From Candidatus Multivoradales bacterium (GTDB lineage: Bacteria; Acidobacteriota; Thermoanaerobaculia; Multivoradales; J023), in NCBI GenBank assembly GCA_965248925.1, contig CBDFLE010000005.1, forward strand, positions 416,001 to 480,000: a stretch of DNA of 64,000 nt, in the 5' to 3' direction. A program made the translations under genes and the position numbers. Under the pieces are notes generated by a model, which saw only the letters and a program-made list of their open reading frames with translations, did no database searches and was not told the origin of the DNA. Each line of letters begins with the position of its first letter. Within the stretch, counting starts at the first letter, position 1. Of this stretch, positions 1 to 64,000 are shown piece after piece.

Positions 1-1
1 G

Positions 2-1000
2 GTGGCGCGGATCAAGCGCGATCTCGGCCAGCGCTCGAACGTCGGGGCGATGCTCACCCAGCGCGATCCCAGTGGCGGCGATAGCGACCGCAGTTGGGGT
101 ATCGATCTCAATCTCAACCCCACCAAACGCCTCAAGCTGACCGCTTTTGCCGCCGGCACTGAGGGCAACGAAACCCAGGATACCGCCGCCGGCGCCAGTG
201 CTCGCTGGCAGAGTTCGGTGTGGGAAGTGAGCGCCGCTGCCAAGGAGATCGGTGACGACTTCGCACCCGCCATGGGTTTTGTATCCCGCCGCGGCGTGCG
301 GCGTTACGACACCTATGTCAAGTGGGCGCCGCGGACCGCGGGAAAAGGTGCGATCGAGAGCTTTTTTTTCGACTTGAGAACCAACATGTTCACCGACTTG
401 GAGGGTCGGATCGAAAGCCGGACCATCGACTATAACCCCTTTGGCATTCGCTGGAAGCAGGGGCATTTCTTTACCTTCTTCGGCAATCTTCGCCGCGAAC
501 GCCTGACCGAGCCGTTCGAGATTTCCGACGGCGTGTTGATCGCGCCGGGGGACTATCACTTCGAGGATTTCGGCGCCTTCTTCTCCTCCGACGGCAGCCG
601 CCCGCTGTCGATCGAAACCTCTGCTTTTGGCGGTAGCTTCTACGACGGCGACCGCCTGTCAGGACAGTTCACCCTGCTATTCCGGCCCAGCAAGCATCTA
701 TTCTCCGAGACCAGCTGGTCCTACAACGACATTGATTTGCCGGCCGGTGAGTTTTCAACCGAGTTGATCCGTCAGCGCATCTCGGTGCCGATCAACCCTG
801 ATCTGCAGATCAACGCCTTCGTCCAATACAGTGATGCCCAGGACCTCACCGCCCTCAATCTGCGCCTGCGTTGGATCTACCGCCCCGGCTCCGACCTCTT
901 CGTGGTCTACAACCAGACCTGGGATGCTCCCGGCCTCAGCCAGCTGAGCCCCCGCGATCGGCAGCTGTCCGTCAAGTGGACCTATCTGCTGCAGCGCTGA
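2..1000 (+). CDS. DUF5916-like outer-membrane beta-barrel protein, C-terminal part (5' end lies outside the window)
   Basis: ORF open from the window edge; amphipathic beta-strand pattern, 'DFAPAMGFVSR', 'NLRLRWIYRPGSDLFVVYN' and C-terminal 'VKWTYL' resemble DUF5916/CBM9-associated proteins. Confidence 0.6.
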   Translation: MARIKRDLGQRSNVGAMLTQRDPSGGDSDRSWGIDLNLNPTKRLKLTAFAAGTEGNETQDTAAGASARWQSSVWEVSAAAKEIGDDFAPAMGFVSRRGVRRYDTYVKWAPRTAGKGAIESFFFDLRTNMFTDLEGRIESRTIDYNPFGIRWKQGHFFTFFGNLRRERLTEPFEISDGVLIAPGDYHFEDFGAFFSSDGSRPLSIETSAFGGSFYDGDRLSGQFTLLFRPSKHLFSETSWSYNDIDLPAGEFSTELIRQRISVPINPDLQINAFVQYSDAQDLTALNLRLRWIYRPGSDLFVVYNQTWDAPGLSQLSPRDRQLSVKWTYLLQR

Positions 1001-1136
1001 GCGATTGATTCCTACAGCCGAAGGGCGACTCTCTGGCGGGTTTCTTCTCATCGAGTGGAACACAATCCTCTTCCATCTCGTCATTTAGGACAGAGGGGAA
1101 GTACTGTCCGTTCGCCGCTGAGGAGACCTGCTGTCA

Positions 1137-2474
1137 ATGACTCTAGAGACTGCCGATTCCGCTAGCTTCTTCTGGCGCCTGCTGCTGATCGCATCCTTGA
1201 TTGCCGCCATCGTGTCGCTTTGGACGACCGGTGCCGGCTTGAGTCGTTATGTGGCAATACCGCTGGCCTGGGCGCTGGCGGCGGCGGTGCAGCTGGGGCT
1301 GTTTGGCCTAGCATGGTTGATCGGTGTAGGCCATTCTCGCCAGCGGCTGTGGATCTCCTTACTCTACTTCGCGACCATGCTGTTCTCAGTCACCTTCAGC
1401 TACGTCACCTTGCAGAGCGAGCTCACCGAGCGTATCCGGCCGGCCGAGGCTCAGCGGCGGTTGCTCGATGTCAGCCGCCAAGTGGTATCCGATCTCGCGC
1501 ACCAGCTCACCGCCGCCAGCCAGCAGCGCGACGATCTGGAGCTGCGTCTGGCGGGCTGGCTTGAGATGGAGCGCGGCAATGGCTGGGCAACCAGCACCTG
1601 CGAGGCCGAGGACCACTGTTATCTGGCGGGCGTCTGCCAGCGTATTCGCCAGCGCATCGGCGTCTGGGAGGGCTCTTCCGGCCGGACCTACCGCGAAGGC
1701 CCCGGTGAAGCGCTGATCTACGGCGCCCTCGAAGCTGAGCTTGGTAGCCTGCGCCAGCTCGGCGAGCGGCTGGCTGAGTATCGCCTCGGAGTGGCCACCG
1801 AGGACGGTGTGTTGGCGGCGGGGATCGACAATTGGCAGCGCTTGGCGCGGCTCGATCTGCTCCTCGGTCGCTTGCCGAGCGCCGACCTCGAGGCGGTCAC
1901 TTGCCAGGCTGCGGCGCTCCCCAGCCTGCCGTCCTACAGCGACCACGCCCGCGACGCCGCGTCCAGTGACGAGCAACCGGTCTATGCCTGGCTCGACCTG
2001 CAACGCTTGTTGAGCTCTGCCGAGCCCCTCGGTCGCGAGGACTATCCGACGCTCTTCGCTCTGGCGCTGGCTCTGTTCATCGACCTATTCGTGCTCGCCG
2101 TGGCCCTCGGTGCTTCCGAGGTCGGCCGTCGGGGTCGCGGGGTGGCCATGTTGGGTGCCGCACCGAAAGGCTGGCAAGAAGCAGTCGTGGACGATGTCGA
2201 CGGCTGGCTTGGGGCTTCCCTGGAGCGTGGAGAGCAGGGCAGCGACAGTCGCCAGCAGCTGCTCAGCAGCTTGCTCGACGCGATCTCATTCGACCGCCGT
2301 GGTCAGGCACACTTGCTACCCGAGGATCCGTCCCAACACCGCTTCGCCCGGCTACTCGTCGGCTGCCGGGCGGCGACGCCGCGGGCCTTCATACGCCTCG
2401 GTCGGGTGGGCCAGCGCTTCGACCTAGAAGAATGGGTGCTGCCCGCTCTGGCCCAGGCGGCCCAGCGCAGCTGA
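1137..2474 (+). CDS. Hypothetical membrane protein (3 N-terminal TM helices, Cys-containing helical/coiled-coil region, further TM helix)
   Basis: 445-aa ORF, GAGGAG upstream, host-like codon usage; hydrophobic segments at aa ~10-90 and ~305-325. Confidence 0.7.
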   Translation: MTLETADSASFFWRLLLIASLIAAIVSLWTTGAGLSRYVAIPLAWALAAAVQLGLFGLAWLIGVGHSRQRLWISLLYFATMLFSVTFSYVTLQSELTERIRPAEAQRRLLDVSRQVVSDLAHQLTAASQQRDDLELRLAGWLEMERGNGWATSTCEAEDHCYLAGVCQRIRQRIGVWEGSSGRTYREGPGEALIYGALEAELGSLRQLGERLAEYRLGVATEDGVLAAGIDNWQRLARLDLLLGRLPSADLEAVTCQAAALPSLPSYSDHARDAASSDEQPVYAWLDLQRLLSSAEPLGREDYPTLFALALALFIDLFVLAVALGASEVGRRGRGVAMLGAAPKGWQEAVVDDVDGWLGASLERGEQGSDSRQQLLSSLLDAISFDRRGQAHLLPEDPSQHRFARLLVGCRAATPRAFIRLGRVGQRFDLEEWVLPALAQAAQRS

Positions 2475-2541
2475 GCAAGAGCCGGCACCAACCGCCGCTG
2501 GTGGCGTTAGCCTTGCCACAGGGCTGGCGAGTAGTTCCCGT

Positions 2542-2581
2542 TTGACAACTGGCCCCCGACTGGCTATGGTCACTTGGCCAT
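2542..2581 (+). promoter_or_regulatory. Sigma70-like promoter with overlapping palindromic operator of the TA operon
   Basis: TTGACA (2542-2547), 17-nt spacer, TATGGT (2565-2570); imperfect palindrome ATGGTCA-CT-TGGCCAT (2566-2581) overlaps the -10, as expected for type II TA autorepression. Confidence 0.6.
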
Positions 2582-2897
2582 GACTATGAAAATCCCAAAC
2601 AAAGAGACCCTCAAAAATTCGCCGCCTGACTCGCGCCACACGGTTGCGACTGGTTGTAACGACGCCTATCCCCCTCTCGATCCACGGATAGCGGCCGGTG
2701 AGTTCAAAGCCAAGTGCTTGAGCATGATCGACGAGGTTGCCGAGACCGGCGCCGCCTACGTCATCACCAAGCGCGGCAAACCGATGGCGCGGCTGGTGCC
2801 CCTGGCTGAGCAGGAGCCCGCGGACCTGCTGGGCAGTGTGCTGTTCGAGGACGATCTTGTGTCGCCGATCGGTGAGCCCTGGGATGCAGAACAGTGA
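2574..2897 (+). CDS. Type II TA antitoxin, Phd/YefM family
   Basis: 'AGEFKAKCLSMIDEV...YVITKRGKPMARLVP' motif; GTGA overlap with the PIN gene; true start may lie downstream. Confidence 0.88.
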   Translation: MAMTMKIPNKETLKNSPPDSRHTVATGCNDAYPPLDPRIAAGEFKAKCLSMIDEVAETGAAYVITKRGKPMARLVPLAEQEPADLLGSVLFEDDLVSPIGEPWDAEQ

Positions 2898-3280
2898 TTG
2901 TGCTCGACACCCACGCCTGGATCTGGTGGACCTCGGCCCCCGACCGGCTGTCGAATGGCGCCCGCCGGGCGATTGATGAGGCTACCGCTCTCGGGGTGTC
3001 GGTGATCAGCTGCTGGGAGGTGGCCATGCTGGTCACCAAAGGGCGCTTGGGACTCGATCGTGGGGTTGATCTGTGGGTGCGCCAAGCCTTGGCCCGGCCG
3101 CGGGTGCGGCTGCTCGAGATTACGCCCAAGATCGCCGTTCAAGCCGCGGAGTTGAAAGGCAAAATCCCGGGCGACCCGGCCGATCGATTGATCACCGCCA
3201 CCTCGCTGGCGCGGCGCGCAGCGCTGATCACCCGCGACCGGATCTTGACAGACTACTCAGAGTTGAGGACGGTTTGGTAA
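2894..3280 (+). CDS. vapC: Type II TA toxin, PIN-domain VapC family
   Basis: 'MIVLDTHAWIWW', 'SVISCWEVAML', 'GDPADRLITAT', 'LITRD' PIN motifs. Confidence 0.9.
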   Translation: MIVLDTHAWIWWTSAPDRLSNGARRAIDEATALGVSVISCWEVAMLVTKGRLGLDRGVDLWVRQALARPRVRLLEITPKIAVQAAELKGKIPGDPADRLITATSLARRAALITRDRILTDYSELRTVW

Positions 3281-3356
3281 GGCTAGGGCTTGTCAGGGGC
3301 TAGCAAGTCATTTCGTACGGTCCGGTGATCGACGAAAACCTAGCTTCTCAGCCGAT

Positions 3357-6300
3357 TCAGAACAGCCGGGCGATGGCTGTCAGCACCTTTTCTGGGTTCA
3401 GCCGGTCCGGTAGATCTTCGGCTTCGTAGAGGGCGTAACCTTCAACGAAGCGAAACCGTTCGAGTGCTTCGGGATCACCCATGACGTAGCCCTCGGAGGT
3501 CCAGGCCAGGTGATGGCCTTTGCGGTCCGACCAGAGGTGAGCCACCGGCTGGAGCAGCCTATCTTCGGCCGAGAACTCGGAAACAGCATACAGGCTCAAC
3601 ACACCATCTCTCCGGCCAATCACTAGTGCCCGACTGCTGGGGAGCCACGCTAGCGACGAAGGCGTGCTATCGAGCAGAGCGTCGGCCACCCTTCGGCCGG
3701 TCGTCGGGTTCCATAGTTTAACGGTTTTGTCAGAGGAGGCAGAAGCGAGGGTCTTGCCGTCCGGGCTGAAAGCAACGGCGCGGACTGGCCGTTTGTGTTG
3801 TTCGAGTGAGTGGATGAGCTTTGCGCGGCTTGGGTTCCATAGTTTGACGGTGTTGTCATGGGATGCAGAAGCGAGGGTCTTGCCGTCCGGGCTGAAAGCA
3901 ACGGCGGTGACCCAACCGTTGTGTTGTTCGAGTGAGTGGATGAGCTTTGCGCGGCTTGGGTTCCATAGTTTGACGGTGTTGTCATGGGATGCAGAAGCGA
4001 GGGTCTTGCCGTCCGGGCTGAAAGCAACGGCGCGGACCCAATCGTTGTGTTGTTCGAGTGAGCGGATGAGCTTTGCGCGGCTTGGGTTCCATAGTTTAAC
4101 GGTGTTGTCATGGGATGCAGAAGCGAGGGTCTTGCCGTCCGGGCTGAAAGCAACGGCGGTGACCCAACCGTTGTGTTGTTCGAGTGAGTGGATGAGCTTT
4201 GCGCGGTTTGGGTTCCATAGTTTGACGGTGTTGTCATGGGAGGCAGAAGCGAGGGTCTTGCCGTCCGGGCTGAAAGCAACGGCGGTGACTGGCCGTTTGT
4301 GTTGTTCGAGTGAGTGGATGAGCTTTGCGCGGCTTGGGTTCCATAGTTTGACGGTGTTGTCATGGGATGCAGAAGCGAGGGTCTTGCCGTCCGGGCTGAA
4401 AGCAACGGCGGTGACCCAACCGTTGTGTTGTTCGAGTGAGTGGATGAGCTTTGCGCGGCTTGGGTTCCATAGTTTGACGGTGTTGTCATTGGATGCAGAA
4501 GCGAGGGTCTTACCGTCCGGGCTGAAAGCAACGGCGGTGACCCAACCGTTGTGTTGTTCGAGTGAGCGGATGAGCTTTGCGCGGCTTGGGTTCCATAGTT
4601 TAACGGTTTTGTCATCGGAGGCTGAAGCGAGGGTTTTGCCGTCCGGGCTGAAAGCAACGGCGGTGACTGGCCGTTTGTGTTGTTCGAGTGAGTGGATGAG
4701 CTTTGCGCGACTTGGGTTCCATAGTCTAACGGTTTTGTCATTGGATGCAGAAGCGAGGGTCTTGCCGTCCGGGCTGAAAGCAACGGCGGTGACCCAACCG
4801 TTGTGTTGTTCGAGTGAGTGGATGAGCTTTGCGAGGCTTGGGTTCCATAGTTTGACGGTGTTGTCGTGGGATGCAGAAGCGAGGGTCTTGCCGTCCGGGC
4901 TGAAAGCAACGGCGGTGACTGGCCGTTTGTGTTGTTCGAGTGAGTGGATGAGCTTTGCGCGGCTTGGGTTCCATAGTTTGACGGTGTTGTCATGGGATGC
5001 AGAAGCGAGGGTCTTGCCGTCCGGGCTGAAAGCAACGGCGGTGACTGGCCGTTTGTGTTGTTCGAGTGAGTGGATGAGCTTTGCGCGGCTTGGGTTCCAT
5101 AGTTTGACGGTGTTGTCATTGGAGGCTGAAGCGAGGGTCTTTCCGTCCGGGCTGAATGCAAGTGACTTAACGGAGCCGCGATGTGCGGTGAGGCTGCTGA
5201 GCAGTGTGCCGGCGAGGGTATCCCAGAGGAGGATGGAACCCTCGGCTCCTGCGCTCGCCAGGATAGGCTCCTGAGGGTGGTAGGCCAATGCAAGGACTCT
5301 TCCTTGGTGGCCGTCTTTCAGCAGCGGCCGAAGGCCGCCAAAATGGCCGGTGCGCGCGGCCGGTAGGCCGCGCGCACCGAGTAGGGCGGTACCCAAGGTG
5401 CGCCTGGGCTCAAATCGCGCATCGCTCAGATCCGCTCCGGAGAACCGAGCGAAGCCAAGGTCGGCGGCCCGCAGGTCCGCACGCCGCAGATCCGCATGCC
5501 GCAGATCGGCGTGATCGAGACTTGCTCCGCCGAGGTTGGCGTCCGAGAGGTCGGCGCCTCGCAGGTCGGCCGAACTCAGGTCCGCCGAAGAAAGATTGGC
5601 ATCTAGCTTGGCACCTTGTAGCTGCGCCTGGCGCAAGTTGGCCTGCTTGAGGGATGCTTGAATCAAGTAGGCACCGCGCAGATCGGCGCCCTGCAAATCG
5701 CCTTGCTCCAGTCGCATTGGCCTGGAACCCATCGCTGCTTGGTGGAGGGCCGCCATCTCCCGTTGCACCGCCGCGAGATCGATCTCCTCTTCAGCCGCCC
5801 GGTCGCGAGGAGTGTCCGCTGGCAGGGCGCGGTCGCGGGCCAAAAAGTAGAGCAAGCGCAGGGCGTTCTCGCTGACTCGTTGCCGGTAGTCGCCCGCCAG
5901 CACCGCGCCGGCGAGTTTGGGGATGTTCTCGGCCTCCGGCCAACGCAAGAGGAAGAGCGCCACCTCGCGGGTCAGGGGTTTCAGATCGAGCACCGTGGCA
6001 TCGTCCTGCGCCAAGCCCTCCCGCACGGTGACCGCGACGAAATACTCCAGAAAAGAACGATGGATGAAGCGGTAATAGCCGCGGCTGTCGCGATGCAGGA
6101 AGAGGGCGGTGCGCACCTCGTAGTCGACCCTTTCCTTGTCCAGGTAGGAGAGTTCGCGTTTGACCCGATAGAAGTCGAGCGCCTTTTCGGCCAGCTCCTC
6201 GTAGTGAACTTCCTGCCGCGAGGCGTCCCACAGCATGCGCGCCAGGTAGTGGACCAGGGCGACCTTATGCTCTCGGGTGAGGGTCAGGCGCAGGTCATTA

Positions 6301-8498
6301 TGCTCGAACCACTTCTCGCAGTAGGCCTCGTAGAGGTCGGCGATCGATAGCGGAGCACCCTGGGCTCGCTCGACCGCCACCGCCAACGATTTGACGATCA
6401 GCTTGAGCAGGAAAGGTCGCTTGGCGAGATCGTCGAGATTGTAGGCGGCCTGGATCGTCCCCTTCAGCTCTTGCCAGTCGCCTGGCGGCGGTACCGCCTT
6501 TTGCAAGTAGACGTCGATCTGCGCCTGCTCGAACTCGCGCAGGTAGGCGATCTGGGCGCCGGGGCGTTCCCGCAAGATCTCGTAGAGGGCGGTAGCGCCA
6601 GCGGTGGAGCGCTCGGCGCCCGCTACTCCCAGCTGCTGAACCTCCTCGGGCTGGTCGCGAAAGTAGTGGGTCCGGCAGGTGAGAATCACTTTCGCCTCAC
6701 CCTCGACGGCGCGCAACATCTGGCGCAGGTTCTCGGCGTAGTGGCCGGGCTCGGTGTAAGCAATGGTCTCGTCGAAACCATCGAAGATCAGCACCAAATG
6801 GCCGGCGCGGTTCAAGAACAGCATTGCTTGTGGGTTGAACGACCGGGTAGAGAGTCGCTGGAAGTGATGGTTCAGCAGATTCTCGAGAGTCACCGTAGTC
6901 GAGCCGCTCTCGCGCAGGTCGATTAGCACCGGCGCTCGCTGGTCAGGATCCTGCTGGTGAGCCAGTGCCAGCAAACAGGCCAGGCGCTGGCAGAAGCTGC
7001 TCTTGCCGACCCCGAAGTCACCCAGCAGGGTCAAGACGCCGGAGGCCGGTTCCTCAAGCCAGGCGAGGACGCTCTCGGTCAGCCCGCGTGGCTTGACCAC
7101 CTCCCCTGGCCTGATATCTCGCTGCCAGACCGCCTCCTGCTCGACATAGAGCCGTTCGAGGTCGGTGCCCTGGAAATCGCGGATAGCTTGGTCGAGAGTG
7201 GGGGAGAGGTCGACCAGTGAACGCCGTAGCTCCTTGAAGCTCTTGAGCTCGACGAACAGCTCTTCAGCTACCGCACGTGCGTTGTTGGCGAACCCCTCAC
7301 GTGCGACCAAGATGGCTTGGTAGCGGCGCTTATCGTGCCGGCTGGCGGTCTCCACCTTGCGCGAGAATTTCACGACGTCGTCGATTCCCACCTTGCGCTT
7401 AGTGTCTTTGCACTCCACTAGAGCGTAGGTGGTGATCGGTCCCTGCAACTCCAAGCGCACGTCGAACTGCCGATCCAAGGTCTTGTCGTCCACCTCCGCC
7501 CGGTAGCCGAGCAGGCGGAACAGTTCGGCGACTTTTTCCTCGAAGCTCTTGGCGCGCTGAAGAATCTCTCGCCGGTCGTCCGCGGTGAGGCCGGGACGAA
7601 GCTGCCTTTCATCGCGGTCTTCATCGGCCTCAGCTAAGACTGAGGCACGCTCGCGCGTGAGCATGTCGAGGAGCGGTTGGTATTGGTCTCGGAGGTCTTC
7701 AGCGCTGCCCCCATCCAGGCTGGGTATCGCATCGGTCAGCAGCAGCGGAGGGTGCAGTGGTAGCTGCAGATTGGGTCCGAGGCCCGCCGCTCTCAGCTGG
7801 TCCAACTTGCTGTCCTTCAGTGCTTCGAGGTGCTTGTCTCCCGCCACCTCGGGAACCATGTTGGCCAGCAGGAATACCTTGATCTCGCCGTGCTTGCGGC
7901 GCTGCGCCTTGATCGCCGCGTGAGCTTGCCTGATTCCCTGGAGGTTCTGCTCATTGAGGTTGAAGACGATCACTACCAGGTCGGGGAGGATCAGCGTACT
8001 GATTGCGCCAAGGTCGGTAAGACCGGTTCGGGCGTCGATCAGCAAGTACTCGTAGCCGAGGTCGTCCAACAGGTGCTGCGCGATGCGCAGGAAGAAGGCG
8101 CCGCCCATCTCCCCATCTGCCAACAAGGGTTGCCAATCGATGCCGGCAAAGCGCTCGCGGTATCCCTGGTCGAAGGGGCAGGGGAGTAGAAAGTCGAGCC
8201 TGCCCCGGTTCTTGGCCAAGCCATCGGGTAGGTCCAGGCTGACGATTGAGCTTTTCAGCAAATCGAAAGGCACTTCCCGGCATTTCCCTGCCACGAACGC
8301 TTGGATAAGGTCTAGGGTGCCGCTCTCGAGCTTCTTGTCGACCTTGCGAAGTGCCGGGATACGCTGCATTCCGGGCGCTTCGAGATCCAGGTCCCAAACC
8401 AGGACTGAGTGGCCGCGTCCAGCCAGCTGAGCCGCCGTTTCGACCAGCGAGTGGGTGCGGCCCACGCCGCCTTTGAACGAGTAGAAAGTGACGATCAT
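3357..8498 (-). CDS. NLR-like multidomain protein: KGGVGR-variant ParA/MinD ATPase + Mrr-like PD-(D/E)xK nuclease + NACHT NTPase + pentapeptide repeats + 14 WD40 repeats
   Basis: N-term 'TFYSFKGGVGRT...DLDLEAPG...LIDARTG'; 'FEEKVAELFRLLGY...FDVRLE...LVECKD' (Mrr_cat-like); Walker A 'GDFGVGKS' and NACHT Walker B 'LIFDGFDE'; 'YRFIHRSFLEYF'; A(D/N)Lxx pentapeptides; 12 copies of 'AFSPDGKTLASAS' plus 2 degenerate WD40 repeats. Confidence 0.92.
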   Translation of the reverse strand: MIVTFYSFKGGVGRTHSLVETAAQLAGRGHSVLVWDLDLEAPGMQRIPALRKVDKKLESGTLDLIQAFVAGKCREVPFDLLKSSIVSLDLPDGLAKNRGRLDFLLPCPFDQGYRERFAGIDWQPLLADGEMGGAFFLRIAQHLLDDLGYEYLLIDARTGLTDLGAISTLILPDLVVIVFNLNEQNLQGIRQAHAAIKAQRRKHGEIKVFLLANMVPEVAGDKHLEALKDSKLDQLRAAGLGPNLQLPLHPPLLLTDAIPSLDGGSAEDLRDQYQPLLDMLTRERASVLAEADEDRDERQLRPGLTADDRREILQRAKSFEEKVAELFRLLGYRAEVDDKTLDRQFDVRLELQGPITTYALVECKDTKRKVGIDDVVKFSRKVETASRHDKRRYQAILVAREGFANNARAVAEELFVELKSFKELRRSLVDLSPTLDQAIRDFQGTDLERLYVEQEAVWQRDIRPGEVVKPRGLTESVLAWLEEPASGVLTLLGDFGVGKSSFCQRLACLLALAHQQDPDQRAPVLIDLRESGSTTVTLENLLNHHFQRLSTRSFNPQAMLFLNRAGHLVLIFDGFDETIAYTEPGHYAENLRQMLRAVEGEAKVILTCRTHYFRDQPEEVQQLGVAGAERSTAGATALYEILRERPGAQIAYLREFEQAQIDVYLQKAVPPPGDWQELKGTIQAAYNLDDLAKRPFLLKLIVKSLAVAVERAQGAPLSIADLYEAYCEKWFEHNDLRLTLTREHKVALVHYLARMLWDASRQEVHYEELAEKALDFYRVKRELSYLDKERVDYEVRTALFLHRDSRGYYRFIHRSFLEYFVAVTVREGLAQDDATVLDLKPLTREVALFLLRWPEAENIPKLAGAVLAGDYRQRVSENALRLLYFLARDRALPADTPRDRAAEEEIDLAAVQREMAALHQAAMGSRPMRLEQGDLQGADLRGAYLIQASLKQANLRQAQLQGAKLDANLSSADLSSADLRGADLSDANLGGASLDHADLRHADLRRADLRAADLGFARFSGADLSDARFEPRRTLGTALLGARGLPAARTGHFGGLRPLLKDGHQGRVLALAYHPQEPILASAGAEGSILLWDTLAGTLLSSLTAHRGSVKSLAFSPDGKTLASASNDNTVKLWNPSRAKLIHSLEQHKRPVTAVAFSPDGKTLASASHDNTVKLWNPSRAKLIHSLEQHKRPVTAVAFSPDGKTLASASHDNTVKLWNPSLAKLIHSLEQHNGWVTAVAFSPDGKTLASASNDKTVRLWNPSRAKLIHSLEQHKRPVTAVAFSPDGKTLASASDDKTVKLWNPSRAKLIRSLEQHNGWVTAVAFSPDGKTLASASNDNTVKLWNPSRAKLIHSLEQHNGWVTAVAFSPDGKTLASASHDNTVKLWNPSRAKLIHSLEQHKRPVTAVAFSPDGKTLASASHDNTVKLWNPNRAKLIHSLEQHNGWVTAVAFSPDGKTLASASHDNTVKLWNPSRAKLIRSLEQHNDWVRAVAFSPDGKTLASASHDNTVKLWNPSRAKLIHSLEQHNGWVTAVAFSPDGKTLASASHDNTVKLWNPSRAKLIHSLEQHKRPVRAVAFSPDGKTLASASSDKTVKLWNPTTGRRVADALLDSTPSSLAWLPSSRALVIGRRDGVLSLYAVSEFSAEDRLLQPVAHLWSDRKGHHLAWTSEGYVMGDPEALERFRFVEGYALYEAEDLPDRLNPEKVLTAIARLF
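3706..5156. repeat. Tandem array of ~11.5 near-identical 126-bp units encoding WD40 repeats
   Basis: 'gggttccatagt' recurs at 3706, 3832, 3958, ... every 126 nt; units differ by only a few nucleotides. Confidence 0.98.
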
Positions 8499-9349
8499 GC
8501 GGCTTTGGCGGTGTTAGACCAAGCCTGGCTCAGCGGCTTTTCAGGTGACAGGTTGCGAAGACGGTCATCATCGTCTTTGGCTTCGGCTGCTGCTACCACC
8601 CGCCGGTCGGAATTGCTCGGCGAGGCGGCCGTGTCGCGACTACAGATCGCGGTGGCCAATTGACTCGCCACCCAATCAGAGGGTGCGCCAAGCACTCGCA
8701 GTTCGCTTGCGACTTGTTGAGAGTTGTTGAGAGCCTTCGGCGAGTGCAGTAATTCCACCAAGTGCTCGACCCACGAAGGGCGGAAGCGCTCTTCGGCGAT
8801 CTCTCGCCCCTCCGGCCCCAATTCAATCTCCACCGTCCGGCCGACTCGTCTGCGAAGAATCAAATCGCCTTCTTCCAGCGTCCGCAGCAGATGGGAGAAG
8901 TTGGAGTCGGAGATACCCACTCGTTTCCGCAGGAGGGCGCGTTGGACAGGCCCATCTGCCGCCACCAGAATGCTCAGAATCTTCTCTCCGTGGCCAGAGG
9001 TGCCGCGCAGAAGGGTGTCGGTGAAGACCGGGTCAGAGCGCCGAGCTCCTTCGGTCAACAATTCGCAGTAGCCGTGCCAGGCGCCGTGGATGACGGGATC
9101 CAGGCCGCGAAGGACTTCTCCGACTTTGGAACTCAGCAGGCGAGCGAGCTGAAGAGCCTCGTCGAGTGCTTGGGCCCGAGTACCGACCTTGAGGAGCCAA
9201 AGCGCGCGCCCGATCAGCAGGCCATCGAGGGCATCGACCCGCTCACGGCGAGGATCGGCGACGAGCGCTTCGAAATCACCTCGAACCTCTGCGAAAGGAA
9301 CCTCTTGTAGGCCCGTAAGATCCAAACTCGGAAGAGAAGAATTCTGCAT
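8495..9349 (-). CDS. Winged helix-turn-helix (MarR/ArsR-like) domain protein with uncharacterised N-terminal helical region
   Basis: 'EKILSILVAADGPVQRALLRKRVGISDSNFSHLLRTLEEGDLILRRRVGRTVEIELGPEG'; stop overlaps the NLR start (ATGA); GGAG upstream. Confidence 0.75.
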   Translation of the reverse strand: MQNSSLPSLDLTGLQEVPFAEVRGDFEALVADPRRERVDALDGLLIGRALWLLKVGTRAQALDEALQLARLLSSKVGEVLRGLDPVIHGAWHGYCELLTEGARRSDPVFTDTLLRGTSGHGEKILSILVAADGPVQRALLRKRVGISDSNFSHLLRTLEEGDLILRRRVGRTVEIELGPEGREIAEERFRPSWVEHLVELLHSPKALNNSQQVASELRVLGAPSDWVASQLATAICSRDTAASPSNSDRRVVAAAEAKDDDDRLRNLSPEKPLSQAWSNTAKAA

Positions 9350-9463
9350 GGGTGCTCCAATCCGATGAGCAGCAGGGAGTAGCCGCTTGAAGAAAGCGGC
9401 AAGAGTCTGGTGATAATACTTGAATCCACTTTCAATTGTCTAGGGGACGGCAAGCACAGTCGA

Positions 9464-10948
9464 TCAGCGCAAGGCGAAGTAGAGGTAGCGCTCGGTGCGT
9501 TCGACGGTGGTCGAGCTGCCCCGCGGGGCAGTCAAGTCGGTCACCTTCTCCCTCCGCCCGGAGGGTCGATGATCGACTTCGGACCGCCGCTCCGAGCCCA
9601 ACCGGATAAAGCTCGATTGGTCCTTGTGCGCTTGCTTGGCGCCCTTACCTGTGGTTGCGAACCAGCGGTTGCAGACGAAGCTGCTCACCCACCTCTGTCG
9701 CCAGTACTGGCGGGCGGCCTCTCGATGTGCGCTGGTTGTCGGGCTGAGCGATGGCACTAGAAAGATGGTGCCGTGGCATTCGTTGAGGGAATTTCGGAGC
9801 GTGTCGTGAAACAGATCCAAACAGATCAGCGGTACCAGGTTGCCCAGTGGCGATTCGAGCACTGAGATGACATGACCTACATCCACTCTCTCGCCGATCT
9901 GGCCATCTGGGCGTTGGTGGATGAAATTGGTGAGTTTGCGATGGCGGTGCTGCTCTCTGCCATCAGGTCCGAGCAGGATGGCTTCGTTGAGGTCATTGTC
10001 CTTCTCAGATTGTGAGCGGTGGCAAGTACCGGCTAGGATCAGAAGGGGCCAGTTTGAGGACGGCGTCCCGGCAAGGTCTCGTTGGATGGCCGTGAGGGTC
10101 GCCGGGGGTATGGAAAGTTCCGGCAGGATCAAGAAGGTCGCTTCAAGCTGGCGGGCGATGCCGATCGCCTCCAGGGCCTCGGCGGTCAGATCATCTTCTT
10201 GCTCGACCTCTGCTAGACGAATCGGGTTAAAGCCGCCAGGCTTGGGGAGCGCTTCGGTCAAGCGGGCTCCGGTGTAGGTGATGTCCGTAGTGAAGGGCCA
10301 GAGTAGTACTGAGAAGTGCTTTCTTTCCCATTCTCTGAGCATCCGCAGATGTAGCTCAGGTGTTGCCCAAGCTCGTCGCCCCTGGCTGCTTCGGCCTTCG
10401 ATCCGCCGACCACGTATAGGTGCCGTCGGCACCGCCATGTGGAATGAGCAGTAAGGAAAGAGTGACAGGGCGTCGCCCTGCTTGACTGAAGGCGGATTTG
10501 AGCGGGGATTTTGGAGCAAGTGATCTGAAATCCAGTTATTTCGCGTCTTGAGCAGGAACGGGGCACCCTCCACCCCGGGGAGTTCCAAGCTGCCAAGAGC
10601 GCGCGGATGCTCTTGCCTCAGGTCCCTGTCGAGCCTCTTGAGCCAGCGCAGGGCCAGCAGGTCGAACTGGGTAGAGTCGGTGAGCAGGCCGCGAAGCTCA
10701 GAACTTGCTTTGGCGGCGTGATTTGGACAAGGGCCAGGGTGGCCGTACGGCTTGAGGGAGTGGGGCTCTTCCTCGAGTTCCCGGAGGTGGTTTTCCGTCT
10801 CGGCAAGCCCGCTGCGGCCGAAGAAATCCCACAGCAAGATGAAGACGCTGGCCGCGGTTGGCCTGGGAAGTTGATCGATCTGTCGCAGGAGTATTCGGCG
10901 AAACATACCAGGCAGCTTGAAGAGAAGCATAAAGGCCAAGTAGGGCAA
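9464..10948 (-). CDS. Carbon-nitrogen hydrolase (nitrilase-fold) protein with long N-terminal extension
   Basis: Catalytic triad motifs 'LILPELSIP' (E), 'HRHRKL' (K), 'PLICLD' (C), plus 'NEAILLGPDG' and 'FLVPSLS'; start uncertain (TTG 10948 or ATG 10930). Confidence 0.78.
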   Translation of the reverse strand: MPYLAFMLLFKLPGMFRRILLRQIDQLPRPTAASVFILLWDFFGRSGLAETENHLRELEEEPHSLKPYGHPGPCPNHAAKASSELRGLLTDSTQFDLLALRWLKRLDRDLRQEHPRALGSLELPGVEGAPFLLKTRNNWISDHLLQNPRSNPPSVKQGDALSLFPYCSFHMAVPTAPIRGRRIEGRSSQGRRAWATPELHLRMLREWERKHFSVLLWPFTTDITYTGARLTEALPKPGGFNPIRLAEVEQEDDLTAEALEAIGIARQLEATFLILPELSIPPATLTAIQRDLAGTPSSNWPLLILAGTCHRSQSEKDNDLNEAILLGPDGREQHRHRKLTNFIHQRPDGQIGERVDVGHVISVLESPLGNLVPLICLDLFHDTLRNSLNECHGTIFLVPSLSPTTSAHREAARQYWRQRWVSSFVCNRWFATTGKGAKQAHKDQSSFIRLGSERRSEVDHRPSGRREKVTDLTAPRGSSTTVERTERYLYFALR

Positions 10949-11052
10949 GCCCTATCAAATGGCTCAAAAGCAAGAAGAAAGCGCGAGGTTGTATCTTAGC
11001 AAATTCTTGGCAACTTACCGTTTTACCCTGCCTGCCCTAGCCCTCGTCTCCC

Positions 11053-13590
<2,538 letters not shown>

Positions 13591-13766
13591 GCTGTGACTC
13601 TCTCTCGGCTAGGGTCGACGAATTCTGGGAATCTTCTGTCCAGACTTGGTGGGTGGGGGCTCGGTCGTGGGAAGATTGGGCAGGATAGCAAGCGTGGTGC
13701 AATTGGGACAAGCCCACGCCGCGGGCTCCAGCGAACCGACCCGCCATCACCGATGACGCGAACCTC

Positions 13767-15383
13767 ATGACTCTCTTCGTCTCCAGACTGCCACCGCTGA
13801 GCCTGCTCTGTTTGACAGGCCTCGTGCTGGGGGTTTTCGCTGCCGGCTGGCCGATGGCCGAAGCGGCTACCGGCGAGGGGTCGTTCGTCGACTCTGTAGA
13901 GGTGCGAGTGGTGGAGATTCAGGTAGCCGTGCGGCAGCGGGGAAAGCACTTCGGTGGATTGGCAGCGGCGGATTTTCGCCTCCAAGTTGACCGTCGGCAG
14001 GTGGCGATCGATCACTTTGCCGAAGTCGGCTCCGGATCTGAGAGGGCTGCTGAGCCAGCGGCTACCGACTATTTGGTATTCATCGACGATTACTACTCGA
14101 TTAGCGCCGATCGCAACCGTCTATTGCGCAACCTGGCTGGTCAGTTAGCAGCTCTGGGTAAGGCTGACCGCTTGGCGTTGGTGGCTTTTGACGGTCGCAA
14201 GCTAGTGCAGCTGTGCCCTTGGAGTCGATCTCTGGATGAAATCCAGGCGGCCGTGGAGAGGGCCGTGCGGCGCCCCAGCTTTGGCCTGCGCCTAGTTGCC
14301 GAGCGGCGCCGTGTCGATGCCCTACGGGGCTCCTTGGACGGCGACCTGCGGCGTGATTTTGCCGGCATCGGTTTTCGCGGCAGCCGTCTTAGTCCCGGCA
14401 GCGGTCAGCTCGAGCCGTTTGGCACCGCGCCCCAGATGCGGCGGACGGTACGGGCCGCGGCAGCGGCTCTGCGGGCCTACGCGAGTCGCGACAATCGTCA
14501 AGTTCTGATGCTCTTGGCGGGTGCTTGGCCGGTGTGTGACGATCGTTTCGACGATGGCGGCTGCGACGGCGGTGGGCCGCTGGCTGATAGCTCGACCCTG
14601 CGCCGCTTGTTTGCCCCATTGATCGACGATGCCAACCGCCTGGGCTTCACCCTGTATCCGATCGACGCTGCCGGGATCGGGCGCAGTTTTGGCGGCGTGG
14701 GCGGTCGAGTCGGGGCGACGGTGGCGCGGCTGCGGGAGGATCGCTTTGAAGATGCTCTGGTCCAGCTGGCGGTTAAGACCGGCGGTCGTGCCTGGATCGA
14801 TGGCGGAGGGCTGCGCGCGCTGGAGCGCACCGCTGAGGATAGCCGCTCGTTCTACTCCCTGGGCTTCGTGCCCAACTGGCAAGCTGACGATAGCTCGCAC
14901 CGGCTTCGGGTCGAGGTTGCGGGGCGCGCTTTGCAAGTGCGGTCGCGGCGCGGCTTTTTCGACCTGTCGCGCTCCGCTGCTGTTGACCTGCGGGTCGAGC
15001 AGGCACAATTTTTTGAACGGCAAGTGGCCGGGGCGGGTGAGCTGGGAGTAGAACTTGGACCGCCGCGTGCGGCTGGCCGTGGGCGCCAGCTTCGCTCTCT
15101 GCTAGTACGTCTGCCGCTGGCGATGATCACTCTCACACCCGGCACAGCGGGTTGGAATGCCAAGCTTGAGCTGCGCGTTGCTGTCAGTAGCGCCAAGGGG
15201 CCACTCGACGATTTACCGATCACAACCCTCGAGGTGCGGCGTTCGGCGGCTCCCCGGCAAGGCGAGACCTGGGTCGGAGAAGGCGAGCTGCGCCTACCCC
15301 AAGACACTCGCCGGCTGTGGGTGACGGTTTTCGATCCGTTGTCCGGAGACCTTTTTTCTCGGCTGCTCGAAATCGTCCCCTAG
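13767..15383 (+). CDS. Exported VWA-domain protein (VWFA-related, Acidobacteria type)
   Basis: Signal peptide; 'VEVRVVEIQVAV', 'LVFIDD', 'YPIDAAG', 'LAVKTGG', 'YSLGF'. Confidence 0.8.
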   Translation: MTLFVSRLPPLSLLCLTGLVLGVFAAGWPMAEAATGEGSFVDSVEVRVVEIQVAVRQRGKHFGGLAAADFRLQVDRRQVAIDHFAEVGSGSERAAEPAATDYLVFIDDYYSISADRNRLLRNLAGQLAALGKADRLALVAFDGRKLVQLCPWSRSLDEIQAAVERAVRRPSFGLRLVAERRRVDALRGSLDGDLRRDFAGIGFRGSRLSPGSGQLEPFGTAPQMRRTVRAAAAALRAYASRDNRQVLMLLAGAWPVCDDRFDDGGCDGGGPLADSSTLRRLFAPLIDDANRLGFTLYPIDAAGIGRSFGGVGGRVGATVARLREDRFEDALVQLAVKTGGRAWIDGGGLRALERTAEDSRSFYSLGFVPNWQADDSSHRLRVEVAGRALQVRSRRGFFDLSRSAAVDLRVEQAQFFERQVAGAGELGVELGPPRAAGRGRQLRSLLVRLPLAMITLTPGTAGWNAKLELRVAVSSAKGPLDDLPITTLEVRRSAAPRQGETWVGEGELRLPQDTRRLWVTVFDPLSGDLFSRLLEIVP

Positions 15384-15479
15384 CTACCGGGTGAAGACTT
15401 ATGATGATGGCATGCTCTCCAACAGTTGCAGGAACCTAGCCGTTGACGACGCCCAGCGTGAGGAGCGGCACGGAGATTA

Positions 15480-17183
15480 ATGATGAGAAAGACTTCGCAC
15501 CAGACCTGGCACTTGTTTCGGCCGCTGTCGTTTCAGTCGCAATCGCTTCGAGGAGTGCGCTACTCCGTGCTCGGCATCCTGCTCTTGGCCACCGTCGGTT
15601 TGATCATGCCGGCCGCCGGCCAAGAGGAGTTGCCCGGAGTTTTCGGCGAGGTCGTCGACGTGCGGGTTGTCAACCTCGAAGTGGTGGTGACCGATAAGGA
15701 CGGAGTGCGGGTCGGTGGTTTAGGCGCGGACGATTTTCGCCTCACCGTGGACGGTGACGAAGTGACTGTCGAGTATTTCACCGAGGTGCTGGGCGGCTCG
15801 GCGGTAGACCAGGATCTGGCTGCCGGCGCGACCTTGCCGGCGTTGGCGCCGGGCGAGGACGTGGGCACCAGCTACTTGGTGTTCGTCGATGAATTCTTCA
15901 CTATTGCGCCGCATCGCAACCGGGTCTTCGATTCTCTGGTCGATCAGCTTCCCCTGTTGGGGCCTGAGGATCGCATGGCGGTGGTGGCATTCGACGGTAC
16001 CCGGTTGGAAATGTTGAGCAGTTGGAGCGGCTCGCAGTCAGCCCTCGAGCGGGTCTACCAAAAAGCCCGTGAGCGGCCCTCCCATGGCCTGAAACGGCGC
16101 GCCGAACGGCGGGTGTACGAGGCGAACCGCCGTTTTGGCGCCAGCAACGGGGGCTTGCCTGGGCTTTCTAGCCGTCTTGACATCGAGGAGCGGCAGCAGG
16201 TGGATCTGGTTCAGGGCCAAGTGCAGCGGGTGGTGTTGGCGGCGGCGGCGGCGCTGCGAGGGTTTGCCAACCCGCCGGGGCGCAAGGTCATGCTGTTGCT
16301 CTCTGGCGGCTGGCCTTACAACCCGGCAATGTGGGTCACCAGCGATCCGTCGCGGGCGATCTTCGCCGCCGGTTTCATCGACGGTCAGGACCTTTACCGG
16401 CCGTTGATCGAGACCGCCAATCGGCTCAGTTACACTCTCTATCCGGTCGATGTGCCGGGGGTGATCGAGTCGGGGATTAGCGCTGACAATCGTGGTCTCA
16501 CCGATCAGGTGGCGCAGGCCGATTTGCTGGTCGACCGTGAGCGGGAGGAGCAAACGGCGCTGATCCAGATCGCCACCAAAACGGGTGGACGGGCGCTGAT
16601 CAACGCCGCTAACAAGCATGCTCTTGAGATTGCCGTAGAAGATACTCGCAGCTACTATTGGCTCGGCTTCACCCCCAATTGGCGGGGCGACGACGAAGAG
16701 CATAAGGTGCGGGTGCGGCCGCGGCGCAAGGGTCTGAAAATGCGTTCGCGCAAGAGCTTCTCTGATCTGTCGCGCAATCGCGAGGTGACCATGATGGTCG
16801 AATCCTCGCTGCTATTTGGCAATCCTCCAAGCGCCTCGCCCCTGGGAGTCGAATTCAGCCGCGGCCGGCGTGCCGGCCACGGCAAGGCGTTGGTCTCGCT
16901 GAAAATCACCATCCCCCTGACAGAACTGACCTTCTTGCCCCAGGGAGATGAGTGGGTAGCTTCGACAGAGCTGCGCATCGCGGTGTTGGACGAGGACGGT
17001 TCGACCTCGGAAGTGCCAGTGATTCCGCTGCAAATGCGTGGCGCCGGACCGCCGGCGGCGGGAGCCACCGCGAGTTATTCGACGCAGGTGAGGATGCGCA
17101 AGAAACGCCACGACTTGGTGGTGTCGCTCTACGACGTTGCCTCGGGCAAGATTCTCTCTAATCGGTTGTCGGTGCATCCTTGA
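15480..17183 (+). CDS. Exported VWA-domain protein (VWFA-related), paralog of the upstream gene
   Basis: 'VDVRVVNLEVVVTDKDG', 'PGRKVMLLLSGG', 'IATKTGG', 'SYYWLGF'; true start probably slightly downstream. Confidence 0.85.
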   Translation: MMRKTSHQTWHLFRPLSFQSQSLRGVRYSVLGILLLATVGLIMPAAGQEELPGVFGEVVDVRVVNLEVVVTDKDGVRVGGLGADDFRLTVDGDEVTVEYFTEVLGGSAVDQDLAAGATLPALAPGEDVGTSYLVFVDEFFTIAPHRNRVFDSLVDQLPLLGPEDRMAVVAFDGTRLEMLSSWSGSQSALERVYQKARERPSHGLKRRAERRVYEANRRFGASNGGLPGLSSRLDIEERQQVDLVQGQVQRVVLAAAAALRGFANPPGRKVMLLLSGGWPYNPAMWVTSDPSRAIFAAGFIDGQDLYRPLIETANRLSYTLYPVDVPGVIESGISADNRGLTDQVAQADLLVDREREEQTALIQIATKTGGRALINAANKHALEIAVEDTRSYYWLGFTPNWRGDDEEHKVRVRPRRKGLKMRSRKSFSDLSRNREVTMMVESSLLFGNPPSASPLGVEFSRGRRAGHGKALVSLKITIPLTELTFLPQGDEWVASTELRIAVLDEDGSTSEVPVIPLQMRGAGPPAAGATASYSTQVRMRKKRHDLVVSLYDVASGKILSNRLSVHP

Positions 17184-17278
17184 TTGAGCTTGGGCCTATA
17201 ATGCGCCAGCTTGTGGCACCGGTGGTCGACTCTTAGAGGTCTGCCGCCGCTAGATTCACTTCTTCGAGAGAGCCTCCG

Positions 17279-18640
17279 ATGATGCGCGAATGGAGTCCTG
17301 ATTCTTGGCGCCGGCTGAGCGCCCAACAACAGCCGACCTACGCTGATAGCGCGGAACTTGAGCGCGTTTTCCAGCAACTCGCTGACCTGCCGCCGCTGGT
17401 TACCTCGTGGGAAATCGAGTCGCTCAGATCGCAGCTTGCTGAAGCTGCGGCCGGCCAGAGGTTTCTGCTGCAAGGCGGCGATTGTGCCGAGGTCTTCGAA
17501 GAGTGTCGGTCTTCGGTGATCGCCAATAAGCTGAAGATCTTGTTGCAGATGAGCTTGGTGTTGGTGCATGGGGGCAAACGGCGGGTGATTCGCGTCGGTC
17601 GCTTCGGCGGGCAGTACGCCAAACCGCGGTCGAGTGATTTCGAGACTCGCGAGGGCGTCAAGTTGCCCAGTTACCGCGGCGATCTGGTCAATGGCATCGC
17701 CTTTGATTGCGCCTCGCGGCGGCACGATCCCCAGCGCCTGTTGCGCGGCTATGAACGTTCTGCCCTGACCCTCAATTTCATTCGCTCGCTGATCGATGGT
17801 GGTTTTGCCGACCTGCACCACCCCGAGTATTGGGATGTGGATTTCGTCAAGCACTCGCCGCTGGCGGAGGAATATCAGCGGATGGTGGAGTCGATCGGCG
17901 ATTCGCTGCGCTTCATGGAGTCCCTAGCCGGCCGTCACGTGGGGCAAATCGATCGGGTCGATTTCTTCACTAGCCACGAGGGCCTGCTGTTGCACTACGA
18001 AGAAGCCCAGACCCGACAGGTGCCGCATCGCGAGGGCTGGTACAACTTGGCTGCCCACATGCCTTGGATCGGCATGCGCACTTTGAGCAGCGAAAGCGCG
18101 CATGTCGAGTATTTTCGTGGCATCGAGAACCCGATCGGCATGAAAGTCGGACCGGGCCTTGATCCGGCCGCTCTGGTCGAGCTGCTGAACTTGGTTAATC
18201 CGCGCAATGAGGCCGGTCGCATCACCCTGATCTGCCGCTTTGGAGCGGCCGGTATTGGTGCTGCCTTACCGCCCTTGATCGAGGCTGTAGAACGAGCCGG
18301 GAAGACGGTTCTATGGTGCTGCGATCCGATGCACGGCAACACCCAGAAAACTCGCGACGGCATCAAGACCCGACGTTTTGAAGACATTTTGAGCGAACTG
18401 GAAACCGCTTTCGAGATCCATGCCGAGCATGACACCTACCTGGGCGGCGTACATTGCGAACTCACCGGTGAGAACGTCACCGAATGCACCGGCGGCGCCC
18501 GTGGCTTGTCGGACGAAGGGCTCAGAGAGTCTTACCAGACCTTCGTCGATCCGCGGCTTAACTACGAGCAAGCCTTGGAAATTGCCATGATAATCGCCCG
18601 GCGAATGCAGCATATGAACAAGCGCAGCAAAGTCGGCTGA
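17279..18640 (+). CDS. Class II 3-deoxy-7-phosphoheptulonate (DAHP) synthase
   Basis: 'LQGGDCAE', 'GQYAKPRS', 'SYRGD', 'CDPMHGNT', 'DPRLN'. Confidence 0.95.
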   Translation: MMREWSPDSWRRLSAQQQPTYADSAELERVFQQLADLPPLVTSWEIESLRSQLAEAAAGQRFLLQGGDCAEVFEECRSSVIANKLKILLQMSLVLVHGGKRRVIRVGRFGGQYAKPRSSDFETREGVKLPSYRGDLVNGIAFDCASRRHDPQRLLRGYERSALTLNFIRSLIDGGFADLHHPEYWDVDFVKHSPLAEEYQRMVESIGDSLRFMESLAGRHVGQIDRVDFFTSHEGLLLHYEEAQTRQVPHREGWYNLAAHMPWIGMRTLSSESAHVEYFRGIENPIGMKVGPGLDPAALVELLNLVNPRNEAGRITLICRFGAAGIGAALPPLIEAVERAGKTVLWCCDPMHGNTQKTRDGIKTRRFEDILSELETAFEIHAEHDTYLGGVHCELTGENVTECTGGARGLSDEGLRESYQTFVDPRLNYEQALEIAMIIARRMQHMNKRSKVG

Positions 18641-18670
18641 CGCGGACCCCGCCCGAGGAGGAGAAAGGCA

Positions 18671-19636
18671 ATGTTGCGACAGGCTCGGTTCCTGGTTCTC
18701 ACCGTGTTGATGTTGTTTTCGTGGGCCTGTGGCCAGCAGGCCGAGCAAGCCTCGGTGCCTGGCAGCAGCGCCGAGCTGCCCGCTCCGCCTGCCTCTCCGC
18801 CGGTCTCTCTGCAAGCTGCTCTCGAGCAAGCGCTGGAGGTAGGGTGGCAGGATCTGCGTATCGACATCAGCCGTCGCGGGGATGCCGGCCTGGAGTTTCT
18901 CGAGATTTTCTCCAGCGGCGTAGCCATCTGGGATGGGGAGCGTCAGATCGTGCTGCCAGAGGGCGCGCTCCGGCAAGCTCTGGGTGCCTTTCACAAGAGC
19001 GGTTTTGCTGCGTTGCCAAGGCTGCTCGAGAGAGGTGGGGCGGAGGCCGCCAAACGGGTGCGATGCCGCGTTTTGATCGAGCTGGACGGAGCCAGCGAGG
19101 AAGTCATCCTGTTGAAGAAGGAAGCACCGATGGAGGCTTTGCTGACCCTTGCCGACGACCTTTTCGCGCTGGCTCGGCCGGCGGTTGCGGAGGGCCGTGG
19201 CGCGGCGGATCTGGCGACCGGTCTAGAGCTGGTGGCGGCTGGCGAGCTGGCGCCGGAAGTTCTGCGCTTGCTGGCCCATCGCAAACCCGAACTTGGCCAG
19301 CAGGGAGAGGGCTGGGTGCTCAATATCCGTGGGGCTCGGGCTACCGTCCGGCGGTTCTCCTCGACTTCTGGCTACGGTCCACCGCAGCCGCTGGAGCTAT
19401 CCACCGAGCAGTTGGTGGAACTCAGTCGGGCGCTCGGCGCCGCCCGCTTCTGGGAACTGCCCACCAATGTGGTGGCTGCGGGCTACAGCGAACTCAAAGT
19501 GAGCCTGTTCAATCATCAGTCGGCGGTGGTGGCGCGCACCTTTTCCGGCCGCGATGCCGCCGAAGAGGTCGAGAATCGGAGCCGGCTGGAGAGCTGTTTC
19601 GCCATTCTCGATCGCTTCCTCGAAGAGTCGGACTAG
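18671..19636 (+). CDS. Hypothetical lipoprotein with an apparent internal duplication
   Basis: Lipobox-like 'FSWAC'; two similar segments ending 'SGFAALP' and 'ARFWELP'. Confidence 0.65.
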   Translation: MLRQARFLVLTVLMLFSWACGQQAEQASVPGSSAELPAPPASPPVSLQAALEQALEVGWQDLRIDISRRGDAGLEFLEIFSSGVAIWDGERQIVLPEGALRQALGAFHKSGFAALPRLLERGGAEAAKRVRCRVLIELDGASEEVILLKKEAPMEALLTLADDLFALARPAVAEGRGAADLATGLELVAAGELAPEVLRLLAHRKPELGQQGEGWVLNIRGARATVRRFSSTSGYGPPQPLELSTEQLVELSRALGAARFWELPTNVVAAGYSELKVSLFNHQSAVVARTFSGRDAAEEVENRSRLESCFAILDRFLEESD

Positions 19637-19692
19637 CCTTCGGGCGCGGCAGATTCAGGGCTGACTAGTAGGGTAGCGTGCCCTGCGGAGGC

Positions 19693-21411
19693 TCAATCAC
19701 TGTCGCTATCGTCTTTGGCTCCCGAGTTACAGCCAGGAAGCCGGAACGAGCACACTCTGGTCTTGAAGTCGAAGCTACCGTCGACGTCGTAGTACTCGTT
19801 GGTGTACCAGAACTCACAGCCGTTCTTGGGATCGATGCTGAGCGCGGAATAGTCGCCCCAGCGATTGCCCGAGTTGATCTGCGAGCCGGTACCAGCGTGG
19901 CATTCGACCTCGACCCCCATCTCGCCTGCCGGGTCGCCAGCCAGTCGGCCGGTGTAGCGCACCGAGGGGAAGGTGCTAAGACTGGAGACGCTGTAGCCGA
20001 TGGCGATATTGCCTTTCTTGTCCTTGGCGATCGATCCCATCCAGCGGTTCTCACCGTCGGCAGGTGCATAGGTGCCTTCCTGGAAGATGGTCCACGGGCT
20101 GCCATTGAAGCTGCGCAGCTCGACCCAACGTTGACCGGCGATACCGCCACCCGCATTGACATCGTGAATCACCACGATCGAGTCGCCACCCCCGGGCTGA
20201 TTGTTGCCGCCGGTCCACTGCGCTCGATACATGGTGTTGATGTCGAGTACATCGAGACCGTTGCCGGAAGCGACGGTACCCGGAGCGGGCTGGTCGATAC
20301 AGTTGCGGCCCAGGCAGATGTTCTTATCGAAGCCGGTGCTGGGGACCAGGCCGAGACTGTTGAAGATCGAGTTGGCCGGGGTGTCGAAGTCGGCCAGGAA
20401 CTCCCACAAGAAATAGCCGTCCGGGCCAACGCCGGTACCGAGTAGCTGGTCGTCGAAGGCCTGCACGTAGACATTAGGCTGATCCTTCTTGGGTTTCTTG
20501 TTGAGTTCCCAATGCGACGGCTGAATGCCGAAGTGGACCGGTGCGGAGCCGGTGAAGGGGAGGAAGGCCTTGACCGCTGAGGCCGGCGCTCCGCTGAGCA
20601 TGGCATCGCGCTCGAAGGCTACCGCGCTGGCGGCGACGAAGAAGAAGCCGAACCCAGGGAAGAACTCAAACTCGTTGAAGGAGGCGTAGTAGCCATTGCG
20701 CCACAGGCCAATCTTCGGGTAGTCGTTGAGCGCTGCGATACCGCCGAACACCGGTGTCGAGACCACGAAGTCGTAGAGGAAGTAGGCCCCCAGCGGATCG
20801 CTGGTCTGCGACACGGCGAAGCATTGGTGACTGTTCAAGTTGGCGTCGATGAGGGCGAATTGGCTGAACACCCAGCGCTTTGCGTCATGGTCGTAGAGCA
20901 CGATCGGATCGCCGCTGTTGGTGACTTCGCAGAACGAGCCACTGCCGGCGAAGAAGATGTTATTAGGGAGCGGGCCGAGCACGCTCGAGCCATCGGCTTT
21001 GGAGAAGATTTCGAAGACGATGTTATTCATCTGGGCGTAGAAGTCGCGACCCACATCGCCGTTGGTGTCTGGCGGGACGATCAGAATGCCCGTCAGCACC
21101 CCGTTGTCGGCGTCAGTTGTGCCTTCGAAGCTCAGCCGCGGCGCCCCGGGAGTGGTCGCTGACTTCGAGGCCGCCAGCTGCCGCAGCGGGTCCTGGGCAA
21201 GGCTGACGGTCTTCGGACGCTCGATCTCCACCTCGTAAAGCGGAATCTCGATGCTGTCTACGCTCTTCTGAACAACACTGCGGGCCTGCTTGGCGAGTTC
21301 CGACAGCGGTACCGATTCTCCTTGGTAGACCGACTCGTAGACCGCCGGTGTGGCGGCGACGAAGCTGGCGCAAAACGCTAACAAGGTGGAAATTAAGCCC
21401 AGTTTCTTCAT
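19693..21411 (-). CDS. Secreted uncharacterised beta-rich protein ('PPDTNGDVG ... RWGDYS' family)
   Basis: Signal peptide, GAGAGG RBS; motifs 'PPDTNGDVG', 'GDPIVLYD', 'DYPK', 'RWMGSIA', 'NRWGDYS'. Confidence 0.75.
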   Translation of the reverse strand: MKKLGLISTLLAFCASFVAATPAVYESVYQGESVPLSELAKQARSVVQKSVDSIEIPLYEVEIERPKTVSLAQDPLRQLAASKSATTPGAPRLSFEGTTDADNGVLTGILIVPPDTNGDVGRDFYAQMNNIVFEIFSKADGSSVLGPLPNNIFFAGSGSFCEVTNSGDPIVLYDHDAKRWVFSQFALIDANLNSHQCFAVSQTSDPLGAYFLYDFVVSTPVFGGIAALNDYPKIGLWRNGYYASFNEFEFFPGFGFFFVAASAVAFERDAMLSGAPASAVKAFLPFTGSAPVHFGIQPSHWELNKKPKKDQPNVYVQAFDDQLLGTGVGPDGYFLWEFLADFDTPANSIFNSLGLVPSTGFDKNICLGRNCIDQPAPGTVASGNGLDVLDINTMYRAQWTGGNNQPGGGDSIVVIHDVNAGGGIAGQRWVELRSFNGSPWTIFQEGTYAPADGENRWMGSIAKDKKGNIAIGYSVSSLSTFPSVRYTGRLAGDPAGEMGVEVECHAGTGSQINSGNRWGDYSALSIDPKNGCEFWYTNEYYDVDGSFDFKTRVCSFRLPGCNSGAKDDSDSD

Positions 21412-21959
21412 TGAAAGTACCTCTCTATGCTACAAATGACACACTTCTGCCGGCAACAATGGGCCCCGGTATCTCTCGAGAATTTGGCGTCCAAGGATAG
21501 GAATGCAAATTCCCCATAAGAAAAGAGGAGGCCCAATGCTAAGTCGTTATTGCCGCGACGGCAAGCGGCGCCAGGCCTGGGGCTGGGGAACCGCAGATCG
21601 CAGAGATTTCTTTAAAGCCAAAGGAGATGCGAGAGATGCCGAGGTAGCCGGTAGCTCAAAAAGTGCGATGGCCAACGGGCCTGGAGGCCACGACTAGAGT
21701 CCGATTTCTTGGTTGGACAGTGCGCCAGGCCAAGCCTGGGTGAGGCTTAGAACCGCCCCAGCCCCGAAGATGGGGTCAGGGAACTCCAGAGCCGACGAAC
21801 GCCGGATAGATAGCTGAAACAGCGGTGAGCTTTAGAAGGTAGGCCCCTCGGCGACCCCCCAGACTATACAGGGGCAGTAATCAGTGGTCTTCAAGGCCCG
21901 GCCTATGCGCCGCGGTCCTGGCCAGAGCCCCCCGTAGAGTTTTCGATGAAATCACGCTG

Positions 21960-21984
21960 AAAAAGCTGCACTCCCGAGGGTGCG
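21960..21984 (-). terminator. Putative intrinsic terminator after the TPR gene
   Basis: Short hairpin (gcactc-ccga-gggtgc on +) followed on the minus strand by AGCTTTTT, ~10 nt past the stop at 21994. Confidence 0.45.
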
Positions 21985-21993
21985 AGAGCCTAG

Positions 21994-23151
21994 CTAGAAG
22001 GGTGTCGAGTTGCCGAGTTCGGAATCGACTACATCTTGCTGCTGCCGAACCAGATCGATCTCCCGCGCCAGCTGATCGAGAGCGGCGTTGTGCTGTGCCA
22101 GTTGTAGGCTGTCCGCGGCCCGCTGGGCCTCTTCACCGGCACCAGCTTGGCGGTAGGCTCCGATGGCGTCAGCGTAGCGCTTCTGAGCTTCGAAGACATA
22201 GCCCAGTTGTTTCCACACTCGAGGTAAGTGCTGCGCTCCGGGACCGGCTTTCAGACTGGCCCGCAGCCAACTCTCCGCTGGCGTCTATTGCTCCAGCAGG
22301 GCCGCTTCACGGCCGGCGTAGAAGTCTAACAACCAGCTGTCGGGCTGTTGCGCCGCGGCGGCCAAGAAGGTTTCGAGGGCCAAAGCGTGTTCGCCGGCGC
22401 AGGTCTGCGCCTCTCCCAGCAGGCGCCAGCGCCCGGGGCTGGCCTCGAGCGCCAGAGCATCGGCGGCCACCTGGGCGGCTCGCTGGCAGATGTCGCCCTT
22501 GGCGGGTCGGATAGCCGCCAGGCCATGGCGGTGCAATGCTCTGGCCAGTAGCTCGACCAAGGCGGCGTCGGTGGGCTGGCGCTTGACCGCTCGTTCAAAT
22601 AGTGAAACGGCGGCAGCCGGGTTATCGCTGTCCAGCCAGACGCGGCCCAACAGCCCGTCCAGGCGACCGTCGCCAGCCAGCGCTGCTGCTGCTTCCAACA
22701 CGGGAGCGGCCAGTGCGGGTTGGCGAAGCTGCGCCAGGGCCTTGCCGCGGGTGCTGAGCACGCCTAGCTTCTGGGTTGGGTTCAGCTTATCGAGTTGGAA
22801 GCTAGCGAGCAGGTCTTCCGTGGCTTGGGCATCGCCGAATAGCAGCAACGCCTGGGCGAGGGCGAGTACGCCATCGGCGTTCTCAGGGGCCAGGCGGTAG
22901 GCGCTGCGTAGAGCAACCAGAGCGTCCTGGGTACGGTTGGCCCGTAACAAAGTCTGACCCAGCATCAGATGTCCGCCGGACCAGTCTGGCAAGCGCGAAG
23001 TGACTCTGTTGAAGGAGACTTCAGCGGCCTCCAGGTCGCCGTTCTTGAAGGCGCTGATTCCGCTCTGCCAGTCGTCTCCGCTGGCGCCGCTGTGGATCAG
23101 AGTGAGAAAGAGAAAAATGAAGATAGAGCGTACGAACTTGTTGCCGAACAT
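21994..23151 (-). pseudogene. Exported TPR protein interrupted by a single in-frame TAG (22285-22287)
   Basis: The frame continues 'LLEQ*TPAESWLRASLKAGPGAQHLPRVWKQLGYVFEAQKRYADAIGAY' into ORF 21994..22218, with the TPR pattern unbroken. Confidence 0.8.
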
Positions 23152-23320
23152 GGACTTTCCTTTCCGCCTTGAGGCGTCCTTATCGAAGGTGAGAACGGCG
23201 CTGCTCGCGACCTCTAATTAGTTACTTAGACCGGCCTCCTCTGGATTTGGTTCCAGAAATCTCGCAGCGCAGCTGAGCGGAGGGTCTTGCAGCAGCTATT
23301 GCGGGTCGGCCAAAATAGCG

Positions 23321-24982
23321 GTGATGAGTGATGTCCCTGCAAGTAGCGGTGCCCGCCGAGTCGCCCTCGGTATCTTGGCGAGCCGGGTTTTGGGTCTCGG
23401 TCGGGGAGTGGTCTTGGCCTACCTGTTCGGCTCGGGAGCGCTCACCGATGCCTGGAACACGGCAATGCGGATTCCCAATGCGCTGCAAAATCTGCTCGGC
23501 GAGCAGGCGATTTCGGCGGCCTTTATCCCGGTCTACAGCAAGTTCTTGGCAGCAGGTCGCGAGGACGACGCGCGACGCTTAGCCGGGGCGATCCTCGGCT
23601 TGATGTTGGCGGCGGTGGCGACGCTGGTCTTGGCCGGCGTGCTGCTGGCGCGGTGGATCGTTGCGCTGACCGCGACCGGTTTTCTCGACGACTCGCTGCA
23701 GGTCGGCGCCGGGCAAACCGGATTCGACCGTTTCGAGCTGGTGGTCACCGCCACCCGCTTCATTTTTCCAATGGCCGGCTGCATGGTGTTGTCGGCTTGG
23801 GCTTTAGGGGTGCTCAACAGCCATCGCCGGTTTTTCTTGCCCTATGTGGCGCCGACCCTGTGGAGTGCCGCGATACTCACCGCGTTGATCGGCGCCGCGG
23901 CGCGCAATGGACATTTGCTCGACCCACAGCTAGCGCCCGTGGCGGAGTTGGAAAGCTGGATGATGGCCGGATTGGCCGGCGCCGCGGTTGGCGGCTTATT
24001 GCAATTGTTGGTGCAACTGCCGACCGTGTTGCGGTTATCGCCTGGGTTGCGCCCTTCCTTGGCGCTCGCTGCGCCTGGAGCGCGACGGGTGTTGAGGGCC
24101 TTTGCCCCTGCCTTGGCCGGACGCGGGGTGGTGCAATTGTCGCTCTACCTCAATATCTGGATGGCGAGCTTTCTGAGTCGCGGCTCGGTGGCGGTGTTGG
24201 GCTTTGCCGCCCCCCTTTTCAGCTTGCCGCTGTCGGTATTCGGCATGTCGGTGGCGGCCGCTGAGCTGCCCGAACTGGCCCGCCGCGGGGAGCACCACGG
24301 GGCGGGTGACCTGGCGCGGCGGATTGATCAGGCCTTGCGCCGTTCTCTCTTCTTGATCGTGCCGGCGGCGGTGGGCCTGGCTGCCTTTGGATTGCTGGCA
24401 GTGGGGCTGCTCTATGAGCGTGGCCAATTCGGAGTTGACGATCGCTGGCAAGCCTACGCGGTTTTGTGCGGCTACCTGTTTGGCTTGCCCGCATCGGCGG
24501 CCTCTCGCCTGTTGCAAAACACGTTCTTTGCCCTTGGCGATACTCGGACGCCTGCACGGATCGCCCTCGGCCGTTTGTTCTTTGTCGCCCCGGTGGGTGC
24601 CAGCCTGATGCTTTGGCTGGATGGTCTCGAAGTTGGCGCGGTGTTCGGTCTAGGGGAGGTCGGGGCTTTGGCGCCGCTGACCCTCGGTGCCTTGGGCCTG
24701 AGCAGCGCCGATGGCTTGGCGGCCTGGTTCGAGCTTGGCTTGTTGCGGCACCGGTTGGCACAGCGCTTGCCCGCAGTCGGCCTGCCGGTGCGCTATTTCC
24801 TCGAACGCTTGTCTTTGGCCCTCCTCCTCACCTTGCCCTGCTTCGCGCTGTGGGCGGTGTTGCCGGCTTGGCCAGTGGCGGTGATCGCGATGATCGTGCT
24901 GCCCACTTACGCCGCGAGTTACCTGGGACTAGCCCGTCTGCGGCAGTCTCCGGAGCTTGCCGGCTGGTTGCGACGGGGCTGA
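23321..24982 (+). CDS. murJ: Lipid II flippase MurJ (MviN)
   Basis: 'SRVLGLGR', 'RIPNALQNLLGE', 'AFIPVY', 'FFALGDTRTP'; multi-TM. Confidence 0.92.
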   Translation: MMSDVPASSGARRVALGILASRVLGLGRGVVLAYLFGSGALTDAWNTAMRIPNALQNLLGEQAISAAFIPVYSKFLAAGREDDARRLAGAILGLMLAAVATLVLAGVLLARWIVALTATGFLDDSLQVGAGQTGFDRFELVVTATRFIFPMAGCMVLSAWALGVLNSHRRFFLPYVAPTLWSAAILTALIGAAARNGHLLDPQLAPVAELESWMMAGLAGAAVGGLLQLLVQLPTVLRLSPGLRPSLALAAPGARRVLRAFAPALAGRGVVQLSLYLNIWMASFLSRGSVAVLGFAAPLFSLPLSVFGMSVAAAELPELARRGEHHGAGDLARRIDQALRRSLFLIVPAAVGLAAFGLLAVGLLYERGQFGVDDRWQAYAVLCGYLFGLPASAASRLLQNTFFALGDTRTPARIALGRLFFVAPVGASLMLWLDGLEVGAVFGLGEVGALAPLTLGALGLSSADGLAAWFELGLLRHRLAQRLPAVGLPVRYFLERLSLALLLTLPCFALWAVLPAWPVAVIAMIVLPTYAASYLGLARLRQSPELAGWLRRG

Positions 24983-25132
24983 TCCGTGGCCAGGGGCAGG
25001 GCGCTGGCCGGCTGGGGCGAGCGGCCAGAACCCTACCGCTGGCGGGTCGTAAAGTAGACTGTAGACTGACGACCTGCCGTAGTCGTCCGGCGGCGACGGT
25101 AGAGGAGGCTTCCAACTCACAGGAGGTTCGCC

Positions 25133-26290
25133 TTGCTGACCAGCATCCCCGGCAAGAGGCTGTTGTTTCTCACCACTGTCTCGGTGATGGTGGCGGTGTC
25201 TATCACCAGCTGCAGCTCGGTCGGTCGCCGCAGCTTGCAGCACGATGAGGTCGTCGCCCGCGATCTTCGGCAACGGGGACTCGATCCCAAGCAGATCATT
25301 TTGCCCTTTGGCCTGACCGATGAGATGCGCCAATGGGCGATCGACAACGTCTTGCCCGAGGTCTCTCGCTTTGACCAGTTGGACGATTTGCGCGTGAGTC
25401 TTCTCGACCCGGGGCAGATGAGCTTGGAATACGAGTGGGGCTACACCGGCACCGCGATCGAGGTTTTCGAGCAACGTCGCGCCAACTGCCTGGCCTTCAC
25501 CAACTTATTTGTCGGACTCGCTCGAGAACTGGGCATTTCGGTGTATTTCATGCTCATCGATGATTTTGAGACTTACCGCAAGCAGCGCGACTTGGTGGTG
25601 GTCTCAGACCATGTGGCGGTGGGATTCGGCGCCCCGGTGGAGCGCAAGATCTACGATTTCTCGGAGAACCCGCCAGAGAACTACCGCCAGACCAAGCCGA
25701 TCTCAGACCTGACCGCGATCGCTATGTACCATTCAAATCGTGGTGCCGAACTGCTCGCCAGCGGGGCGATTGGCGCCGGTATTCACTGGTTGGAGACGGC
25801 AGTGCAGATCGATCCCGAGTTGGCCAATGCCTGGGTCAATCTGGGAGTGGCCCTACGCCGAGTAGGGGAGCGGGGCCAGGCTGAAGAGAAGTACAAGAAG
25901 GCGCTGGAGATTAATCCACGTCTCTATTCGGCCTACCACAATCTGGCGTCTCTGTTACGTCTGGAAGATCGTGAGCAAGAAGCCGAAGCTTACGAGCAGG
26001 CGCTGGGCAACTCGCCCAACCGCAATCCCTTTACTTACCTTGCTTTGGGCGATATCAGTCTGGATAACGGCGAGGTCGAGCGGGCCGAGCGCTTCTACCG
26101 TCGGGCTGTCAATCTGGCGACCGACAACGCGGAAGTCTACGCGGCTCTCGGCCAACTGGCGGTTTCGACCGGTGATCTACGCACCGCGCGGCGGATGCTG
26201 CGCCGGGCGCAGCGCATCAACCAGGCCGATCTCCGCACACAGCGGCTCGCCGAGTTGCTGGAGAAGGCAGCTACTGACCAGCAGGGCTAG
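25133..26290 (+). CDS. Lipoprotein with transglutaminase-like domain and TPR repeats
   Basis: 'TAIEVFEQRRANCLAFTNLFVGLARELG...DHVAV' Cys-His motif; C-terminal TPRs ('AWVNLGVAL'). Confidence 0.78.
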   Translation: MLTSIPGKRLLFLTTVSVMVAVSITSCSSVGRRSLQHDEVVARDLRQRGLDPKQIILPFGLTDEMRQWAIDNVLPEVSRFDQLDDLRVSLLDPGQMSLEYEWGYTGTAIEVFEQRRANCLAFTNLFVGLARELGISVYFMLIDDFETYRKQRDLVVVSDHVAVGFGAPVERKIYDFSENPPENYRQTKPISDLTAIAMYHSNRGAELLASGAIGAGIHWLETAVQIDPELANAWVNLGVALRRVGERGQAEEKYKKALEINPRLYSAYHNLASLLRLEDREQEAEAYEQALGNSPNRNPFTYLALGDISLDNGEVERAERFYRRAVNLATDNAEVYAALGQLAVSTGDLRTARRMLRRAQRINQADLRTQRLAELLEKAATDQQG

Positions 26291-26369
26291 CCGCGGGGCT
26301 CGTGCCAAGATGCATTCTGGCTATCGCCCGGGGTGATCGCGCGGCGCAGGCTAGAATGCGCCTGCACTC

Positions 26370-28628
26370 ATGGTTGCCCGCGCAAAAACATGGCGCTTGT
26401 GTATCGACACCGGCGGCACCTTCACCGACTGTCTGGCGGTTGACCCGCAGGGTGGTCGGCGGCGAGCGAAAATACTTAGCAGTAGCACTTTCCGGGCGCG
26501 AGTTCGCCAGGCTAGGGCACCTCGCCGGTTGACTTTCGCGGCTTCCTGGCAGGCGCCGATAGACTTCTTGCGCGGTGGCCGGCTGCGTTGGTTACAGCGC
26601 GACGAGCCGCCGCTGGCGGTCGTCGGCTCGCGGTCGGATGAGCTGCTGACCGCAGAAGAACTACCGCTCGATTTGCAGCCGGGGGAGCGTTTCGAAGTCG
26701 CTTTCGAGGAAGAGGCGCCGGTGTTGGCGGCCCGTTGGTTGACCGGTACTGCTGGCGGCTGTGCCTTGCCGCCGATCGACTTGCGATTGGCGACCACCCG
26801 CGGCACCAACGCCTTGTTGCAGCGCAGAGGCGCGCCTACGGCGCTGTTTATCACCCGTGGCTTCGCTGATTTGTTGCGCATCGGCAGCCAGCAGCGACCT
26901 GACCTCTTTGCTCTCGATATTGTTCGTCCGGCGCCTCTCTACAGCGCAGTGGTAGAAGTCGACGAGCGCCTGGCGGCGGATGGTTCGGTGGTGCGAGCGC
27001 TCGATCTCGAGTCGCTGGGTGCGCGCTCGGCGGAGCTCCTGGACGCGGGTCTTACCAGCGCCGCCGTGGCTCTACTGCATAGCTATCGCAATCCGGCGCA
27101 CGAAGAGAGGCTCAGTGAGCACCTCCGCGCCTTGGGCTGGCCGCAGGTCTCGGCTTCGGCGGCCTTGTCGCCGACGGTGAAGATCTTGCCGCGAGCCGAG
27201 ACCGCGGTGGTGGATGCCTTTTTGGCGCCCATTGTCGGTGACTATCTGCGACAAGTGGGGGCGGCGGTGAACGGCCAGCTACAGGTCATGACCAGTGCCG
27301 GAGGCCTGAGCCGGACGGACACTTTCCGCGCTTGCGACAGCCTGCTGTCGGGACCGGCGGGGGGGGTGGTGGGGGCGGCGGCCTGTGGCATCGCCAACGG
27401 CTACCGGCGCTTGCTCGCTTTCGACATGGGAGGCACCTCGACCGATGTGTCCCGCTTTGACGGCGATTTCGAGTATCGGTTCGAACATCAGGTCGGCGAT
27501 GCCAGGGTAGCGGCGCCAGCACTTTACATCGAGACGGTGGCGGCCGGCGGCGGGTCGGTGTGCTGGCTCGATGGCCAGCAATTGAAAGTAGGTCCGCAAA
27601 GCGCCGGGGCCGATCCCGGCCCTGCTTGCTATGGCGCCGGCGGGCCGCTGACCCTGACGGATGTCAATCTCTTGCTCGGCCGGCTGGCGCTGGAGAGATT
27701 TCCGATCCCGGTCGAGCCGCTGGCGGCGCGCCAGGCCCTCGACCCGTTGCTGGAATCCTGCAGCGGCGAACCCGTTCCCAAGATGGCTGCAGAGCGAGTG
27801 CTCGCCGGCCTGTTGGAGATCGCCAACGAGCGCATGGCCGATGCCATTCGTCAAGTATCGGTCGGTCGCGGATTCGATCCTCGGCAGCACGCTTTGGTGG
27901 CGTTTGGCGGCGCTGGCGGCCAGCACGCCTGCGCCCTGGCCGAGTTGCTTGCTATCGAGCGGGTGCTGTTGCCGGCCGAGGCCGGCCTACTGAGTGCCCT
28001 GGGTCTGGGCGAGGCGCGCCTGGAACGCTTTGCCCATCGGCAAGTTCTGCGGCCACTGGCGGAGGTCGAGAACGAGCTGCCAGGCCTGCTGGCTGAGCTT
28101 GATCAGCAGGCCCGGGCCGAGGTGGTGGCTGCCGGGGTAGCTGCTGAGCGAGTCAGTGTCCGCCGACGGTTGGGGTTGCTGCGGTTGCTGGGTCAGGAGA
28201 GCACCTTGGAAATCGAGCTCGGACCACTGGCGACCGGCGGCGAGCCGGCGGTGGAGTTTGCCCAGGCCTACCAGCAGATATATGGCTATCCGCCTCCTCG
28301 GCGACCGATCGAGGTGGAGTCCTTGCGGGTCGTGGCTAGCGAGATCGCGCCGCCGACTGGTCCTTGCCCTGAACCTCCAGCGGCGGTCCAGCAAATGGCC
28401 AAGACAAGCGGTTCCCAGCGGGTTTTCGTTGCCGGTGCTTGGCGCTCGGTGGCGACTTTTTGGCGGCCTGACTTGCAGATCGGCGAGTGGCTCGACGGTC
28501 CGGCGATGGTGTTCGAGCCGCACGCCACCTTGTTGGTGGAGAACGGTTGGCGAGCGCGGGTCAGTGGCGACTGCACCTTGGTGCTCGAAAATCACGCCGT
28601 GTTGGAACTAGGGAAAACGGCGCGATGA
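26370..28628 (+). CDS. Hydantoinase A / 5-oxoprolinase N-terminal subunit
   Basis: 'IDTGGTFTD', 'LLSGPAGGVVG', 'DMGGTSTDV', 'SAGADPGPACY'. Confidence 0.92.
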   Translation: MVARAKTWRLCIDTGGTFTDCLAVDPQGGRRRAKILSSSTFRARVRQARAPRRLTFAASWQAPIDFLRGGRLRWLQRDEPPLAVVGSRSDELLTAEELPLDLQPGERFEVAFEEEAPVLAARWLTGTAGGCALPPIDLRLATTRGTNALLQRRGAPTALFITRGFADLLRIGSQQRPDLFALDIVRPAPLYSAVVEVDERLAADGSVVRALDLESLGARSAELLDAGLTSAAVALLHSYRNPAHEERLSEHLRALGWPQVSASAALSPTVKILPRAETAVVDAFLAPIVGDYLRQVGAAVNGQLQVMTSAGGLSRTDTFRACDSLLSGPAGGVVGAAACGIANGYRRLLAFDMGGTSTDVSRFDGDFEYRFEHQVGDARVAAPALYIETVAAGGGSVCWLDGQQLKVGPQSAGADPGPACYGAGGPLTLTDVNLLLGRLALERFPIPVEPLAARQALDPLLESCSGEPVPKMAAERVLAGLLEIANERMADAIRQVSVGRGFDPRQHALVAFGGAGGQHACALAELLAIERVLLPAEAGLLSALGLGEARLERFAHRQVLRPLAEVENELPGLLAELDQQARAEVVAAGVAAERVSVRRRLGLLRLLGQESTLEIELGPLATGGEPAVEFAQAYQQIYGYPPPRRPIEVESLRVVASEIAPPTGPCPEPPAAVQQMAKTSGSQRVFVAGAWRSVATFWRPDLQIGEWLDGPAMVFEPHATLLVENGWRARVSGDCTLVLENHAVLELGKTAR

Positions 28629-30220
28629 GTCACCACGCTCAGCAGCCCGAGGCGGTGGCCTTGGAGTTGTTCACCAACCGCTTCGCGGCCATCGCCGCCG
28701 AAATGGGCGAGGTGCTTCGGCGCACCGCCCTGTCGACCAACATTCGCGATCGGCTTGACTTCTCATGTGCCTTGCTCGATCGCGCGGGGCGACTGGTAGT
28801 CAACGCGCCGCATATTCCGGTGCATCTGGGCGCCCTCGGCCCTTGCGTGCGGGCGGTTGCCAGTCACCTCGAACTCGGCCCGGGTGATTCGGCGGTCACC
28901 AACCATCCGGCCTTCGGCGGCTCTCACCTGCCCGATGTGACGGTGATCACGCCGGTCGATGTGGCTGGCCAGCGGGTGGGCTGGGTTGCCAACCGTGCCC
29001 ACCACGCCGAGATCGGCGGCTGCCGTCCGGGTTCGATGCCGCCGGCTGCGACCTGTTTGGCGGAAGAGGGGGTGGTGATTCCCCCTCTGCGCCTGGTGCG
29101 TGGGGGCGAGGCTCGTTGGCGGGCCGTCGAGGAGTTGCTGGGTGGCGGCCGCTGGCCATCCCGGGCCGTGGCTGAAAACCTGGCCGATCTGAGCGCCGCC
29201 CTGGCGGCCAACCAGCGCGGCGTGGCGGCGCTTACCAAGCTGGTCGAAGAGCATGGCGGTAAGACCGTCAGCCAGTACCTGGACGCCTTGCGCAACAGCG
29301 CCGCCGAGCGCTTGCGAGCGGCGCTCGCCAAGCTACCGTCGGGGCGTCTCGAAGCGACCGAGAGGCTCGACGACGGCACCCCCATCCGGGTTGCGATCAC
29401 TATTGACGGCGATCGCGCTACGGTTGACTTCAGCGGCTCAGGGGCGGTGCACCCCGGCAATTTGAATGCGCCCCGAGCGGTGTCGCGCAGCGCCGTTCTC
29501 TACTGTCTACGCTTGCTGCTGGCCCAGCCCCTGCCGCTCAACGAGGGACTCCTCGAGCCCATCGACCTGATTTTTGAGCAGGGAATTCTCGATCCGCCCT
29601 TCAGCGGTGATCCGGCGAGCGACCCAGCGGTCGTGGGAGGCAACGTAGAGACTTCGCAGCGAATCGTCGACACTCTGCTCAAAGCGCTCGACCTGGCTGC
29701 CGGCAGCCAGGGTACGATGAACAACCTGCTCTTCGGCAATGACCGGTTCGGCTATTACGAGACGGTTTGCGGCGGTGCCGGCGCGGGGCCGGGATTCGCT
29801 GGTGCCAGCGCCGTCCACACTCACATGACCAACACCCGGATCACCGACCCGGAGGTGCTCGAGTCGCGCTATCCGGTACGCCTCGAGAGCTTTGCCTTGC
29901 GTCCTGGAAGTGGCGGCCGGGGTCGATACTCTGGTGGCGACGGAGTACGCCGTGAAATGCTCTTTCTTGAACCGATAGAGTTCTCCCTACTCAGCCAGCA
30001 TCGGCGTGAGCGCCCTTATGGAAGCCACGGTGGTGAACCTGGGGCGCTGGGCCGTCAGCGGCTGATCCGCGCTGACGGTAGCGAGGAAGAACTGGCTGGC
30101 ATCGCGCAGGCAGATTTGCGGCCAGGAGATCGACTCTTGCTAGAGACTCCGGGTGGCGGCGGTTGGGGCCGGTTTGATGAGGATGAGCAAGAGCCGCGAA
30201 GAAAGGAGGGCGCCGAATGA
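28625..30220 (+). CDS. Hydantoinase B / 5-oxoprolinase C-terminal subunit
   Basis: '[14 protein letters not shown]', 'PHIPVHLG', '[16 protein letters not shown]', 'TPGGGGWG'; ATG at 28625 overlaps the previous stop. Confidence 0.92.
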
Positions 30221-31524
30221 AGAAGAGTCAGAAGCGAATGTCCTCAGTGCTCACCGGCGCGGTGATTTCAGCCGCCTTTCTCGGTCCCGGCACGGTCACC
30301 ACCGCCGCCCGCGCCGGTGCCGCTCACGGCTTGAGCTTGCTCTGGGCGCTGGCCTTCTCGACCGCCGCCTGTTTGATTCTGCAAGAGGCTAGCGCGCGCA
30401 TGACGTTGCGCTCGGGCTTACCTCTTGGCAAGGCCCTTCGGCAGCGATTCGAGCAGGGCGCCGGCTCGACGTTGGTGCTGATCGTCGTCCTGGGAGCGGT
30501 AGTTTTGGGCTGTGCCGCCTACGAGGCAGGCAATATTCTCGGCGGTGTTGCCGGCGCCGGACTTGCCGTGGGATGGAGTCGCGCCAGCCTGACTCTGCTC
30601 TGTGGCGCAGGCGCGGGTTTGTTGTTGTGGCTAGGCAGCCTGCGGGTGGTGACCGCTGTGTTGGCTGCCCTAGTGGCAGTAATGGGCGCTGTCTTCATGC
30701 TCACCGCGGTGCTGTTGCGACCTGCCGTGGGCGAATTACTCGCTGGTCTCGTGCGACCGGTGCTGCCGAGTGGCTCTGGTCTGTTGGTCCTGGCTTTGAT
30801 CGGCACTACGGTGGTGCCTTACAACCTCTTCTTGGGTTCTGGCTTGGCGCGAGGCCAGGACTTGCGAGCTACTCGTTGGGGCCTGGTTGTGGCGATTGTT
30901 CTCGGCGGTTTGATCTCCATGGCGGTAGTGGTGGTCGGCACCGCGGTGGGCGATACATTCAGCTACCGAGCCCTGGCGGAAGTGCTGAGCGAGCGGCTTG
31001 GAGATTGGGCTCGCGGGCTTTTCGCGGCGGGGTTGTTCGCGGCAGGATTCAGCTCCGCGGTGACCGCGCCGCTGGCGGCGGCGATGACCGCGCGCAGCAT
31101 CTTCGAGTGTCAGGGAGGGCCGGCTTGGGGTCCGCGTTCAGCCCGCTATCGCGGGGTGTGGCTGGGAGTGTTGCTGACCGGGGTGGGTTTCGGCCTGAGC
31201 GGTGTGCGGCCAGTGCCGGCGATTGTGCTGGCGCAGGCGCTCAATGGTTTGTTACTGCCGTTGGTGGCGGTCTTCCTCCTGCTGGCGATCAACGACCGCC
31301 GAAGGATGGGGGAGGCGATCAACGGTCGCTGGGCCAATCTGTTGACCGCGGGGGTGGTGTGGATCACCTTGGTGCTCGGGTTCCGTGGTCTGGCGGGTGC
31401 GGCGAGCACGAGTTTTGGCTTGCAGGTTGCCGATCGCCACTTGCTGTTGGCCGGGGGCATCACTGCCCTGCTGCTGGCTTGGCCGGTGGCGCGAGCGCTA
31501 GTCGCCGGGCGCCGCAGTACTTAG
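30217..31524 (+). CDS. NRAMP-family permease (YcsG-like), possibly a 5-oxoproline transporter
   Basis: 'AAFLGPGTVTT', 'LQEASAR', 'GTTVVPYNLF'; ATGA overlap with the oxoprolinase subunit. Confidence 0.85.
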   Translation: MKKSQKRMSSVLTGAVISAAFLGPGTVTTAARAGAAHGLSLLWALAFSTAACLILQEASARMTLRSGLPLGKALRQRFEQGAGSTLVLIVVLGAVVLGCAAYEAGNILGGVAGAGLAVGWSRASLTLLCGAGAGLLLWLGSLRVVTAVLAALVAVMGAVFMLTAVLLRPAVGELLAGLVRPVLPSGSGLLVLALIGTTVVPYNLFLGSGLARGQDLRATRWGLVVAIVLGGLISMAVVVVGTAVGDTFSYRALAEVLSERLGDWARGLFAAGLFAAGFSSAVTAPLAAAMTARSIFECQGGPAWGPRSARYRGVWLGVLLTGVGFGLSGVRPVPAIVLAQALNGLLLPLVAVFLLLAINDRRRMGEAINGRWANLLTAGVVWITLVLGFRGLAGAASTSFGLQVADRHLLLAGGITALLLAWPVARALVAGRRST

Positions 31525-32006
31525 GGACGACTCTGACGCTGAACCTCGTAGACCGCCAGCGCGGCCGCGGTGGAGAGGTTGAGCGAGCGCACCGGTCCGC
31601 CGAGCATGGGGATGGCGATCAGCCGCTCTTGGTACTGCTGCCGCAATGCCGCGGAGAGACCGCGGCTTTCACTGCCGAAAATCAGCACGCTATTCGCAGG
31701 GTAGGTCGGTTGCCAATAGTCCCGTTGGCCTTCGCCACTGAAAAAGTACGGTCTGCCGAGCTGCTGCAGGGTGCTTTCGAACTCTGCCCATCCGGACCAG
31801 ATTTTAGGTTGGACGTGTTGCCAGTAATCGAGACCGGCGCGGCGTAGGCGATGTTCCGCCAGCGAGAAACCCAGCGGCCGGATCAAGTGCAATTGGGCGC
31901 CTACCGCCAGGCACGTACGGCCGATGTTGCCGCTGTTCCAGGGAATCTCTGGCTCGACGAGCACGATGTGCAGCGAGTCGTTCTGGGGAATAGGGGAATT
32001 GGCCAT
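31521..32006 (-). CDS. trmL: tRNA (cytidine/uridine(34)-2'-O)-methyltransferase
   Basis: 'IVLVEPEIPWNSGNIGRTC', 'RRAGLDYW', 'FGSESRGL', 'RSLNLS'; start placed at ATG 32006 (32021 possible). Confidence 0.92.
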   Translation of the reverse strand: MANSPIPQNDSLHIVLVEPEIPWNSGNIGRTCLAVGAQLHLIRPLGFSLAEHRLRRAGLDYWQHVQPKIWSGWAEFESTLQQLGRPYFFSGEGQRDYWQPTYPANSVLIFGSESRGLSAALRQQYQERLIAIPMLGGPVRSLNLSTAAALAVYEVQRQSRP

Positions 32007-32120
32007 TTTGAGTTGTAGCATATCCGGCGGCAGCTTAACCTGGGGCCTCGATTGACCTGGCAAGAAGGGGCGCGTAGCATCTGACGGCCGGGGACGTTTC
32101 TCTCTCGGCCGGCAAAACCC

Positions 32121-34601
32121 ATGAAGCGAAAGAACGCCCTCCTCGAAACCCTGCATCTGGTGATGCTGGGCGGCTTCGCCCTCGCGCAGCCGCTGTACCA
32201 GGTGTTGAGCGACAGCCCAGCTTTCTTTGTCGTCCGCCGATCGCAGGCGCTGGACTTGTGGCTGCTGGTCATCGTTTTATCGCTAGCGATTCCGGGCGCG
32301 GTGGCGGTGTTACCAAGAATCGTTGGCTGGGTCAGCCAACGGGCCGAGAAAGGGGCTTACGGACTGGTAATGGCGAGTTGGCTGGTGTTGACGACGCTGC
32401 CGATCCTGAAACGGCACAGTCAATTCGGCGACGGCGCCCTACTGGCCAGTGCGGTGGCCATCGCCCTGGTTCTCACCGCCCTCTACAGTTGGCAACAAGC
32501 GATACGCACCTTCGCTTCATTCCTGCTACCCGCGGCGCTGATTTTCCCCCTCTTGTTCTTGCTCGACCCGGCGATTCGCCGAGTCTTATCGCCACCGCAG
32601 CCGCGAGCGGTGGAGGAAGTCTTCGTCGCACGATCGACGCCGGTCTTCTTGTTGGTGTTCGATGCCCTGCCGACTACTTCACTGATGGATGCCGAGGGCA
32701 ACATCGATCCACTGCGTTACCCAGCTCTCGCGCGCTTGGCCGAGCAAGGTTCTTGGTACCGCCGAGCGGTGGCGGCGAGCGACTACACCGCCTATGCCGT
32801 GCCGTCGATCCTCACTGGTAGCTACACCGATCGCAGTCGCCTGCCATCTTTAATCGACTATCCGGACAACTTGTTTACTCTGGTCGGCAGCAGTTACCGT
32901 GTACGTGCTTGGGAGCCGGTCACCCAGCTGTGTCCGTCCTCGGTGTGCGGCGGTGGGGCTCTCACCCTGGGAGACCGCTTGGTGTCCCTGGGACGCGATC
33001 TGTCGGTGGTCTACCGACATCAGGTGATACCCCCTGGAATGGCACGCGAGCTGCCGCCGATCGCGCAGCGGTGGAAGGATTTCGCCGCCGATGCGGAGCA
33101 GGCTGGGCCCCAGCGACAGCAGCAGAAATTGGCCGATTTCGCCAGTTTTCTGGCCTCGATTGATGCCCAGCAACCGCGAAGTCTCTACTTTCTCCATTTG
33201 GTGCTACCGCACGCGCCGTTCCAGTTCTTGCCCGAGGGCCAGCTCTATGTCGAGCATCAGGAGCAGCCGACCATCGAATGGCCACTTGACCCCTGGCCTT
33301 CGGCCTTGGCCTACCAGCGGCATTTGCTGCAACTCGGCTTTGTCGATCAGCTAGTCGGTCGGCTACTCAGTCACCTCGACCGCTTGGGGCTTTACGACTC
33401 AGCGCTGATCGCGGTGACCGCTGACCATGGGGTGAGTTTCCGACCCGGTGAGAAGCGTCGCCGGTTGACCGCCGGCAACCAGACCGACGTTTTACCGGTG
33501 CCGTTGATCGTCAAGCGGCCGGGCCAGCGATCGGGAGGAATCGACGACCGTCGTGCCTCGGTGATTGACCTGCTGCCGACCGTGGCAGATGAGCTAGGTA
33601 TCGATCTTCCTTGGTCGGTCGATGGCCGTTCGCTGCGTGGCGCGGACGATCCACAGCGACCCCTGTTCAGCTTGGCCGAGGAGCTGGAGGAGATTCCAGC
33701 CGTGGTGCTGGCGGGCTCGCTGACCACCCTCGGACGCAAGCTCTCCCTCTTTGGTGACGGCCGCCAGGCAGTGTTCCCTCAACCCCGGTTGGCTAGCCAT
33801 TTGATCGGCAAGGCGGCCCGTCGGCGAGTGCTCGTTGAGGCAGGTGAAGCGCAAGTGTTGGCGGCGGTCGAGCAGGCCGAATTGTACGACCAAGTTGAGC
33901 CCAGCGCCGCCTTTGTGCCGGCGTTGATCGGTGGCTGGGCGAGATTGCCCCCTGAGTCTCCCCCGGTTACCTTGGCGGTTGCCGTGGGCGGGGTGGTGCG
34001 GGCGGTGACCCGGACCACCGCTCGCCAAGGCAGTGGCGGTTTGGCCAGTTGGCAGGCGGTGGTCGAACCGAACTCCTTCCGAAGCGGTCACAATCGTATC
34101 GATCTCTATCTGCTGAGCGACGACAACCGGCACCTGATACCGATTTCAGCGGGCGCCGGCGAAAACCCCTTCGTCGGCGTGCGGCTGGGCATCGAGCCTT
34201 TTGCCGAGATTGATCAGCAGGGCTTCCACAAGATTGAAGAAATCGCCGGCCTACCGGTGCGCTGGACCCGCGGCCGAGCAGTGTTGCGGATACCACTGAG
34301 TGGTGAGCGCAAACCAGCGCGGATGCAGATCGATCTGCTGCAAGTGGCGCCGGCTGGTAGTGCTGTCGAGATCCTGGTTGAAGGCAAGAGTCTATTCTCA
34401 GGTCACGTCGAGAAAGGACCCTGGAGCCGGACTTTCGACCTCCCTCGCTTGCGCCACCAGCAGATGGCTATCCAGTTTCGCAGTGACACCTTCGTGCCGC
34501 GCGAAGCTCTCGACGACAATCAGGACCCACGCACCTTGGGCGTGGCGTTGGCCGGAGTTTGGTTGTTGGGGGACAGTGAGGAGGAGGCGGGAACGGACTG
34601 A
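32121..34601 (+). CDS. Membrane-anchored sulfatase-like hydrolase/transferase
   Basis: ~5 N-terminal TMs; 'LLVFDALP', 'HLVLPHAPF', 'VTADHG', 'VPLIVK' alkaline-phosphatase-superfamily motifs. Confidence 0.82.
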   Translation: MKRKNALLETLHLVMLGGFALAQPLYQVLSDSPAFFVVRRSQALDLWLLVIVLSLAIPGAVAVLPRIVGWVSQRAEKGAYGLVMASWLVLTTLPILKRHSQFGDGALLASAVAIALVLTALYSWQQAIRTFASFLLPAALIFPLLFLLDPAIRRVLSPPQPRAVEEVFVARSTPVFLLVFDALPTTSLMDAEGNIDPLRYPALARLAEQGSWYRRAVAASDYTAYAVPSILTGSYTDRSRLPSLIDYPDNLFTLVGSSYRVRAWEPVTQLCPSSVCGGGALTLGDRLVSLGRDLSVVYRHQVIPPGMARELPPIAQRWKDFAADAEQAGPQRQQQKLADFASFLASIDAQQPRSLYFLHLVLPHAPFQFLPEGQLYVEHQEQPTIEWPLDPWPSALAYQRHLLQLGFVDQLVGRLLSHLDRLGLYDSALIAVTADHGVSFRPGEKRRRLTAGNQTDVLPVPLIVKRPGQRSGGIDDRRASVIDLLPTVADELGIDLPWSVDGRSLRGADDPQRPLFSLAEELEEIPAVVLAGSLTTLGRKLSLFGDGRQAVFPQPRLASHLIGKAARRRVLVEAGEAQVLAAVEQAELYDQVEPSAAFVPALIGGWARLPPESPPVTLAVAVGGVVRAVTRTTARQGSGGLASWQAVVEPNSFRSGHNRIDLYLLSDDNRHLIPISAGAGENPFVGVRLGIEPFAEIDQQGFHKIEEIAGLPVRWTRGRAVLRIPLSGERKPARMQIDLLQVAPAGSAVEILVEGKSLFSGHVEKGPWSRTFDLPRLRHQQMAIQFRSDTFVPREALDDNQDPRTLGVALAGVWLLGDSEEEAGTD

Positions 34602-34604
34602 GGG

Positions 34605-35192
34605 CTAGACAGCGGGTGGGCTAGCGGCGAGTGCGGTGGCCGTGTGGATCAGGGTTTGGAGGAGCGTGTCGAGGCGCGCTGCCAGTTTCACATCGGTCAA
34701 TGTCCCGTCTTCGGCGAAGGCTTGGAAGGCACTGCCTACCGCCAGGTCCCCTGGTACCACCAAGGCGCCGATGCCGCAGAGGATCGCCCGCACATGGACC
34801 AGCCCACGGAGGCCGCCAAGGGCGCCTGGCGAGGTGCTCAGCAAGGCAGCTACTTTGCCGCGCGTGGCGCTGCCCCCGGCCACCCCTGCAGCGGGTCGGG
34901 AGGTCCAATCGATAACGTTCTTGAGCAGCGGGGTGATCGAGCCGTTGTATTCCGGGCAGGAGATCAGCAAGGCGTCGTGGTCGAGCATCAGCTGCTGCAG
35001 TTGCAGCGCCTTCTCCGGCAGGCCGCCGGCATCTTCCTCATCGCCATTGTAGAGCGGCATGGGGTAGTCGGCGAGGTCCACCAAGGTGACTTTCGCACCG
35101 AGTTGAGCGGCCCGGCTCGCTGCCACCGAGGCCAATTTATTGTTCTGTGAATCACGCCGCGCGCTGCCGGCAAAGGCCAGTATCTTGATCAT
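34605..35192 (-). CDS. NAD(P)H-dependent FMN reductase
   Basis: 'ILAFAGSARRDSQN', 'PEYNGSITPLLKNVIDWTSR', 'SPGALGG'; start set at 'MIKILAF'. Confidence 0.9.
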   Translation of the reverse strand: MIKILAFAGSARRDSQNNKLASVAASRAAQLGAKVTLVDLADYPMPLYNGDEEDAGGLPEKALQLQQLMLDHDALLISCPEYNGSITPLLKNVIDWTSRPAAGVAGGSATRGKVAALLSTSPGALGGLRGLVHVRAILCGIGALVVPGDLAVGSAFQAFAEDGTLTDVKLAARLDTLLQTLIHTATALAASPPAV

Positions 35193-35289
35193 GGTTAGTG
35201 AATCTCCGAGGCATCGGCTTGCTCCGCGGCCAGCCGTTGTAAGTATTTCTTTTTGCCACGTTGGACGTAGATCAGTGCGCGAACCGGCC

Positions 35290-35928
35290 TCATTGCAGAC
35301 GGATCTCGACTTTGCCACTGGCCATGTCGATCTCGATGTCAGCTTCTCCCGGCCCCTGCCATTTGAGCGACTCGGGGAAGCCGGTACCTTTGATCTCTCC
35401 GCCGCCGACCATCAGCCGCGCTTTACCGACCGTGATCTTGACGTTGACCTTGCCAACGCTGGCCTGGTCATAAAGCACCTCGACACTACCGCCGGCCGCA
35501 TCGAGTTCCAAATCGTTGCTCAGGCCGCTCACTGAAACATCTCCCGCCCGCAGATCGATCTCGACCGGCAAGTGGCGGGGTAGACGCACCACCATGCTGG
35601 CGCCGACGCCGCGGAGAAAAGCGCGGGTCGTCTTCTTCACTCCGAGTTTAAAACGTTTGCGGCTGACCCGAGGTGCCAGCTCTACCCGATCGGCGCGGTT
35701 TTGGCATTTCCTGTCGCCAGCTTGGCAAGTAATCGATAAGACGATCTCGATATTGGGTCCATCGCTGCCTTCGATTCGCAAGTCGCCAAGGGCCAGAGAA
35801 ATGCTGACTCTCTGCGCTTCTCCAGGAAAAAACTTCTGCTCCAGCACCCGCCCGGCAGACTGGGCAAGGGCCGTTGGAGCGAGCGCCAGCAGGATAGCCA
35901 AACAACAAGAGAGAGATCGAGTGCTCAT
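35290..35928 (-). CDS. Exported hypothetical protein with DUF4097-like beta-strand repeats
   Basis: Signal peptide; repeated 'GDLRI/GDVSV/GSVEV/GKVEI' strands. Confidence 0.6.
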   Translation of the reverse strand: MSTRSLSCCLAILLALAPTALAQSAGRVLEQKFFPGEAQRVSISLALGDLRIEGSDGPNIEIVLSITCQAGDRKCQNRADRVELAPRVSRKRFKLGVKKTTRAFLRGVGASMVVRLPRHLPVEIDLRAGDVSVSGLSNDLELDAAGGSVEVLYDQASVGKVNVKITVGKARLMVGGGEIKGTGFPESLKWQGPGEADIEIDMASGKVEIRLQ

Positions 35929-35971
35929 CGGCTATTTACCCTTTCGCCATCTTCGCGGTTGCGCCAGAACG

Positions 35972-37060
35972 CTAGCGGACCCGCTGACGGCGGTTGCGGA
36001 TGTAGTCGGCGAGAATAAACTCACCGAGATTGTTGGGCGAAGCAAAGTAGGCTCGCCCGCGATTGGTTTGGGTCAGCTGCTCGACGAAATCGGTCAACAG
36101 GGGATCGCTAGCGATCATGAAGGTGGTAATCACCACTCGCTGGCGGCGGCATATGTCGGCTTCCTCCAGGGTGCGGTTGACGATCTTCAAATCGAGCCCG
36201 AAAGGGTTTTTGTAGATCTGGTCGCCTTCGGTGATCGCTGAAGGCTTGCCGTCGGTAATCAGAAAGATCTGCTTGTTGGGTTGCTTTTGCCGCCGCAGTA
36301 GTTGGCGCGCGAGCTGGAGGGCCTCGCGGGTGTTGGTGTGGTACGGCCCGGCTTCAATGAAGGGAATCTCGCCCAGCTCAACCCGCTCTGCGCGGTCGCC
36401 GAAGAGGATCACCCCGAGGTGGTCTTTGGGGTACTTGGAAGTAATCAACTCGGTCAGCGCCAGAGCGACTTTCTTGGCCGGGGTAATACGGTCTTCGCCA
36501 TAGAGAATCATCGAGTGGCTGATGTCGATAGCGACGATGGTGGCGCAAGAGGTCAGGTGCTCGCTCTCGTGGACCACCAGATCTTCTTCACGGAGTTCCA
36601 GCCCGCCCTGGGTGCGGCGCAAGGCATTGTGCAGCGAGCCAGGTACATCGATGCGGTGCAGGTCGTCGCCGAACCGGTAGCGCCGGGTTTCCGGCAAGCG
36701 TTCGACCCCCTCGCCGGCGGCGTGCACCCGGTGATAGCCAGGACCACCTTTCCGCAAGCTGCTGAAGATCTCCTCGAAGGCGCTGCGACGAATGCGCCGC
36801 TCGCCAGTTGGAGTGAGCTGCAGGTTGCCGTCTTGCCCGCGGCCGATGGTGCGCTGTTCTTCGAGGGCAGCGAAGAAAGACTCCAAATCGATGTCGGGTG
36901 ATAGGTATCCTTGATTCTGCAGCTGACGCATCCACTCCATGGCTTGCTCGGCATCGCCACCACCAGCTAGCAAGAGCTGCTGAAAGAGGCGTTCCAGATC
37001 CATCGCCGCGAGAATGCCGCGAATCAGTTCAGGATCGAGATAACGATAACGGTGGCGCAT
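35972..37060 (-). CDS. VWA-domain protein, partner of the AAA+ ATPase
   Basis: MIDAS 'DISHSM', 'YHTNT', 'ITDGKPSA'; start set at 'MRHRY'. Confidence 0.88.
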   Translation of the reverse strand: MRHRYRYLDPELIRGILAAMDLERLFQQLLLAGGGDAEQAMEWMRQLQNQGYLSPDIDLESFFAALEEQRTIGRGQDGNLQLTPTGERRIRRSAFEEIFSSLRKGGPGYHRVHAAGEGVERLPETRRYRFGDDLHRIDVPGSLHNALRRTQGGLELREEDLVVHESEHLTSCATIVAIDISHSMILYGEDRITPAKKVALALTELITSKYPKDHLGVILFGDRAERVELGEIPFIEAGPYHTNTREALQLARQLLRRQKQPNKQIFLITDGKPSAITEGDQIYKNPFGLDLKIVNRTLEEADICRRQRVVITTFMIASDPLLTDFVEQLTQTNRGRAYFASPNNLGEFILADYIRNRRQRVR

Positions 37061-37097
37061 GGGATAAAAGTCGGTCGCTAAGTTGGGCCGTATCAGC

Positions 37098-38630
37098 TCA
37101 GTTGACATCCCGGTCGCGGCGTTGGCGGCGCGACTTGAGCAGCTGGAATTTGACCATCTCTTTGTAGTGAATCTGGCTGTCGAGATCCTCGCGGGCCAGT
37201 TTTAGGTGCTGGTGCAGACCTTCGAGCACCAGCTCGGCGAGCCAAGCCTCGGATTCGGGAGCTCGATCGACGACGTTCCGCCGCACCAAATCGAAGAGTC
37301 CCGGCACTCGCTCGAGTTCACTGCGATAATCGGCGAAGGGCTGCTCGTCGGTCAAGGTGACGACATTGCCGGCGGCGAACCAGCCGATGATAGAGGCGTA
37401 AGGGCCGACATTGTCGCTACCAGGGTCTGGCTTTTCGCTGCGCTGAGCCGCATCGGCTTCGCGGCCAACTTCAGAACCGACTTCTGGAAACTCCTTCTCG
37501 AATGCCTTCTTGACCGCTTCGCCGACCAGCTTTTTGGCCACCACCTCGGTGCCTTGCTGTTCCCCCTCGTAGACCATCTCGACTTTGCCGGTGATTGCCG
37601 GAAGCAGCATGTGCAGATCGCAGATTCGCGGATGTACGGCGTTGTCGCCGGTGATCAACGCTCGGCGTTCGAGATTGGAACAGAGCAGTTCGAGGGCCGA
37701 GATTGCCAGCCGCGCGCTAACCCCGGAGGTTTGGTCTATTAGCTCGCTATGGCGCGCGGCGATTGAAATTTCTTCGATCAGCAGCCGTACCGTTGCGGGG
37801 ATCACCACTGCTTCGCTGCCTCTCTCCAACCACGCCTCCTGGCCGCTGACCTGAGCCGCGATCATCGCGTCGGCGGGGTAGTGGGTAAGAATCTGCGACG
37901 AGATGCGGTCCTTGAGCGGGGTGATGATCGAGCCCCGGTTGGTGTAATCCTCGGGATTGGCCGAAAAGACCAGCAACATGTCGAGCGGTAGGCGCACTGG
38001 GAAACCACGAATCTGCAGGTCCCGTTCTTCGAGAATATTCAGCAGGCCGACTTGGATTCGTGGCGCCAGGTCGGGCAGCTCGTTGATGGCGAAGATGCCT
38101 CGGTTGGTGCGCGGCACGATGCCGAAGTGGATCACCTCGGGATCGGCGTAAGTCAGCCGGCGGGTGGCTGCCTTGATGGGGTCGATATCACCTAGAAGAT
38201 CGGAAATGGTCACGTCCGGGGTGGCCAACTTTTCGTGATAACGCAGCTCGCGGGGGAGCCAGTCGATGAGTGCCTGGTCGCCGGCTTCAGCGATCGAGCG
38301 TTGGCCCGGGACCGAAATCGGGTCGAATGGATCGTCGTTCAGCTCACTGTCGGCGAGCACCGGCAGGTAGTCGTCGAGCAGGCCGGTGAGCTGGCGTAGC
38401 AAGCGGGTCTTGGCCTGGCCGCGGAGGCCGAGCAAGATGAAGTCGTGGCCCGCCAGCAGCGCATTGACAATGCCGGGAATCACCGTCCGGTCGTAGCCCA
38501 AGACGCCGGGGAAGAGGGTCTCGCCCTGGCGTAGCTTATGTTGCAGGTTGCGCCGCATCTCGTCGCGAATCGAGCAGCTTCGCCAGCCGCTGGCCCGCAG
38601 CTCGCCAACCGTCTTGGGGCGCTGGCTCAC
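37098..38630 (-). CDS. AAA+ ATPase (magnesium-chelatase/MoxR-like)
   Basis: 'GLRGQAKTR' Walker A, 'AINELPDL', 'SANPEDYTNRG'. Confidence 0.88.
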   Translation of the reverse strand: MSQRPKTVGELRASGWRSCSIRDEMRRNLQHKLRQGETLFPGVLGYDRTVIPGIVNALLAGHDFILLGLRGQAKTRLLRQLTGLLDDYLPVLADSELNDDPFDPISVPGQRSIAEAGDQALIDWLPRELRYHEKLATPDVTISDLLGDIDPIKAATRRLTYADPEVIHFGIVPRTNRGIFAINELPDLAPRIQVGLLNILEERDLQIRGFPVRLPLDMLLVFSANPEDYTNRGSIITPLKDRISSQILTHYPADAMIAAQVSGQEAWLERGSEAVVIPATVRLLIEEISIAARHSELIDQTSGVSARLAISALELLCSNLERRALITGDNAVHPRICDLHMLLPAITGKVEMVYEGEQQGTEVVAKKLVGEAVKKAFEKEFPEVGSEVGREADAAQRSEKPDPGSDNVGPYASIIGWFAAGNVVTLTDEQPFADYRSELERVPGLFDLVRRNVVDRAPESEAWLAELVLEGLHQHLKLAREDLDSQIHYKEMVKFQLLKSRRQRRDRDVN

Positions 38631-39580
38631 TCCTGGCCCTCCAGCCAGCGCTCGGCGTCGATCGCCGCCGTACAGCCGCTACCGGCGGCGGTGATCGCTT
38701 GACGGTAGTTGGGGTCCATCACGTCGCCGGCGGCGAACACTCCGGCGACATTGGTGTCGGTGCTGGGTGAGCGCACCTTCAGGTAGCCGACTTCATCCAT
38801 CTCGAGCTGGCCCTTGAAGACCTGAGTGTTGGGACGGTGGCCAATGGCCAGGAACATCCCCTGGGTGGCGAACTCGCTTTCTTCGCCATTCACGGTGTGG
38901 CGCAGCTTGACCGCATGCACGCCGTTCTCGCGGCTGCCCAAAACCTTGGTGACCTGTTGATTCCACAGGAATTCGATCTTGTCGTTGGCGAGAGCACGGT
39001 CGATCATGATCTTAGATGCCCGCAGCTCGTCGCGGCGATGGATCACCGTCACTTTGGAGCAGAAGCGGGTGAGGAAAGTGGCCTCCTCCATGGCGCTGTC
39101 GCCACCGCCAACCACCACGATCTCTTTGTCTTTGAAGAAAAAGCCATCGCAGGTGGCGCATGCCGAGACGCCGTAGCCCATCAAATGCTCCTCCGACTCC
39201 AGCCCCAGCAGGCTGGCGGTGGCGCCGGTGGAGATCACCAGAGCATCGGCGGTGTAGCTGTGCTCCTCGGTTTGGGCACTGAAAGGGCGTTGGGAGAGAT
39301 CGATCTTGGTGACTTCTTCGAACGAAACCGTGGCGCCGAAGTTCTTCGCCTGATCGCGCATCTTGTCGACCAGCTCGGGGCCGAGAATGCCGCCGGGAAA
39401 GCCGGGGTAGTTCTCGACATCGGTGGTGATGGTCAGCTGGCCACCTGGCTGCATTCCTTCGATCACATGCGGCTGCAAGTTGGCGCGAGCGGCGTAGAGG
39501 GCAGCCGTGAGGCCGGCAGGACCGCTGCCGATGATCAAGAGCTGGTGGTGAATAGGCTTAGATTTCTGAGTATCGGACAT
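38627..39580 (-). CDS. trxB: Thioredoxin-disulfide reductase
   Basis: 'IIGSGPAG', 'CATCDG', 'GGGDSAMEEA', 'YRQAITAAG'; start may be 39580 or 39628. Confidence 0.97.
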   Translation of the reverse strand: MSDTQKSKPIHHQLLIIGSGPAGLTAALYAARANLQPHVIEGMQPGGQLTITTDVENYPGFPGGILGPELVDKMRDQAKNFGATVSFEEVTKIDLSQRPFSAQTEEHSYTADALVISTGATASLLGLESEEHLMGYGVSACATCDGFFFKDKEIVVVGGGDSAMEEATFLTRFCSKVTVIHRRDELRASKIMIDRALANDKIEFLWNQQVTKVLGSRENGVHAVKLRHTVNGEESEFATQGMFLAIGHRPNTQVFKGQLEMDEVGYLKVRSPSTDTNVAGVFAAGDVMDPNYRQAITAAGSGCTAAIDAERWLEGQE

Positions 39581-39727
39581 TGGGGCGTCGAGCTCCCTGA
39601 GTTTCGTTCGCGTTTGCGAGGTGGACATTCTGCCTTACCCTGATCGTCTAGCGGCCAGCGGTGGGCAAGTGGGTAAGCACCGCTGAGTATAGCCGACCGG
39701 TCGCCTACTTCTGTCTCGGCCTAACCG

Positions 39728-40639
39728 TTGCAGAGCGGTTATCATTCCCGCATGGGTAGCTTTGATGATCAACCTAGCCTTGGCGATAAGCACTTTGCTC
39801 AGCGGGCAACTCAACAGCGGCGGGCGCGCTGGTTGATTGGCGTGGCATTGTTGCTCGGTCTGGGTATTTTCGCAGGAGGCGGCATGTTCGAACAGATGAT
39901 GCTCTATCCGGCGCCGCGAGTCACGGTGCCGTCGCCGCCGCCCGGAGATCTGGTCGAGCGGCCGTTACAGCTGGCCGACGGCACGGAAATCTCAGCTTGG
40001 TGGTCGGCCCATCCGGCCCCTCGGGCGACGATTCTATTCCTCCACGGCAACGGCGAGAATCTGGAGTTGCTGCGTCGGGGTGGAGTGTTCGAAGAATTCC
40101 ACCAGCTCGGCGTGTCGGTCTTGGCGATCGACTATCCGAGCTACGGCCGCAGCGGTGGCAAACCGTCGCAAGACAGCCTGGTGGAGGCGACGGTGGTCGC
40201 TTTCGATCAACTAGCTATCTTGCAACCGGAAGTGCCGCGGCTGTTGGTGGGATGGTCGCTCGGGGCGGCGGTGGCGGTTCAAGCCGCGAGTCACCGGCCT
40301 GCCGACGCTCTGGTGATGATCAGTGCCTGGGACACTCTGCCGGAGCTTGCTCGGGGCCATTTCCCAGCTTGGATGTTGAAATTGGTGCTGCGCCATTCCT
40401 ACGACTCGCTAACTGCCGCTGCCGCCAGCGACTGTCCGGTGCTGCAACTCCACGGCAGCCACGACCGACTGATCCCGATCGAACACGGTCGGCGCTTGGA
40501 GACGGCCTTCGGTGATCGGGTGCGGTTCGTAGAGGTGGCGGCGGGCCACAACGAAATTCTTGGCCTGCGGCAGGTGTGGGATGAGTTGGGGAGCTTCCTC
40601 GGACAGCTTGTCGAGCGGCAGAAACCGGAGAGCCAATGA
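39728..40639 (+). CDS. Alpha/beta hydrolase (membrane-anchored)
   Basis: 'FLHGNGEN', 'GWSLG', 'HGSHDRLIP', 'GHNE'. Confidence 0.88.
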   Translation: MQSGYHSRMGSFDDQPSLGDKHFAQRATQQRRARWLIGVALLLGLGIFAGGGMFEQMMLYPAPRVTVPSPPPGDLVERPLQLADGTEISAWWSAHPAPRATILFLHGNGENLELLRRGGVFEEFHQLGVSVLAIDYPSYGRSGGKPSQDSLVEATVVAFDQLAILQPEVPRLLVGWSLGAAVAVQAASHRPADALVMISAWDTLPELARGHFPAWMLKLVLRHSYDSLTAAAASDCPVLQLHGSHDRLIPIEHGRRLETAFGDRVRFVEVAAGHNEILGLRQVWDELGSFLGQLVERQKPESQ

Positions 40640-40696
40640 GGTGTCGGGCGCCGCGACTTTTGGCTTGAATGGTACTGGAGGGTATACTCCCTAGTC

Positions 40697-41299
40697 ATGG
40701 GAATGACCGTATTCGCAGAGTTGCCGCTGACGCCTTCTGGTCACCTCGGCCCCTACCGTCGGGCTGACTACGCCCGATTGCCGGACGAGCCACGCTGTGA
40801 GTTGATTTACGGGAGGCTGTATTTGAGTCCTAGTCCACTGTTGTTGCATCAGGTGATTGTTGCCGAGATCTGGCGCAGATTGCACGAAGTTGCTACTGCC
40901 ACTGGCGGTCTAGCGGCTTTGGCGCCGTTAGACGTACACCTCGCCGACCATTCCGTTGTGCAGCCAGATGTGCTCTACGTGGCGCCGGAAAACCGCGCCA
41001 TCTTGCAAGACTGGATCGAGGGCAACCCAGATCTGAGTGTCGAGGTGCTGTCGCCGGGTACCGCTCGCCGCGACCGCGGCGAGAAGCTCAAGCTCTATGC
41101 TGAAAGCGGCGTCCGGGAATATTGGATTGTCGACCCCGCGGAGCGGCAGATCGAGTTCTTCACCTTGCGCGGTGACGAGTTCGTCGTCGCCCTGCCGGCA
41201 GGCCAGACTTACCGCTCGCGGGTTCTGCCGGAGATTGAGTTCGATCTGGTCGATTTCTGGCGCAGCATCGAGCTAACGCTTCCCCGCAGCGTCGATTAG
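40697..41299 (+). CDS. Uma2-family endonuclease-like protein
   Basis: 'ELIYG..SPSP...HQ', 'VQPDV', 'PDLSVEVLSP', 'KLYAESGVREYWIVDP'. Confidence 0.9.
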   Translation: MGMTVFAELPLTPSGHLGPYRRADYARLPDEPRCELIYGRLYLSPSPLLLHQVIVAEIWRRLHEVATATGGLAALAPLDVHLADHSVVQPDVLYVAPENRAILQDWIEGNPDLSVEVLSPGTARRDRGEKLKLYAESGVREYWIVDPAERQIEFFTLRGDEFVVALPAGQTYRSRVLPEIEFDLVDFWRSIELTLPRSVD

Positions 41300-42835
41300 T
41301 ACTTTAAGATCCTCCTCCATGTCGCCGACCGAGTATCTTCGACCGCCTGCGGCTGACGCATGGTCGTGCGCTCTAATCATGGTGGAGCAGCGCCTCCAAC
41401 CCTCATGTGCGGTTTCCCCCAGCTGCTGCGTGTAGGTGACTTTGGGAAGCGCTCCCACCATCACGTTCCGCTCAAGTCGCCGAACGACACTGGCAAAAAG
41501 ACGCTCCTCGATAAATCGTTCCCATGTACTGCGCAAGCGTTCGTAGAAGTCTCGTCCTTTACTACGAAGGGCATCAACGTCCCCATTCTTTGACGCCTTT
41601 CCTGCGGCGTCAAGGATAATCTTGAGGAGATTTATCCGTTTATTCACGTTGCTGGCACCGAAGGGTACTTCAGCCTCTACAAAACCGACTGCATCATCGG
41701 TCGCTATCAGTGTTCGAAACTGACAATCAACGGTCTGAATTTTCTTGGCCTGCTCTCGTAGGTCGGCTAAGAACGCCAAGTCGTGAGTGAAGACGATGAC
41801 TTGGCGTTCTTTTGAAGCTCTAACAAGCCTGCGGGCGACGTGCTCGCGGACGCTGTGGTCAAGTGACGAGACAGGGTCATCGAAGATCAGTCCGGACGGA
41901 TCTTCACCCAACTGAAGCTCGGCAAGAAAGCAGGCCAGAGCTATAACCGTCCGTTCGCCTTCACTGAAAACTCTAGCCGCCTGGATATGTTTTAGTTTGG
42001 CGCTTACCAAAGGAGTAATCTCTACTCTTCCTTTTCTTGTTTTCTGGCCAAGCACCGGTGTTTGGCGGCGGAAGTGAAGAGATCGATACTCATTTTCGAG
42101 AGACGCTTCAAAACGACTCGTTATGTGCTTCCTGTGGAGCTTTGTTACCTTGCTCGAAGCAGCATGCGTATTGATGTTTTCGTATATATCCTTGAGGCGC
42201 TGTTGCTCTTTAGTCAGCTTGACGAAGTTCTCTGCAGCCTCGAGAGACTCTGATAGTTTTCTTCGAGTCATAAGATCAAGGTGCCTCATCTCAAGTTCTT
42301 TAAGTCGCAGCGCGGCTTCGGTGTCGCTATCCGGTAGAGCTTGTAGTTCCTTCTTTGTCGATCGATACTTGACACGAAGCATTTCCAAGGGAGTGCCGTC
42401 GATCTCGGGTAAGGGGCCAATCTTTGCCCCCTCCTGCTGGATAGAAAGGATCGCGTCCCTGCGAGCCGCAAGGGCTTTCATCAACTGGCGTATGTATTGT
42501 GGGAGGTGCTCGTCGGAGGAAACTATGGCTCTGTCTCCATCTGTGATCGAATCTGGAATATCATGAAGGCTATCGGCCAGTGACTTCAGCTGTTGGGCTG
42601 CTTTCTGTTGTGCCTCTGCGGCGGTCCCTTCCAGGTGCTGTTGGAACTTCGTTAGACGAGTAGCTGCTGCGTTGTCGAGGTCTTGCCAGCACAGAACGCA
42701 ACGCCCGTTTACGGACAAGGGCGTGCTGGACTCTGCTGTGTAGTCGAGAGAAACTACGAATTTACCCGCTGCTTCCAATAAGTCGAGCCAGACTCTGCCA
42801 CCAATCAAATCGGTTTGTATGGTTGAATCTCCGAT

Positions 42836-44108
42836 CACTGCTGTCCCGTTAACTTCCGACCATTACCAGTTGTCTTTCGTCTAGTCCTGGGATCGGCGGC
42901 GGCTCTCGTTTCAAGAGGGCCATGAGGTCGCGGCGCTCAAAGAGGTTCAATTGAAGGAGGCGCAAGGCCTCCCGTAAACTACTGGAAAGACGGTGCTTGT
43001 GCTTGATGAAAGCGAGCAATAGGTAGACGCACATGGCGATCCAAAGCTGAGTCAGCACGGCGTTGCGGCTGGTGCCGACGAAAGTCTTGATCTTCAGATT
43101 CTGCTTGATCCACTTGAAGAAGAGTTCAATTTGCCAACGTTCGTGGTAGATATCGGCAATGGTCTGAGGTGACAGGCGGAACAGGTTCGTCAAGAAATAG
43201 TAGATCTTGCCGGTCTCAGGGTCGCGATAGCCTACTCTCCGCAGAGGCATCGGGCAGTCACGACACGCCTTCACACCGGTCCATTCGATCGTTTGGTCGC
43301 TCATCAAACCCTTGGAACGATTGACTCTTCGACGTTCGGTCACGCGGTACTTGGCCCCGCGCTTCAGACGGGTCACAAAGAAAAGACCCTTCTCGCTCAG
43401 CTGACGAAACCAGCTGTAGCTGTTGTAACCACGATCACAAGCTACGATGCTTCCTCGTGGCAGCGTCAGGCTCTTGCAGCCCGCGATGTCACCTGTTTTT
43501 CCATCCGAGATCGCAACGAAGGCAGGCAAGTAGCCACCGTGATCCAACCCCACATGCAGCTTGATCGCTCCCTTGGTCGTACGAAACTTCGCCCACGGGA
43601 ATATCGACAGACAAAGGTCTATCACCGAGGCGTCAAGCGAGAACAAGCGGTTCTTGAACCGGAACGTATGCTTGGGCGCCACTGCTTGAGCACGGCCCAG
43701 AAGTCTCCCAAATAGCTCTTCAAAAAGGAGATAGGGCTTCTCTTCGTTGATCCGTGCCAAGTTGGATCGCGACAGGACTCGGCAGCCGAGATGGTAGAGC
43801 TTGTGCCGCTGCGCTCGTAGATTGTCAACGATGTCGCGCAAGCTAGAACGCCCGGACAGCTGGGCCATCATCAGAGCCACCAGCTGCGACCAGCGGCTCG
43901 CAGTGCGGAACTGGCGACCGGCGTGGTGGCGTTTTGCGAGGGCCTCGAATTCATGTCTCGAAATCAGTTGCAGTAGCTGGGCGAAGACGGTGCTATGATG
44001 TGCCAAGGCTCAGATCTCCCTTTGATTCAGCCGTTTAGCGATGACTGATTCTATCAAGACCAGGGAGGTTTGAGCCTATTTTTCTGCGAAGTTAACGGGA
44101 CAGCAGTG
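42836..44108 (-). mobile_element. IS4-family insertion sequence, 1273 bp, apparently intact
   Basis: Perfect 21-bp TIRs CACTGCTGTCCCGTTAACTTC (42836-42856 / 44088-44108); 9-bp TSD ATCTCCGAT (42827-42835 / 44109-44117). Confidence 0.97.
42849..44006 (-). CDS. IS4-family transposase (DUF4372 + DDE)
   Basis: 'STVFAQLL', 'LDASVI', 'DRGY', 'YHERWQIELFFKWIKQ' (YREK-like motif). Confidence 0.95.
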   Translation of the reverse strand: MAHHSTVFAQLLQLISRHEFEALAKRHHAGRQFRTASRWSQLVALMMAQLSGRSSLRDIVDNLRAQRHKLYHLGCRVLSRSNLARINEEKPYLLFEELFGRLLGRAQAVAPKHTFRFKNRLFSLDASVIDLCLSIFPWAKFRTTKGAIKLHVGLDHGGYLPAFVAISDGKTGDIAGCKSLTLPRGSIVACDRGYNSYSWFRQLSEKGLFFVTRLKRGAKYRVTERRRVNRSKGLMSDQTIEWTGVKACRDCPMPLRRVGYRDPETGKIYYFLTNLFRLSPQTIADIYHERWQIELFFKWIKQNLKIKTFVGTSRNAVLTQLWIAMCVYLLLAFIKHKHRLSSSLREALRLLQLNLFERRDLMALLKREPPPIPGLDERQLVMVGS

Positions 44109-45317
44109 ATCTCCGATAGTCTCTACTGCCCGCAAGGCCGCGTCTGCCATGGCGAGTGCTGAAGTAGCTGATAGCATGGCTTCATGCTGTGATTGTCCGA
44201 CTGTTGTCTCCCACTTAGCAATCCGCTTGGCGAGTGACTCTAGAGCGTTCATCTGTGCTTGTAGCTGTTCTCGTCGTAGAGACCGCGTGTGAAGTCTTGC
44301 TTTTGCGATAGATTTATCTAAGGTTTCAATCTCACGAGAGTCGTCCGAGTTCCACTGGGCAATCTCAGCCAAAGAGGAGAGTGTGGTTTCCGGCGATAGG
44401 TCGCGGACGAACCTGCCTGTAACTGTGTCGTTCTCCAGATTCTGTAGTGAATCCTTCTTAGGAGATGCAGCGCGGACAGCATCTGCGATGCTGTGTTTCA
44501 CGCGGTCAAGATCTTTTACGAAATTGGGAACCACGTCGAGACCGGCAGGCCCCTCGCCTAGACCGCCGCCGTGAAGGTATGAACGTGCGCATGCGCTGTC
44601 TAGGACTGCGAATTTGCCGACGGCAGATATCGGCGTCCCATCCTTCCATTCCACTGATTGTATACTTCCATCAGGCTCTTCGACGACAAATACAGCTTGT
44701 GCCGGAACTGACTGGCGGTTCTCCGCTCGGACATTTCCGAGAATATCTTCAGTCACTCGTGCTCTGTAGGCTTTCTTCAGAACTCGTGCATAGCCGGACT
44801 TGCCTGATCCATTATCGCCGTAAACTACAGTCAACTGCGGGCCAAAGGTAAGCTGCTGATCTCCTCGGAGGGCGTTGACATTTCTGAGGCTGTTCAGCTC
44901 GAGAAGAAGCATGCGATCTTCCACAGCAGCAGTAGATGGGAAATCGTCAACAGTGAGTGTTTCGTACTGTGGGGAGACTTGCTCTAGCTTTGCTACCGCA
45001 GAAATTGCTAGTTCTTCGATATCCTCGGATGAGAGAGTCTCGGAACGCAGCAAGCGCCTCAGCATTTCCTGCTGCCAGAGTGGCAGTTTCTTCCCCCAGT
45101 ACAGAATGTCACGATATACTTCGCGAGAGCAAATTTGGCTCCGGCTCTAATTGTTCTACTATTGCTCACGATTCGAATCTCCTAGACTCTTCAATGACGT
45201 TCTAGTTGCCGATTTCGTTGTGATGTTGCTCGCAGTTGGAACTAATTCAATTTGAACGATTGCGAAATCTGTTAGTTGCAGTCGCGGGATCGCTTAGAGT
45301 GGTTGATGCGGAGAATG

Positions 45318-46472
45318 CTAGCTACCCGTCCCCACTTGATGCAAATGCACATCCGCCTGCGGGAAGGGGATGGCGATGCCGTGGTCGTTGAAAGCCTTGT
45401 AGACTGCCAAGTTGAGTTCGTGCAGCAGGCGTCCGCGCAGCACCGGCTCTTCGATCCAGCAAAGCAGCTCGAAATCCAGGCAGGAGTCGCCGAAACCGCG
45501 CATGCGGACCCTCGGTGAGGGTTCGTTGAGCACCTCGGGGTGATCAATGGCGACTTGCTCTAGCACTCTACAGACTTGCTCAAGATCGGAGCCGTAGGCG
45601 CAGCCTATCTTGACCCGGATGCGCTCCCACTCCGAGTGGCCGCCAGATTCGTTGATGATCTTGGCGTTGGCCATCGCCGCGTTGGGTGAGGTGATCTCGA
45701 TGTCGTCGCGGGTCAAGATGCGGGTTGAGCGGATGCCGACATGGGTGACCATGCCCCGTTCGCCGGAAGGCAAGATGATGAAGTCGCCCAGCTTGTAGGG
45801 GGCGTCGGCGACGATGAAGAAACCACCGAAGAGATTGGCCAAGGTGTCTTTGGCGGCAAAACCGACCGCCAAGCCGAGCACGCCGGCTGAGGCTAGCAGG
45901 GCGGTTGGATCTTTACCCCAGATCTTGACGATGGAGTAGCTGGCGGTGGCCAGAACCAGCATCTTGCCGATGATGTCGAAGAGGGGGATGGTGCGTTCTT
46001 CGACCAGTGGGAAACGCTCGTGATTGCGGGCCAAAGCGGCAAGAACCAGGCGCAGCACGCGAAAACCGGCAACTAGCCAGGAGAGGGAGAGCAGGGTCCA
46101 AAGTACCGCGACTACACCGGTGGAAAAGCCGTCGGGCATCTCGATGCTGCGGGTCGCCAAGGTCAAGCCGTAGTAGAAGACGGTCTGAAAAACCGGCCGC
46201 TTGATGATCTCTAACACCCGATCGTCGAGGTCGGTCTCGGTACGCTCGGTGAGCTTGGTCAGCAGTCGATCGCAGATGATTTGCACCACCTTGGCGGCGA
46301 TGAAGAAGGCGACGACGATCAAAACCGGCTCCAGCCAGGGGATCTCCTGGATCTTCAGCCAAATCTCCGCCAGCGACTCGGGAAACCACTCCGGTAGCTC
46401 GGGGGGAACAGTCTCTAGCGCGTTCTCGGCCTGATCGGTAGTCTGTTCAGCGGTGGCTGTCGGCTCTTGCAT
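45318..46472 (-). CDS. mscS: Small-conductance mechanosensitive channel family protein
   Basis: 'GLAVGFAAKDTLANLFGG', 'GDFI', 'GIRSTRI', 'IAIPFPQ'. Confidence 0.92.
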   Translation of the reverse strand: MQEPTATAEQTTDQAENALETVPPELPEWFPESLAEIWLKIQEIPWLEPVLIVVAFFIAAKVVQIICDRLLTKLTERTETDLDDRVLEIIKRPVFQTVFYYGLTLATRSIEMPDGFSTGVVAVLWTLLSLSWLVAGFRVLRLVLAALARNHERFPLVEERTIPLFDIIGKMLVLATASYSIVKIWGKDPTALLASAGVLGLAVGFAAKDTLANLFGGFFIVADAPYKLGDFIILPSGERGMVTHVGIRSTRILTRDDIEITSPNAAMANAKIINESGGHSEWERIRVKIGCAYGSDLEQVCRVLEQVAIDHPEVLNEPSPRVRMRGFGDSCLDFELLCWIEEPVLRGRLLHELNLAVYKAFNDHGIAIPFPQADVHLHQVGTGS

Positions 46473-46543
46473 GGTTTGGCGGTTCTCCTGACCCGCGGCG
46501 CGCGAGCCGTAGCAATTCGGAATCTGACCTGGGAAAGGTGATT

Positions 46544-48364
46544 CTACCCCTCGGCGACGGTGGATGGGGAGGGAATGAGTCGCGGTGCCGGCCGGTCGCC
46601 GGTGATTCCCCAGACCAACCTATCAATGCCGAAATCGTCAATGCCGCCACGCAGGTCGACCCAAGTGAATTGAGTCAGGAAGAGGGGCAGCTGGGGATCT
46701 CGGGCGGCGCCTGGGAGCAGCACAGGGATCACTGGCAGGCCGCGCCGAACGACTTCTGACAGCGAAGCGCGCATTTCTGGAATCTCCCACGGACCGAGAC
46801 CGTCTGGGCCGACGATCACCGCTGAACTACGCACGGTCTGGATGATCTCCTCGAGAGCCTCCTGCCATGGCTGGCCAGGCTCTAGCTCCCAGATGTCGAG
46901 CCAGGGGCGTAGCTGACGCTCCTTGAGCGCTTCGGCGAGAATGATGACCTGTGCCTTGTCGCGACTCGAATGGCTGAGGAAGCTATCGAAAGCGTCTGCC
47001 GCCATAGGTTCGGTGGAGAAACCACCCGTGCCCGGACGATGTTCCAACGCCGAGCCCACTCCCCGCTGGGGCAATGGCCGATGCGGCCTGCGGCGGCGAC
47101 GCTCGAGTACCAGCAACGAGGCGGTCATCAACACAATCGCCGCCAGCGGATAGGCCAAGTCCACCCAGATTCGCCCCCAGCGCATGGCCAAGATCGCCGC
47201 CGCCGTGGCTGCTGCTGCCAACTGCGTCGCTCGCACCAGCAAACGGCGCGGCCCAGCGCCGCGAGCATAGTGCAAAGCCAAGAGGTAGCAGAGCAGGAAG
47301 AGCAAGGGGAAGCACCAGCTCTTGGGTAGGTAGCGGAAAGTGTTGCCAGTGCGTAGGGTTTGCGCCGCCCAAGCGTGAACTTCGACCCCCTGGGCCGGGC
47401 CCCAGGGAGTGTCTACCCGATCGTCGGGAGAATCGGTGCCGAGCAACACAAAGCGACCACGCAGGCGGCTCCAATCGAGCTGCTGGAGGCTGAGCACCGG
47501 CACGCCACCGCTGGGTCGATGGAAGCGTAGCAGCGGTCCTGGCGGGCTGGGCGGTGGTGGACCGCCATTCAGCATCGTTGCCAGGCGGTTGCTCAGCGAA
47601 ACCCCATCGTCGAGCCGCTGCGTTACCATGCGTACCTTCAGGTCAGCTTCGCGATAGCCGCTGAGGTCGCCGAGACGGGATTCCAAGAGCAGCGGCCGCA
47701 AGCTCTTGTGCGGCTGTTGGCGTACCCAGCGGTCCTCTTGCCGCATCCGTCGGTAGCCGAAGATCACCGGCATGTCGGCCTTTTCGGCCTCTTGTAACAC
47801 ATGCCGCAGCAGTGCGTCCGATAGGGTCTTTCGTTCGAGGTAGTAGTCCAGAGCCAGGCCGCGAACACCGTGGTCGACCGCTTGCTGGATGATCTGCGCC
47901 AGGGTGCGTCGGAACTCGGCGAGGTTCTGGTCGCGCTTGAAGGGGAGGGTCAGCACCACCAGATCATCGAGCGGAGGCATCTTTGGCGCCACCCGATAGT
48001 GCCAATCACCGAGGAAGTTCAATCCCAGATGTCGTCTTGGCTCTTGCTCACCGAAAGTGCCTTGCAACTCGCGTTTGCCGGTCAAGAGGTCGCCGCTGGT
48101 GGCCACCGCCAGCAGCAGACAGAAGGTGAGGAAGAAGACCAAGAAGCCGTTGCCCAAGGCGCGGGGGCTGTCGCGTCGTGCCCAGTACCAGAGTACCGCC
48201 GAGCCTAGCGCTAGAGGCGACAGCAGGAGCAGTGCTTGGCCGGGTTGCTGCCACAGCGGGGCGACGCGGCGTTGTAACAAGACATCTACCGCCAGCGCGG
48301 GCAGCGCCAGCAAGAGCAGGCGAACCAGGTCGAGGCGCAGCCAAGCGAGTAGTGAACGTTGCAA
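46544..48364 (-). CDS. Membrane receptor: N-terminal TMs + CHASE2 domain + 3 TMs + C-terminal TIR domain
   Basis: CHASE2-like 'LALDYYL...DALL', 'LRGRFVLLG..DRVDTPWG...GVEVHA' followed by 3 TMs; TIR 'FDSFLSHSSRDK...WLDIWELEPGQPW...GPWEIPEM...VIPVLL'; start placed at TTG 48364, just after the upstream stop. Confidence 0.85.
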   Translation of the reverse strand: MQRSLLAWLRLDLVRLLLLALPALAVDVLLQRRVAPLWQQPGQALLLLSPLALGSAVLWYWARRDSPRALGNGFLVFFLTFCLLLAVATSGDLLTGKRELQGTFGEQEPRRHLGLNFLGDWHYRVAPKMPPLDDLVVLTLPFKRDQNLAEFRRTLAQIIQQAVDHGVRGLALDYYLERKTLSDALLRHVLQEAEKADMPVIFGYRRMRQEDRWVRQQPHKSLRPLLLESRLGDLSGYREADLKVRMVTQRLDDGVSLSNRLATMLNGGPPPPSPPGPLLRFHRPSGGVPVLSLQQLDWSRLRGRFVLLGTDSPDDRVDTPWGPAQGVEVHAWAAQTLRTGNTFRYLPKSWCFPLLFLLCYLLALHYARGAGPRRLLVRATQLAAAATAAAILAMRWGRIWVDLAYPLAAIVLMTASLLVLERRRRRPHRPLPQRGVGSALEHRPGTGGFSTEPMAADAFDSFLSHSSRDKAQVIILAEALKERQLRPWLDIWELEPGQPWQEALEEIIQTVRSSAVIVGPDGLGPWEIPEMRASLSEVVRRGLPVIPVLLPGAARDPQLPLFLTQFTWVDLRGGIDDFGIDRLVWGITGDRPAPRLIPSPSTVAEG

Positions 48365-48365
48365 T

Positions 48366-49616
48366 TCAGCGCGGCAGCTGCAAGTCGTGCAGGATTCGAC
48401 AGATGCGGAGTTCGGCGGCAGGTATCTTCTGCCCCCTCTTGACCAAGCGCAGGGCGCGGCTGGCATACGTCCCGGCGCGGCTATCGGTCCAGCCATCGAC
48501 GCCGCCGTAGGCTTGGGCCAGTCCGCAGTAGACCCGCGCCGTGGGCTCGCGCTTGGCTAGCTTGGTGAGCGCGGTCAAGGCAGCAGAGTAGTTCTGCTGA
48601 TCGAGCAAGGCCCAGGGGTTTGAGGCCAGCGGCTGAGCGAGTACGGCGGTTGGTAGCCGGTAGATCTGCGACTGGAACTGAGCCTTGGGTTGGTAAAGCT
48701 TTTCTTTCTGCGGTTCAGGGATAGCGGCCGGATCGATGCGGTAGCTTCGCAGCTTCACCTCGTCGTCGATCTCTGCTCTCTTCAGATTGTAGATCGCTGC
48801 CTTGCCGATCTTGAGATCGAGCTGAGTTTTGGCCAACTCCGCGCGCCCGGACGGATCGTCGGGCTTGCTGAGCACATTGGCGTGCAGAGCCTTGAGTTGT
48901 TCGATTTTCTGTTGGATGTCTCCCCTTGCAGTTGTGCCTGGGCTGCCTGGGATTTCCTCAGCGAAGTAACTCTTGGCCAGGTCGAGGCGGGCGTAGACTT
49001 TGGCGGCTCGCTGCGAGTGGGTTTTGTTTAGTTTGCCTCGGCTGGACTCCTTGCCATCCCAGCCCCAAGTTTCGCCAGTCTCTATCTGCCGTATCTCAGC
49101 GCTGATGCGTTGATTGTCTCGGTCACGACCCCGAACCCACAACTTGCCGTCGAAGACCGTCACGTTCTCCTGCACTCCACCCTGGGGATCCCGCTCTAGC
49201 CGGACAGCGTATTGGGTGCCTTCAGAGCCCAGCACCATACCGCCGGCGCGGACCTCGGTGGGGGCATCAGTGAGCACATCGAGCTGGCCACCGAGCAAGT
49301 TGACCGCGCAATCGGTCTCGCCGGGCGGGTTGATCAGCACCCGGAAGCGACCGGAAAAACGGAGCAGCGAAGTCTCGCCGCAGGATAGCTCGATGGCGGT
49401 TTCGCTGCTAATACTGCTCAGCAGATCGCCGATCTCCAGCTTGTCACCGAGGGACAACAGCTCAACCTCCGCGAAATCAGCAAACCGTTCAAGGCGTAGG
49501 TCGCTACTCCCTTCCAGCGGGGTGTCGCCGGCAGCCAGTGAGGTGATTTCGGCCTGCGGCCAGGCGGCGGTGGCAAGTAGCAAGCAAAGGGCGGAAAGTG
49601 AAAAATGACGAAGCAC
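48366..49616 (-). CDS. Exported FecR-like domain protein with C-terminal TPR-like helices
   Basis: GGAGG then GTG at 49616; signal peptide; 'GDLL...IEL', 'LGSEGTQYAV', 'VTVFDGKLWV' FecR-like strands. Confidence 0.7.
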   Translation of the reverse strand: MLRHFSLSALCLLLATAAWPQAEITSLAAGDTPLEGSSDLRLERFADFAEVELLSLGDKLEIGDLLSSISSETAIELSCGETSLLRFSGRFRVLINPPGETDCAVNLLGGQLDVLTDAPTEVRAGGMVLGSEGTQYAVRLERDPQGGVQENVTVFDGKLWVRGRDRDNQRISAEIRQIETGETWGWDGKESSRGKLNKTHSQRAAKVYARLDLAKSYFAEEIPGSPGTTARGDIQQKIEQLKALHANVLSKPDDPSGRAELAKTQLDLKIGKAAIYNLKRAEIDDEVKLRSYRIDPAAIPEPQKEKLYQPKAQFQSQIYRLPTAVLAQPLASNPWALLDQQNYSAALTALTKLAKREPTARVYCGLAQAYGGVDGWTDSRAGTYASRALRLVKRGQKIPAAELRICRILHDLQLPR

Positions 49617-49677
49617 GATAAAGACCTCCAGGGTTGAGAGGTGGATGTCCACCGAAGAGTATACGTCTACCGGGCTG

Positions 49678-51378
49678 CTAGGGCGCCGCCTGGCGCTGGT
49701 TTCGCCACAGTGCCCACAGCGCCGCCGCCGCCGCCGCGAGTAGGATCAGCGCGGTGAACGGGCTACCAAGAAGGGCCGCGCCGAGGGCGAAGTTGAGGCC
49801 AAACAGACCCAGCAAACTGAGTCCGAAACCGGTCAGGGGCCGGCGCCAACCGGCGCTATTTTGATGGCTGGCTGAAAGCTTCTGCCAACCGCCTCCTAGC
49901 GGGCGCACTCGGTGAGCAAACTTGCGCAACACCTGCTCGTCCACCGCCACCGTCAAGAAGGTCACCGGTAGCCACACTGCGGCCGAGAGGGCCACCGTGG
50001 TGAGCAGCTTCTGCGAGTACAGCCAAGGGGAGTGCTGCCATTGCAGCCAAGTCGCCACTACCCCCGAAGCCAGCATCGCCGAGAGTTCGGACCAAGCATT
50101 GATCCTCGGCCACAGCCAGCGCAGCACCCACACCGGTCCGGCGCCGCTAGCAAAGGTCAGCAGGAACTTCCACGCCGACGCTACCGAGCTCATATTCAGC
50201 GCCAGCACCACGCTGATACTGAGCAAGCCGGTCATCGCCAGTCGCGATACCCAGACGTAGTGACGCTCGGAGGCATCAGCGACCATGAAGCGCCGGTAGA
50301 TGTCGTTCACCATATAAGAGGCGCCGAGATTCAAGTGAGTGTCGATAGTTGACATGAAGGCACCGAGCAGGCCCGCCAGGACCAGCCCGAGGAGCCCCGC
50401 CGGCAACACCTGGGCCATGGTTTGGGCATAGGCGACTTCTGGGTCGTTGAGTTGTCCGAAGAGCAGCAGACTAGCCAGCGCGGTGAGGATCCACGGCCAA
50501 ACCTGCAAGGCGTAGTTGACGAAGGAGTAAAGCAGACTGGCGGCGAAAGCGTGATTCTCGTCCCGCGCCGCAAGCATTCGCTGAATGTGCTTGCCGCCAC
50601 CGTCGGCGTACTTGTGTGCCCACCACTGCACCAGCAGGTAAGTGAGAAAGACCGAGATCGGCCCAAGATTCTCGCCGCTGAAACGCGGAACAAAGCGCAG
50701 CATGTCGCTTTGGCCGGCATCGACCAGTCCCTCTTTCAGCGCGCTCAACCCACCCACTTCGCGCACTGCCAGCACTGCCAGCAGCAGCGATCCCGCCAGG
50801 GCAACGAAATACTGTACAAAATCGGTCACCACCACGCCATAAAAGCCCGCAGCCAGGGAGTAGGCCAACACCAGCCCGGTGGTGCCGGCCAGCAGCCAAG
50901 GCAGGGGCAGGTTGGTCAAGCCGCCGATCACCTTGATCACCGCCAGAAACACCCAGCCCATGATGAAGGCGTTGAACAGCACGCCGAAGTAGATCCCCTT
51001 GACCATCCGCAGCGCCGCCGCCGGTCGGCCACCGTAGCGCAGCTCGATGATCTCGGCGTCGGTCATCACCCCCGAGCGGCGCCACAGACGAGCGAAGAAG
51101 AAAGTCACGAACAGTCCCGAGATGGCGCTAGCCCAGAAGAACCAAACCCCGGAGACGCCGACAGTGGTGACAAATTGGGTGATTGCGATCGGGGTGTCGA
51201 TGGAGAAGTTGGTCGCCGCCATCGAGATGCCGAGTAACCACCAAGGCAGCTGGCGGCCGCCAACGAAGAAGTCCGATGTCGAGCGCCCGGCACGACGGCT
51301 GAGCAGCAGGCCGGCGAGGAACACCAGGACCAGGTACGAAGCCAGTACAGCCCAATCGAGTGGCGAGAGAGTGCGCAT
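49678..51378 (-). CDS. Sodium:solute symporter family protein
   Basis: 'DFFVGGRQLPWW', 'SMAATNFSIDTP', 'AFMSTIDTHLN'; start set at 'MRTLSPLDW'. Confidence 0.92.
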   Translation of the reverse strand: MRTLSPLDWAVLASYLVLVFLAGLLLSRRAGRSTSDFFVGGRQLPWWLLGISMAATNFSIDTPIAITQFVTTVGVSGVWFFWASAISGLFVTFFFARLWRRSGVMTDAEIIELRYGGRPAAALRMVKGIYFGVLFNAFIMGWVFLAVIKVIGGLTNLPLPWLLAGTTGLVLAYSLAAGFYGVVVTDFVQYFVALAGSLLLAVLAVREVGGLSALKEGLVDAGQSDMLRFVPRFSGENLGPISVFLTYLLVQWWAHKYADGGGKHIQRMLAARDENHAFAASLLYSFVNYALQVWPWILTALASLLLFGQLNDPEVAYAQTMAQVLPAGLLGLVLAGLLGAFMSTIDTHLNLGASYMVNDIYRRFMVADASERHYVWVSRLAMTGLLSISVVLALNMSSVASAWKFLLTFASGAGPVWVLRWLWPRINAWSELSAMLASGVVATWLQWQHSPWLYSQKLLTTVALSAAVWLPVTFLTVAVDEQVLRKFAHRVRPLGGGWQKLSASHQNSAGWRRPLTGFGLSLLGLFGLNFALGAALLGSPFTALILLAAAAAALWALWRNQRQAAP

Positions 51379-51525
51379 GGGGTTTTTCTTAGGACCGGTC
51401 GAGGATACCGGAGATTCGCTGCCTCGGGTCGGTAGATGGGGGTGGGAAGAGCCAGCATTGCGCTGTAGGCTGTCAAGGGGGAATCCCATCTGGCCCAATC
51501 GGTACGCCGTGACAGAGGAGGCAGC

Positions 51526-53025
51526 TTGAGTCAACCAACAGAAACCGATCGCCCCGCAGAGTTCATCGAACGTCTCGACAGCACCGCCATCGATCTTGAG
51601 CTGCATCAGGCGATGGCGGCCGACAAGCGGCGGCGCTACTTCGATGTCATTATCGAAATCAACCTGGTGCACCCTGGCGGGCGCGAGTGGGTGCGTGATG
51701 AGCTGATCAAGTGGCTGCAAGAGGCCACCGCGAGGAACGCTCGCTGTGGGGTACATTTGCTGAAGAGTGAGTACAGCTCGCGCTTCATCTTCGCTAGTTT
51801 GGCTCGCCGGCAGGTTCGTGCTCTGATCGAGCATGATCGCCGGCCTGACCACAAATGGCTGGTCTACAAGGTCTGGTGGGATGTCGAAATCGAGTCGTTG
51901 CTCACCGAGTCGGTGCGCACGGTCAAGGCCGACGCGGCACGGGCGGCATTTGCCGCCGCTGGCAGCAATGTGGTGTGGGCGGTGGTGGATTCCGGCATCC
52001 AAGGCGACCATCAGCATTTTCAACAGCACCGAAATCTGGACCTTAGAGAGCCCCTACAGCATGCCGACTTCACCACTGCGGCGCTCAGCGCTGAATCACC
52101 CCATGTGCCTTTCGAGCAGCTCCAAGACCCGGCCGGCCACGGCACCCATGTGGCCGGCATCATCGCCGGTGGCAACAAAGGCAAAGACGAGGCTGGCGAT
52201 CGTCGCCCGGTCTACGCCTCGATTCGCACTCGCGACGTCAACAACAAGACCGCTCATGAACGCAAACCTCTAAAGTCGATCTGGGGAGTCGCGCCGCGCT
52301 GCAAATTGGTCAGCTTGCGGGTCCTTGACGAGCGTGGCAAGGGAAAAGTCAGCAACATCATTGCCGCGCTGGGTTACATCCAGAAAATCAACAATCACGG
52401 CCGCTGGTTGCACATCCATGGAGTCAACCTGAGTGTTGGTTACGAATTTGAAGCCGAGGCCTTTGCCTGCGGCCACAGCCCGCTGTGCGTGGCGGTCGAT
52501 CGGCTGGTGCGCAGCGGCGTGGTGGTGGTGACCGCCGCCGGCAACTCGGGCTATGGCCCGGTGCTGGTCGGCAAGCGGGGTGGCAAATCCTTCCGCACCT
52601 CCCAAGACTTGACGATCAACGATCCGGGCAACGCTGAAATGGCGATTACGGTAGGAGCCACCCACCGTGAAAAGCCGCATATGTATGGCGTGTCTTATTT
52701 TTCATCGCGGGGCCCAACCGCTGACGGTCGCTGGAAGCCCGACCTAGTGGCGCCGGGGGAGAAGATCATCTCCTGCGCCGCCGACTCCAAGACCGAATCG
52801 ATCGATGGCTTGGCTTGCACCTACCGCGAAGATAGCGGTACTAGCATGGCGGCGCCGCACGTCTCCGGCGCGGTGGCGGCGTTCTTGTCGATTCGCAAGG
52901 AGTTCATGGGGGAGCCAGAGCGGGTCAAAGAAATCTTCCTCGCCACCGCCACGGACTTGGGACGTGAACGTTACTTTCAAGGCCATGGTCTGCTCGACCT
53001 GATGCGAGCCATTCAATCCGTTTGA
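51526..53025 (+). CDS. S8 (subtilisin-like) serine peptidase, no signal peptide
   Basis: 'VVDSG' (D), 'GHGTHVAG' (H), 'AAGNSG', 'GTSMAAP' (S); GAGGAGG RBS before TTG. Confidence 0.93.
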   Translation: MSQPTETDRPAEFIERLDSTAIDLELHQAMAADKRRRYFDVIIEINLVHPGGREWVRDELIKWLQEATARNARCGVHLLKSEYSSRFIFASLARRQVRALIEHDRRPDHKWLVYKVWWDVEIESLLTESVRTVKADAARAAFAAAGSNVVWAVVDSGIQGDHQHFQQHRNLDLREPLQHADFTTAALSAESPHVPFEQLQDPAGHGTHVAGIIAGGNKGKDEAGDRRPVYASIRTRDVNNKTAHERKPLKSIWGVAPRCKLVSLRVLDERGKGKVSNIIAALGYIQKINNHGRWLHIHGVNLSVGYEFEAEAFACGHSPLCVAVDRLVRSGVVVVTAAGNSGYGPVLVGKRGGKSFRTSQDLTINDPGNAEMAITVGATHREKPHMYGVSYFSSRGPTADGRWKPDLVAPGEKIISCAADSKTESIDGLACTYREDSGTSMAAPHVSGAVAAFLSIRKEFMGEPERVKEIFLATATDLGRERYFQGHGLLDLMRAIQSV

Positions 53026-53037
53026 AGGAGGTTAGCG

Positions 53038-54330
53038 ATGCACGAGATCGAAGGATTCCCCTACCGTGAAGTGCAGCTGCGAAAAGACGGTAGGATCCAC
53101 GACGATGCCGAAGTCGACAACGTGATCGAGAGCATCTTCGGCGGCGGCACGACCGATTTACTGGTCTTTGCCCACGGCTGGAAGAACGATCTGAACGATG
53201 CTCGCGGCATCTATCGCCAGCTCGCTCGCCGGCTGCGCGAGCAGATCGATGGGGGCTTCGATATTGGCAATCGTAAGTTGGCGATTCTGGGCTGGTTGTG
53301 GCCAGCAAAGAAATTCACCGACCCGGAGCTGATCGTCGGTGGTGGCGCCTCGGCGGACGATGACGACATGAAGGAACTCTTCGCCGATCTCGAAGACTTC
53401 TTCGACGCCGCCGATGCCGATGCCAAGCTGGCTCAGCTACACCAGCTGCTCAATCAAGAAGATCCCGATTTCGCCGTGGTTGCCGATTTGATAGGTCATT
53501 TGGTGGAGCCCGACGACATCGGCGACGATTTGGCGCTAGAGCTGTCGCCAGAGTTCTTCAGCGACTCGGCCGAGGAGGTGCTCGACACCCTTTCCAAGCC
53601 CACGCTCGGTGATGTGCTGGGCAATGCGCCAGGGGATGATGAGGTTGGGGGCGGTCAAGCCGGTCTGTTCGGCGACCTGCTCGGCGGCATCCGCTCCGGC
53701 GCCCGCAAGTTCCTCAACGCAACGACGTATTACCAAATGAAAAAGCGGGCTGGCGTGGTCGGTTCTCGGGGTGGCCTTGACATCCTGAAGCGTATTCGCC
53801 AGATCCATCCCCAGCTGCGTTTACACCTGGTCGGCCACAGTTTCGGTGGCAGAGTAGTGGCGGCCGCCGCCACTGGCCCCAACGGCGTCTCAGATCTCGA
53901 GATTGACAGCCTTAGTCTGTTGCAAGCAGCTTTTTCCCACCACGGCTTGGGCCGCACCAAGGACGGCAAAGAAGGATTCTTCCGCCCGGTGGTGGCGCAG
54001 CAGCGAGTGCGTGGTCCGATTCTCATCACCCACACCAAGAACGACCAGGCGGTCCAGTTGCCTTACGCCATCGCCTCCCGCCTGACCGGTCAAGACGCCG
54101 CCGCCGTCGGCGATGCTGAGGACTCCTATGGCGCCATCGGCAGCAACGGTGCCCAAGGCACGCCGGAAGTCGATGTCGACAACAAGCTGCTGCTAGATCC
54201 TGGTGGGATCTACGCTTTCGCCGCTCACAAACCCCACAACCTGCTTGCCGACGCGCACATCCCGAGCCACAACGAGGTCGCTCAGCCAGCGGTGGCCAAC
54301 GTTATCTTGCAGGCGGTGTTACAGAGTTGA
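53038..54330 (+). CDS. Alpha/beta-hydrolase-fold protein with acidic insertion
   Basis: 'VFAHGW', nucleophile elbow 'VGHSFGG', 'LLQAAFS', C-terminal 'SHN'; AGGAGG RBS, starts 13 nt after the S8 stop. Confidence 0.8.
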   Translation: MHEIEGFPYREVQLRKDGRIHDDAEVDNVIESIFGGGTTDLLVFAHGWKNDLNDARGIYRQLARRLREQIDGGFDIGNRKLAILGWLWPAKKFTDPELIVGGGASADDDDMKELFADLEDFFDAADADAKLAQLHQLLNQEDPDFAVVADLIGHLVEPDDIGDDLALELSPEFFSDSAEEVLDTLSKPTLGDVLGNAPGDDEVGGGQAGLFGDLLGGIRSGARKFLNATTYYQMKKRAGVVGSRGGLDILKRIRQIHPQLRLHLVGHSFGGRVVAAAATGPNGVSDLEIDSLSLLQAAFSHHGLGRTKDGKEGFFRPVVAQQRVRGPILITHTKNDQAVQLPYAIASRLTGQDAAAVGDAEDSYGAIGSNGAQGTPEVDVDNKLLLDPGGIYAFAAHKPHNLLADAHIPSHNEVAQPAVANVILQAVLQS

Positions 54331-54352
54331 GAGGCGTGGTGGCCGGTATCTG

Positions 54353-54386
54353 TCCCTGGGAGCTTTGTCCGACCCAGGGAATTTCT
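54353..54386 (+). terminator. Possible terminator hairpin
   Basis: 8-bp stem TCCCTGGG / CCCAGGGA followed by ATTTCT, ~23 nt after the hydrolase stop; U-tract is weak. Confidence 0.35.
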
Positions 54387-54416
54387 CCTAGGACCGGAAC
54401 GACTCCCAAGGATTGT

Positions 54417-54451
54417 CCTCTACCTCTACCTCTACCTCTACCTCTACCTCT
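54417..54451. repeat. Hexanucleotide microsatellite (CCTCTA)x5.8
   Basis: cctctacctctacctctacctctacctctacctct read directly. Confidence 0.95.
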
Positions 54452-54782
54452 GGGCCTGGTTTTGGCACTTACTCGCTTGATTCGGTTGACTTGCTGCTGA
54501 AGATCGGCGGTGCCGGCTCCGTGGAGGTATCCCCACGATCCTTGGCATCAAAGTTGCTACAGTTGCAGGTCGATCTCGCATCTCGATTTCGAATCCGGCC
54601 AGGCCGTTTCGAAGCCGTCTCAAGGCGGCCCTCGGTAAGAAGCCCGGCTGTGTTGCTTAAACCTAGATTGAGCGGTTTAAACCACAATAATCCCCCACCT
54701 GCTGTGCTAAACTGCTGACATTGAAACCGTTAGCAGTAATTGGCGAAGTGACTCGCCACAACCCAACAGGTGGAAGATCAAG

Positions 54783-54989
54783 ATGAAGTTTATCACGGCC
54801 CCGAAGAGCCTGCACGCCATCACCAAGATTGAGGTAACCCCCGATTCTCTGACTGGCCGAGCAGGGCTAAACCTTTTCGTGCGATACCTGGACAGCATTT
54901 GTATCCAACCGCTTCTGCAGCATCTATTCGGCCGACTGCGCAAGAGCAGCAAGGGCCTGCCGATCGTCGACATCTTCAAACAGGTTTTC
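54783..54989 (+). pseudogene. IS1380-family transposase, N-terminal fragment
   Basis: 'ITKIEVTPDSLTGRAGLNLFVRYL...FGRLRKSSKG' resembles IS1380 N-termini; truncated at the ISL3 end. Confidence 0.65.
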
Positions 54990-54995
54990 CTCTTC

Positions 54996-56228
54996 TCAAC
55001 TTGCAGTGGGTACCGGAGGCTGTAGTTTGATGCCGCCACAGTTGAGGAAGATCATGGCAGAGAGTGCTTGATGGGAGTGGAAACCAAAAGCACGTCGGGC
55101 GATCATTCTGATCTTCCCGTTGATGCCTTCGACGAGTCCATTGGTGAGGCGTGTTCTGATGTAGGCGAGAATGCCGACCCGGTGTTTGCGGATCGTTCGA
55201 GCGGCCTTGACAAAGGGCTTGAGCTTAGATCTCGACGCCCAAGCCAGCCATTCTCCAAGTTCCATCTCTGCTCGCCAGGGTTGGCGATAGTCGAGGGCTT
55301 GAGCCAACGTCTCCTTGAGGAGGTAAGCCCGGTATAGCCGCCGGTTCTTAGCTTGGATCTCCGCGAGCTTACTGCGCTGGTTGCAACTCAAGTTCCAAGG
55401 ATTCTTGAGCAGGACGTAGCGCGTGCTCTTGACGGCTCGGGCCCTCTCGGGATCGATCGCCAGCTCGCGGACGATGCTGCGCCGCACTTCGTCAACCGGG
55501 TCGGAGGCCAAACGCTGTACATGGAAGCGATCGAAGACGACTTCCGCTTTCGCCAGCCCTTCACGGGCGGCCTTGATGAAGGCTGCGGAAAGGTCGATGG
55601 TGACCGTCTCGATCTTCTGGCACTGCTCCTCGCCGAGGAGTTCGAAGAAGGGCGCCAGAGTCTCGGAACTCTTGCCTTCGCCCGTCCAAACGACGCGACG
55701 GCGGTCATGGTCGACGACAATCGTCAAGTACCGATGCCGCTTACGATAGCTGAACTCATCGATGCCAATCCGGCGCAGACCCAGAAGGCGCTCAGGATCG
55801 AGGCGACGCGCCACGACCCGCTCGACGATCGAACCGACTGTTTGCCAAGAGATGGCGAGGAGTCGTTGGACTTGAGTCTTGTCGGTGACCTGCGCCAGAT
55901 AAGCGGCCATCTCCTCAAAGTCGTAGGTGAAGCGGCTACCCCGGTCGGCCCAGGGCACCCGCTCGACGCGTACACCGCAATTGCGGCAGTTCACCCGCCA
56001 AGGCTCATAGATCAGCTCCACAGACGCCCGTCCCCACGGGACATGCCGCCACCGGCGTAGAGGTCGGCGGTCATACCGCGAAGCCTTCCGGCCGCAGTGC
56101 CCGCACCGGGAAATACGCCAGGTTGGCCGGACCTGGATCGCGAGTCCCCCCTCGACGGTGAACGCGACCTCTTCGACGTACATCTTCGTGACAGCAAGAA
56201 GGCGACGGAATACAGTAGTGATGCGCAT
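54996..56228 (-). CDS. ISL3-family transposase
   Basis: Zn-finger 'CGHCG...CRNCG', 'GIDEF', 'DRFHV', 'TNGLVEGINGKI..IARRAFGF'. Confidence 0.95.
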   Translation of the reverse strand: MRITTVFRRLLAVTKMYVEEVAFTVEGGLAIQVRPTWRISRCGHCGRKASRYDRRPLRRWRHVPWGRASVELIYEPWRVNCRNCGVRVERVPWADRGSRFTYDFEEMAAYLAQVTDKTQVQRLLAISWQTVGSIVERVVARRLDPERLLGLRRIGIDEFSYRKRHRYLTIVVDHDRRRVVWTGEGKSSETLAPFFELLGEEQCQKIETVTIDLSAAFIKAAREGLAKAEVVFDRFHVQRLASDPVDEVRRSIVRELAIDPERARAVKSTRYVLLKNPWNLSCNQRSKLAEIQAKNRRLYRAYLLKETLAQALDYRQPWRAEMELGEWLAWASRSKLKPFVKAARTIRKHRVGILAYIRTRLTNGLVEGINGKIRMIARRAFGFHSHQALSAMIFLNCGGIKLQPPVPTAS

Positions 56229-56312
56229 GGGGTGACCCCTCCTCCTCGGTTTTGTAGTACTTCCAAGGAGAACAGGAAACCCTGTGCGTTTTCAACTACT
56301 TACAGCCTCGTC

Positions 56313-56380
56313 ATTTCGCCATGCTTGCTGCCGGTCGTCCTCGCCCGTCTATGGGCGGCCGGCAGCAAGTGTGGCGAAAT
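56313..56380 (+). other. 28-bp inverted repeat (hairpin) in the ISL3 leader
   Basis: ATTTCGCCATGCTTGCTGCCGGTCGTCC pairs with GGGCGGCCGGCAGCAAGTGTGGCGAAAT, 12-nt loop; the four non-Watson-Crick positions are all G-U on the + strand. Confidence 0.85.
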
Positions 56381-56530
56381 CCACCCACTCCTATTTGAGG
56401 AGAGCCACTTTTCTGATGCCCTTGCTAGTGCTGATCGGAGCAACAGACGACGGCAGGAAGGAGCTGATTGCTGTCGAGGATGGATACCGCGAGAGCGAGG
56501 CCTCATGGATGGAGATGCTCCGTGGCCTAG

Positions 56531-58027
56531 CAGCCCGTGGCAGAAGTCCGTTTCTACAAAATGTGGCCTAAATTGAGGCCAGCCGGCGCAGGTGGTCTGA
56601 TCGAAGATCTTAGTGGCCAATATCCGCTCTCGTGCGGCAGAAGCCAGCTCAGCAAGCTACATACGGCGCGAAAGCCCTGTTCGAGAGCCGAAAGAAAGCC
56701 CTGAAGGGCCCGTGGAGTGCCGGCTCCATACATTTGACGAAGCAGCAGCCCAAGATTGAATCCCGCGATGTGAATCAGCAACCTTTTGCGGATGTTGTCG
56801 TGACCTCGAAGGTGGGTCCTTCTCATACCGCCAGTCTCGTAGCAATGGGCAAAGGTGCGTTCTACTTTCTCTCCTCGACGCCGCGACAGCTCGCGGCCTC
56901 GACGACCCTTGATCCGTCGACGGTTGGCATACACCGCTTGCTTCTCCGCCTCTTTGCCGCACCAGTTGCGTCGGCCTCGATCCGGTTCCGAAATATAGGT
57001 TCGAATCTTCCCTTGACGCTGTGCCTTCATGACCGCGTTACTGTGATAGCCCTTGTCAGCCACCAGCTCTGAACGGACTTTCTCGCTCAAGTGATCGCCA
57101 GCCTCCGAATCCTCAACGACATCTTCCAGCACCGCAGCGACTTCATCCAACGTCCGCTCTAGGCTCGACGTGTCCCCTCGGTCTGCAGGTTGCACCGTCA
57201 CCGCCACAACCGCACCCGTCTCCATATCCACCGCATGCTCGGCTTTGTGCGCCAGATGCGTCCGCCCATCCTTCATTCGCGTGACTTTGGCGTCGGGATC
57301 GTGGGGGTTCTTCCAGTCGCCGTTCGACGTCTTTTTGTTCTTCCTTTGGCGGTCAAAACGCGCCAGATCCGCTCGCGTCGGGGTCTCCACACCCGAAGCC
57401 TCGGCCAGGCGCGTGAGAAACTCTTCGTAGCTCTCGCCCGAGTCTCGACGCACGATGCTGCGCATCGCCGCGTTCGCCTCGAGGGTCGTCGCATCGATGC
57501 CCAGCGTCTTTCCCCGGAGCAAGCCAGCCTTCGCCAGTACTTGCAAAGCCCAAGCAAACACCGCCTCATGGGTCTCGAGATCGATCAGGCGACGGGTCCG
57601 AGAGAGCGTCGAATGGTCCGGGGTCTGGTCCGAGAGTTCGAAGCCCAGAAAGTCGCGCAGAGTCATCGAATCCGCAAGCCGCCATGCGATACCTCGCTCA
57701 GAGTCGATACCCTCGAAGAAGCCGATCAACAGCAACCGAAAATACACCGCGGGCGCCAGCGAAGGCCGTCCCATCCTCGTAGCGTAAAACCTCGCGCACT
57801 GCTCCTCGATAAAGCGATCGAAACCGTGCTTGTCGAGAATCTTGGACAGACGCTCGTAGAAAGGATGTCCTGGGGACTTGGCCAGCGCCTGGGTTTCCAC
57901 CTAGAGCTGCCGCTGTCTTCGTTTGCTTCGCCTGCCCATCGCCATGGTCGCTACCTCCCTCGGGTGGAAAGATTCTACCGGGGAAGATCGCCAAGACGGC
58001 CGTAATCGGGACTTTCACCACGGGCTG
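56531..58027 (-). mobile_element. IS1182/IS5-like insertion sequence, 1497 bp
   Basis: Imperfect 19-bp TIRs CAGCCCGTGGCAGAAGTCC / GGACTTTCACCACGGGCTG; CTAG duplicated at 56527-56530 and 58028-58031. Confidence 0.9.
56554..57945 (-). pseudogene. IS1182/IS5-like transposase with in-frame TAG at codon 15
   Basis: GGAGG + ATG 57945 'MAMGRRSKRRQRQL*VETQALAKSPGHPFY'; 'GRPS', 'PDHSTLSR', 'IDATTLEANA', 'ADKGY'; restart at GTG 57900 is possible. Confidence 0.8.
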
Positions 58028-58270
58028 CTAGAGGCCCGCGGTCTCACCACCGAACCCGCATTGGCCATCGGCGACGGAGCACTCGATTTCTGGAAGGCGC
58101 TGGCTCAGGTCTGGGGCAATACAAGAAAGCGGCGTTGCTGGGTGCACAAGACTGGAAACGTCCTATCAAGCTATTGGTTATGAGGCTATCCATGGGGCGT
58201 TCTCACTCTTCGGGTCGGTCATTCAGGATCCGGTCTATCCTTCTCGTTGGTCGCGGCAAGATACCAAAAC

Positions 58271-60982
58271 TCACTGATTTGATGAAAGGTCTTGCTCAAG
58301 GGCTGGGTCCATAACAACCCGCAAACCCACGTACTCAGCAGCCGCGGGTGTGCTGTTGTCGTCGGGCCGCTCAGCGCTGGCGCCGATGACAATGCCCGTG
58401 CCGTCTTCATCGACCGCCCACTCGGCGGCATTGCCATCGAGGTCGAAGACCATCGGTTTGCCCTGGCCACTCAAAGTTCCCACCGGCAGCAACAGCGGCG
58501 CGGTGCCGGGTAGATTGTTGCTGGCGGCGGTGAGCCGTGCGGCGTCGGCGGGGTTGGGCGCGTAGCCCGCCCAGCGGTCGAGGGTGTTGCCGCCTTTGCC
58601 AGCGATTTTTTCGGCCTCGTCGCGAGTGGGCAGGCGGAAGGCTCGTCCGGTGCGCCGGGCCAGGCGCTGGACGTATTCCTGCGCTTGCTCGAAGGTCAGA
58701 CCGGTGGCTGGGTAGTTGCCGTCGGTGGCTGCCGCGGCACTGCCGTCGATAGCTGCGAGCTGGGCACGGGTGAGTTCGAAACGGCCGATTTGCATTCGCT
58801 TGTAGAGCACTGTCTCGGGCACCAGCAGGCCCTGGTGGTCGGTGCCGTAGAAGTCGCCTTGGCGAGCGGCTGCTTGGCGGGCTAACAGCGCGCTCAGCAG
58901 CGAACCGTCGGCCAAGTGTGAAGTCTCTTGGAGTGGTTTGTTGAACAGGTATTGGTCGAACCAGGCGAGGTCTTCTTGCAGCTTGCGGCGCTGGTGGGCG
59001 GGTTGGCGCAGGCCGTGGGGTTCTCCGGGGTAGACCGCCAGCCGTGCTGGCGCTTTGCCGATCTGCTGCAAGGCGCGGAACAACGACCAGCTTTGGTGTG
59101 GCGGCACGTTCACATCCTCTGTGCCGGTGTGGATCAGGGTGGCCGCGGTCACTTTTCCGAGGCGGAAGAAGGGCGATTTTTCGATGTAGACCTCGAGCTT
59201 CTCCCACGGCGGGCCACCGAAGTAGTAATTATCGAACGAGGCGCCGAAGTCGACATTGGCCCAGTCGCTGATCCACTCGACATCGGCGGCGCCCACCGAG
59301 GCGGCTTTGAAGCGTGGGTCCACGGTGATCAGCTCGGCGCTGAGAATGCCGCCATTGGACCAGCCCACGGTGCCCATCTGTTCCGGATCGACCAAGCCTT
59401 CGTCGATCAGCATTTTGACTCCGGACAGCAAGTCGGGAATCTCCAGCTCGTAGTAGCGCTCGCGAATCGACTCGACCCATTCGAGGCCGTAGCCGGCCGA
59501 ACCGTGGTAGTTGACTTGCAGCACGAAGGCACCGCGTTGCCGCCACAGGATGTTGGCGCCGGCGTAGCGTTCACTCCAAGTGTCGCGATCGGTGCCGGCA
59601 GGGCCGCCATGGATGTCTAAGATCAGCGGCTGCCGCTCGCCTTCCTGCCAATCGAGGGGGTAGTGCAGCAAGCCCTCGACTTGCTCGTCGAGGGCGCCGG
59701 TCCAATGCCGCACTTCGACCCGGCCAGTGGGTTTGTCGGCGAAGCTCAGGTTGAGTTCAGTCAACTGTTGGCCGCTGCCTAGGTGCTGACCTTCTAGGCT
59801 GGCGACGAACCACTGCGGCGGGCGGGTAGCGCTGGAGTTGCGATAGACCACCGTGCCGCCGTCGCGGCTGGCTCGCCAGTTGTCGAGATGGACGATGTCG
59901 TCGCCGCTGAGGTCGAGCCGTCGCCAGCCGTCGCCGTGGCGTTCGATCAGTGCTGGCCGATAGTGGATGCCGTCGGCAAGCAAGGCGAGTACACCTCGCT
60001 CAGTGACGGCGAAGCCGCGGCCAATGCCGCGGGGCCAGTCCATATCGACCTGCTCACTTTGGCGATTGCTGAGACCGTAGTGCCAAAGCTGGCTGATCGC
60101 CGCGGCTGAGTATTGGGGATGGGTGTTGTACTCCTCGGTGTAGAAGAAGCTCTGCGAATTCGGCTGCCAGGCTAATCCGTCCGGCGGTCGCCGAGAGCCA
60201 TCGAAAAGAGTCTCCATCTGGCCACTGTCAAGGTCGACCAGGTAGGTTTTGGGCGCCACCTTCTCGTCGAATTGATAGGACAGACTCTGCGCCGCTACCA
60301 CCACCGCCCGCTGCCCGTCAGGGGATATCGCCAGGTCGACAATCCAATCTTCGTTGTCGGTCAGCCGCTTTGCCTTGCCCTCCAGGTCGAGGCGAAAAAG
60401 GCGTACCGGTGCCTGATGCTCGGCATCGTCGACAATCCGCGTATCGTCTTTGGTTTTCTTGCGTTCGGCGTGCCAGCGACTAGGCGACTCTTCGGCCACG
60501 GCGATCAGCTGCTGGCTACCAGCCCAGCCAAAGTCCTGCACCGGTCGGTCGAGATGGCTGAGAGCGAAGGCCTCGCCACCAGCCAGCGGCAGCAGCCAAA
60601 TCTGCGGCCGGGTTTCCTTGCTGATCTTCTTCTGGTCGGCGGGCGACTGGCGATTCGAGAGGAAGGCGAGGTAGCGGCCATCGGGGGAGAAGCGGGGCGA
60701 CGACACCCGGTCGCCGCCGCGGGTCAGCTGGCGTCTCTCGGCGGTTTCCAAGTCGCTCCACCAGAGCTCCACTAGCTGCTTGTCTTCACCCTTCATGGTG
60801 GCGATGCGCGAGCGCACCCAAGCCGCTTGCCGGCCGTCGGCGGAGAGCACCCAGCTGCGGGCTCGTTCGGTGTGGATCAGCGCTTCGATTGTCCATTCGG
60901 GCGCCGCTGAGACGGCGCTGCTAGTGGTCAGAACGAGGGCAATCAGCAATGGAGTCACGGCGTTCACATACATCTGTCGCAA
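58271..60982 (-). CDS. Exported S9 (prolyl oligopeptidase family) peptidase fused to a C-terminal FGE-sulfatase (SUMF1-like) domain
   Basis: Signal peptide, PD40-like propeller 'SPRFSPDG', 'HGGP', 'GWSNGG', 'GEPHG'; then 'IGRFELT...FRLPTRDEAE...DLDGNAAEW...GLRVV'. Confidence 0.88.
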   Translation of the reverse strand: MRQMYVNAVTPLLIALVLTTSSAVSAAPEWTIEALIHTERARSWVLSADGRQAAWVRSRIATMKGEDKQLVELWWSDLETAERRQLTRGGDRVSSPRFSPDGRYLAFLSNRQSPADQKKISKETRPQIWLLPLAGGEAFALSHLDRPVQDFGWAGSQQLIAVAEESPSRWHAERKKTKDDTRIVDDAEHQAPVRLFRLDLEGKAKRLTDNEDWIVDLAISPDGQRAVVVAAQSLSYQFDEKVAPKTYLVDLDSGQMETLFDGSRRPPDGLAWQPNSQSFFYTEEYNTHPQYSAAAISQLWHYGLSNRQSEQVDMDWPRGIGRGFAVTERGVLALLADGIHYRPALIERHGDGWRRLDLSGDDIVHLDNWRASRDGGTVVYRNSSATRPPQWFVASLEGQHLGSGQQLTELNLSFADKPTGRVEVRHWTGALDEQVEGLLHYPLDWQEGERQPLILDIHGGPAGTDRDTWSERYAGANILWRQRGAFVLQVNYHGSAGYGLEWVESIRERYYELEIPDLLSGVKMLIDEGLVDPEQMGTVGWSNGGILSAELITVDPRFKAASVGAADVEWISDWANVDFGASFDNYYFGGPPWEKLEVYIEKSPFFRLGKVTAATLIHTGTEDVNVPPHQSWSLFRALQQIGKAPARLAVYPGEPHGLRQPAHQRRKLQEDLAWFDQYLFNKPLQETSHLADGSLLSALLARQAAARQGDFYGTDHQGLLVPETVLYKRMQIGRFELTRAQLAAIDGSAAAATDGNYPATGLTFEQAQEYVQRLARRTGRAFRLPTRDEAEKIAGKGGNTLDRWAGYAPNPADAARLTAASNNLPGTAPLLLPVGTLSGQGKPMVFDLDGNAAEWAVDEDGTGIVIGASAERPDDNSTPAAAEYVGLRVVMDPALEQDLSSNQ

Positions 60983-61038
60983 TCCTCTCTGCCGCGGCCG
61001 GCAGTAGGGTGATGTTGGGGACGGGGCCGGTACCGGGG

Positions 61039-62376
61039 TCAGTTCCAGCTCAGTAGGGTCAGGTGCAGGGAGTCTTTGATCAGCAGTCCATTTTCGACCA
61101 AGGCTGGCTGTGTCCAGGTGGCGCTGTCGGCGACCGAATAACCGGCCAATCGGCGAAACTGGTCGCGCCCCTGGGCGGTGACCAGCAGTTCACCGCGATC
61201 GGTCAAGATCAGTAATCGCTGATCGACGGCGATCAGCGCCGCCTGATCAGCCTGCCGCGGTTCACTCTCCCAGAACGATTTTCCGGTGCGGGGATCGAGG
61301 GCGAAGTAGCGCCCTTTATCGCGCTTGGTCAGTCCATAGAGAATCCCGCCGTCGATCACCGGGCTCGACATGTACATCGGCAGATCCGGGCGCTGCCAGT
61401 CCTGCTCGACTACAAAGTCCTCGCCCTGGCGGAAGATCTTCAACGCCAAGGTGCCACGGCGAACGCCAGAGAAGAACAGGCGTCCCTCGTGATAGATCGG
61501 CGAGACGATGTTCTCATTCCATTCATCGGTGAAAGGCAGGCTCCACAGCAACTCACCGGTGGCCAGACGTAGGCCGATGGCCGAGCGGCTGGTGAGCGTG
61601 ACTAGCTGCCGCACCCCAGCCAGATCGACGACAATGGGAGAAGCATATCCTGGGCCGCTGCCGGTCCAGCGCCACCGCTCCTCACCGCTCGCGGCGTCGA
61701 AAGCGATCAGCGCGCCGGCGCGGTCGTCGCCGAGGTGGGCCAGCAGCATGCCGTCGGCGACAATCGGCGAGGCGGCGCTGCCGCAAAAGAGCTTCTTGGA
61801 AGTGACGTTCTCGGAGTAGTCAAGACGCCACAACACCTTGCCACTCAAGGTGTCGATGGCCGACAGCATGCCGCTGGTGCCCAAGGTGTAGAGCCGGCCG
61901 TCGGCGACCACCGGCGTCGCGAAGGGTCCTTCGCCATGGGCGAGAGCGTAGGAGTTGCGGGCGAAAGGAGCGACGTAGCGTCCCCACCACAGCTGGTGGC
62001 CGTCACTGAGGCGAAAAGCCGCCACCGCTTCGCGATCGCCATCCCGAGTGTGAATAAAGACCCGCTCGTCGGCGACCACCGGTGAAGAATAGCCCTCACC
62101 AACCCGAACTCGCCACACCTGGCGTAGTTCCTCGGGCAGCTGCTGTGGTGGCTGGTGGGTTTTTGCCTTGCCGCTGCGGCTGCCACCGCGCCACTGATTC
62201 CAATCTTCCGCCGCGCAGGGCAGGGTGAGGAACCCAGCGAGCAAGAAGCCGGCAAGCGGCCGCATGATCGTCACCAAAGGCCGGCTCGGGGCAACCAATC
62301 GTGGTGGACTGAACAAGAAATCTCCTTTCATGGGCGCTACCGGGACCGCAGGGTGCTCAAGTTGTGCGTTACTCAC
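61039..62376 (-). CDS. PQQ-like beta-propeller repeat protein (BamB-like)
   Basis: 'WNQWRG', 'GYSSPVV', repeated 'A.D..SG...W'; start uncertain. Confidence 0.85.
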   Translation of the reverse strand: MSNAQLEHPAVPVAPMKGDFLFSPPRLVAPSRPLVTIMRPLAGFLLAGFLTLPCAAEDWNQWRGGSRSGKAKTHQPPQQLPEELRQVWRVRVGEGYSSPVVADERVFIHTRDGDREAVAAFRLSDGHQLWWGRYVAPFARNSYALAHGEGPFATPVVADGRLYTLGTSGMLSAIDTLSGKVLWRLDYSENVTSKKLFCGSAASPIVADGMLLAHLGDDRAGALIAFDAASGEERWRWTGSGPGYASPIVVDLAGVRQLVTLTSRSAIGLRLATGELLWSLPFTDEWNENIVSPIYHEGRLFFSGVRRGTLALKIFRQGEDFVVEQDWQRPDLPMYMSSPVIDGGILYGLTKRDKGRYFALDPRTGKSFWESEPRQADQAALIAVDQRLLILTDRGELLVTAQGRDQFRRLAGYSVADSATWTQPALVENGLLIKDSLHLTLLSWN

Positions 62377-62434
62377 TACTTTAGCAGTCAGCGGCTGAAT
62401 ACTGGGGCGGCCCGCTCACCTTGCCGCAGGCGAC

Positions 62435-63748
62435 CTAGCGACTGGCCTTGTCGAGTACATCGCCAACCGTAGTAGCCGCTTGCAGACAGTCGGCAATGCT
62501 GACCCCATGTAGCCAGTTGCCGAGCACCCGCAGACCGGGGTGGGCACCCTCCACTGCGGCGACTCCTCGCCGTATATTTTCTTGGCCCGTCGTCGGTTGG
62601 GGGATGCCGGGTCGCCAGCGGGTGATGGTGCTGAATACCGGCTCGGCGCTGAGCTCTAGCAACGGACGCAGATCGGCTACCACTCTCTGGCATAGGGTGT
62701 TGTCGTCCAGTTCGAGCAGCTCCGGCCGCGCCCGCCCGCCGACGATCACGGTCAAAGCGGTAGCACCACTCGGCGCGGTGTCAGGGAAGAGGGAAGAGCT
62801 GAACAAACAGCCAAGGACAGAGCGCTTTTCCTTGGCCGGCGCGAGAAAACCGAAGCCGTCCAGCGGATGGCCGACAGTGCCCGCGGCGAAGCCGAGACCG
62901 AGGGTCGCCACCGACGCATGTAGCGGCGTCGGCCATTTCGCCCCCAGGGGACGGAGCAGCCGCGCGCTGGCAGCCGCCGGTAGGGCGGTTACCAAACGCC
63001 TGCTGCTGAACTGCTCGCCGCTGGCGCTGGTCACCAAGAAGCCTTCACCGCTGTGCTCGATGGTGTTCGCCAGACAGCCGTAGCGCACTTGCAGTGGCTC
63101 GGCCAAGCGCCGCGCCAGGTGGCCAAAGCCACCGCGAAAACCCACCAACTGGCGTCGGGGAGCGCCTTTGGCGGTTTTCACCATTCCTCGCAGCAAGCTG
63201 CCCCAGCGTTGCTCTAAATCGAAGAGCCGTGGATAGGCTTCGCTGAGAGTCAGTTCGTCGGCATCGCCAGCGTAAATGCCGTAGACCAGGGCGTCGGCAA
63301 AATTGACCGCCGCCTCCGACCCCAGGCGGCGGCTGAGGAAAGCGCGCACTGATTCCTCGCTCTTAGTGCCGCGACGTTGCAGGGGTTCGGCCAGCAGCCG
63401 GAGTCGGCCACGCAGAGAGAGCAGGGGAGTGCGGAGCAGGGTGAGGGCCGAGCTGGGTAGTGCTTGCAACTGGCCGCCGTGCACCAAATAGCGCTTCTTG
63501 GACGCTGCTGCTGCTGGCTGCAAGTCGCCGGCACATCCGGCGGCGATGCACAGCTCTTCGAGGAGCGGACTACGGAACAGGGTGTTAGGGCCGGTCTCGA
63601 AGCGGAAGCCCATACCTTCGCGGTTCCCCATGGTGCCACCGGGACCTTTTTCCGCCTCCAGAAGCTGAGGTTCCAGGCCCATTTTGCGCAACTGATAGGC
63701 GGCGGCCAAACCGCTGATTCCGGCGCCGAGAATGAGTGCATCGTGCAT
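62435..63748 (-). CDS. hemY: Protoporphyrinogen/coproporphyrinogen oxidase (HemY type)
   Basis: 'GAGISGL', 'FETGPNT', 'GIYAGD', 'DGFGFL', 'GVSIADC'; follows hemE. Confidence 0.92.
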   Translation of the reverse strand: MHDALILGAGISGLAAAYQLRKMGLEPQLLEAEKGPGGTMGNREGMGFRFETGPNTLFRSPLLEELCIAAGCAGDLQPAAAASKKRYLVHGGQLQALPSSALTLLRTPLLSLRGRLRLLAEPLQRRGTKSEESVRAFLSRRLGSEAAVNFADALVYGIYAGDADELTLSEAYPRLFDLEQRWGSLLRGMVKTAKGAPRRQLVGFRGGFGHLARRLAEPLQVRYGCLANTIEHSGEGFLVTSASGEQFSSRRLVTALPAAASARLLRPLGAKWPTPLHASVATLGLGFAAGTVGHPLDGFGFLAPAKEKRSVLGCLFSSSLFPDTAPSGATALTVIVGGRARPELLELDDNTLCQRVVADLRPLLELSAEPVFSTITRWRPGIPQPTTGQENIRRGVAAVEGAHPGLRVLGNWLHGVSIADCLQAATTVGDVLDKASR

Positions 63749-63786
63749 CGTTAGACGAGCGAGGTTGTGGTCTCGGGGCGGGGCTC

Positions 63787-64000
63787 TTAGCGCATGGTGG
63801 TGGAGCCGGCGTGCACCGCATCGACGAACGCGCGGGCGTTCTCTACTGGCGTCGTCGGCAGAATGCCGTGTCCTAGATTGGCGATGTGCGGCCCTCCACC
63901 GGCAGCTTGCAACAGGTCTTCGACCCGCGCCTCGATGCTCTCTCGGGTGCCCAATAGAGCCGTGGGATCGAGATTCCCTTGCAGGGTCTTGCCCGGCCCG
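63787..64000 (-). CDS. hemE: Uroporphyrinogen decarboxylase, C-terminal part (not in the ORF track; 5' end lies outside the window)
   Basis: Manual translation 'LQGNLDPTALL...HIANLGHGILPTTPVENARAFVDAVH...MR*'. Confidence 0.92.
   Translation of the reverse strand, partial: GPGKTLQGNLDPTALLGTRESIEARVEDLLQAAGGGPHIANLGHGILPTTPVENARAFVDAVHAGSTTMR

Follow-up and report, generated by a model that had tools for sequence, protein, structure and literature searches.

The window, a 64,000-nt stretch of DNA from Candidatus Multivoradales bacterium, harbors three co-oriented genes on the minus strand, encoding a nitrilase-fold protein, a winged-helix (wHTH) protein and a multidomain protein of 1713 aa, which are bracketed by leuS and a Phd/PIN pair as follows:

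2574-2897 and 2894-3280, plus strand: antitoxin/PIN pair (ORF call, Pfam)
3357-8498, minus strand: gene of the ParA-like/Mrr/NACHT/pentapeptide/WD40 protein, 1713 aa, predicted sensor-switch with its own nuclease (ORF call, domain searches)
8495-9349, minus strand: wHTH gene, 284 aa, predicted antitoxin/repressor (ORF call, Pfam/NCBIfam)
9350-9463, minus strand: spacer of 114 nt between the nitrilase and wHTH genes (sequence read)
9464-10948, minus strand: nitrilase-fold (C-N hydrolase) gene, predicted toxin/effector (longest ORF, from TTG 10948)
11053-13590, minus strand: leuS (ORF call and translation)

The original prediction had placed this trio between leuS and a VapBC-type TA pair; the position agrees with the coordinates, whereas the antitoxin had to be reassigned by Pfam to the Phd/YefM type, with a PIN domain protein as its partner toxin. 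The sequence-level claims of that prediction could all be located, including the ATGA at 8495-8498, where the wHTH stop overlaps the start of the 1713-aa gene, and the gap of about 115 nt between the nitrilase and wHTH genes, which measures 114 nt from the nitrilase stop (9464) to the wHTH ATG (9349).

The divergent nitrilase-fold protein is matched by CN_hydrolase (PF00795) at aa 254-404 with an E-value of 4e-8 (Pfam), and its predicted E-K-C triad is indeed retained, as E277, K338 and C376 are invariant in an alignment of 29 homologues. The AF2 model (pLDDT 89.1, pTM 0.90) found Nit2 (4hg3) as its best Foldseek match, with an E-value of 4e-11 and 16% identity. An N-terminal extension of ~215 aa, of which the first ~120 residues are helical, precedes the nitrilase fold, and translation likely starts at ATG 10930 or 10906 rather than at TTG 10948. 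The family profile matched 300 representatives at E<=1e-30, while no match of the family nitrilase was found in 72,556 plasmid records or in viral contigs. Judged by family-level matches, its distribution is sporadic, with four of 24 genomes of the same family and none of 17 other genomes of the order carrying it.

In the wHTH protein, a helical N-terminal domain (aa 19-116) precedes the MarR/ArsR-like winged helix (aa 120-177), after which come further helices at the C-terminus and a disordered tail. The winged helix was recognized at aa 122-185 as DUF7343/HTH_34 by Pfam and as ArsR-like by NCBIfam, the profile search against the PDB gave MepR/MarR (E 9e-8), and the AF2 model (pLDDT 85.9) yielded weak ArsR/MarR matches in Foldseek. 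By sequence it is an HTH protein, and its antitoxin role is a predicted one. Two elements were found in the spacer in front of its gene:

9442-9437 (TAGACA) and 9418-9413 (TATTAT), minus strand: promoter-like site with 18 nt between the two hexamers (promoter scan)
9400-9382, minus strand: inverted repeat GCCGCTT-N5-AAGCGGC, candidate operator (sequence read)

The promoter scan found three sites here, compared with 1.4 +/- 1.3 in shuffled sequences, which is weak evidence for a promoter. Because of this promoter-like site in the 114-nt spacer, the nitrilase gene may be transcribed apart from the wHTH and NLR genes, and we infer for the inverted repeat the role of an operator. Regulators of the MarR/ArsR family commonly bind small ligands, and since MarR-type regulators are usually ligand-responsive, the wHTH protein may have a purely regulatory role.

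The 1713-aa protein consists of five recognizable parts:

7917-8495, minus strand: ParA/MinD-like domain with the variant P-loop KGGVGR, aa 2-194 (NF047398, E 3.8e-34, 118.7 bits, cut-off 90)
7221-7550, minus strand: Mrr-type restriction-endonuclease domain with D...E-C-K, aa 317-426 (Mrr_cat, E 8e-11)
6630-7034, minus strand: NACHT NTPase core, aa 489-623 (Pfam NACHT, E 1.7e-10)
5364-5780, minus strand: pentapeptide-repeat region, aa about 907-1045 (Pfam Pentapeptide, E 2.5e-25; NCBIfam pentapeptide models)
3579-5351, minus strand: WD40 beta-propeller region of 13 repeats (Pfam WD40, E 7e-173, 13 stretches)

In the ParA-like domain, KGGVGR, in which Arg replaces the Walker A Lys, is accompanied by DLDLEAPG and D-x-RTG; KGGVGR, E-A-P and D..RTG are invariant in all 19 aligned domains, and the final G of DLDLEAPG is changed to S in some of them while E, A and P are constant. 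The Mrr region is matched better by Mrr_cat (8e-11) than by the inactive NA-iREase1 model (5e-7). The NACHT core displays a Walker A (GDFGVGKS), a Walker B (LIFDGFDE) and TCRT, and the claim that the Walker motifs and D..ECK are retained was borne out, as D..ECK, GDFGxGK[ST] and FDGFDE are invariant in nine orthologues. Thus the active sites are kept throughout the cassette, comprising the nitrilase triad, the KGGVGR, DLEAP and DxRTG motifs, the Mrr D-ECK and the NACHT Walker A/B. Inside the WD40 region, TRF detected a tandem array at 3706-5161 with a 126-nt unit in 11.6 copies, 93% matches and zero indels, and the differences between units, counted per position, concentrate at unit positions 11, 17-19, 21, 37 and 39.

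The linkage of the three genes was surveyed in 61 loci scanned with custom HMMs, of which 46 had a family-level nitrilase match; the counts are restricted to loci offering 700 nt or more after the nitrilase gene (41 loci) or 400 nt or more after the wHTH gene (31 loci), and they are partly non-independent, L019/L060/L062 and L067/L068/L072 being near-duplicates. In 39 of the 41 loci, the gene immediately after that of the nitrilase, on the same strand, is the wHTH gene, and L028, one of the two misses, does carry it according to tblastn. The ParA-like gene comes next in 21 of the 31 loci, while the other ten hold the nitrilase-wHTH pair with no ParA gene after it. Among nine loci of ordinary nitrilases, which gave weaker matches and had sufficient room, none has a wHTH or ParA neighbor. 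An identical gene order was observed in family-level relatives and in genome records, and when 13 loci are compared pairwise, the identities of the three proteins are correlated with r = 0.91-0.95, a value reached in none of 2000 permutations. The association of the trio is far beyond chance, the tightest link in the cassette is that between the nitrilase and the wHTH protein, and both are co-inherited with the KGGVGR ParA-like protein, in that order, in many unrelated contexts. Adjacency of the homologues had been named as a check in the original prediction, and these counts speak for a conserved unit. Since the pair also occurs without the ParA or NLR gene (10/31), a TA-like unit fits better than the original assignment of the nitrilase as an effector or modulator of the NLR and of the wHTH protein as its dedicated regulator.

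The constant part of the third gene is the N-terminal KGGVGR ParA-like domain, and at the C-terminus NACHT alternates with several other modules, so that the NLR, which had been taken as the defining partner, gives up this position to the ParA-like domain. The modules include Mrr-NACHT (the locus itself, L018 and L071; L023, L024, L026-L028 and L031 by tblastn), Mrr on a cut contig (L073, L078), TPR + caspase (L055), TPR + CHAT (L021), TPR + TPR-S (L020, L064), TPR only (L053, L059, L065) and FGE-sulfatase (L061). As several of these variants have no recognizable effector, the nitrilase remains the constant effector candidate.

This modularity weighs upon the strongest rival explanation, according to which the NACHT-Mrr protein is by itself a whole bNACHT/Avs-like immune system, with the nitrilase as an accessory effector or modulator, the wHTH protein as a mere operon transcription factor, no relation to TA and no special role for ParA. 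The large protein does hold every component of a sensor-NTPase-nuclease able to act on its own, its motifs being intact, and a MarR/ArsR-like regulator with a promoter-like site plus an inverted repeat ahead of its gene would suit such an operon. However, other members retain ParA, wHTH and nitrilase but have TPR-caspase, TPR-CHAT, TPR-S or FGE-sulfatase where NACHT stands here, the nitrilase-wHTH pair is found without an NLR in 10/31 loci, and the ParA-like motifs are invariant, which renders this explanation unlikely.

The genomic setting points to mobility. The flanking genes differ at each of the six genome loci compared, and most of them are housekeeping rather than defence genes; the GC content of the cassette contigs ranges from 0.41 to 0.73. 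In the same-family genomes G001, G004 and G005, a Sir2-like gene lies within about 60 nt after leuS, whereas in the present genome it lies 12.4 kb from leuS with the cassette inside that interval; the relatives lacking the block at leuS, whose existence had been suggested as a check, are thereby identified. At the borders of this 12.4-kb insertion, a search revealed neither an integrase nor a tRNA nor flanking direct repeats. Some loci nevertheless have defence neighbors: type III-A CRISPR-Cas genes, directly upstream of the cassette, in L078, an AAA_15/AAA_21 ATPase in L051, a TIR-WD40 protein in L024 and the Phd/PIN pair here. KGGVGR homologues were found on plasmids beside a small HTH gene. 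The trio is a genuine, horizontally moving three-gene bacterial cassette of predicted conflict function, and the domains encoded by it and its relatives (NACHT, Mrr, WD40, caspase, CHAT, TPR-S, FGE-sulfatase) are typical of conflict and immune systems.

It is considerably less probable that the nitrilase is no toxin but forms or breaks down a small molecule (the acid derived from an amide or nitrile) which is sensed by the MarR-like wHTH protein, the pair either tuning the ParA-sensor gene or representing a regulated catabolic amidase. Such a circuit would accord with the ligand binding usual in this regulator family, with the metabolic Nit2-type omega-amidases as the nearest structures and with the promoter-like spacer that separates the two genes; nevertheless, the low identity to Nit2 (16%), the family-specific extension of ~215 aa, the absence of wHTH/ParA neighbors from the ordinary nitrilases of the same scans (0/9), the sporadic distribution (4/24 same-family genomes, 0/17 others in the order) and the varied insertion sites make a poor fit to a metabolic operon. 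Still more remote is the reading in which the nitrilase travels as cargo with a mobile element's degenerate partition or addiction cassette, made up of the ParA-like protein and its DNA-binding wHTH partner; one may cite for it the layout of ParA plus a small DNA-binding partner shared with partition loci, the location within a 12.4-kb insertion and the plasmid-borne KGGVGR homologues beside a small HTH gene, but it is opposed by the Arg at the Walker A Lys in 19/19 sequences, the NACHT, caspase, CHAT or sensor-repeat fusions of the ParA domain, the lack of integrase, tRNA and direct repeats at the island borders, and the lack of the nitrilase in 72,556 plasmid records and in viral contigs.

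The locus is probably a TA-ParA ternary conflict system of the C-N hydrolase subtype. The TA-ParA ternary 'apoptosis' systems were predicted computationally by Li, Burroughs & Aravind (22 Oct 2026, bioRxiv 10.64898/2026.10.19.760177), whose preprint also puts forward a ParA switch model. At rest, the wHTH protein of the present system would repress the operon and/or keep the nitrilase inactive in the manner of a type II antitoxin. A ligand derived from the invader or the infection might be bound by the WD40 blades, nearly identical to one another except at a few positions, and NTP binding would then allow NACHT to oligomerize and to bring the N-terminal ParA-like domains together as a second nucleotide-dependent dimerization switch. 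This switch would rearrange the nitrilase-wHTH complex, and the freed nitrilase would hydrolyze an essential non-peptide C-N bond, for instance in a nucleotide, an NAD-type amide or a similar metabolite, while the Mrr nuclease would cut DNA in parallel, leaving the infected cell dormant or dead. This two-step, two-effector immune trigger, in which WD40 capture acts through NACHT and closure of the KGGVGR ParA detaches the wHTH antitoxin from the nitrilase, a free-standing enzyme whose target would be an unrecognized essential metabolite with a C-N bond or a base linkage in nucleic acid, with Mrr firing alongside, is put forward tentatively, as a possibility rather than an expectation. If it holds, the nitrilase-wHTH pairs without ParA would constitute a new type II TA family with an amidase toxin, and the locus and its relatives would offer the first experimental handle on ParA-switch immunity and on the targets that nitrilase effectors destroy, the one of DRT1 among them.

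Among the known systems, classical type II TA loci consist of two small genes transcribed together, the antitoxin binding the toxin and repressing its own operon. The pair considered here is conserved and also occurs alone; however, its proteins are large (about 480 aa for the putative toxin and 284 aa for the putative antitoxin), the putative toxin gene lies upstream of the putative antitoxin gene, and 114 nt lie between them. Type I partition (ParABS) was considered and rejected, given that the canonical KGGxGK[ST] is replaced by the Arg form in all members, no ParB was found and the domain is fused to immune-type modules. The WD40 repeats of fungal NLRs of the HET-E/NWD type are highly conserved internally, and the near-identical 42-aa units in tandem with variation at few positions are shared with them, whereas the present protein is bacterial and carries a different effector set. 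A MinD/ParA-like domain fused to STAND NTPases has been described in the VMAP/peptide-processing conflict systems (Kaur et al. 2020, PMC7159879), which share with the cassette the ParA/MinD-like + STAND fusion and the repertoire of TPR-S, FGE-sulfatase, caspase, pentapeptide and NACHT modules. In contrast, their vWA-MoxR pair and peptide-processing genes are absent here, the word 'nitrilase' has no occurrence in PMC7159879, and the MinD/ParA-like domain, termed inactive in a passage of that article, has invariant motifs here.

DRT1 employs a nitrilase domain as its abortive-infection effector (PMC13275509), and a nitrilase-superfamily domain as a lethal effector, here a predicted one, is shared with DRT1 and the class 3 UG RTs; unlike there, the nitrilase stands alone and has an N-terminal extension of its own, and domain searches found no RT domain in any of the three proteins. 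The PADLOC RT-nitrilase models matched the nitrilase part weakly (E about 4e-4). Antiviral STAND proteins are tripartite, with an effector, an NTPase and a repeat sensor, WD40 propellers being among the sensors (10.64898/2026.01.04.697583), and an Mrr-type REase effector N-terminal to a NACHT NTPase with Walker A/B and C-terminal repeats was likewise found here; the additional N-terminal ParA-like domain and the two obligately linked upstream genes distinguish the cassette from bNACHT/Avs. The suggested PADLOC scan of the three proteins gave partial matches and no known system: at E<=0.01 the hits bearing on bNACHT/Avs were limited to HEAT-ARM_XIII (WD40 region), PDC-M28B (P-loop), ZorD (Mrr) and PDC-S02, with no NLR/Avs model among them.

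The closest counterpart is the first TA-ParA subtype of the preprint (10.64898/2026.10.19.760177), which comprises a C-N hydrolase toxin, an HTH antitoxin and a ParA fused to TPR or NACHT-beta-propeller. Its ConB2 ParA assemblage is hallmarked by a Walker A in which Arg replaces the Lys and by a PG motif; the present family has Arg for the second Walker A Lys (KGGVGR in 19/19) and, with sensor-1 equated to the DxD motif after a passage of the preprint, a PG motif downstream of the sensor-1 region (DLDLEAPG). The C-N hydrolase gene is recognized by PF00795, the E-K-C triad and the AF2/Foldseek fold, an HTH gene is adjacent here and in 39/41 loci, and the ParA domain carries a variable sensor on its C-terminal side; the conserved order and the predicted switch model are shared as well. 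The cassettes described here differ from the account in the preprint's main text by an Mrr nuclease within the NACHT module as a second effector, the nitrilase extension of ~215 aa, caspase, CHAT or FGE-sulfatase on the ParA of C-N hydrolase cassettes, and frequent nitrilase-wHTH pairs without ParA. The combination had been regarded as one without a name, whereas the C-N hydrolase subtype, as outlined in that text, has this architecture, and the locus would therefore represent a new member of a just-described kind rather than an undescribed system.

The nitrilase gene, the winged-helix (wHTH) gene and the third, NLR-encoding gene, which the original prediction had described as three co-oriented genes between leuS and a toxin-antitoxin pair, were found exactly there, and their domains were confirmed with Pfam and NCBIfam.

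Genes of the locus (window positions; domains from Pfam/NCBIfam)
2574-2897, plus strand: Phd/YefM-type antitoxin gene, overlapping the PIN-domain gene
2894-3280, plus strand: PIN-domain gene
3357-8498, minus strand: third gene, 1713 codons
8495-9349, minus strand: wHTH gene, 284 codons; winged helix DUF7343/HTH_34, ArsR-like
9464-10948, minus strand: nitrilase ORF, 494 codons; CN_hydrolase at residues 254-404
11053-13590, minus strand: leuS

Domains of the third protein (Pfam/NCBIfam)
Residues 2-194: ParA-like ATPase, KGGVGR variant with Arg in place of the Walker A Lys (NF047398, 118.7 bits, cut-off 90)
Residues 317-426: Mrr_cat
Residues 489-623: NACHT
Residues about 907-1045: pentapeptide repeats
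13 stretches: WD40

The wHTH stop and the third-gene start share the predicted ATGA at 8495-8498, and the spacer that separates the end of the nitrilase ORF (stop at 9464) from the wHTH ATG (9349) was measured as 114 nt, where about 115 had been claimed. The stop end of the nitrilase ORF was retained, whereas its start was relocated from the TTG at 10948 to an ATG at 10930 or 10906 on the basis of homologue alignments and the database gene call; likewise, the supposed VapBC-type pair keeps its PIN gene, but its antitoxin is of the Phd/YefM type. The spacer harbors, within 9382-9442, a promoter-like TAGACA-18-TATTAT followed by the inverted repeat GCCGCTT-N5-AAGCGGC (9382-9400), and these elements might give the wHTH and NLR genes a promoter and operator of their own. 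A 182-codon ORF antisense to the wHTH gene (8762-9310, plus strand, GC3 0.76), which was favoured by a crude gene caller, was rejected as a high-GC artefact, the minus-strand wHTH protein being conserved across loci. Four DNA sequencing runs from one study contain the stretch, with no RNA runs listed.

Among 41 related genomes, the source genome included, nitrilase matches at E<=1e-3 were obtained in six and wHTH matches in five, and in the same-family genomes G006, G008 and G012 the two genes are neighbours at five additional loci. The weak matches in G038 and G039 were set aside as ordinary nitrilases, the inspected G038 protein being a plain one of 272 aa. A scan of species-representative genomes with the closer nitrilase alignment gave nine loci, in Acidobacteriota metagenome-assembled genomes and one Rokubacteria genome, and a metagenome scan with a more distant nitrilase subgroup gave 48. 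When 61 loci (numbered with the prefix L) were searched with HMMs built from our own alignments, a family-level nitrilase (E<1e-25) was identified in 46. The nitrilase and wHTH homologues do stay adjacent: the wHTH gene comes next on the same strand at 39 of the 41 family-level loci with at least 700 nt downstream, and the two exceptions are L028, an HMM miss whose wHTH gene was recovered by tblastn, and L075, which carries a ParA gene and no detectable wHTH. Where at least 400 nt are available past the wHTH gene (31 loci), a ParA-like gene follows it at 21 and is missing from ten (L019, L029, L030, L051, L060, L062, L063, L066, L067 and L068); such locus counts overstate independence, as L019/L060/L062 and L067/L068/L072 are near-duplicates. 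A built-in control was provided by the weak-nitrilase loci with room, none of which (0/9) has a wHTH or ParA neighbour. At 13 three-gene loci, the three proteins have pairwise identities that correlate with one another at r = 0.91-0.95, a level reached by none of 2000 permutations, which is what co-inheritance predicts, with shared host ancestry contributing too. The trio is inherited as one unit, and the cassette is a conserved one of immune type rather than a chance neighbourhood.

The family is rare: in a phylum sample at E<=1e-15, two of 401 genomes matched, namely the source genome and one with an ordinary 272-aa nitrilase, a figure which indicates rarity and not absence, with four candidates scored per genome. 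No nitrilase match at E<=1e-8 was present in 72,556 plasmid records, and relatives of either nitrilase alignment were not found in viral contigs.

Several individual loci depart from the common arrangement. The nitrilase at L018 (5606-6742, G008:C48) is broken, its alignment failing after about residue 285 and its C-terminal part matching in another piece, with the wHTH and ParA-Mrr-NACHT genes apparently undamaged; this locus may represent a decaying cassette. At L019 (8098-9372) and L060 (9570-10844), the gene after wHTH overlaps the wHTH stop and encodes a 424-aa protein that matches no Pfam family, lacks a ParA-like domain and may be a replacement third component; the wHTH ORF at both is longer (about 366 aa, with a MarR_2 match). 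At L051, a TPR/TPR-S ORF upstream of the nitrilase runs off the contig.

Every third-gene product examined starts with the same ParA-like domain, and what follows it is exchanged between loci.

C-terminal parts of the third protein
Mrr-NACHT-pentapeptide(-WD40): own locus, L018, L071 (Pfam)
Mrr and NACHT segments: L023, L024, L026, L027, L028, L031 (tblastn)
Mrr, then contig end: L073, L078 (Pfam)
TPR and caspase: L055 (Pfam)
TPR and CHAT: L021 (Pfam)
TPR and TPR-S: L020, L064 (Pfam)
TPR only: L053, L059, L065 (Pfam)
FGE-sulfatase: L061 (Pfam)

In 19 aligned ParA-like domains, F-YS-KGGVGR, D-x-D-L-E-A-P and D-x-R-T-G are invariant. The site therefore appears to be a variant but still conserved nucleotide-binding site, rather than one that has decayed. 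What stays constant in the third gene is the ParA-like domain, not the NLR; the original view of an immune-type cassette stands as a conserved unit, but not with the NLR as its centre. The Mrr D...E-C-K motif and the NACHT Walker A (GDFGxGK[ST]) and Walker B (FDGFDE), which the original prediction had reported as retained, proved invariant in the nine NACHT-type orthologues, one of which lies on a contig of 42% GC, as did the TCRT motif. The WD40 array (3706-5161) is a 126-nt tandem repeat of 11.6 copies with 93% matches and no indels, whose 42-aa units are almost identical and differ mainly at seven positions, namely 11, 17-19 (KRP, NGW or NDW), 21, 37 and 39. Fungal NLRs have WD repeats of similarly high internal conservation.

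The nitrilase family profile, run against 1.84 billion cluster representatives, recovered 4029 matches at E<=1e-3, of which 1809 reach <=1e-10 and 300 reach <=1e-30, the top ones mostly of 430-500 aa. The E-K-C triad, claimed as retained, is invariant in 29 sequences (Glu277, Lys338, Cys376). AlphaFold2 modelled the nitrilase with confidence (pLDDT 89.1, pTM 0.90), and the nearest solved folds are Nit2-type omega-amidases (4hg3, E 4e-11) at only 16% identity. The N-terminal ~215 residues, which comprise six helices and then further elements, are family-specific and conserved; a search of the ESM Atlas with this part returned only unnamed clusters (best score 0.82) and no lead. In its model (pLDDT 85.9), the wHTH protein has a winged helix set between an N-terminal helical domain and helices at the C-terminus, and a profile search links it to MarR-family repressors (MepR, E 9e-8); Foldseek returned nothing at E<=0.001 for this model, only weak generic ArsR/MarR folds. 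A homotypic adaptor domain common to the two proteins was dropped after hhalign of the profiles gave a probability of 0.2%. Complex prediction for the ParA-like domain with wHTH residues 1-240 scored 0.00, which speaks neither for nor against binding.

The source genome (G000) encodes a second KGGVGR-type ParA-like protein at L044 (7780-10185; G000:C6:648780-651185; NF047398 131 bits), of about 730-800 aa with no other Pfam domain and with a 161-aa gene of unassigned family upstream. It also encodes a second, very divergent nitrilase-family paralogue at L048 (7330-9021; G000:C6:3864329-3866020), a 563-aa ORF with profile E 1e-27 and no Pfam match, which stands alone beside a GAF-PAS histidine kinase (GC3 0.60 versus 0.72-0.82 in its neighbours). 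The trio is absent from both places, and no nitrilase lies near L044. Plasmid homologues of the KGGVGR-type ParA occur in Massilia (L117 4434-6854, NZ_CP051687.1) and Sinorhizobium (L116 4667-7193, NZ_CP133151.1), each with a small gene 2-4 nt upstream; one of these partners carries the annotation MqsA-family HTH antitoxin and the other that of a hypothetical protein, and on the plasmid with the latter the ParA is annotated as TIR domain-containing in TIR-rich surroundings. Such close pairing of the ParA gene with a small partner gene seems to recur generally.

The cassette flanks differ at every genome locus (BNR/sortilin; M14 peptidase and TIR-WD40; LprI; acyl-CoA dehydrogenase; MFS transporter; FG-GAP), and GC content spans 41-73% across the contigs that carry the family. 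Gene order beyond the other side of leuS is common to the source genome and five same-family genomes. The block is missing at leuS in relatives and is not core and syntenic across the lineage: a Sir2-family gene lies within about 60 nt after leuS in the same-family genomes G001, G004 and G005, whereas that of the source genome (C5:413809-414663; Pfam SIR2) is 12.4 kb away. The interval (G000:C5:414664-427052, i.e., window 1-11052 plus 1.3 kb before the window) contains, besides the cassette:

2-1000: last 332 codons of a 782-aa DUF5916/CBM9 protein
1137-2474: 445-aa membrane protein, no Pfam match
2574-3280: Phd/PIN pair

The leuS-Sir2 block is an insertion, and its borders revealed neither a tRNA nor an integrase, nor any direct repeat other than a low-complexity 10-mer. 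Defence genes adjoin some loci, not most; an AAA_15/AAA_21 ATPase neighbours L051, and a TIR-WD40 protein neighbours L024. At L078 (538-6361), on a metagenome contig, a nitrilase-wHTH-ParA-Mrr cassette is immediately preceded by type III-A CRISPR-Cas effector genes (Cas10 palm, Csm2, two RAMPs).

In the proposed mechanism, the wHTH protein would restrain the nitrilase by binding it and/or, perhaps, by acting as a repressor on the inverted repeat (9382-9400) that follows the promoter-like site. The WD40 propeller would sense a ligand, NACHT oligomerisation would gather the ParA-like domains, and these would switch and free the nitrilase, the Mrr nuclease meanwhile cutting DNA. The best argument for the nitrilase as the constant effector is that some third proteins carry only TPR-S or only FGE-sulfatase, without another effector. 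Counting against this mechanism are the proteins, unusually large and encoded toxin-first for a toxin-antitoxin pair, and the third of loci (10/31) without a ParA gene.

ParA/MinD-type NTPases are switches of segregation and positioning. A ParA-type NTPase as an immune or suicide trigger was proposed only in October 2026, and solely by computation, in a preprint (10.64898/2026.10.19.760177). The locus is a clean member of this ParA-switch class, with intact motifs, and joins the question of how STAND/NLR proteins relay their signal, here possibly via a second NTP switch. It also bears on the substrate of nitrilase-fold effectors during abortive infection, that of DRT1 included, and on how near-identical WD40 repeats diversify bacterial recognition. 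The 46 family-level loci, with defined catalytic residues and natural variants lacking the ParA gene or bearing other sensors, provide material for such tests; the nitrilase substrate and the ParA-switch role are real, testable questions, the discovery of the kind itself having already been made.

The original prediction had regarded the combination as undescribed, a claim which no longer holds. Earlier literature searches found no description of a nitrilase-wHTH-ParA trio; the wording of the preprint is "C-N hydrolase", not "nitrilase". In this computational work, Li, Burroughs and Aravind (22 October 2026, 10.64898/2026.10.19.760177) describe ternary toxin, antitoxin and ParA (TA-ParA) systems in section 24, among them a C-N hydrolase subtype, and propose in section 26 an antitoxin that keeps the toxin in check until a sensor makes the ParA switch; with a STAND module, a two-step NTP-dependent cascade is proposed. 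Every definable feature of the C-N hydrolase subtype was found at the locus, which is a member of a kind predicted weeks earlier by computation. The consulted text of Kaur et al. 2020 (PMC7159879) reports a MinD/ParA-like domain fused to STAND proteins and never mentions a nitrilase, and that of Kaur et al. 2021 mentions neither. The locus shares an effector-NACHT-repeat layout with bNACHT/Avs, but no PADLOC model of those systems matched it; the DRT1 nitrilase is described as an abortive-infection effector, whereas a reverse transcriptase is absent here. To the predicted kind, the locus adds a second, putative nuclease effector, the N-terminal extension of the nitrilase, stand-alone nitrilase-wHTH pairs and a homogenised WD40 array.

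Follow-up and report, generated by a model that had tools for sequence, protein, structure and literature searches.

Near-identical WD40 blades, variable at predicted ligand-face positions, in a putative NLR-like protein of Candidatus Multivoradales

What does a long run of almost identical 126-bp units encode in a bacterial gene, how have the units stayed alike, and do the few residues in which they differ serve recognition? These questions are raised by the gene P0001, found in a window of 64,000 nt (the whole stretch of DNA analysed here) from Candidatus Multivoradales bacterium (Acidobacteriota; Thermoanaerobaculia; GCA_965248925.1, contig CBDFLE010000005.1, positions 416,001-480,000). The source genome is assembled as 7.98 Mb in 6 contigs. 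We consider it probable that the array supplies the 11 internal blades of a WD40 double propeller with 14 blades in all, and that a bacterial STAND protein resembling NLRs uses this propeller as its C-terminal sensor.

Tandem Repeats Finder delimits the array to positions 3706-5161 (period 126, 11.6 copies, 93% matches, 0% indels, score 2482), a regularity far beyond chance and close to the ~11.5 near-identical units reported in an earlier note on this DNA. The array lies on the minus strand within a single ORF of 1713 aa (3357-8498). At the protein level, a unit HMM recovers 14 units in exact 42-aa register, with starts from aa 1043 through 1589, which is also the total given previously, and PF00400 matches 13 stretches (E 7e-173). 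In this register, internal units 1-11 are each 93-100% identical to another unit of the protein. Their mean identity to their own consensus is 0.937 and every one of them carries the WD40 tetrad residues D2, W8, H22 and S40. Over this long run the blades exceed an internal identity of 0.7, the criterion used for WRAP and Highly-Repetitive (HR) WD40 propellers.

Variation within the unit is confined to 22 of 126 nucleotide columns, spread over 15 codons. Nonsynonymous changes affect 10 codons: codon 1 (H/N/D), codon 3 (N/K), codons 23-25 (KRP/NGW/NDW), codon 27 (T/R), codon 17 (H/R, in two units) and codons 6, 11 and 12 (singletons). From unit 1 to unit 11 the loops read KRP, KRP, NGW, KRP, NGW, NGW, KRP, NGW, NDW, NGW, KRP. 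The change ACC>CGC is present in unit 9, on an NDW background, and in unit 11, on a KRP background, while the silent marker GTT occurs in units 4, 5 and 9 and the silent marker GCC in units 4, 7 and 11. The earlier note had described exactly this loop order, the T to R change on both backgrounds and the independent assortment of the silent markers, and all three descriptions are reproduced in the protein register or at the codon level. Its list of variable motifs also stands for the H/N/D and loop codons of the 11 units, but the S in SAS-[H/N/D/S] comes only from the half-diverged unit 12.

The WD40 repeats are part of a longer protein with the module order KGGVGR ATPase, Mrr-type nuclease, NACHT, pentapeptide repeats, 14 WD40 repeats and C-terminal tail (Table 1). 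The P-loop of the ATPase is KGGVGR, in which R takes the place of K in GK[ST]; its residues K9, G10, G11, V12, G13 and R14 do not vary across the 12 sequences aligned. The nuclease domain is presumed, from its sequence, to be the effector. Its residues E362 and C363 are invariant in the alignment, and D346 and K364 nearly so. The NACHT module carries a Walker A (GDFGVGKS) and a Walker B (DGFDE) motif, with G493, D494, G496, G498, K499, D573, D576 and E577 invariant in the corresponding alignment (A2). A 15-bp tandem repeat (5469-5507) lies inside the pentapeptide-repeat region, and the tail is conserved, when aligned by eye, in the closest orthologue. With intact Walker A and B motifs, a putative Mrr_cat effector at the N-terminal side and a putative WD40 sensor at the C-terminal side, the protein fits the layout of bacterial NACHT defence proteins.

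Table 1. Position of P0001, its domains and the upstream gene in the window
Feature	Position	Strand	Evidence
Whole gene P0001, 1713 aa	3357..8498	-	ORF list, translation, domain scans
KGGVGR-motif variant ParA/MinD-like ATPase domain, aa 2-194	7917..8495	-	NF047398 E 8.5e-34, 117.5 bits (cut-off 90)
Mrr-type PD-(D/E)xK nuclease domain, aa 317-426	7221..7550	-	PF04471 E 8.9e-11; PF22722 NA-iREase1 E 5.6e-7
NACHT NTPase module, aa 489-623	6630..7034	-	PF05729 E 1.8e-10
Pentapeptide-repeat region, ~aa 907-1047, between NACHT and WD40	5358..5780	-	PF00805 E 2.9e-25; NCBIfam pentapeptide models
14 WD40 units in exact 42-aa register, aa 1043-1630	3609..5372	-	Unit HMM; PF00400; AlphaFold2; 2ymu_A match
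11 near-identical internal units, aa 1127-1588	3735..5120	-	
C-terminal tail, aa 1631-1713, non-repeated	3360..3608	-	Translation; model shows strands and helices
Upstream 284-aa gene, DUF7343 domain	8495..9349	-	ORF list; PF24034 E 2.5e-6

Modelled with AlphaFold2 (mean pLDDT 88.7, pTM 0.63), aa 1041-1713 are predicted to be beta structure throughout: each unit contributes 4 strands, for about 56 in the propeller region, and there is one low-confidence break, at model residues 316-320. The best solved match to the WD40 part is 2ymu_A (51% identity, E 4e-222). Fourteen units, some 56 strands and one break fit two 7-bladed propellers, and such a pair is predicted here, the split being read from the secondary structure and from 2YMU rather than from coordinates. 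In this model DSSP assigns unit positions 1-4 to the b-c loop and positions 20-25 to the d-a loop. The variable residues, for which the earlier note had proposed an AlphaFold model to see whether they line the inter-propeller cleft, map to the d-a and b-c loops.

The positions that vary within P0001 also vary within its relatives. Of the 120 homologues listed, 36, counting P0001 itself, possess 5 or more units that agree with the consensus of their array at no fewer than 32 of 42 residues. Variation within a protein recurs at position 1 in 26/36 of these arrays, at position 3 in 23/36, at position 23 in 16/36, at position 24 in 19/36, at position 25 in 26/36 and at position 27 in 23/36, while every other position is recurrently variable in at most 11/36. 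When this hot set (1, 3, 23-25 and 27) is defined from the 35 homologues without P0001, all six hot codons fall among the 10 nonsynonymous-variable codons of P0001 (hypergeometric P = 4e-5). In the model the six hot positions occupy the d-a loop, the b-c loop and the start of strand a, the conventional ligand face of WD40 domains. Positions 25, 27 and 1 correspond to R1-2, R1 and D-1, which Wu et al. (2012) describe as top-face interaction hotspots of WD40 proteins.

Within the P0001 array, the six hot codons have a pN of 0.274 and the other 36 one of 0.0107; pN/pS (NG86) is 0.79 versus 0.18, pS being 0.06 outside the hot codons. NG86 gives no omega above 1 on these 11 units, a sample too small for codon models. 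L020, the only other near-identical array analysed at the DNA level, has a hot-codon pN/pS of 1.28 (NG86); the blades of three arrays fetched from relatives are differentiated, not near-identical. With values of 0.79 in P0001 and 1.28 in L020, the clustering of changes at these codons can be put down to relaxed constraint on surface loops just as well as to diversifying selection. The diversifying ligand-face variation proposed earlier is borne out in its location at the top face, and the same positions vary in the 35 homologues, but the selection it implied is not demonstrated.

How have the blades stayed alike? Many pairs of sites across the 11 units show all four gametes. Among the sites concerned are the 7-nt loop block, the silent markers and the 2-nt ACC/CGC change; at least three recombination intervals were read by hand from the four-gamete table. 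Units 6-7 and units 10-11 share an exact tract of 203 nt that runs from one unit into the next and stops immediately ahead of the T/R codon, and an identity of 173 nt links units 1-2 and units 6-7. Since the variants reticulate among units, the units have exchanged or co-duplicated segments. The recombination or gene conversion between units suggested previously is upheld in this broader form, as exchange or segmental duplication. At 14 nucleotide sites all 11 units of P0001 are alike while the unit of the closest orthologue differs; the blades have been kept near-identical within the P0001 lineage. Throughout the homologous arrays, the nearest neighbour of a unit lies in the same protein for 233/319 internal units, for 35/71 of the first two units and for 14/34 of the last units. 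Of the full-length homologues, 24/36 have 13-15 unit matches, with a mode of 13-14 units; P0001 has 14.

No donor of repeats outside the gene was found. A search for the unit as DNA in the whole 7.98-Mb genome found no second locus and the other WD40 genes of the genome are at most 36% identical, so that there is no paralogue family with which repeats could be exchanged. Diversity-generating retroelements, reported to target some bacterial STAND sensors, were also considered; the variation here lies between tandem units and not between a template and a variable region.

P0001 is the sole member of its protein cluster, on 1 contig; its genus is represented by no other genome among 40 relatives, and a search for related loci with P0001 alone returned none. 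Just one of these 40 relatives has a full-length orthologue (G008, 55%), whose contig breaks off after 199 nt of the WD40 region. In L016, a short-read MAG with the closest orthologue (68%), the gene is a complete ORF of 1280 aa with just 2 internal units and irregular junctions; the array has either collapsed in assembly or genuinely contracted. In three relatives of the same family the blades are differentiated, and those of G016 and G009 are orthologues position by position, which indicates that the family works without near-identical blades. Homologues are labelled as Acidobacteria, Planctomycetes, Proteobacteria and others.

The stop of the upstream DUF7343 gene overlaps the start of P0001 by 4 nt, suggesting that the two genes are probably co-transcribed. 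A DUF7343 gene is also directly upstream of the homologues in L016 (58%), L007 (38%), L018 (28%) and L027 (30%). The domain presumably adopts a winged-helix DNA-binding fold. A Phd/PIN toxin-antitoxin pair adjoins the locus, and the other neighbours are housekeeping genes (leucyl-tRNA synthetase, DAHP synthase, MurJ). PADLOC names no defence system for P0001; it gives a partial match to HEAT-ARM_XIII on the WD40 part and hits to PDC-M28B on the first 60 residues and to ZorD in the Mrr part.

Several described systems resemble P0001. Npun_R6612 of Nostoc punctiforme (PDB 2YMU) carries a WRAP propeller, a recently amplified WD40 domain on a STAND ATPase, and WRAP propellers have been implicated in prokaryotic innate immunity. 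Both proteins have 14 blades, near-identical internally, with diverged edge strands, located C-terminal to a STAND NTPase; 2YMU forms two 7-bladed propellers and P0001 is predicted to do likewise, from its secondary structure and the match to 2YMU. The main variable residue of Npun_R6612, in HSSSV[W/R/N]G, aligns with unit position 27 of P0001. However, the 14 blades of Npun_R6612 are reported to differ by 10 point mutations, none of them synonymous, whereas the P0001 units also differ silently (pS 0.06-0.09), carry a 7-nt loop block in two main forms and violate the four-gamete test. The unit is 42 aa long in P0001 and 41 aa in 2YMU. The N-terminal part of Npun_R6612 is described as a STAND ATPase; in P0001 a KGGVGR ATPase and an Mrr nuclease precede NACHT and the pentapeptide repeats. 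The partner gene codes for a TIR-STAND protein in the former and for the 284-aa DUF7343 protein in the latter.

Hu et al. (2017, Sci Rep) defined the HR class of prokaryotic WD40 proteins by an internal identity cut-off of 0.7 and reported high diversity at the predicted interaction hotspots of otherwise conserved repeats. P0001 resembles this class in its identity, far above 0.7, in its many repeats and in its complete DHSW tetrad. The main text of that paper, in which the word NACHT occurs 0 times, describes the class rather than P0001, and reads the repeats as young duplications, in the sections consulted without an analysis of exchange between units. P0001 belongs to a described class, that of WD40 propellers, recently amplified or highly repetitive, which prokaryotic STAND NTPases carry. 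The bacterial form of near-identical, face-variable WD40 blades is already in print and the present array adds no new principle.

The fungal comparison made in the earlier note is with the HNWD genes of Podospora anserina (het-e, het-d, het-r), for which positive selection and repeat-number polymorphism are documented; repeat shuffling as a source of diversity and concerted evolution have been proposed in the fungal NLR literature. P0001 shares with HNWD the association of NACHT and WD40, a high internal conservation and variation at few surface positions per repeat. It differs from HNWD in its bacterial host, in its putative nuclease effector, in the absence of a paralogue family and in the absence of HET from the 14 Pfam families matched in aa 1-1080 (E up to 0.01). 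The likeness to Podospora thus holds as an analogy and not as family membership; P0001 may work like the HNWD receptors without being one. Among bacterial proteins, bNACHT antiphage proteins such as bNACHT25 have an Mrr-like effector, Mrr-NACHT proteins are proven antiphage in other bacteria, the sensor modules catalogued for bacterial NACHT proteins include beta-propellers and pentapeptide repeats, and WD40 propeller sensors (Apaf-1-like) are noted among defence-associated STANDs. P0001 has the bNACHT order of effector, NACHT and C-terminal repeat sensor, with an Mrr-like REase as the putative effector. The accessible bNACHT and STAND texts contain no tested protein of this architecture, which the supplementary tables of both surveys may list, and in their descriptions the N-terminal KGGVGR ATPase is an extra without counterpart.

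Three other accounts of the locus have to be weighed. That the array is an assembly artefact, the real gene having fewer or different units, is highly improbable. In Logan contigs of 4 runs from one sample, none listed as RNA, contigs end at 3768 and 5090 and 0 bridge the array. Relative to the flanks, the depth of collapsed repeat unitigs is 6.3-6.7 and 7.6-8.2, where the assembled array predicts 4.9 and 6.0-6.2. The observed depth is about 1.3 times the prediction, which makes the true unit number uncertain, and the irregular short array of L016 illustrates how such repeats mis-assemble in short-read MAGs. However, depths at or above the 11-unit prediction make collapse, not inflation, the likely error. 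Moreover the repeats show 0% indels in one open frame of 1713 aa, their number equals the mode of the full-length homologues, and the genome is in only 6 contigs. Since the repeat unitigs reach 6.3-8.2 times the flank depth, the reads hold many unit copies, at least as many as assembled, the order being that of the assembly. The metagenomic reads to which the earlier note pointed thus support at least the assembled number of copies. Recent stepwise amplification from one or two blades, with later tolerated loop mutations and neither ongoing shuffling nor adaptive meaning, is a serious account that we nevertheless think unlikely. Pereira and Lupas propose that WRAP propellers were recently re-amplified in place from one or two blades, and the same account is in print for Npun_R6612 and its relatives. 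It agrees with a hot-codon pN/pS that does not exceed 1. The 203-nt and 173-nt identities fit the duplication of two-unit segments, which could give the interleaved KRP/NGW order without gene conversion, and the differentiated blades of relatives would represent the other end of an amplification-differentiation cycle. Yet the units, unlike those of Npun_R6612, differ at synonymous sites (pS 0.06 outside the hot codons), so the array cannot have arisen just now. In view of the four-gamete violations, duplication by itself would require the identical dinucleotide change on two occasions. The same six positions vary in 16-26 of the 36 arrays among the homologues listed, the a-b and c-d loops far less, a pattern more specific than tolerance in surface loops at large.

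A further account grants the propeller but not a role in immunity: the protein would be a housekeeping or developmental scaffold with a constant cellular partner, and its repetitiveness a by-product of slippage-prone DNA. The housekeeping genes nearby, the conserved upstream DUF7343 gene, which suggests ordinary regulation, and the lack of a PADLOC system name are compatible with it, as is a literature search on KGGVGR that returned nothing relevant. We judge it quite improbable, because the distribution is sporadic, with full-length matches in 1/40 relatives, because a nuclease with conserved catalytic residues is fused to NACHT, and because the variation falls exactly at partner-binding hotspots, where a constant partner would leave no room for change. 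Published work also counts Mrr-NACHT and WD40-STAND proteins as defence-associated.

The preferred reading is that of a sensor propeller whose blades are homogenised from within the gene. Intragenic unequal crossing-over, slippage or gene conversion would homogenise the blade scaffold, and the same exchange would re-sort the two loop cassettes (KRP, NGW) and a few point variants. The top faces of the propellers might recognise a protein, most probably one brought in by a phage or another invader; binding would release NACHT oligomerisation and so activate the nuclease. Such a ligand, a defence role and nuclease activation are all inferred; the presence of a full-length orthologue in 1/40 relatives, the neighbouring Phd/PIN pair and the proven antiphage action of Mrr-NACHT proteins elsewhere are defence-like traits. 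Adaptive re-coding of specificity by repeat shuffling, as the earlier note had it, may be envisaged. A stronger version, which we regard as doubtful, is a combinatorial code in which the KRP/NGW 7-nt cassettes, T/R at R1 and H/N/D at D-1 are re-sorted among 11 scaffolds so that cells differ. If it were true, blade order, blade number and ligand specificity would vary between cells of one population, the ~1.3-fold excess in repeat depth would reflect length heterogeneity in that population, and the bacterium would have a somatic-like receptor repertoire without a diversity-generating retroelement.

The five-module architecture of P0001 is widespread and uncharacterised, and in the literature consulted neither the KGGVGR ATPase nor the upstream partner gene has a described role. 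For near-identical blades on prokaryotic STAND NTPases there are two published explanations, neither of which, in the texts available, cites the mechanism of the other. The 2022 propeller survey invokes repeated fresh amplification from a single blade and uses the terms 'recombination', 'gene conversion' and 'concerted' 0 times each. The fungal NLR literature instead supplies concerted evolution accompanied by shuffling of repeats. The P0001 array is old enough to have acquired silent differences and a dimorphic loop block, and it is these that reveal reticulation between units. For separating the two explanations in bacteria, this array is therefore well suited.

The near-identical WD40 repeats of the NLR-like protein P0001 form a single tandem array (Tandem Repeats Finder: period 126, 11.6 copies, 93% matches, no indels, score 2482) encoded on the minus strand within one ORF. 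Translation gives 14 units in a 42-aa register, the first starting at aa 1043, the second at 1085 and the last at 1589. Units 1-11 are near-identical; the two units that precede them and those that follow are diverged. The loop at unit codons 23-25 reads, along units 1-11, KRP, KRP, NGW, KRP, NGW, NGW, KRP, NGW, NDW, NGW, KRP. The earlier note had described about 11.5 near-identical 126-bp units, exactly this loop order and a total of 14 repeats, and every detail of its observation on the array is confirmed.

Read support was sought in the Logan contigs of four runs from one sample, which may be the source of the genome assembly and hence not an independent support. None of the contigs in the four runs spans the array; they end at 3768 and 5090. 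In run X1 (flank depth 5.85-7.08), a 65-nt and a 121-nt unitig reach depths of 43.7 and 53.5, ratios of 6.7 and 8.2 where the mean 31-mer multiplicities of the assembled array predict 4.9 and 6.2. In run X2 (flank about 17.3), the corresponding depths are 108.7 and 132.7, with ratios of 6.3 and 7.6 against predicted values of 4.9 and 6.0. Observed ratios of 6.3-8.2 show that the unit is present many times in the reads. The collapsed repeat unitigs (window 3788-5131) are about 1.3-fold deeper than the assembly predicts in both runs. Possible sources of this excess are length variants in the population, words that relatives in the metagenome share, and slight collapse of the array during assembly.

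Variation between units 1-11 affects 22 of the 126 nucleotide columns, spread over 15 codons. Codon 1 is recurrently H, N or D, codon 3 N or K and codon 17 H or R. At codons 23-25, KRP and NGW differ by a 7-nt block (NDW occurs once), and codon 27 changes from T to R through ACC>CGC. Amino-acid changes restricted to a single unit occur at codons 6, 11 and 12, and silent variants at codons 1, 5, 11, 35, 36, 40 and 41. The two loop alleles, AAACGGCCA (KRP) and AACGGTTGG (NGW), have the pentamer AACGG in common with a one-base offset. One may derive from the other by a compensated frameshift, and the likeness may also be due to chance.

Hot positions were defined independently, from 120 listed homologues, whose units were extracted with an HMM built from the array units of P0001. 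Only 36 proteins (including P0001) had five or more ungapped units that agreed with the protein's own consensus at no fewer than 32 of the 42 residues; 84 of the 120 homologues had too few such units and were excluded. A position was scored when a minor residue recurred within a protein. Recurrent variation was observed at unit positions 1 and 25 (26/36 proteins each), 3 and 27 (23/36 each), 24 (19/36) and 23 (16/36), and in at most 11/36 proteins at any other position. All six hot codons are among the 10 nonsynonymous-variable codons of the P0001 array (hypergeometric P 4e-5). An AlphaFold2 model of aa 1041-1713 (mean pLDDT 88.7, pTM 0.63, 25-row alignment) places strands at unit positions 5-9, 14-19, 26-31 and 38-42, which are c, d, a and b in standard WD40 naming. 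The b-c turn and the d-a loop are the two loops that make the WD40 top face. On this model they would correspond to positions 1-4 and 20-25, respectively. Wu et al. (2012) described top-face hotspots at R1 (the second residue of [VLI]-R1-R2-[VLI]), R1-2 and D-1. Read on the unit sequence (V26-T27-A28-V29; H1-D2), these would be positions 27, 25 and 1, all three hot, in agreement with the proposal that variation is concentrated at ligand-face codons.

Nei-Gojobori counts over the 55 pairs of units 1-11 give a pN/pS of 0.53 for all 42 codons (pN 0.0503, pS 0.0941), 0.79 for the six hot codons (0.274, 0.346) and 0.18 for the other 36 (0.0107, 0.060). The sole further near-identical array analysed at the DNA level, that of locus L020 (labelled Bryobacteraceae, 9 units), gives 1.28 for hot codons and 0.15 elsewhere. 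Hot and cold codons thus differ strongly; however, omega at the hot codons is about 1 and not clearly above it. This is compatible with diversifying selection at these codons rather than a demonstration of it.

All four gametes are found in many pairs of the 12 informative biallelic sites. These pairs include the loop block with ACC/CGC, nt 15 (GTC/GTT) with the loop block, and nt 79-80 with nt 123 (GCA/GCC), so that the T>R change on two backgrounds and the independent assortment of silent markers, both claimed from the sequence, are borne out. The four-gamete table, read by hand, indicates at least three recombination intervals (nt 15-50, 75-79 and 80-123). The longest exact match within the array (203 nt, units 6-7 versus 10-11) ends just before the T/R codon, another of 173 nt links units 1-2 and 6-7, and unit 11 equals unit 7 plus a CGC patch. 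The two long matches show duplication or conversion of two-unit segments. Any one of unequal crossing-over, slippage and conversion could account for this; the data are compatible with all three, and with past as well as continuing exchange.

Blade number is conserved, since 24 of 36 full-length homologues (1650-1800 aa) show 13-15 unit matches. The nearest neighbour of a unit lies within its own protein for 233/319 internal units, 35/71 of the first two units and 14/34 last units. No unit of these 36 homologues is more than 64% identical to an internal unit of P0001. The orthologue closest to P0001 is L016 (labelled Acidobacteria MAG; 68% over the N-terminal part), which falls outside the length filter. 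Its unit differs from the P0001 array consensus at 19 codons (10 nonsynonymous, 9 synonymous), and at 14 nucleotide sites units 1-11 are uniform and the L016 unit different. The L016 gene (L016:4851-8690) is complete and encodes 1280 aa, but just two of its internal units are near-identical; of the junction units, one is shortened and one lacks a codon, and the C-terminal tail is that of P0001. Short-read collapse is the probable cause of this two-unit array, with a real contraction as a possible alternative. Three genomes of the same family (G003, G016 and G009; loci L096, L097 and L098) carry NACHT-pentapeptide-WD40 genes with fully differentiated blades, which correspond blade by blade between G016 and G009. 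Near-identical and differentiated arrays therefore coexist in this protein family, and the near-identical state is reached or maintained lineage by lineage.

Domains of P0001 and features of the window. Positions are window nucleotides (strand) unless marked aa.
Feature	Position	Details
Phd/YefM antitoxin (107 aa) and PIN-domain toxin (128 aa)	2574-3280 (+)	4-nt overlap
P0001 ORF	3357-8498 (-)	1713 aa
Tandem array	3706-5161 (-)	
Units 1-11	5120-3735 (-)	aa 1127-1588
KGGVGR-motif variant ParA/MinD-like ATPase	aa 2-194	NF047398, 117.5 bits (cut-off 90)
Mrr-type restriction-endonuclease fold	aa 317-426	PF04471; also PF22722 'NACHT-associated inactive REase 1'
NACHT	aa 489-623	PF05729
Pentapeptide repeats	about aa 907-1047	PF00805
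WD40		PF00400, 13 stretches, E 7e-173
DUF7343 ORF	8495-9349 (-)	284 aa, PF24034; 4-nt overlap with NLR start codon
Uma2-family putative endonuclease	40697-41299 (+)	
Low-GC patch	41273-45065 (-)	GC 0.54 versus about 0.62
SMC/ABC-like AAA ATPase, C-terminal part	41273-42838	
DDE transposase	42849-44006	DUF4372 + DDE_Tnp_1
SMC/ABC-like AAA ATPase, N-terminal part	44076-45065	
CHASE2-TIR protein	46544-48496 (-)	650 aa

P0001 is laid out as effector, NACHT and sensor, which is the arrangement of bacterial NLR-related proteins. Across 12 aligned N-terminal regions, the KGGVGR loop is invariant, as are the Walker A (G..G.GK499) and Walker B (D573..D576-E577) motifs of NACHT. The nuclease motif is invariant at E362-C363 and nearly so at D346 and K364, so the Mrr-type nuclease looks catalytically competent. 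In a bacterial NACHT preprint, the modules named include REases as effectors and beta-propeller and pentapeptide repeats as sensors; bNACHT25 is presented there as a defence protein of the Mrr-like REase-NACHT type. Four homologues (P0058, P0060, P0063 and P0064), 51-54% identical to P0001 over the Mrr-NACHT-pentapeptide part, have NRPS-type condensation (PF00668) and AMP-binding (PF00501) domains and lack a WD40 propeller, an unusual swap of sensor or effector. The KGGVGR ATPase alone (query residues about 2-200) heads L017, L019 and L021-L095 except L041 and L045, in records labelled Streptomyces, Kitasatospora, Frankia, Micromonospora, Planctomycetes and others. Relatedness was confirmed for 561 of 576 pattern matches. 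The module is widespread at N-termini, and its role is undescribed.

Among the 40 relatives' genomes, only G008 has a match over P0001 residues 1-1079 (55%). The unit occurs, as DNA, at no other locus of the genome, and none of the genome's other WD40 genes exceeds 36% identity. A DUF7343 ORF also lies directly upstream of homologues in L016 (58%), L007 (38%), L018 (28%) and L027 (30%), that is 4 of 89 loci searched, excluding the window's own six. The two genes may form a cassette in which the DUF7343 product is a regulator or a partner. The Phd/YefM-PIN pair lies beyond the 3' end of the NLR gene and converges with it, and the other neighbours are housekeeping genes. Elsewhere in the window, the AAA ATPase of the low-GC patch is apparently split, with the transposase gene between its two parts. 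The flanking CHASE2-TIR and Uma2-family genes may mark a second defence-type locus.

Among solved structures, the best match is 2ymu_A ('Structure of a highly repetitive propeller structure'), with 51% identity and E values of 4e-61 in Foldseek and 4e-222 in phmmer. According to Pereira and Lupas (2022), this is the WRAP domain of Npun_R6612, with 14 blades in two 7-bladed propellers C-terminal to a STAND ATPase and 10 point mutations, none of them synonymous. They attribute WRAP to very recent amplification, independent even among homologues more than 80% identical, and implicate it in bacterial innate immunity. Highly-Repetitive WD40 proteins are described as mostly prokaryotic and fungal, with diverse predicted hotspot sites and the remainder of the repeat conserved (Hu et al. 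2017), and a 2026 STAND survey includes WD40 propellers among defence-associated sensors. For bacteria, both the near-identical-blade phenomenon and its interpretation as part of immunity have therefore been published before. For the Podospora nwd family, Dyrka et al. (2014) report repeats that are highly conserved within a protein, evolve in concert with shuffling both inside a gene and among paralogues, and are positively selected at four positions each. The HET-E/HNWD-like reading of the earlier note stands as an analogy, not as family membership, and its central functional claim, that shuffling re-codes specificity, is unproven. What this locus adds is modest: an array old enough for reticulation between blades to show, a clear dimorphic loop cassette (KRP/NGW), and an uncharacterised combination of five modules, accompanied by a conserved partner gene.
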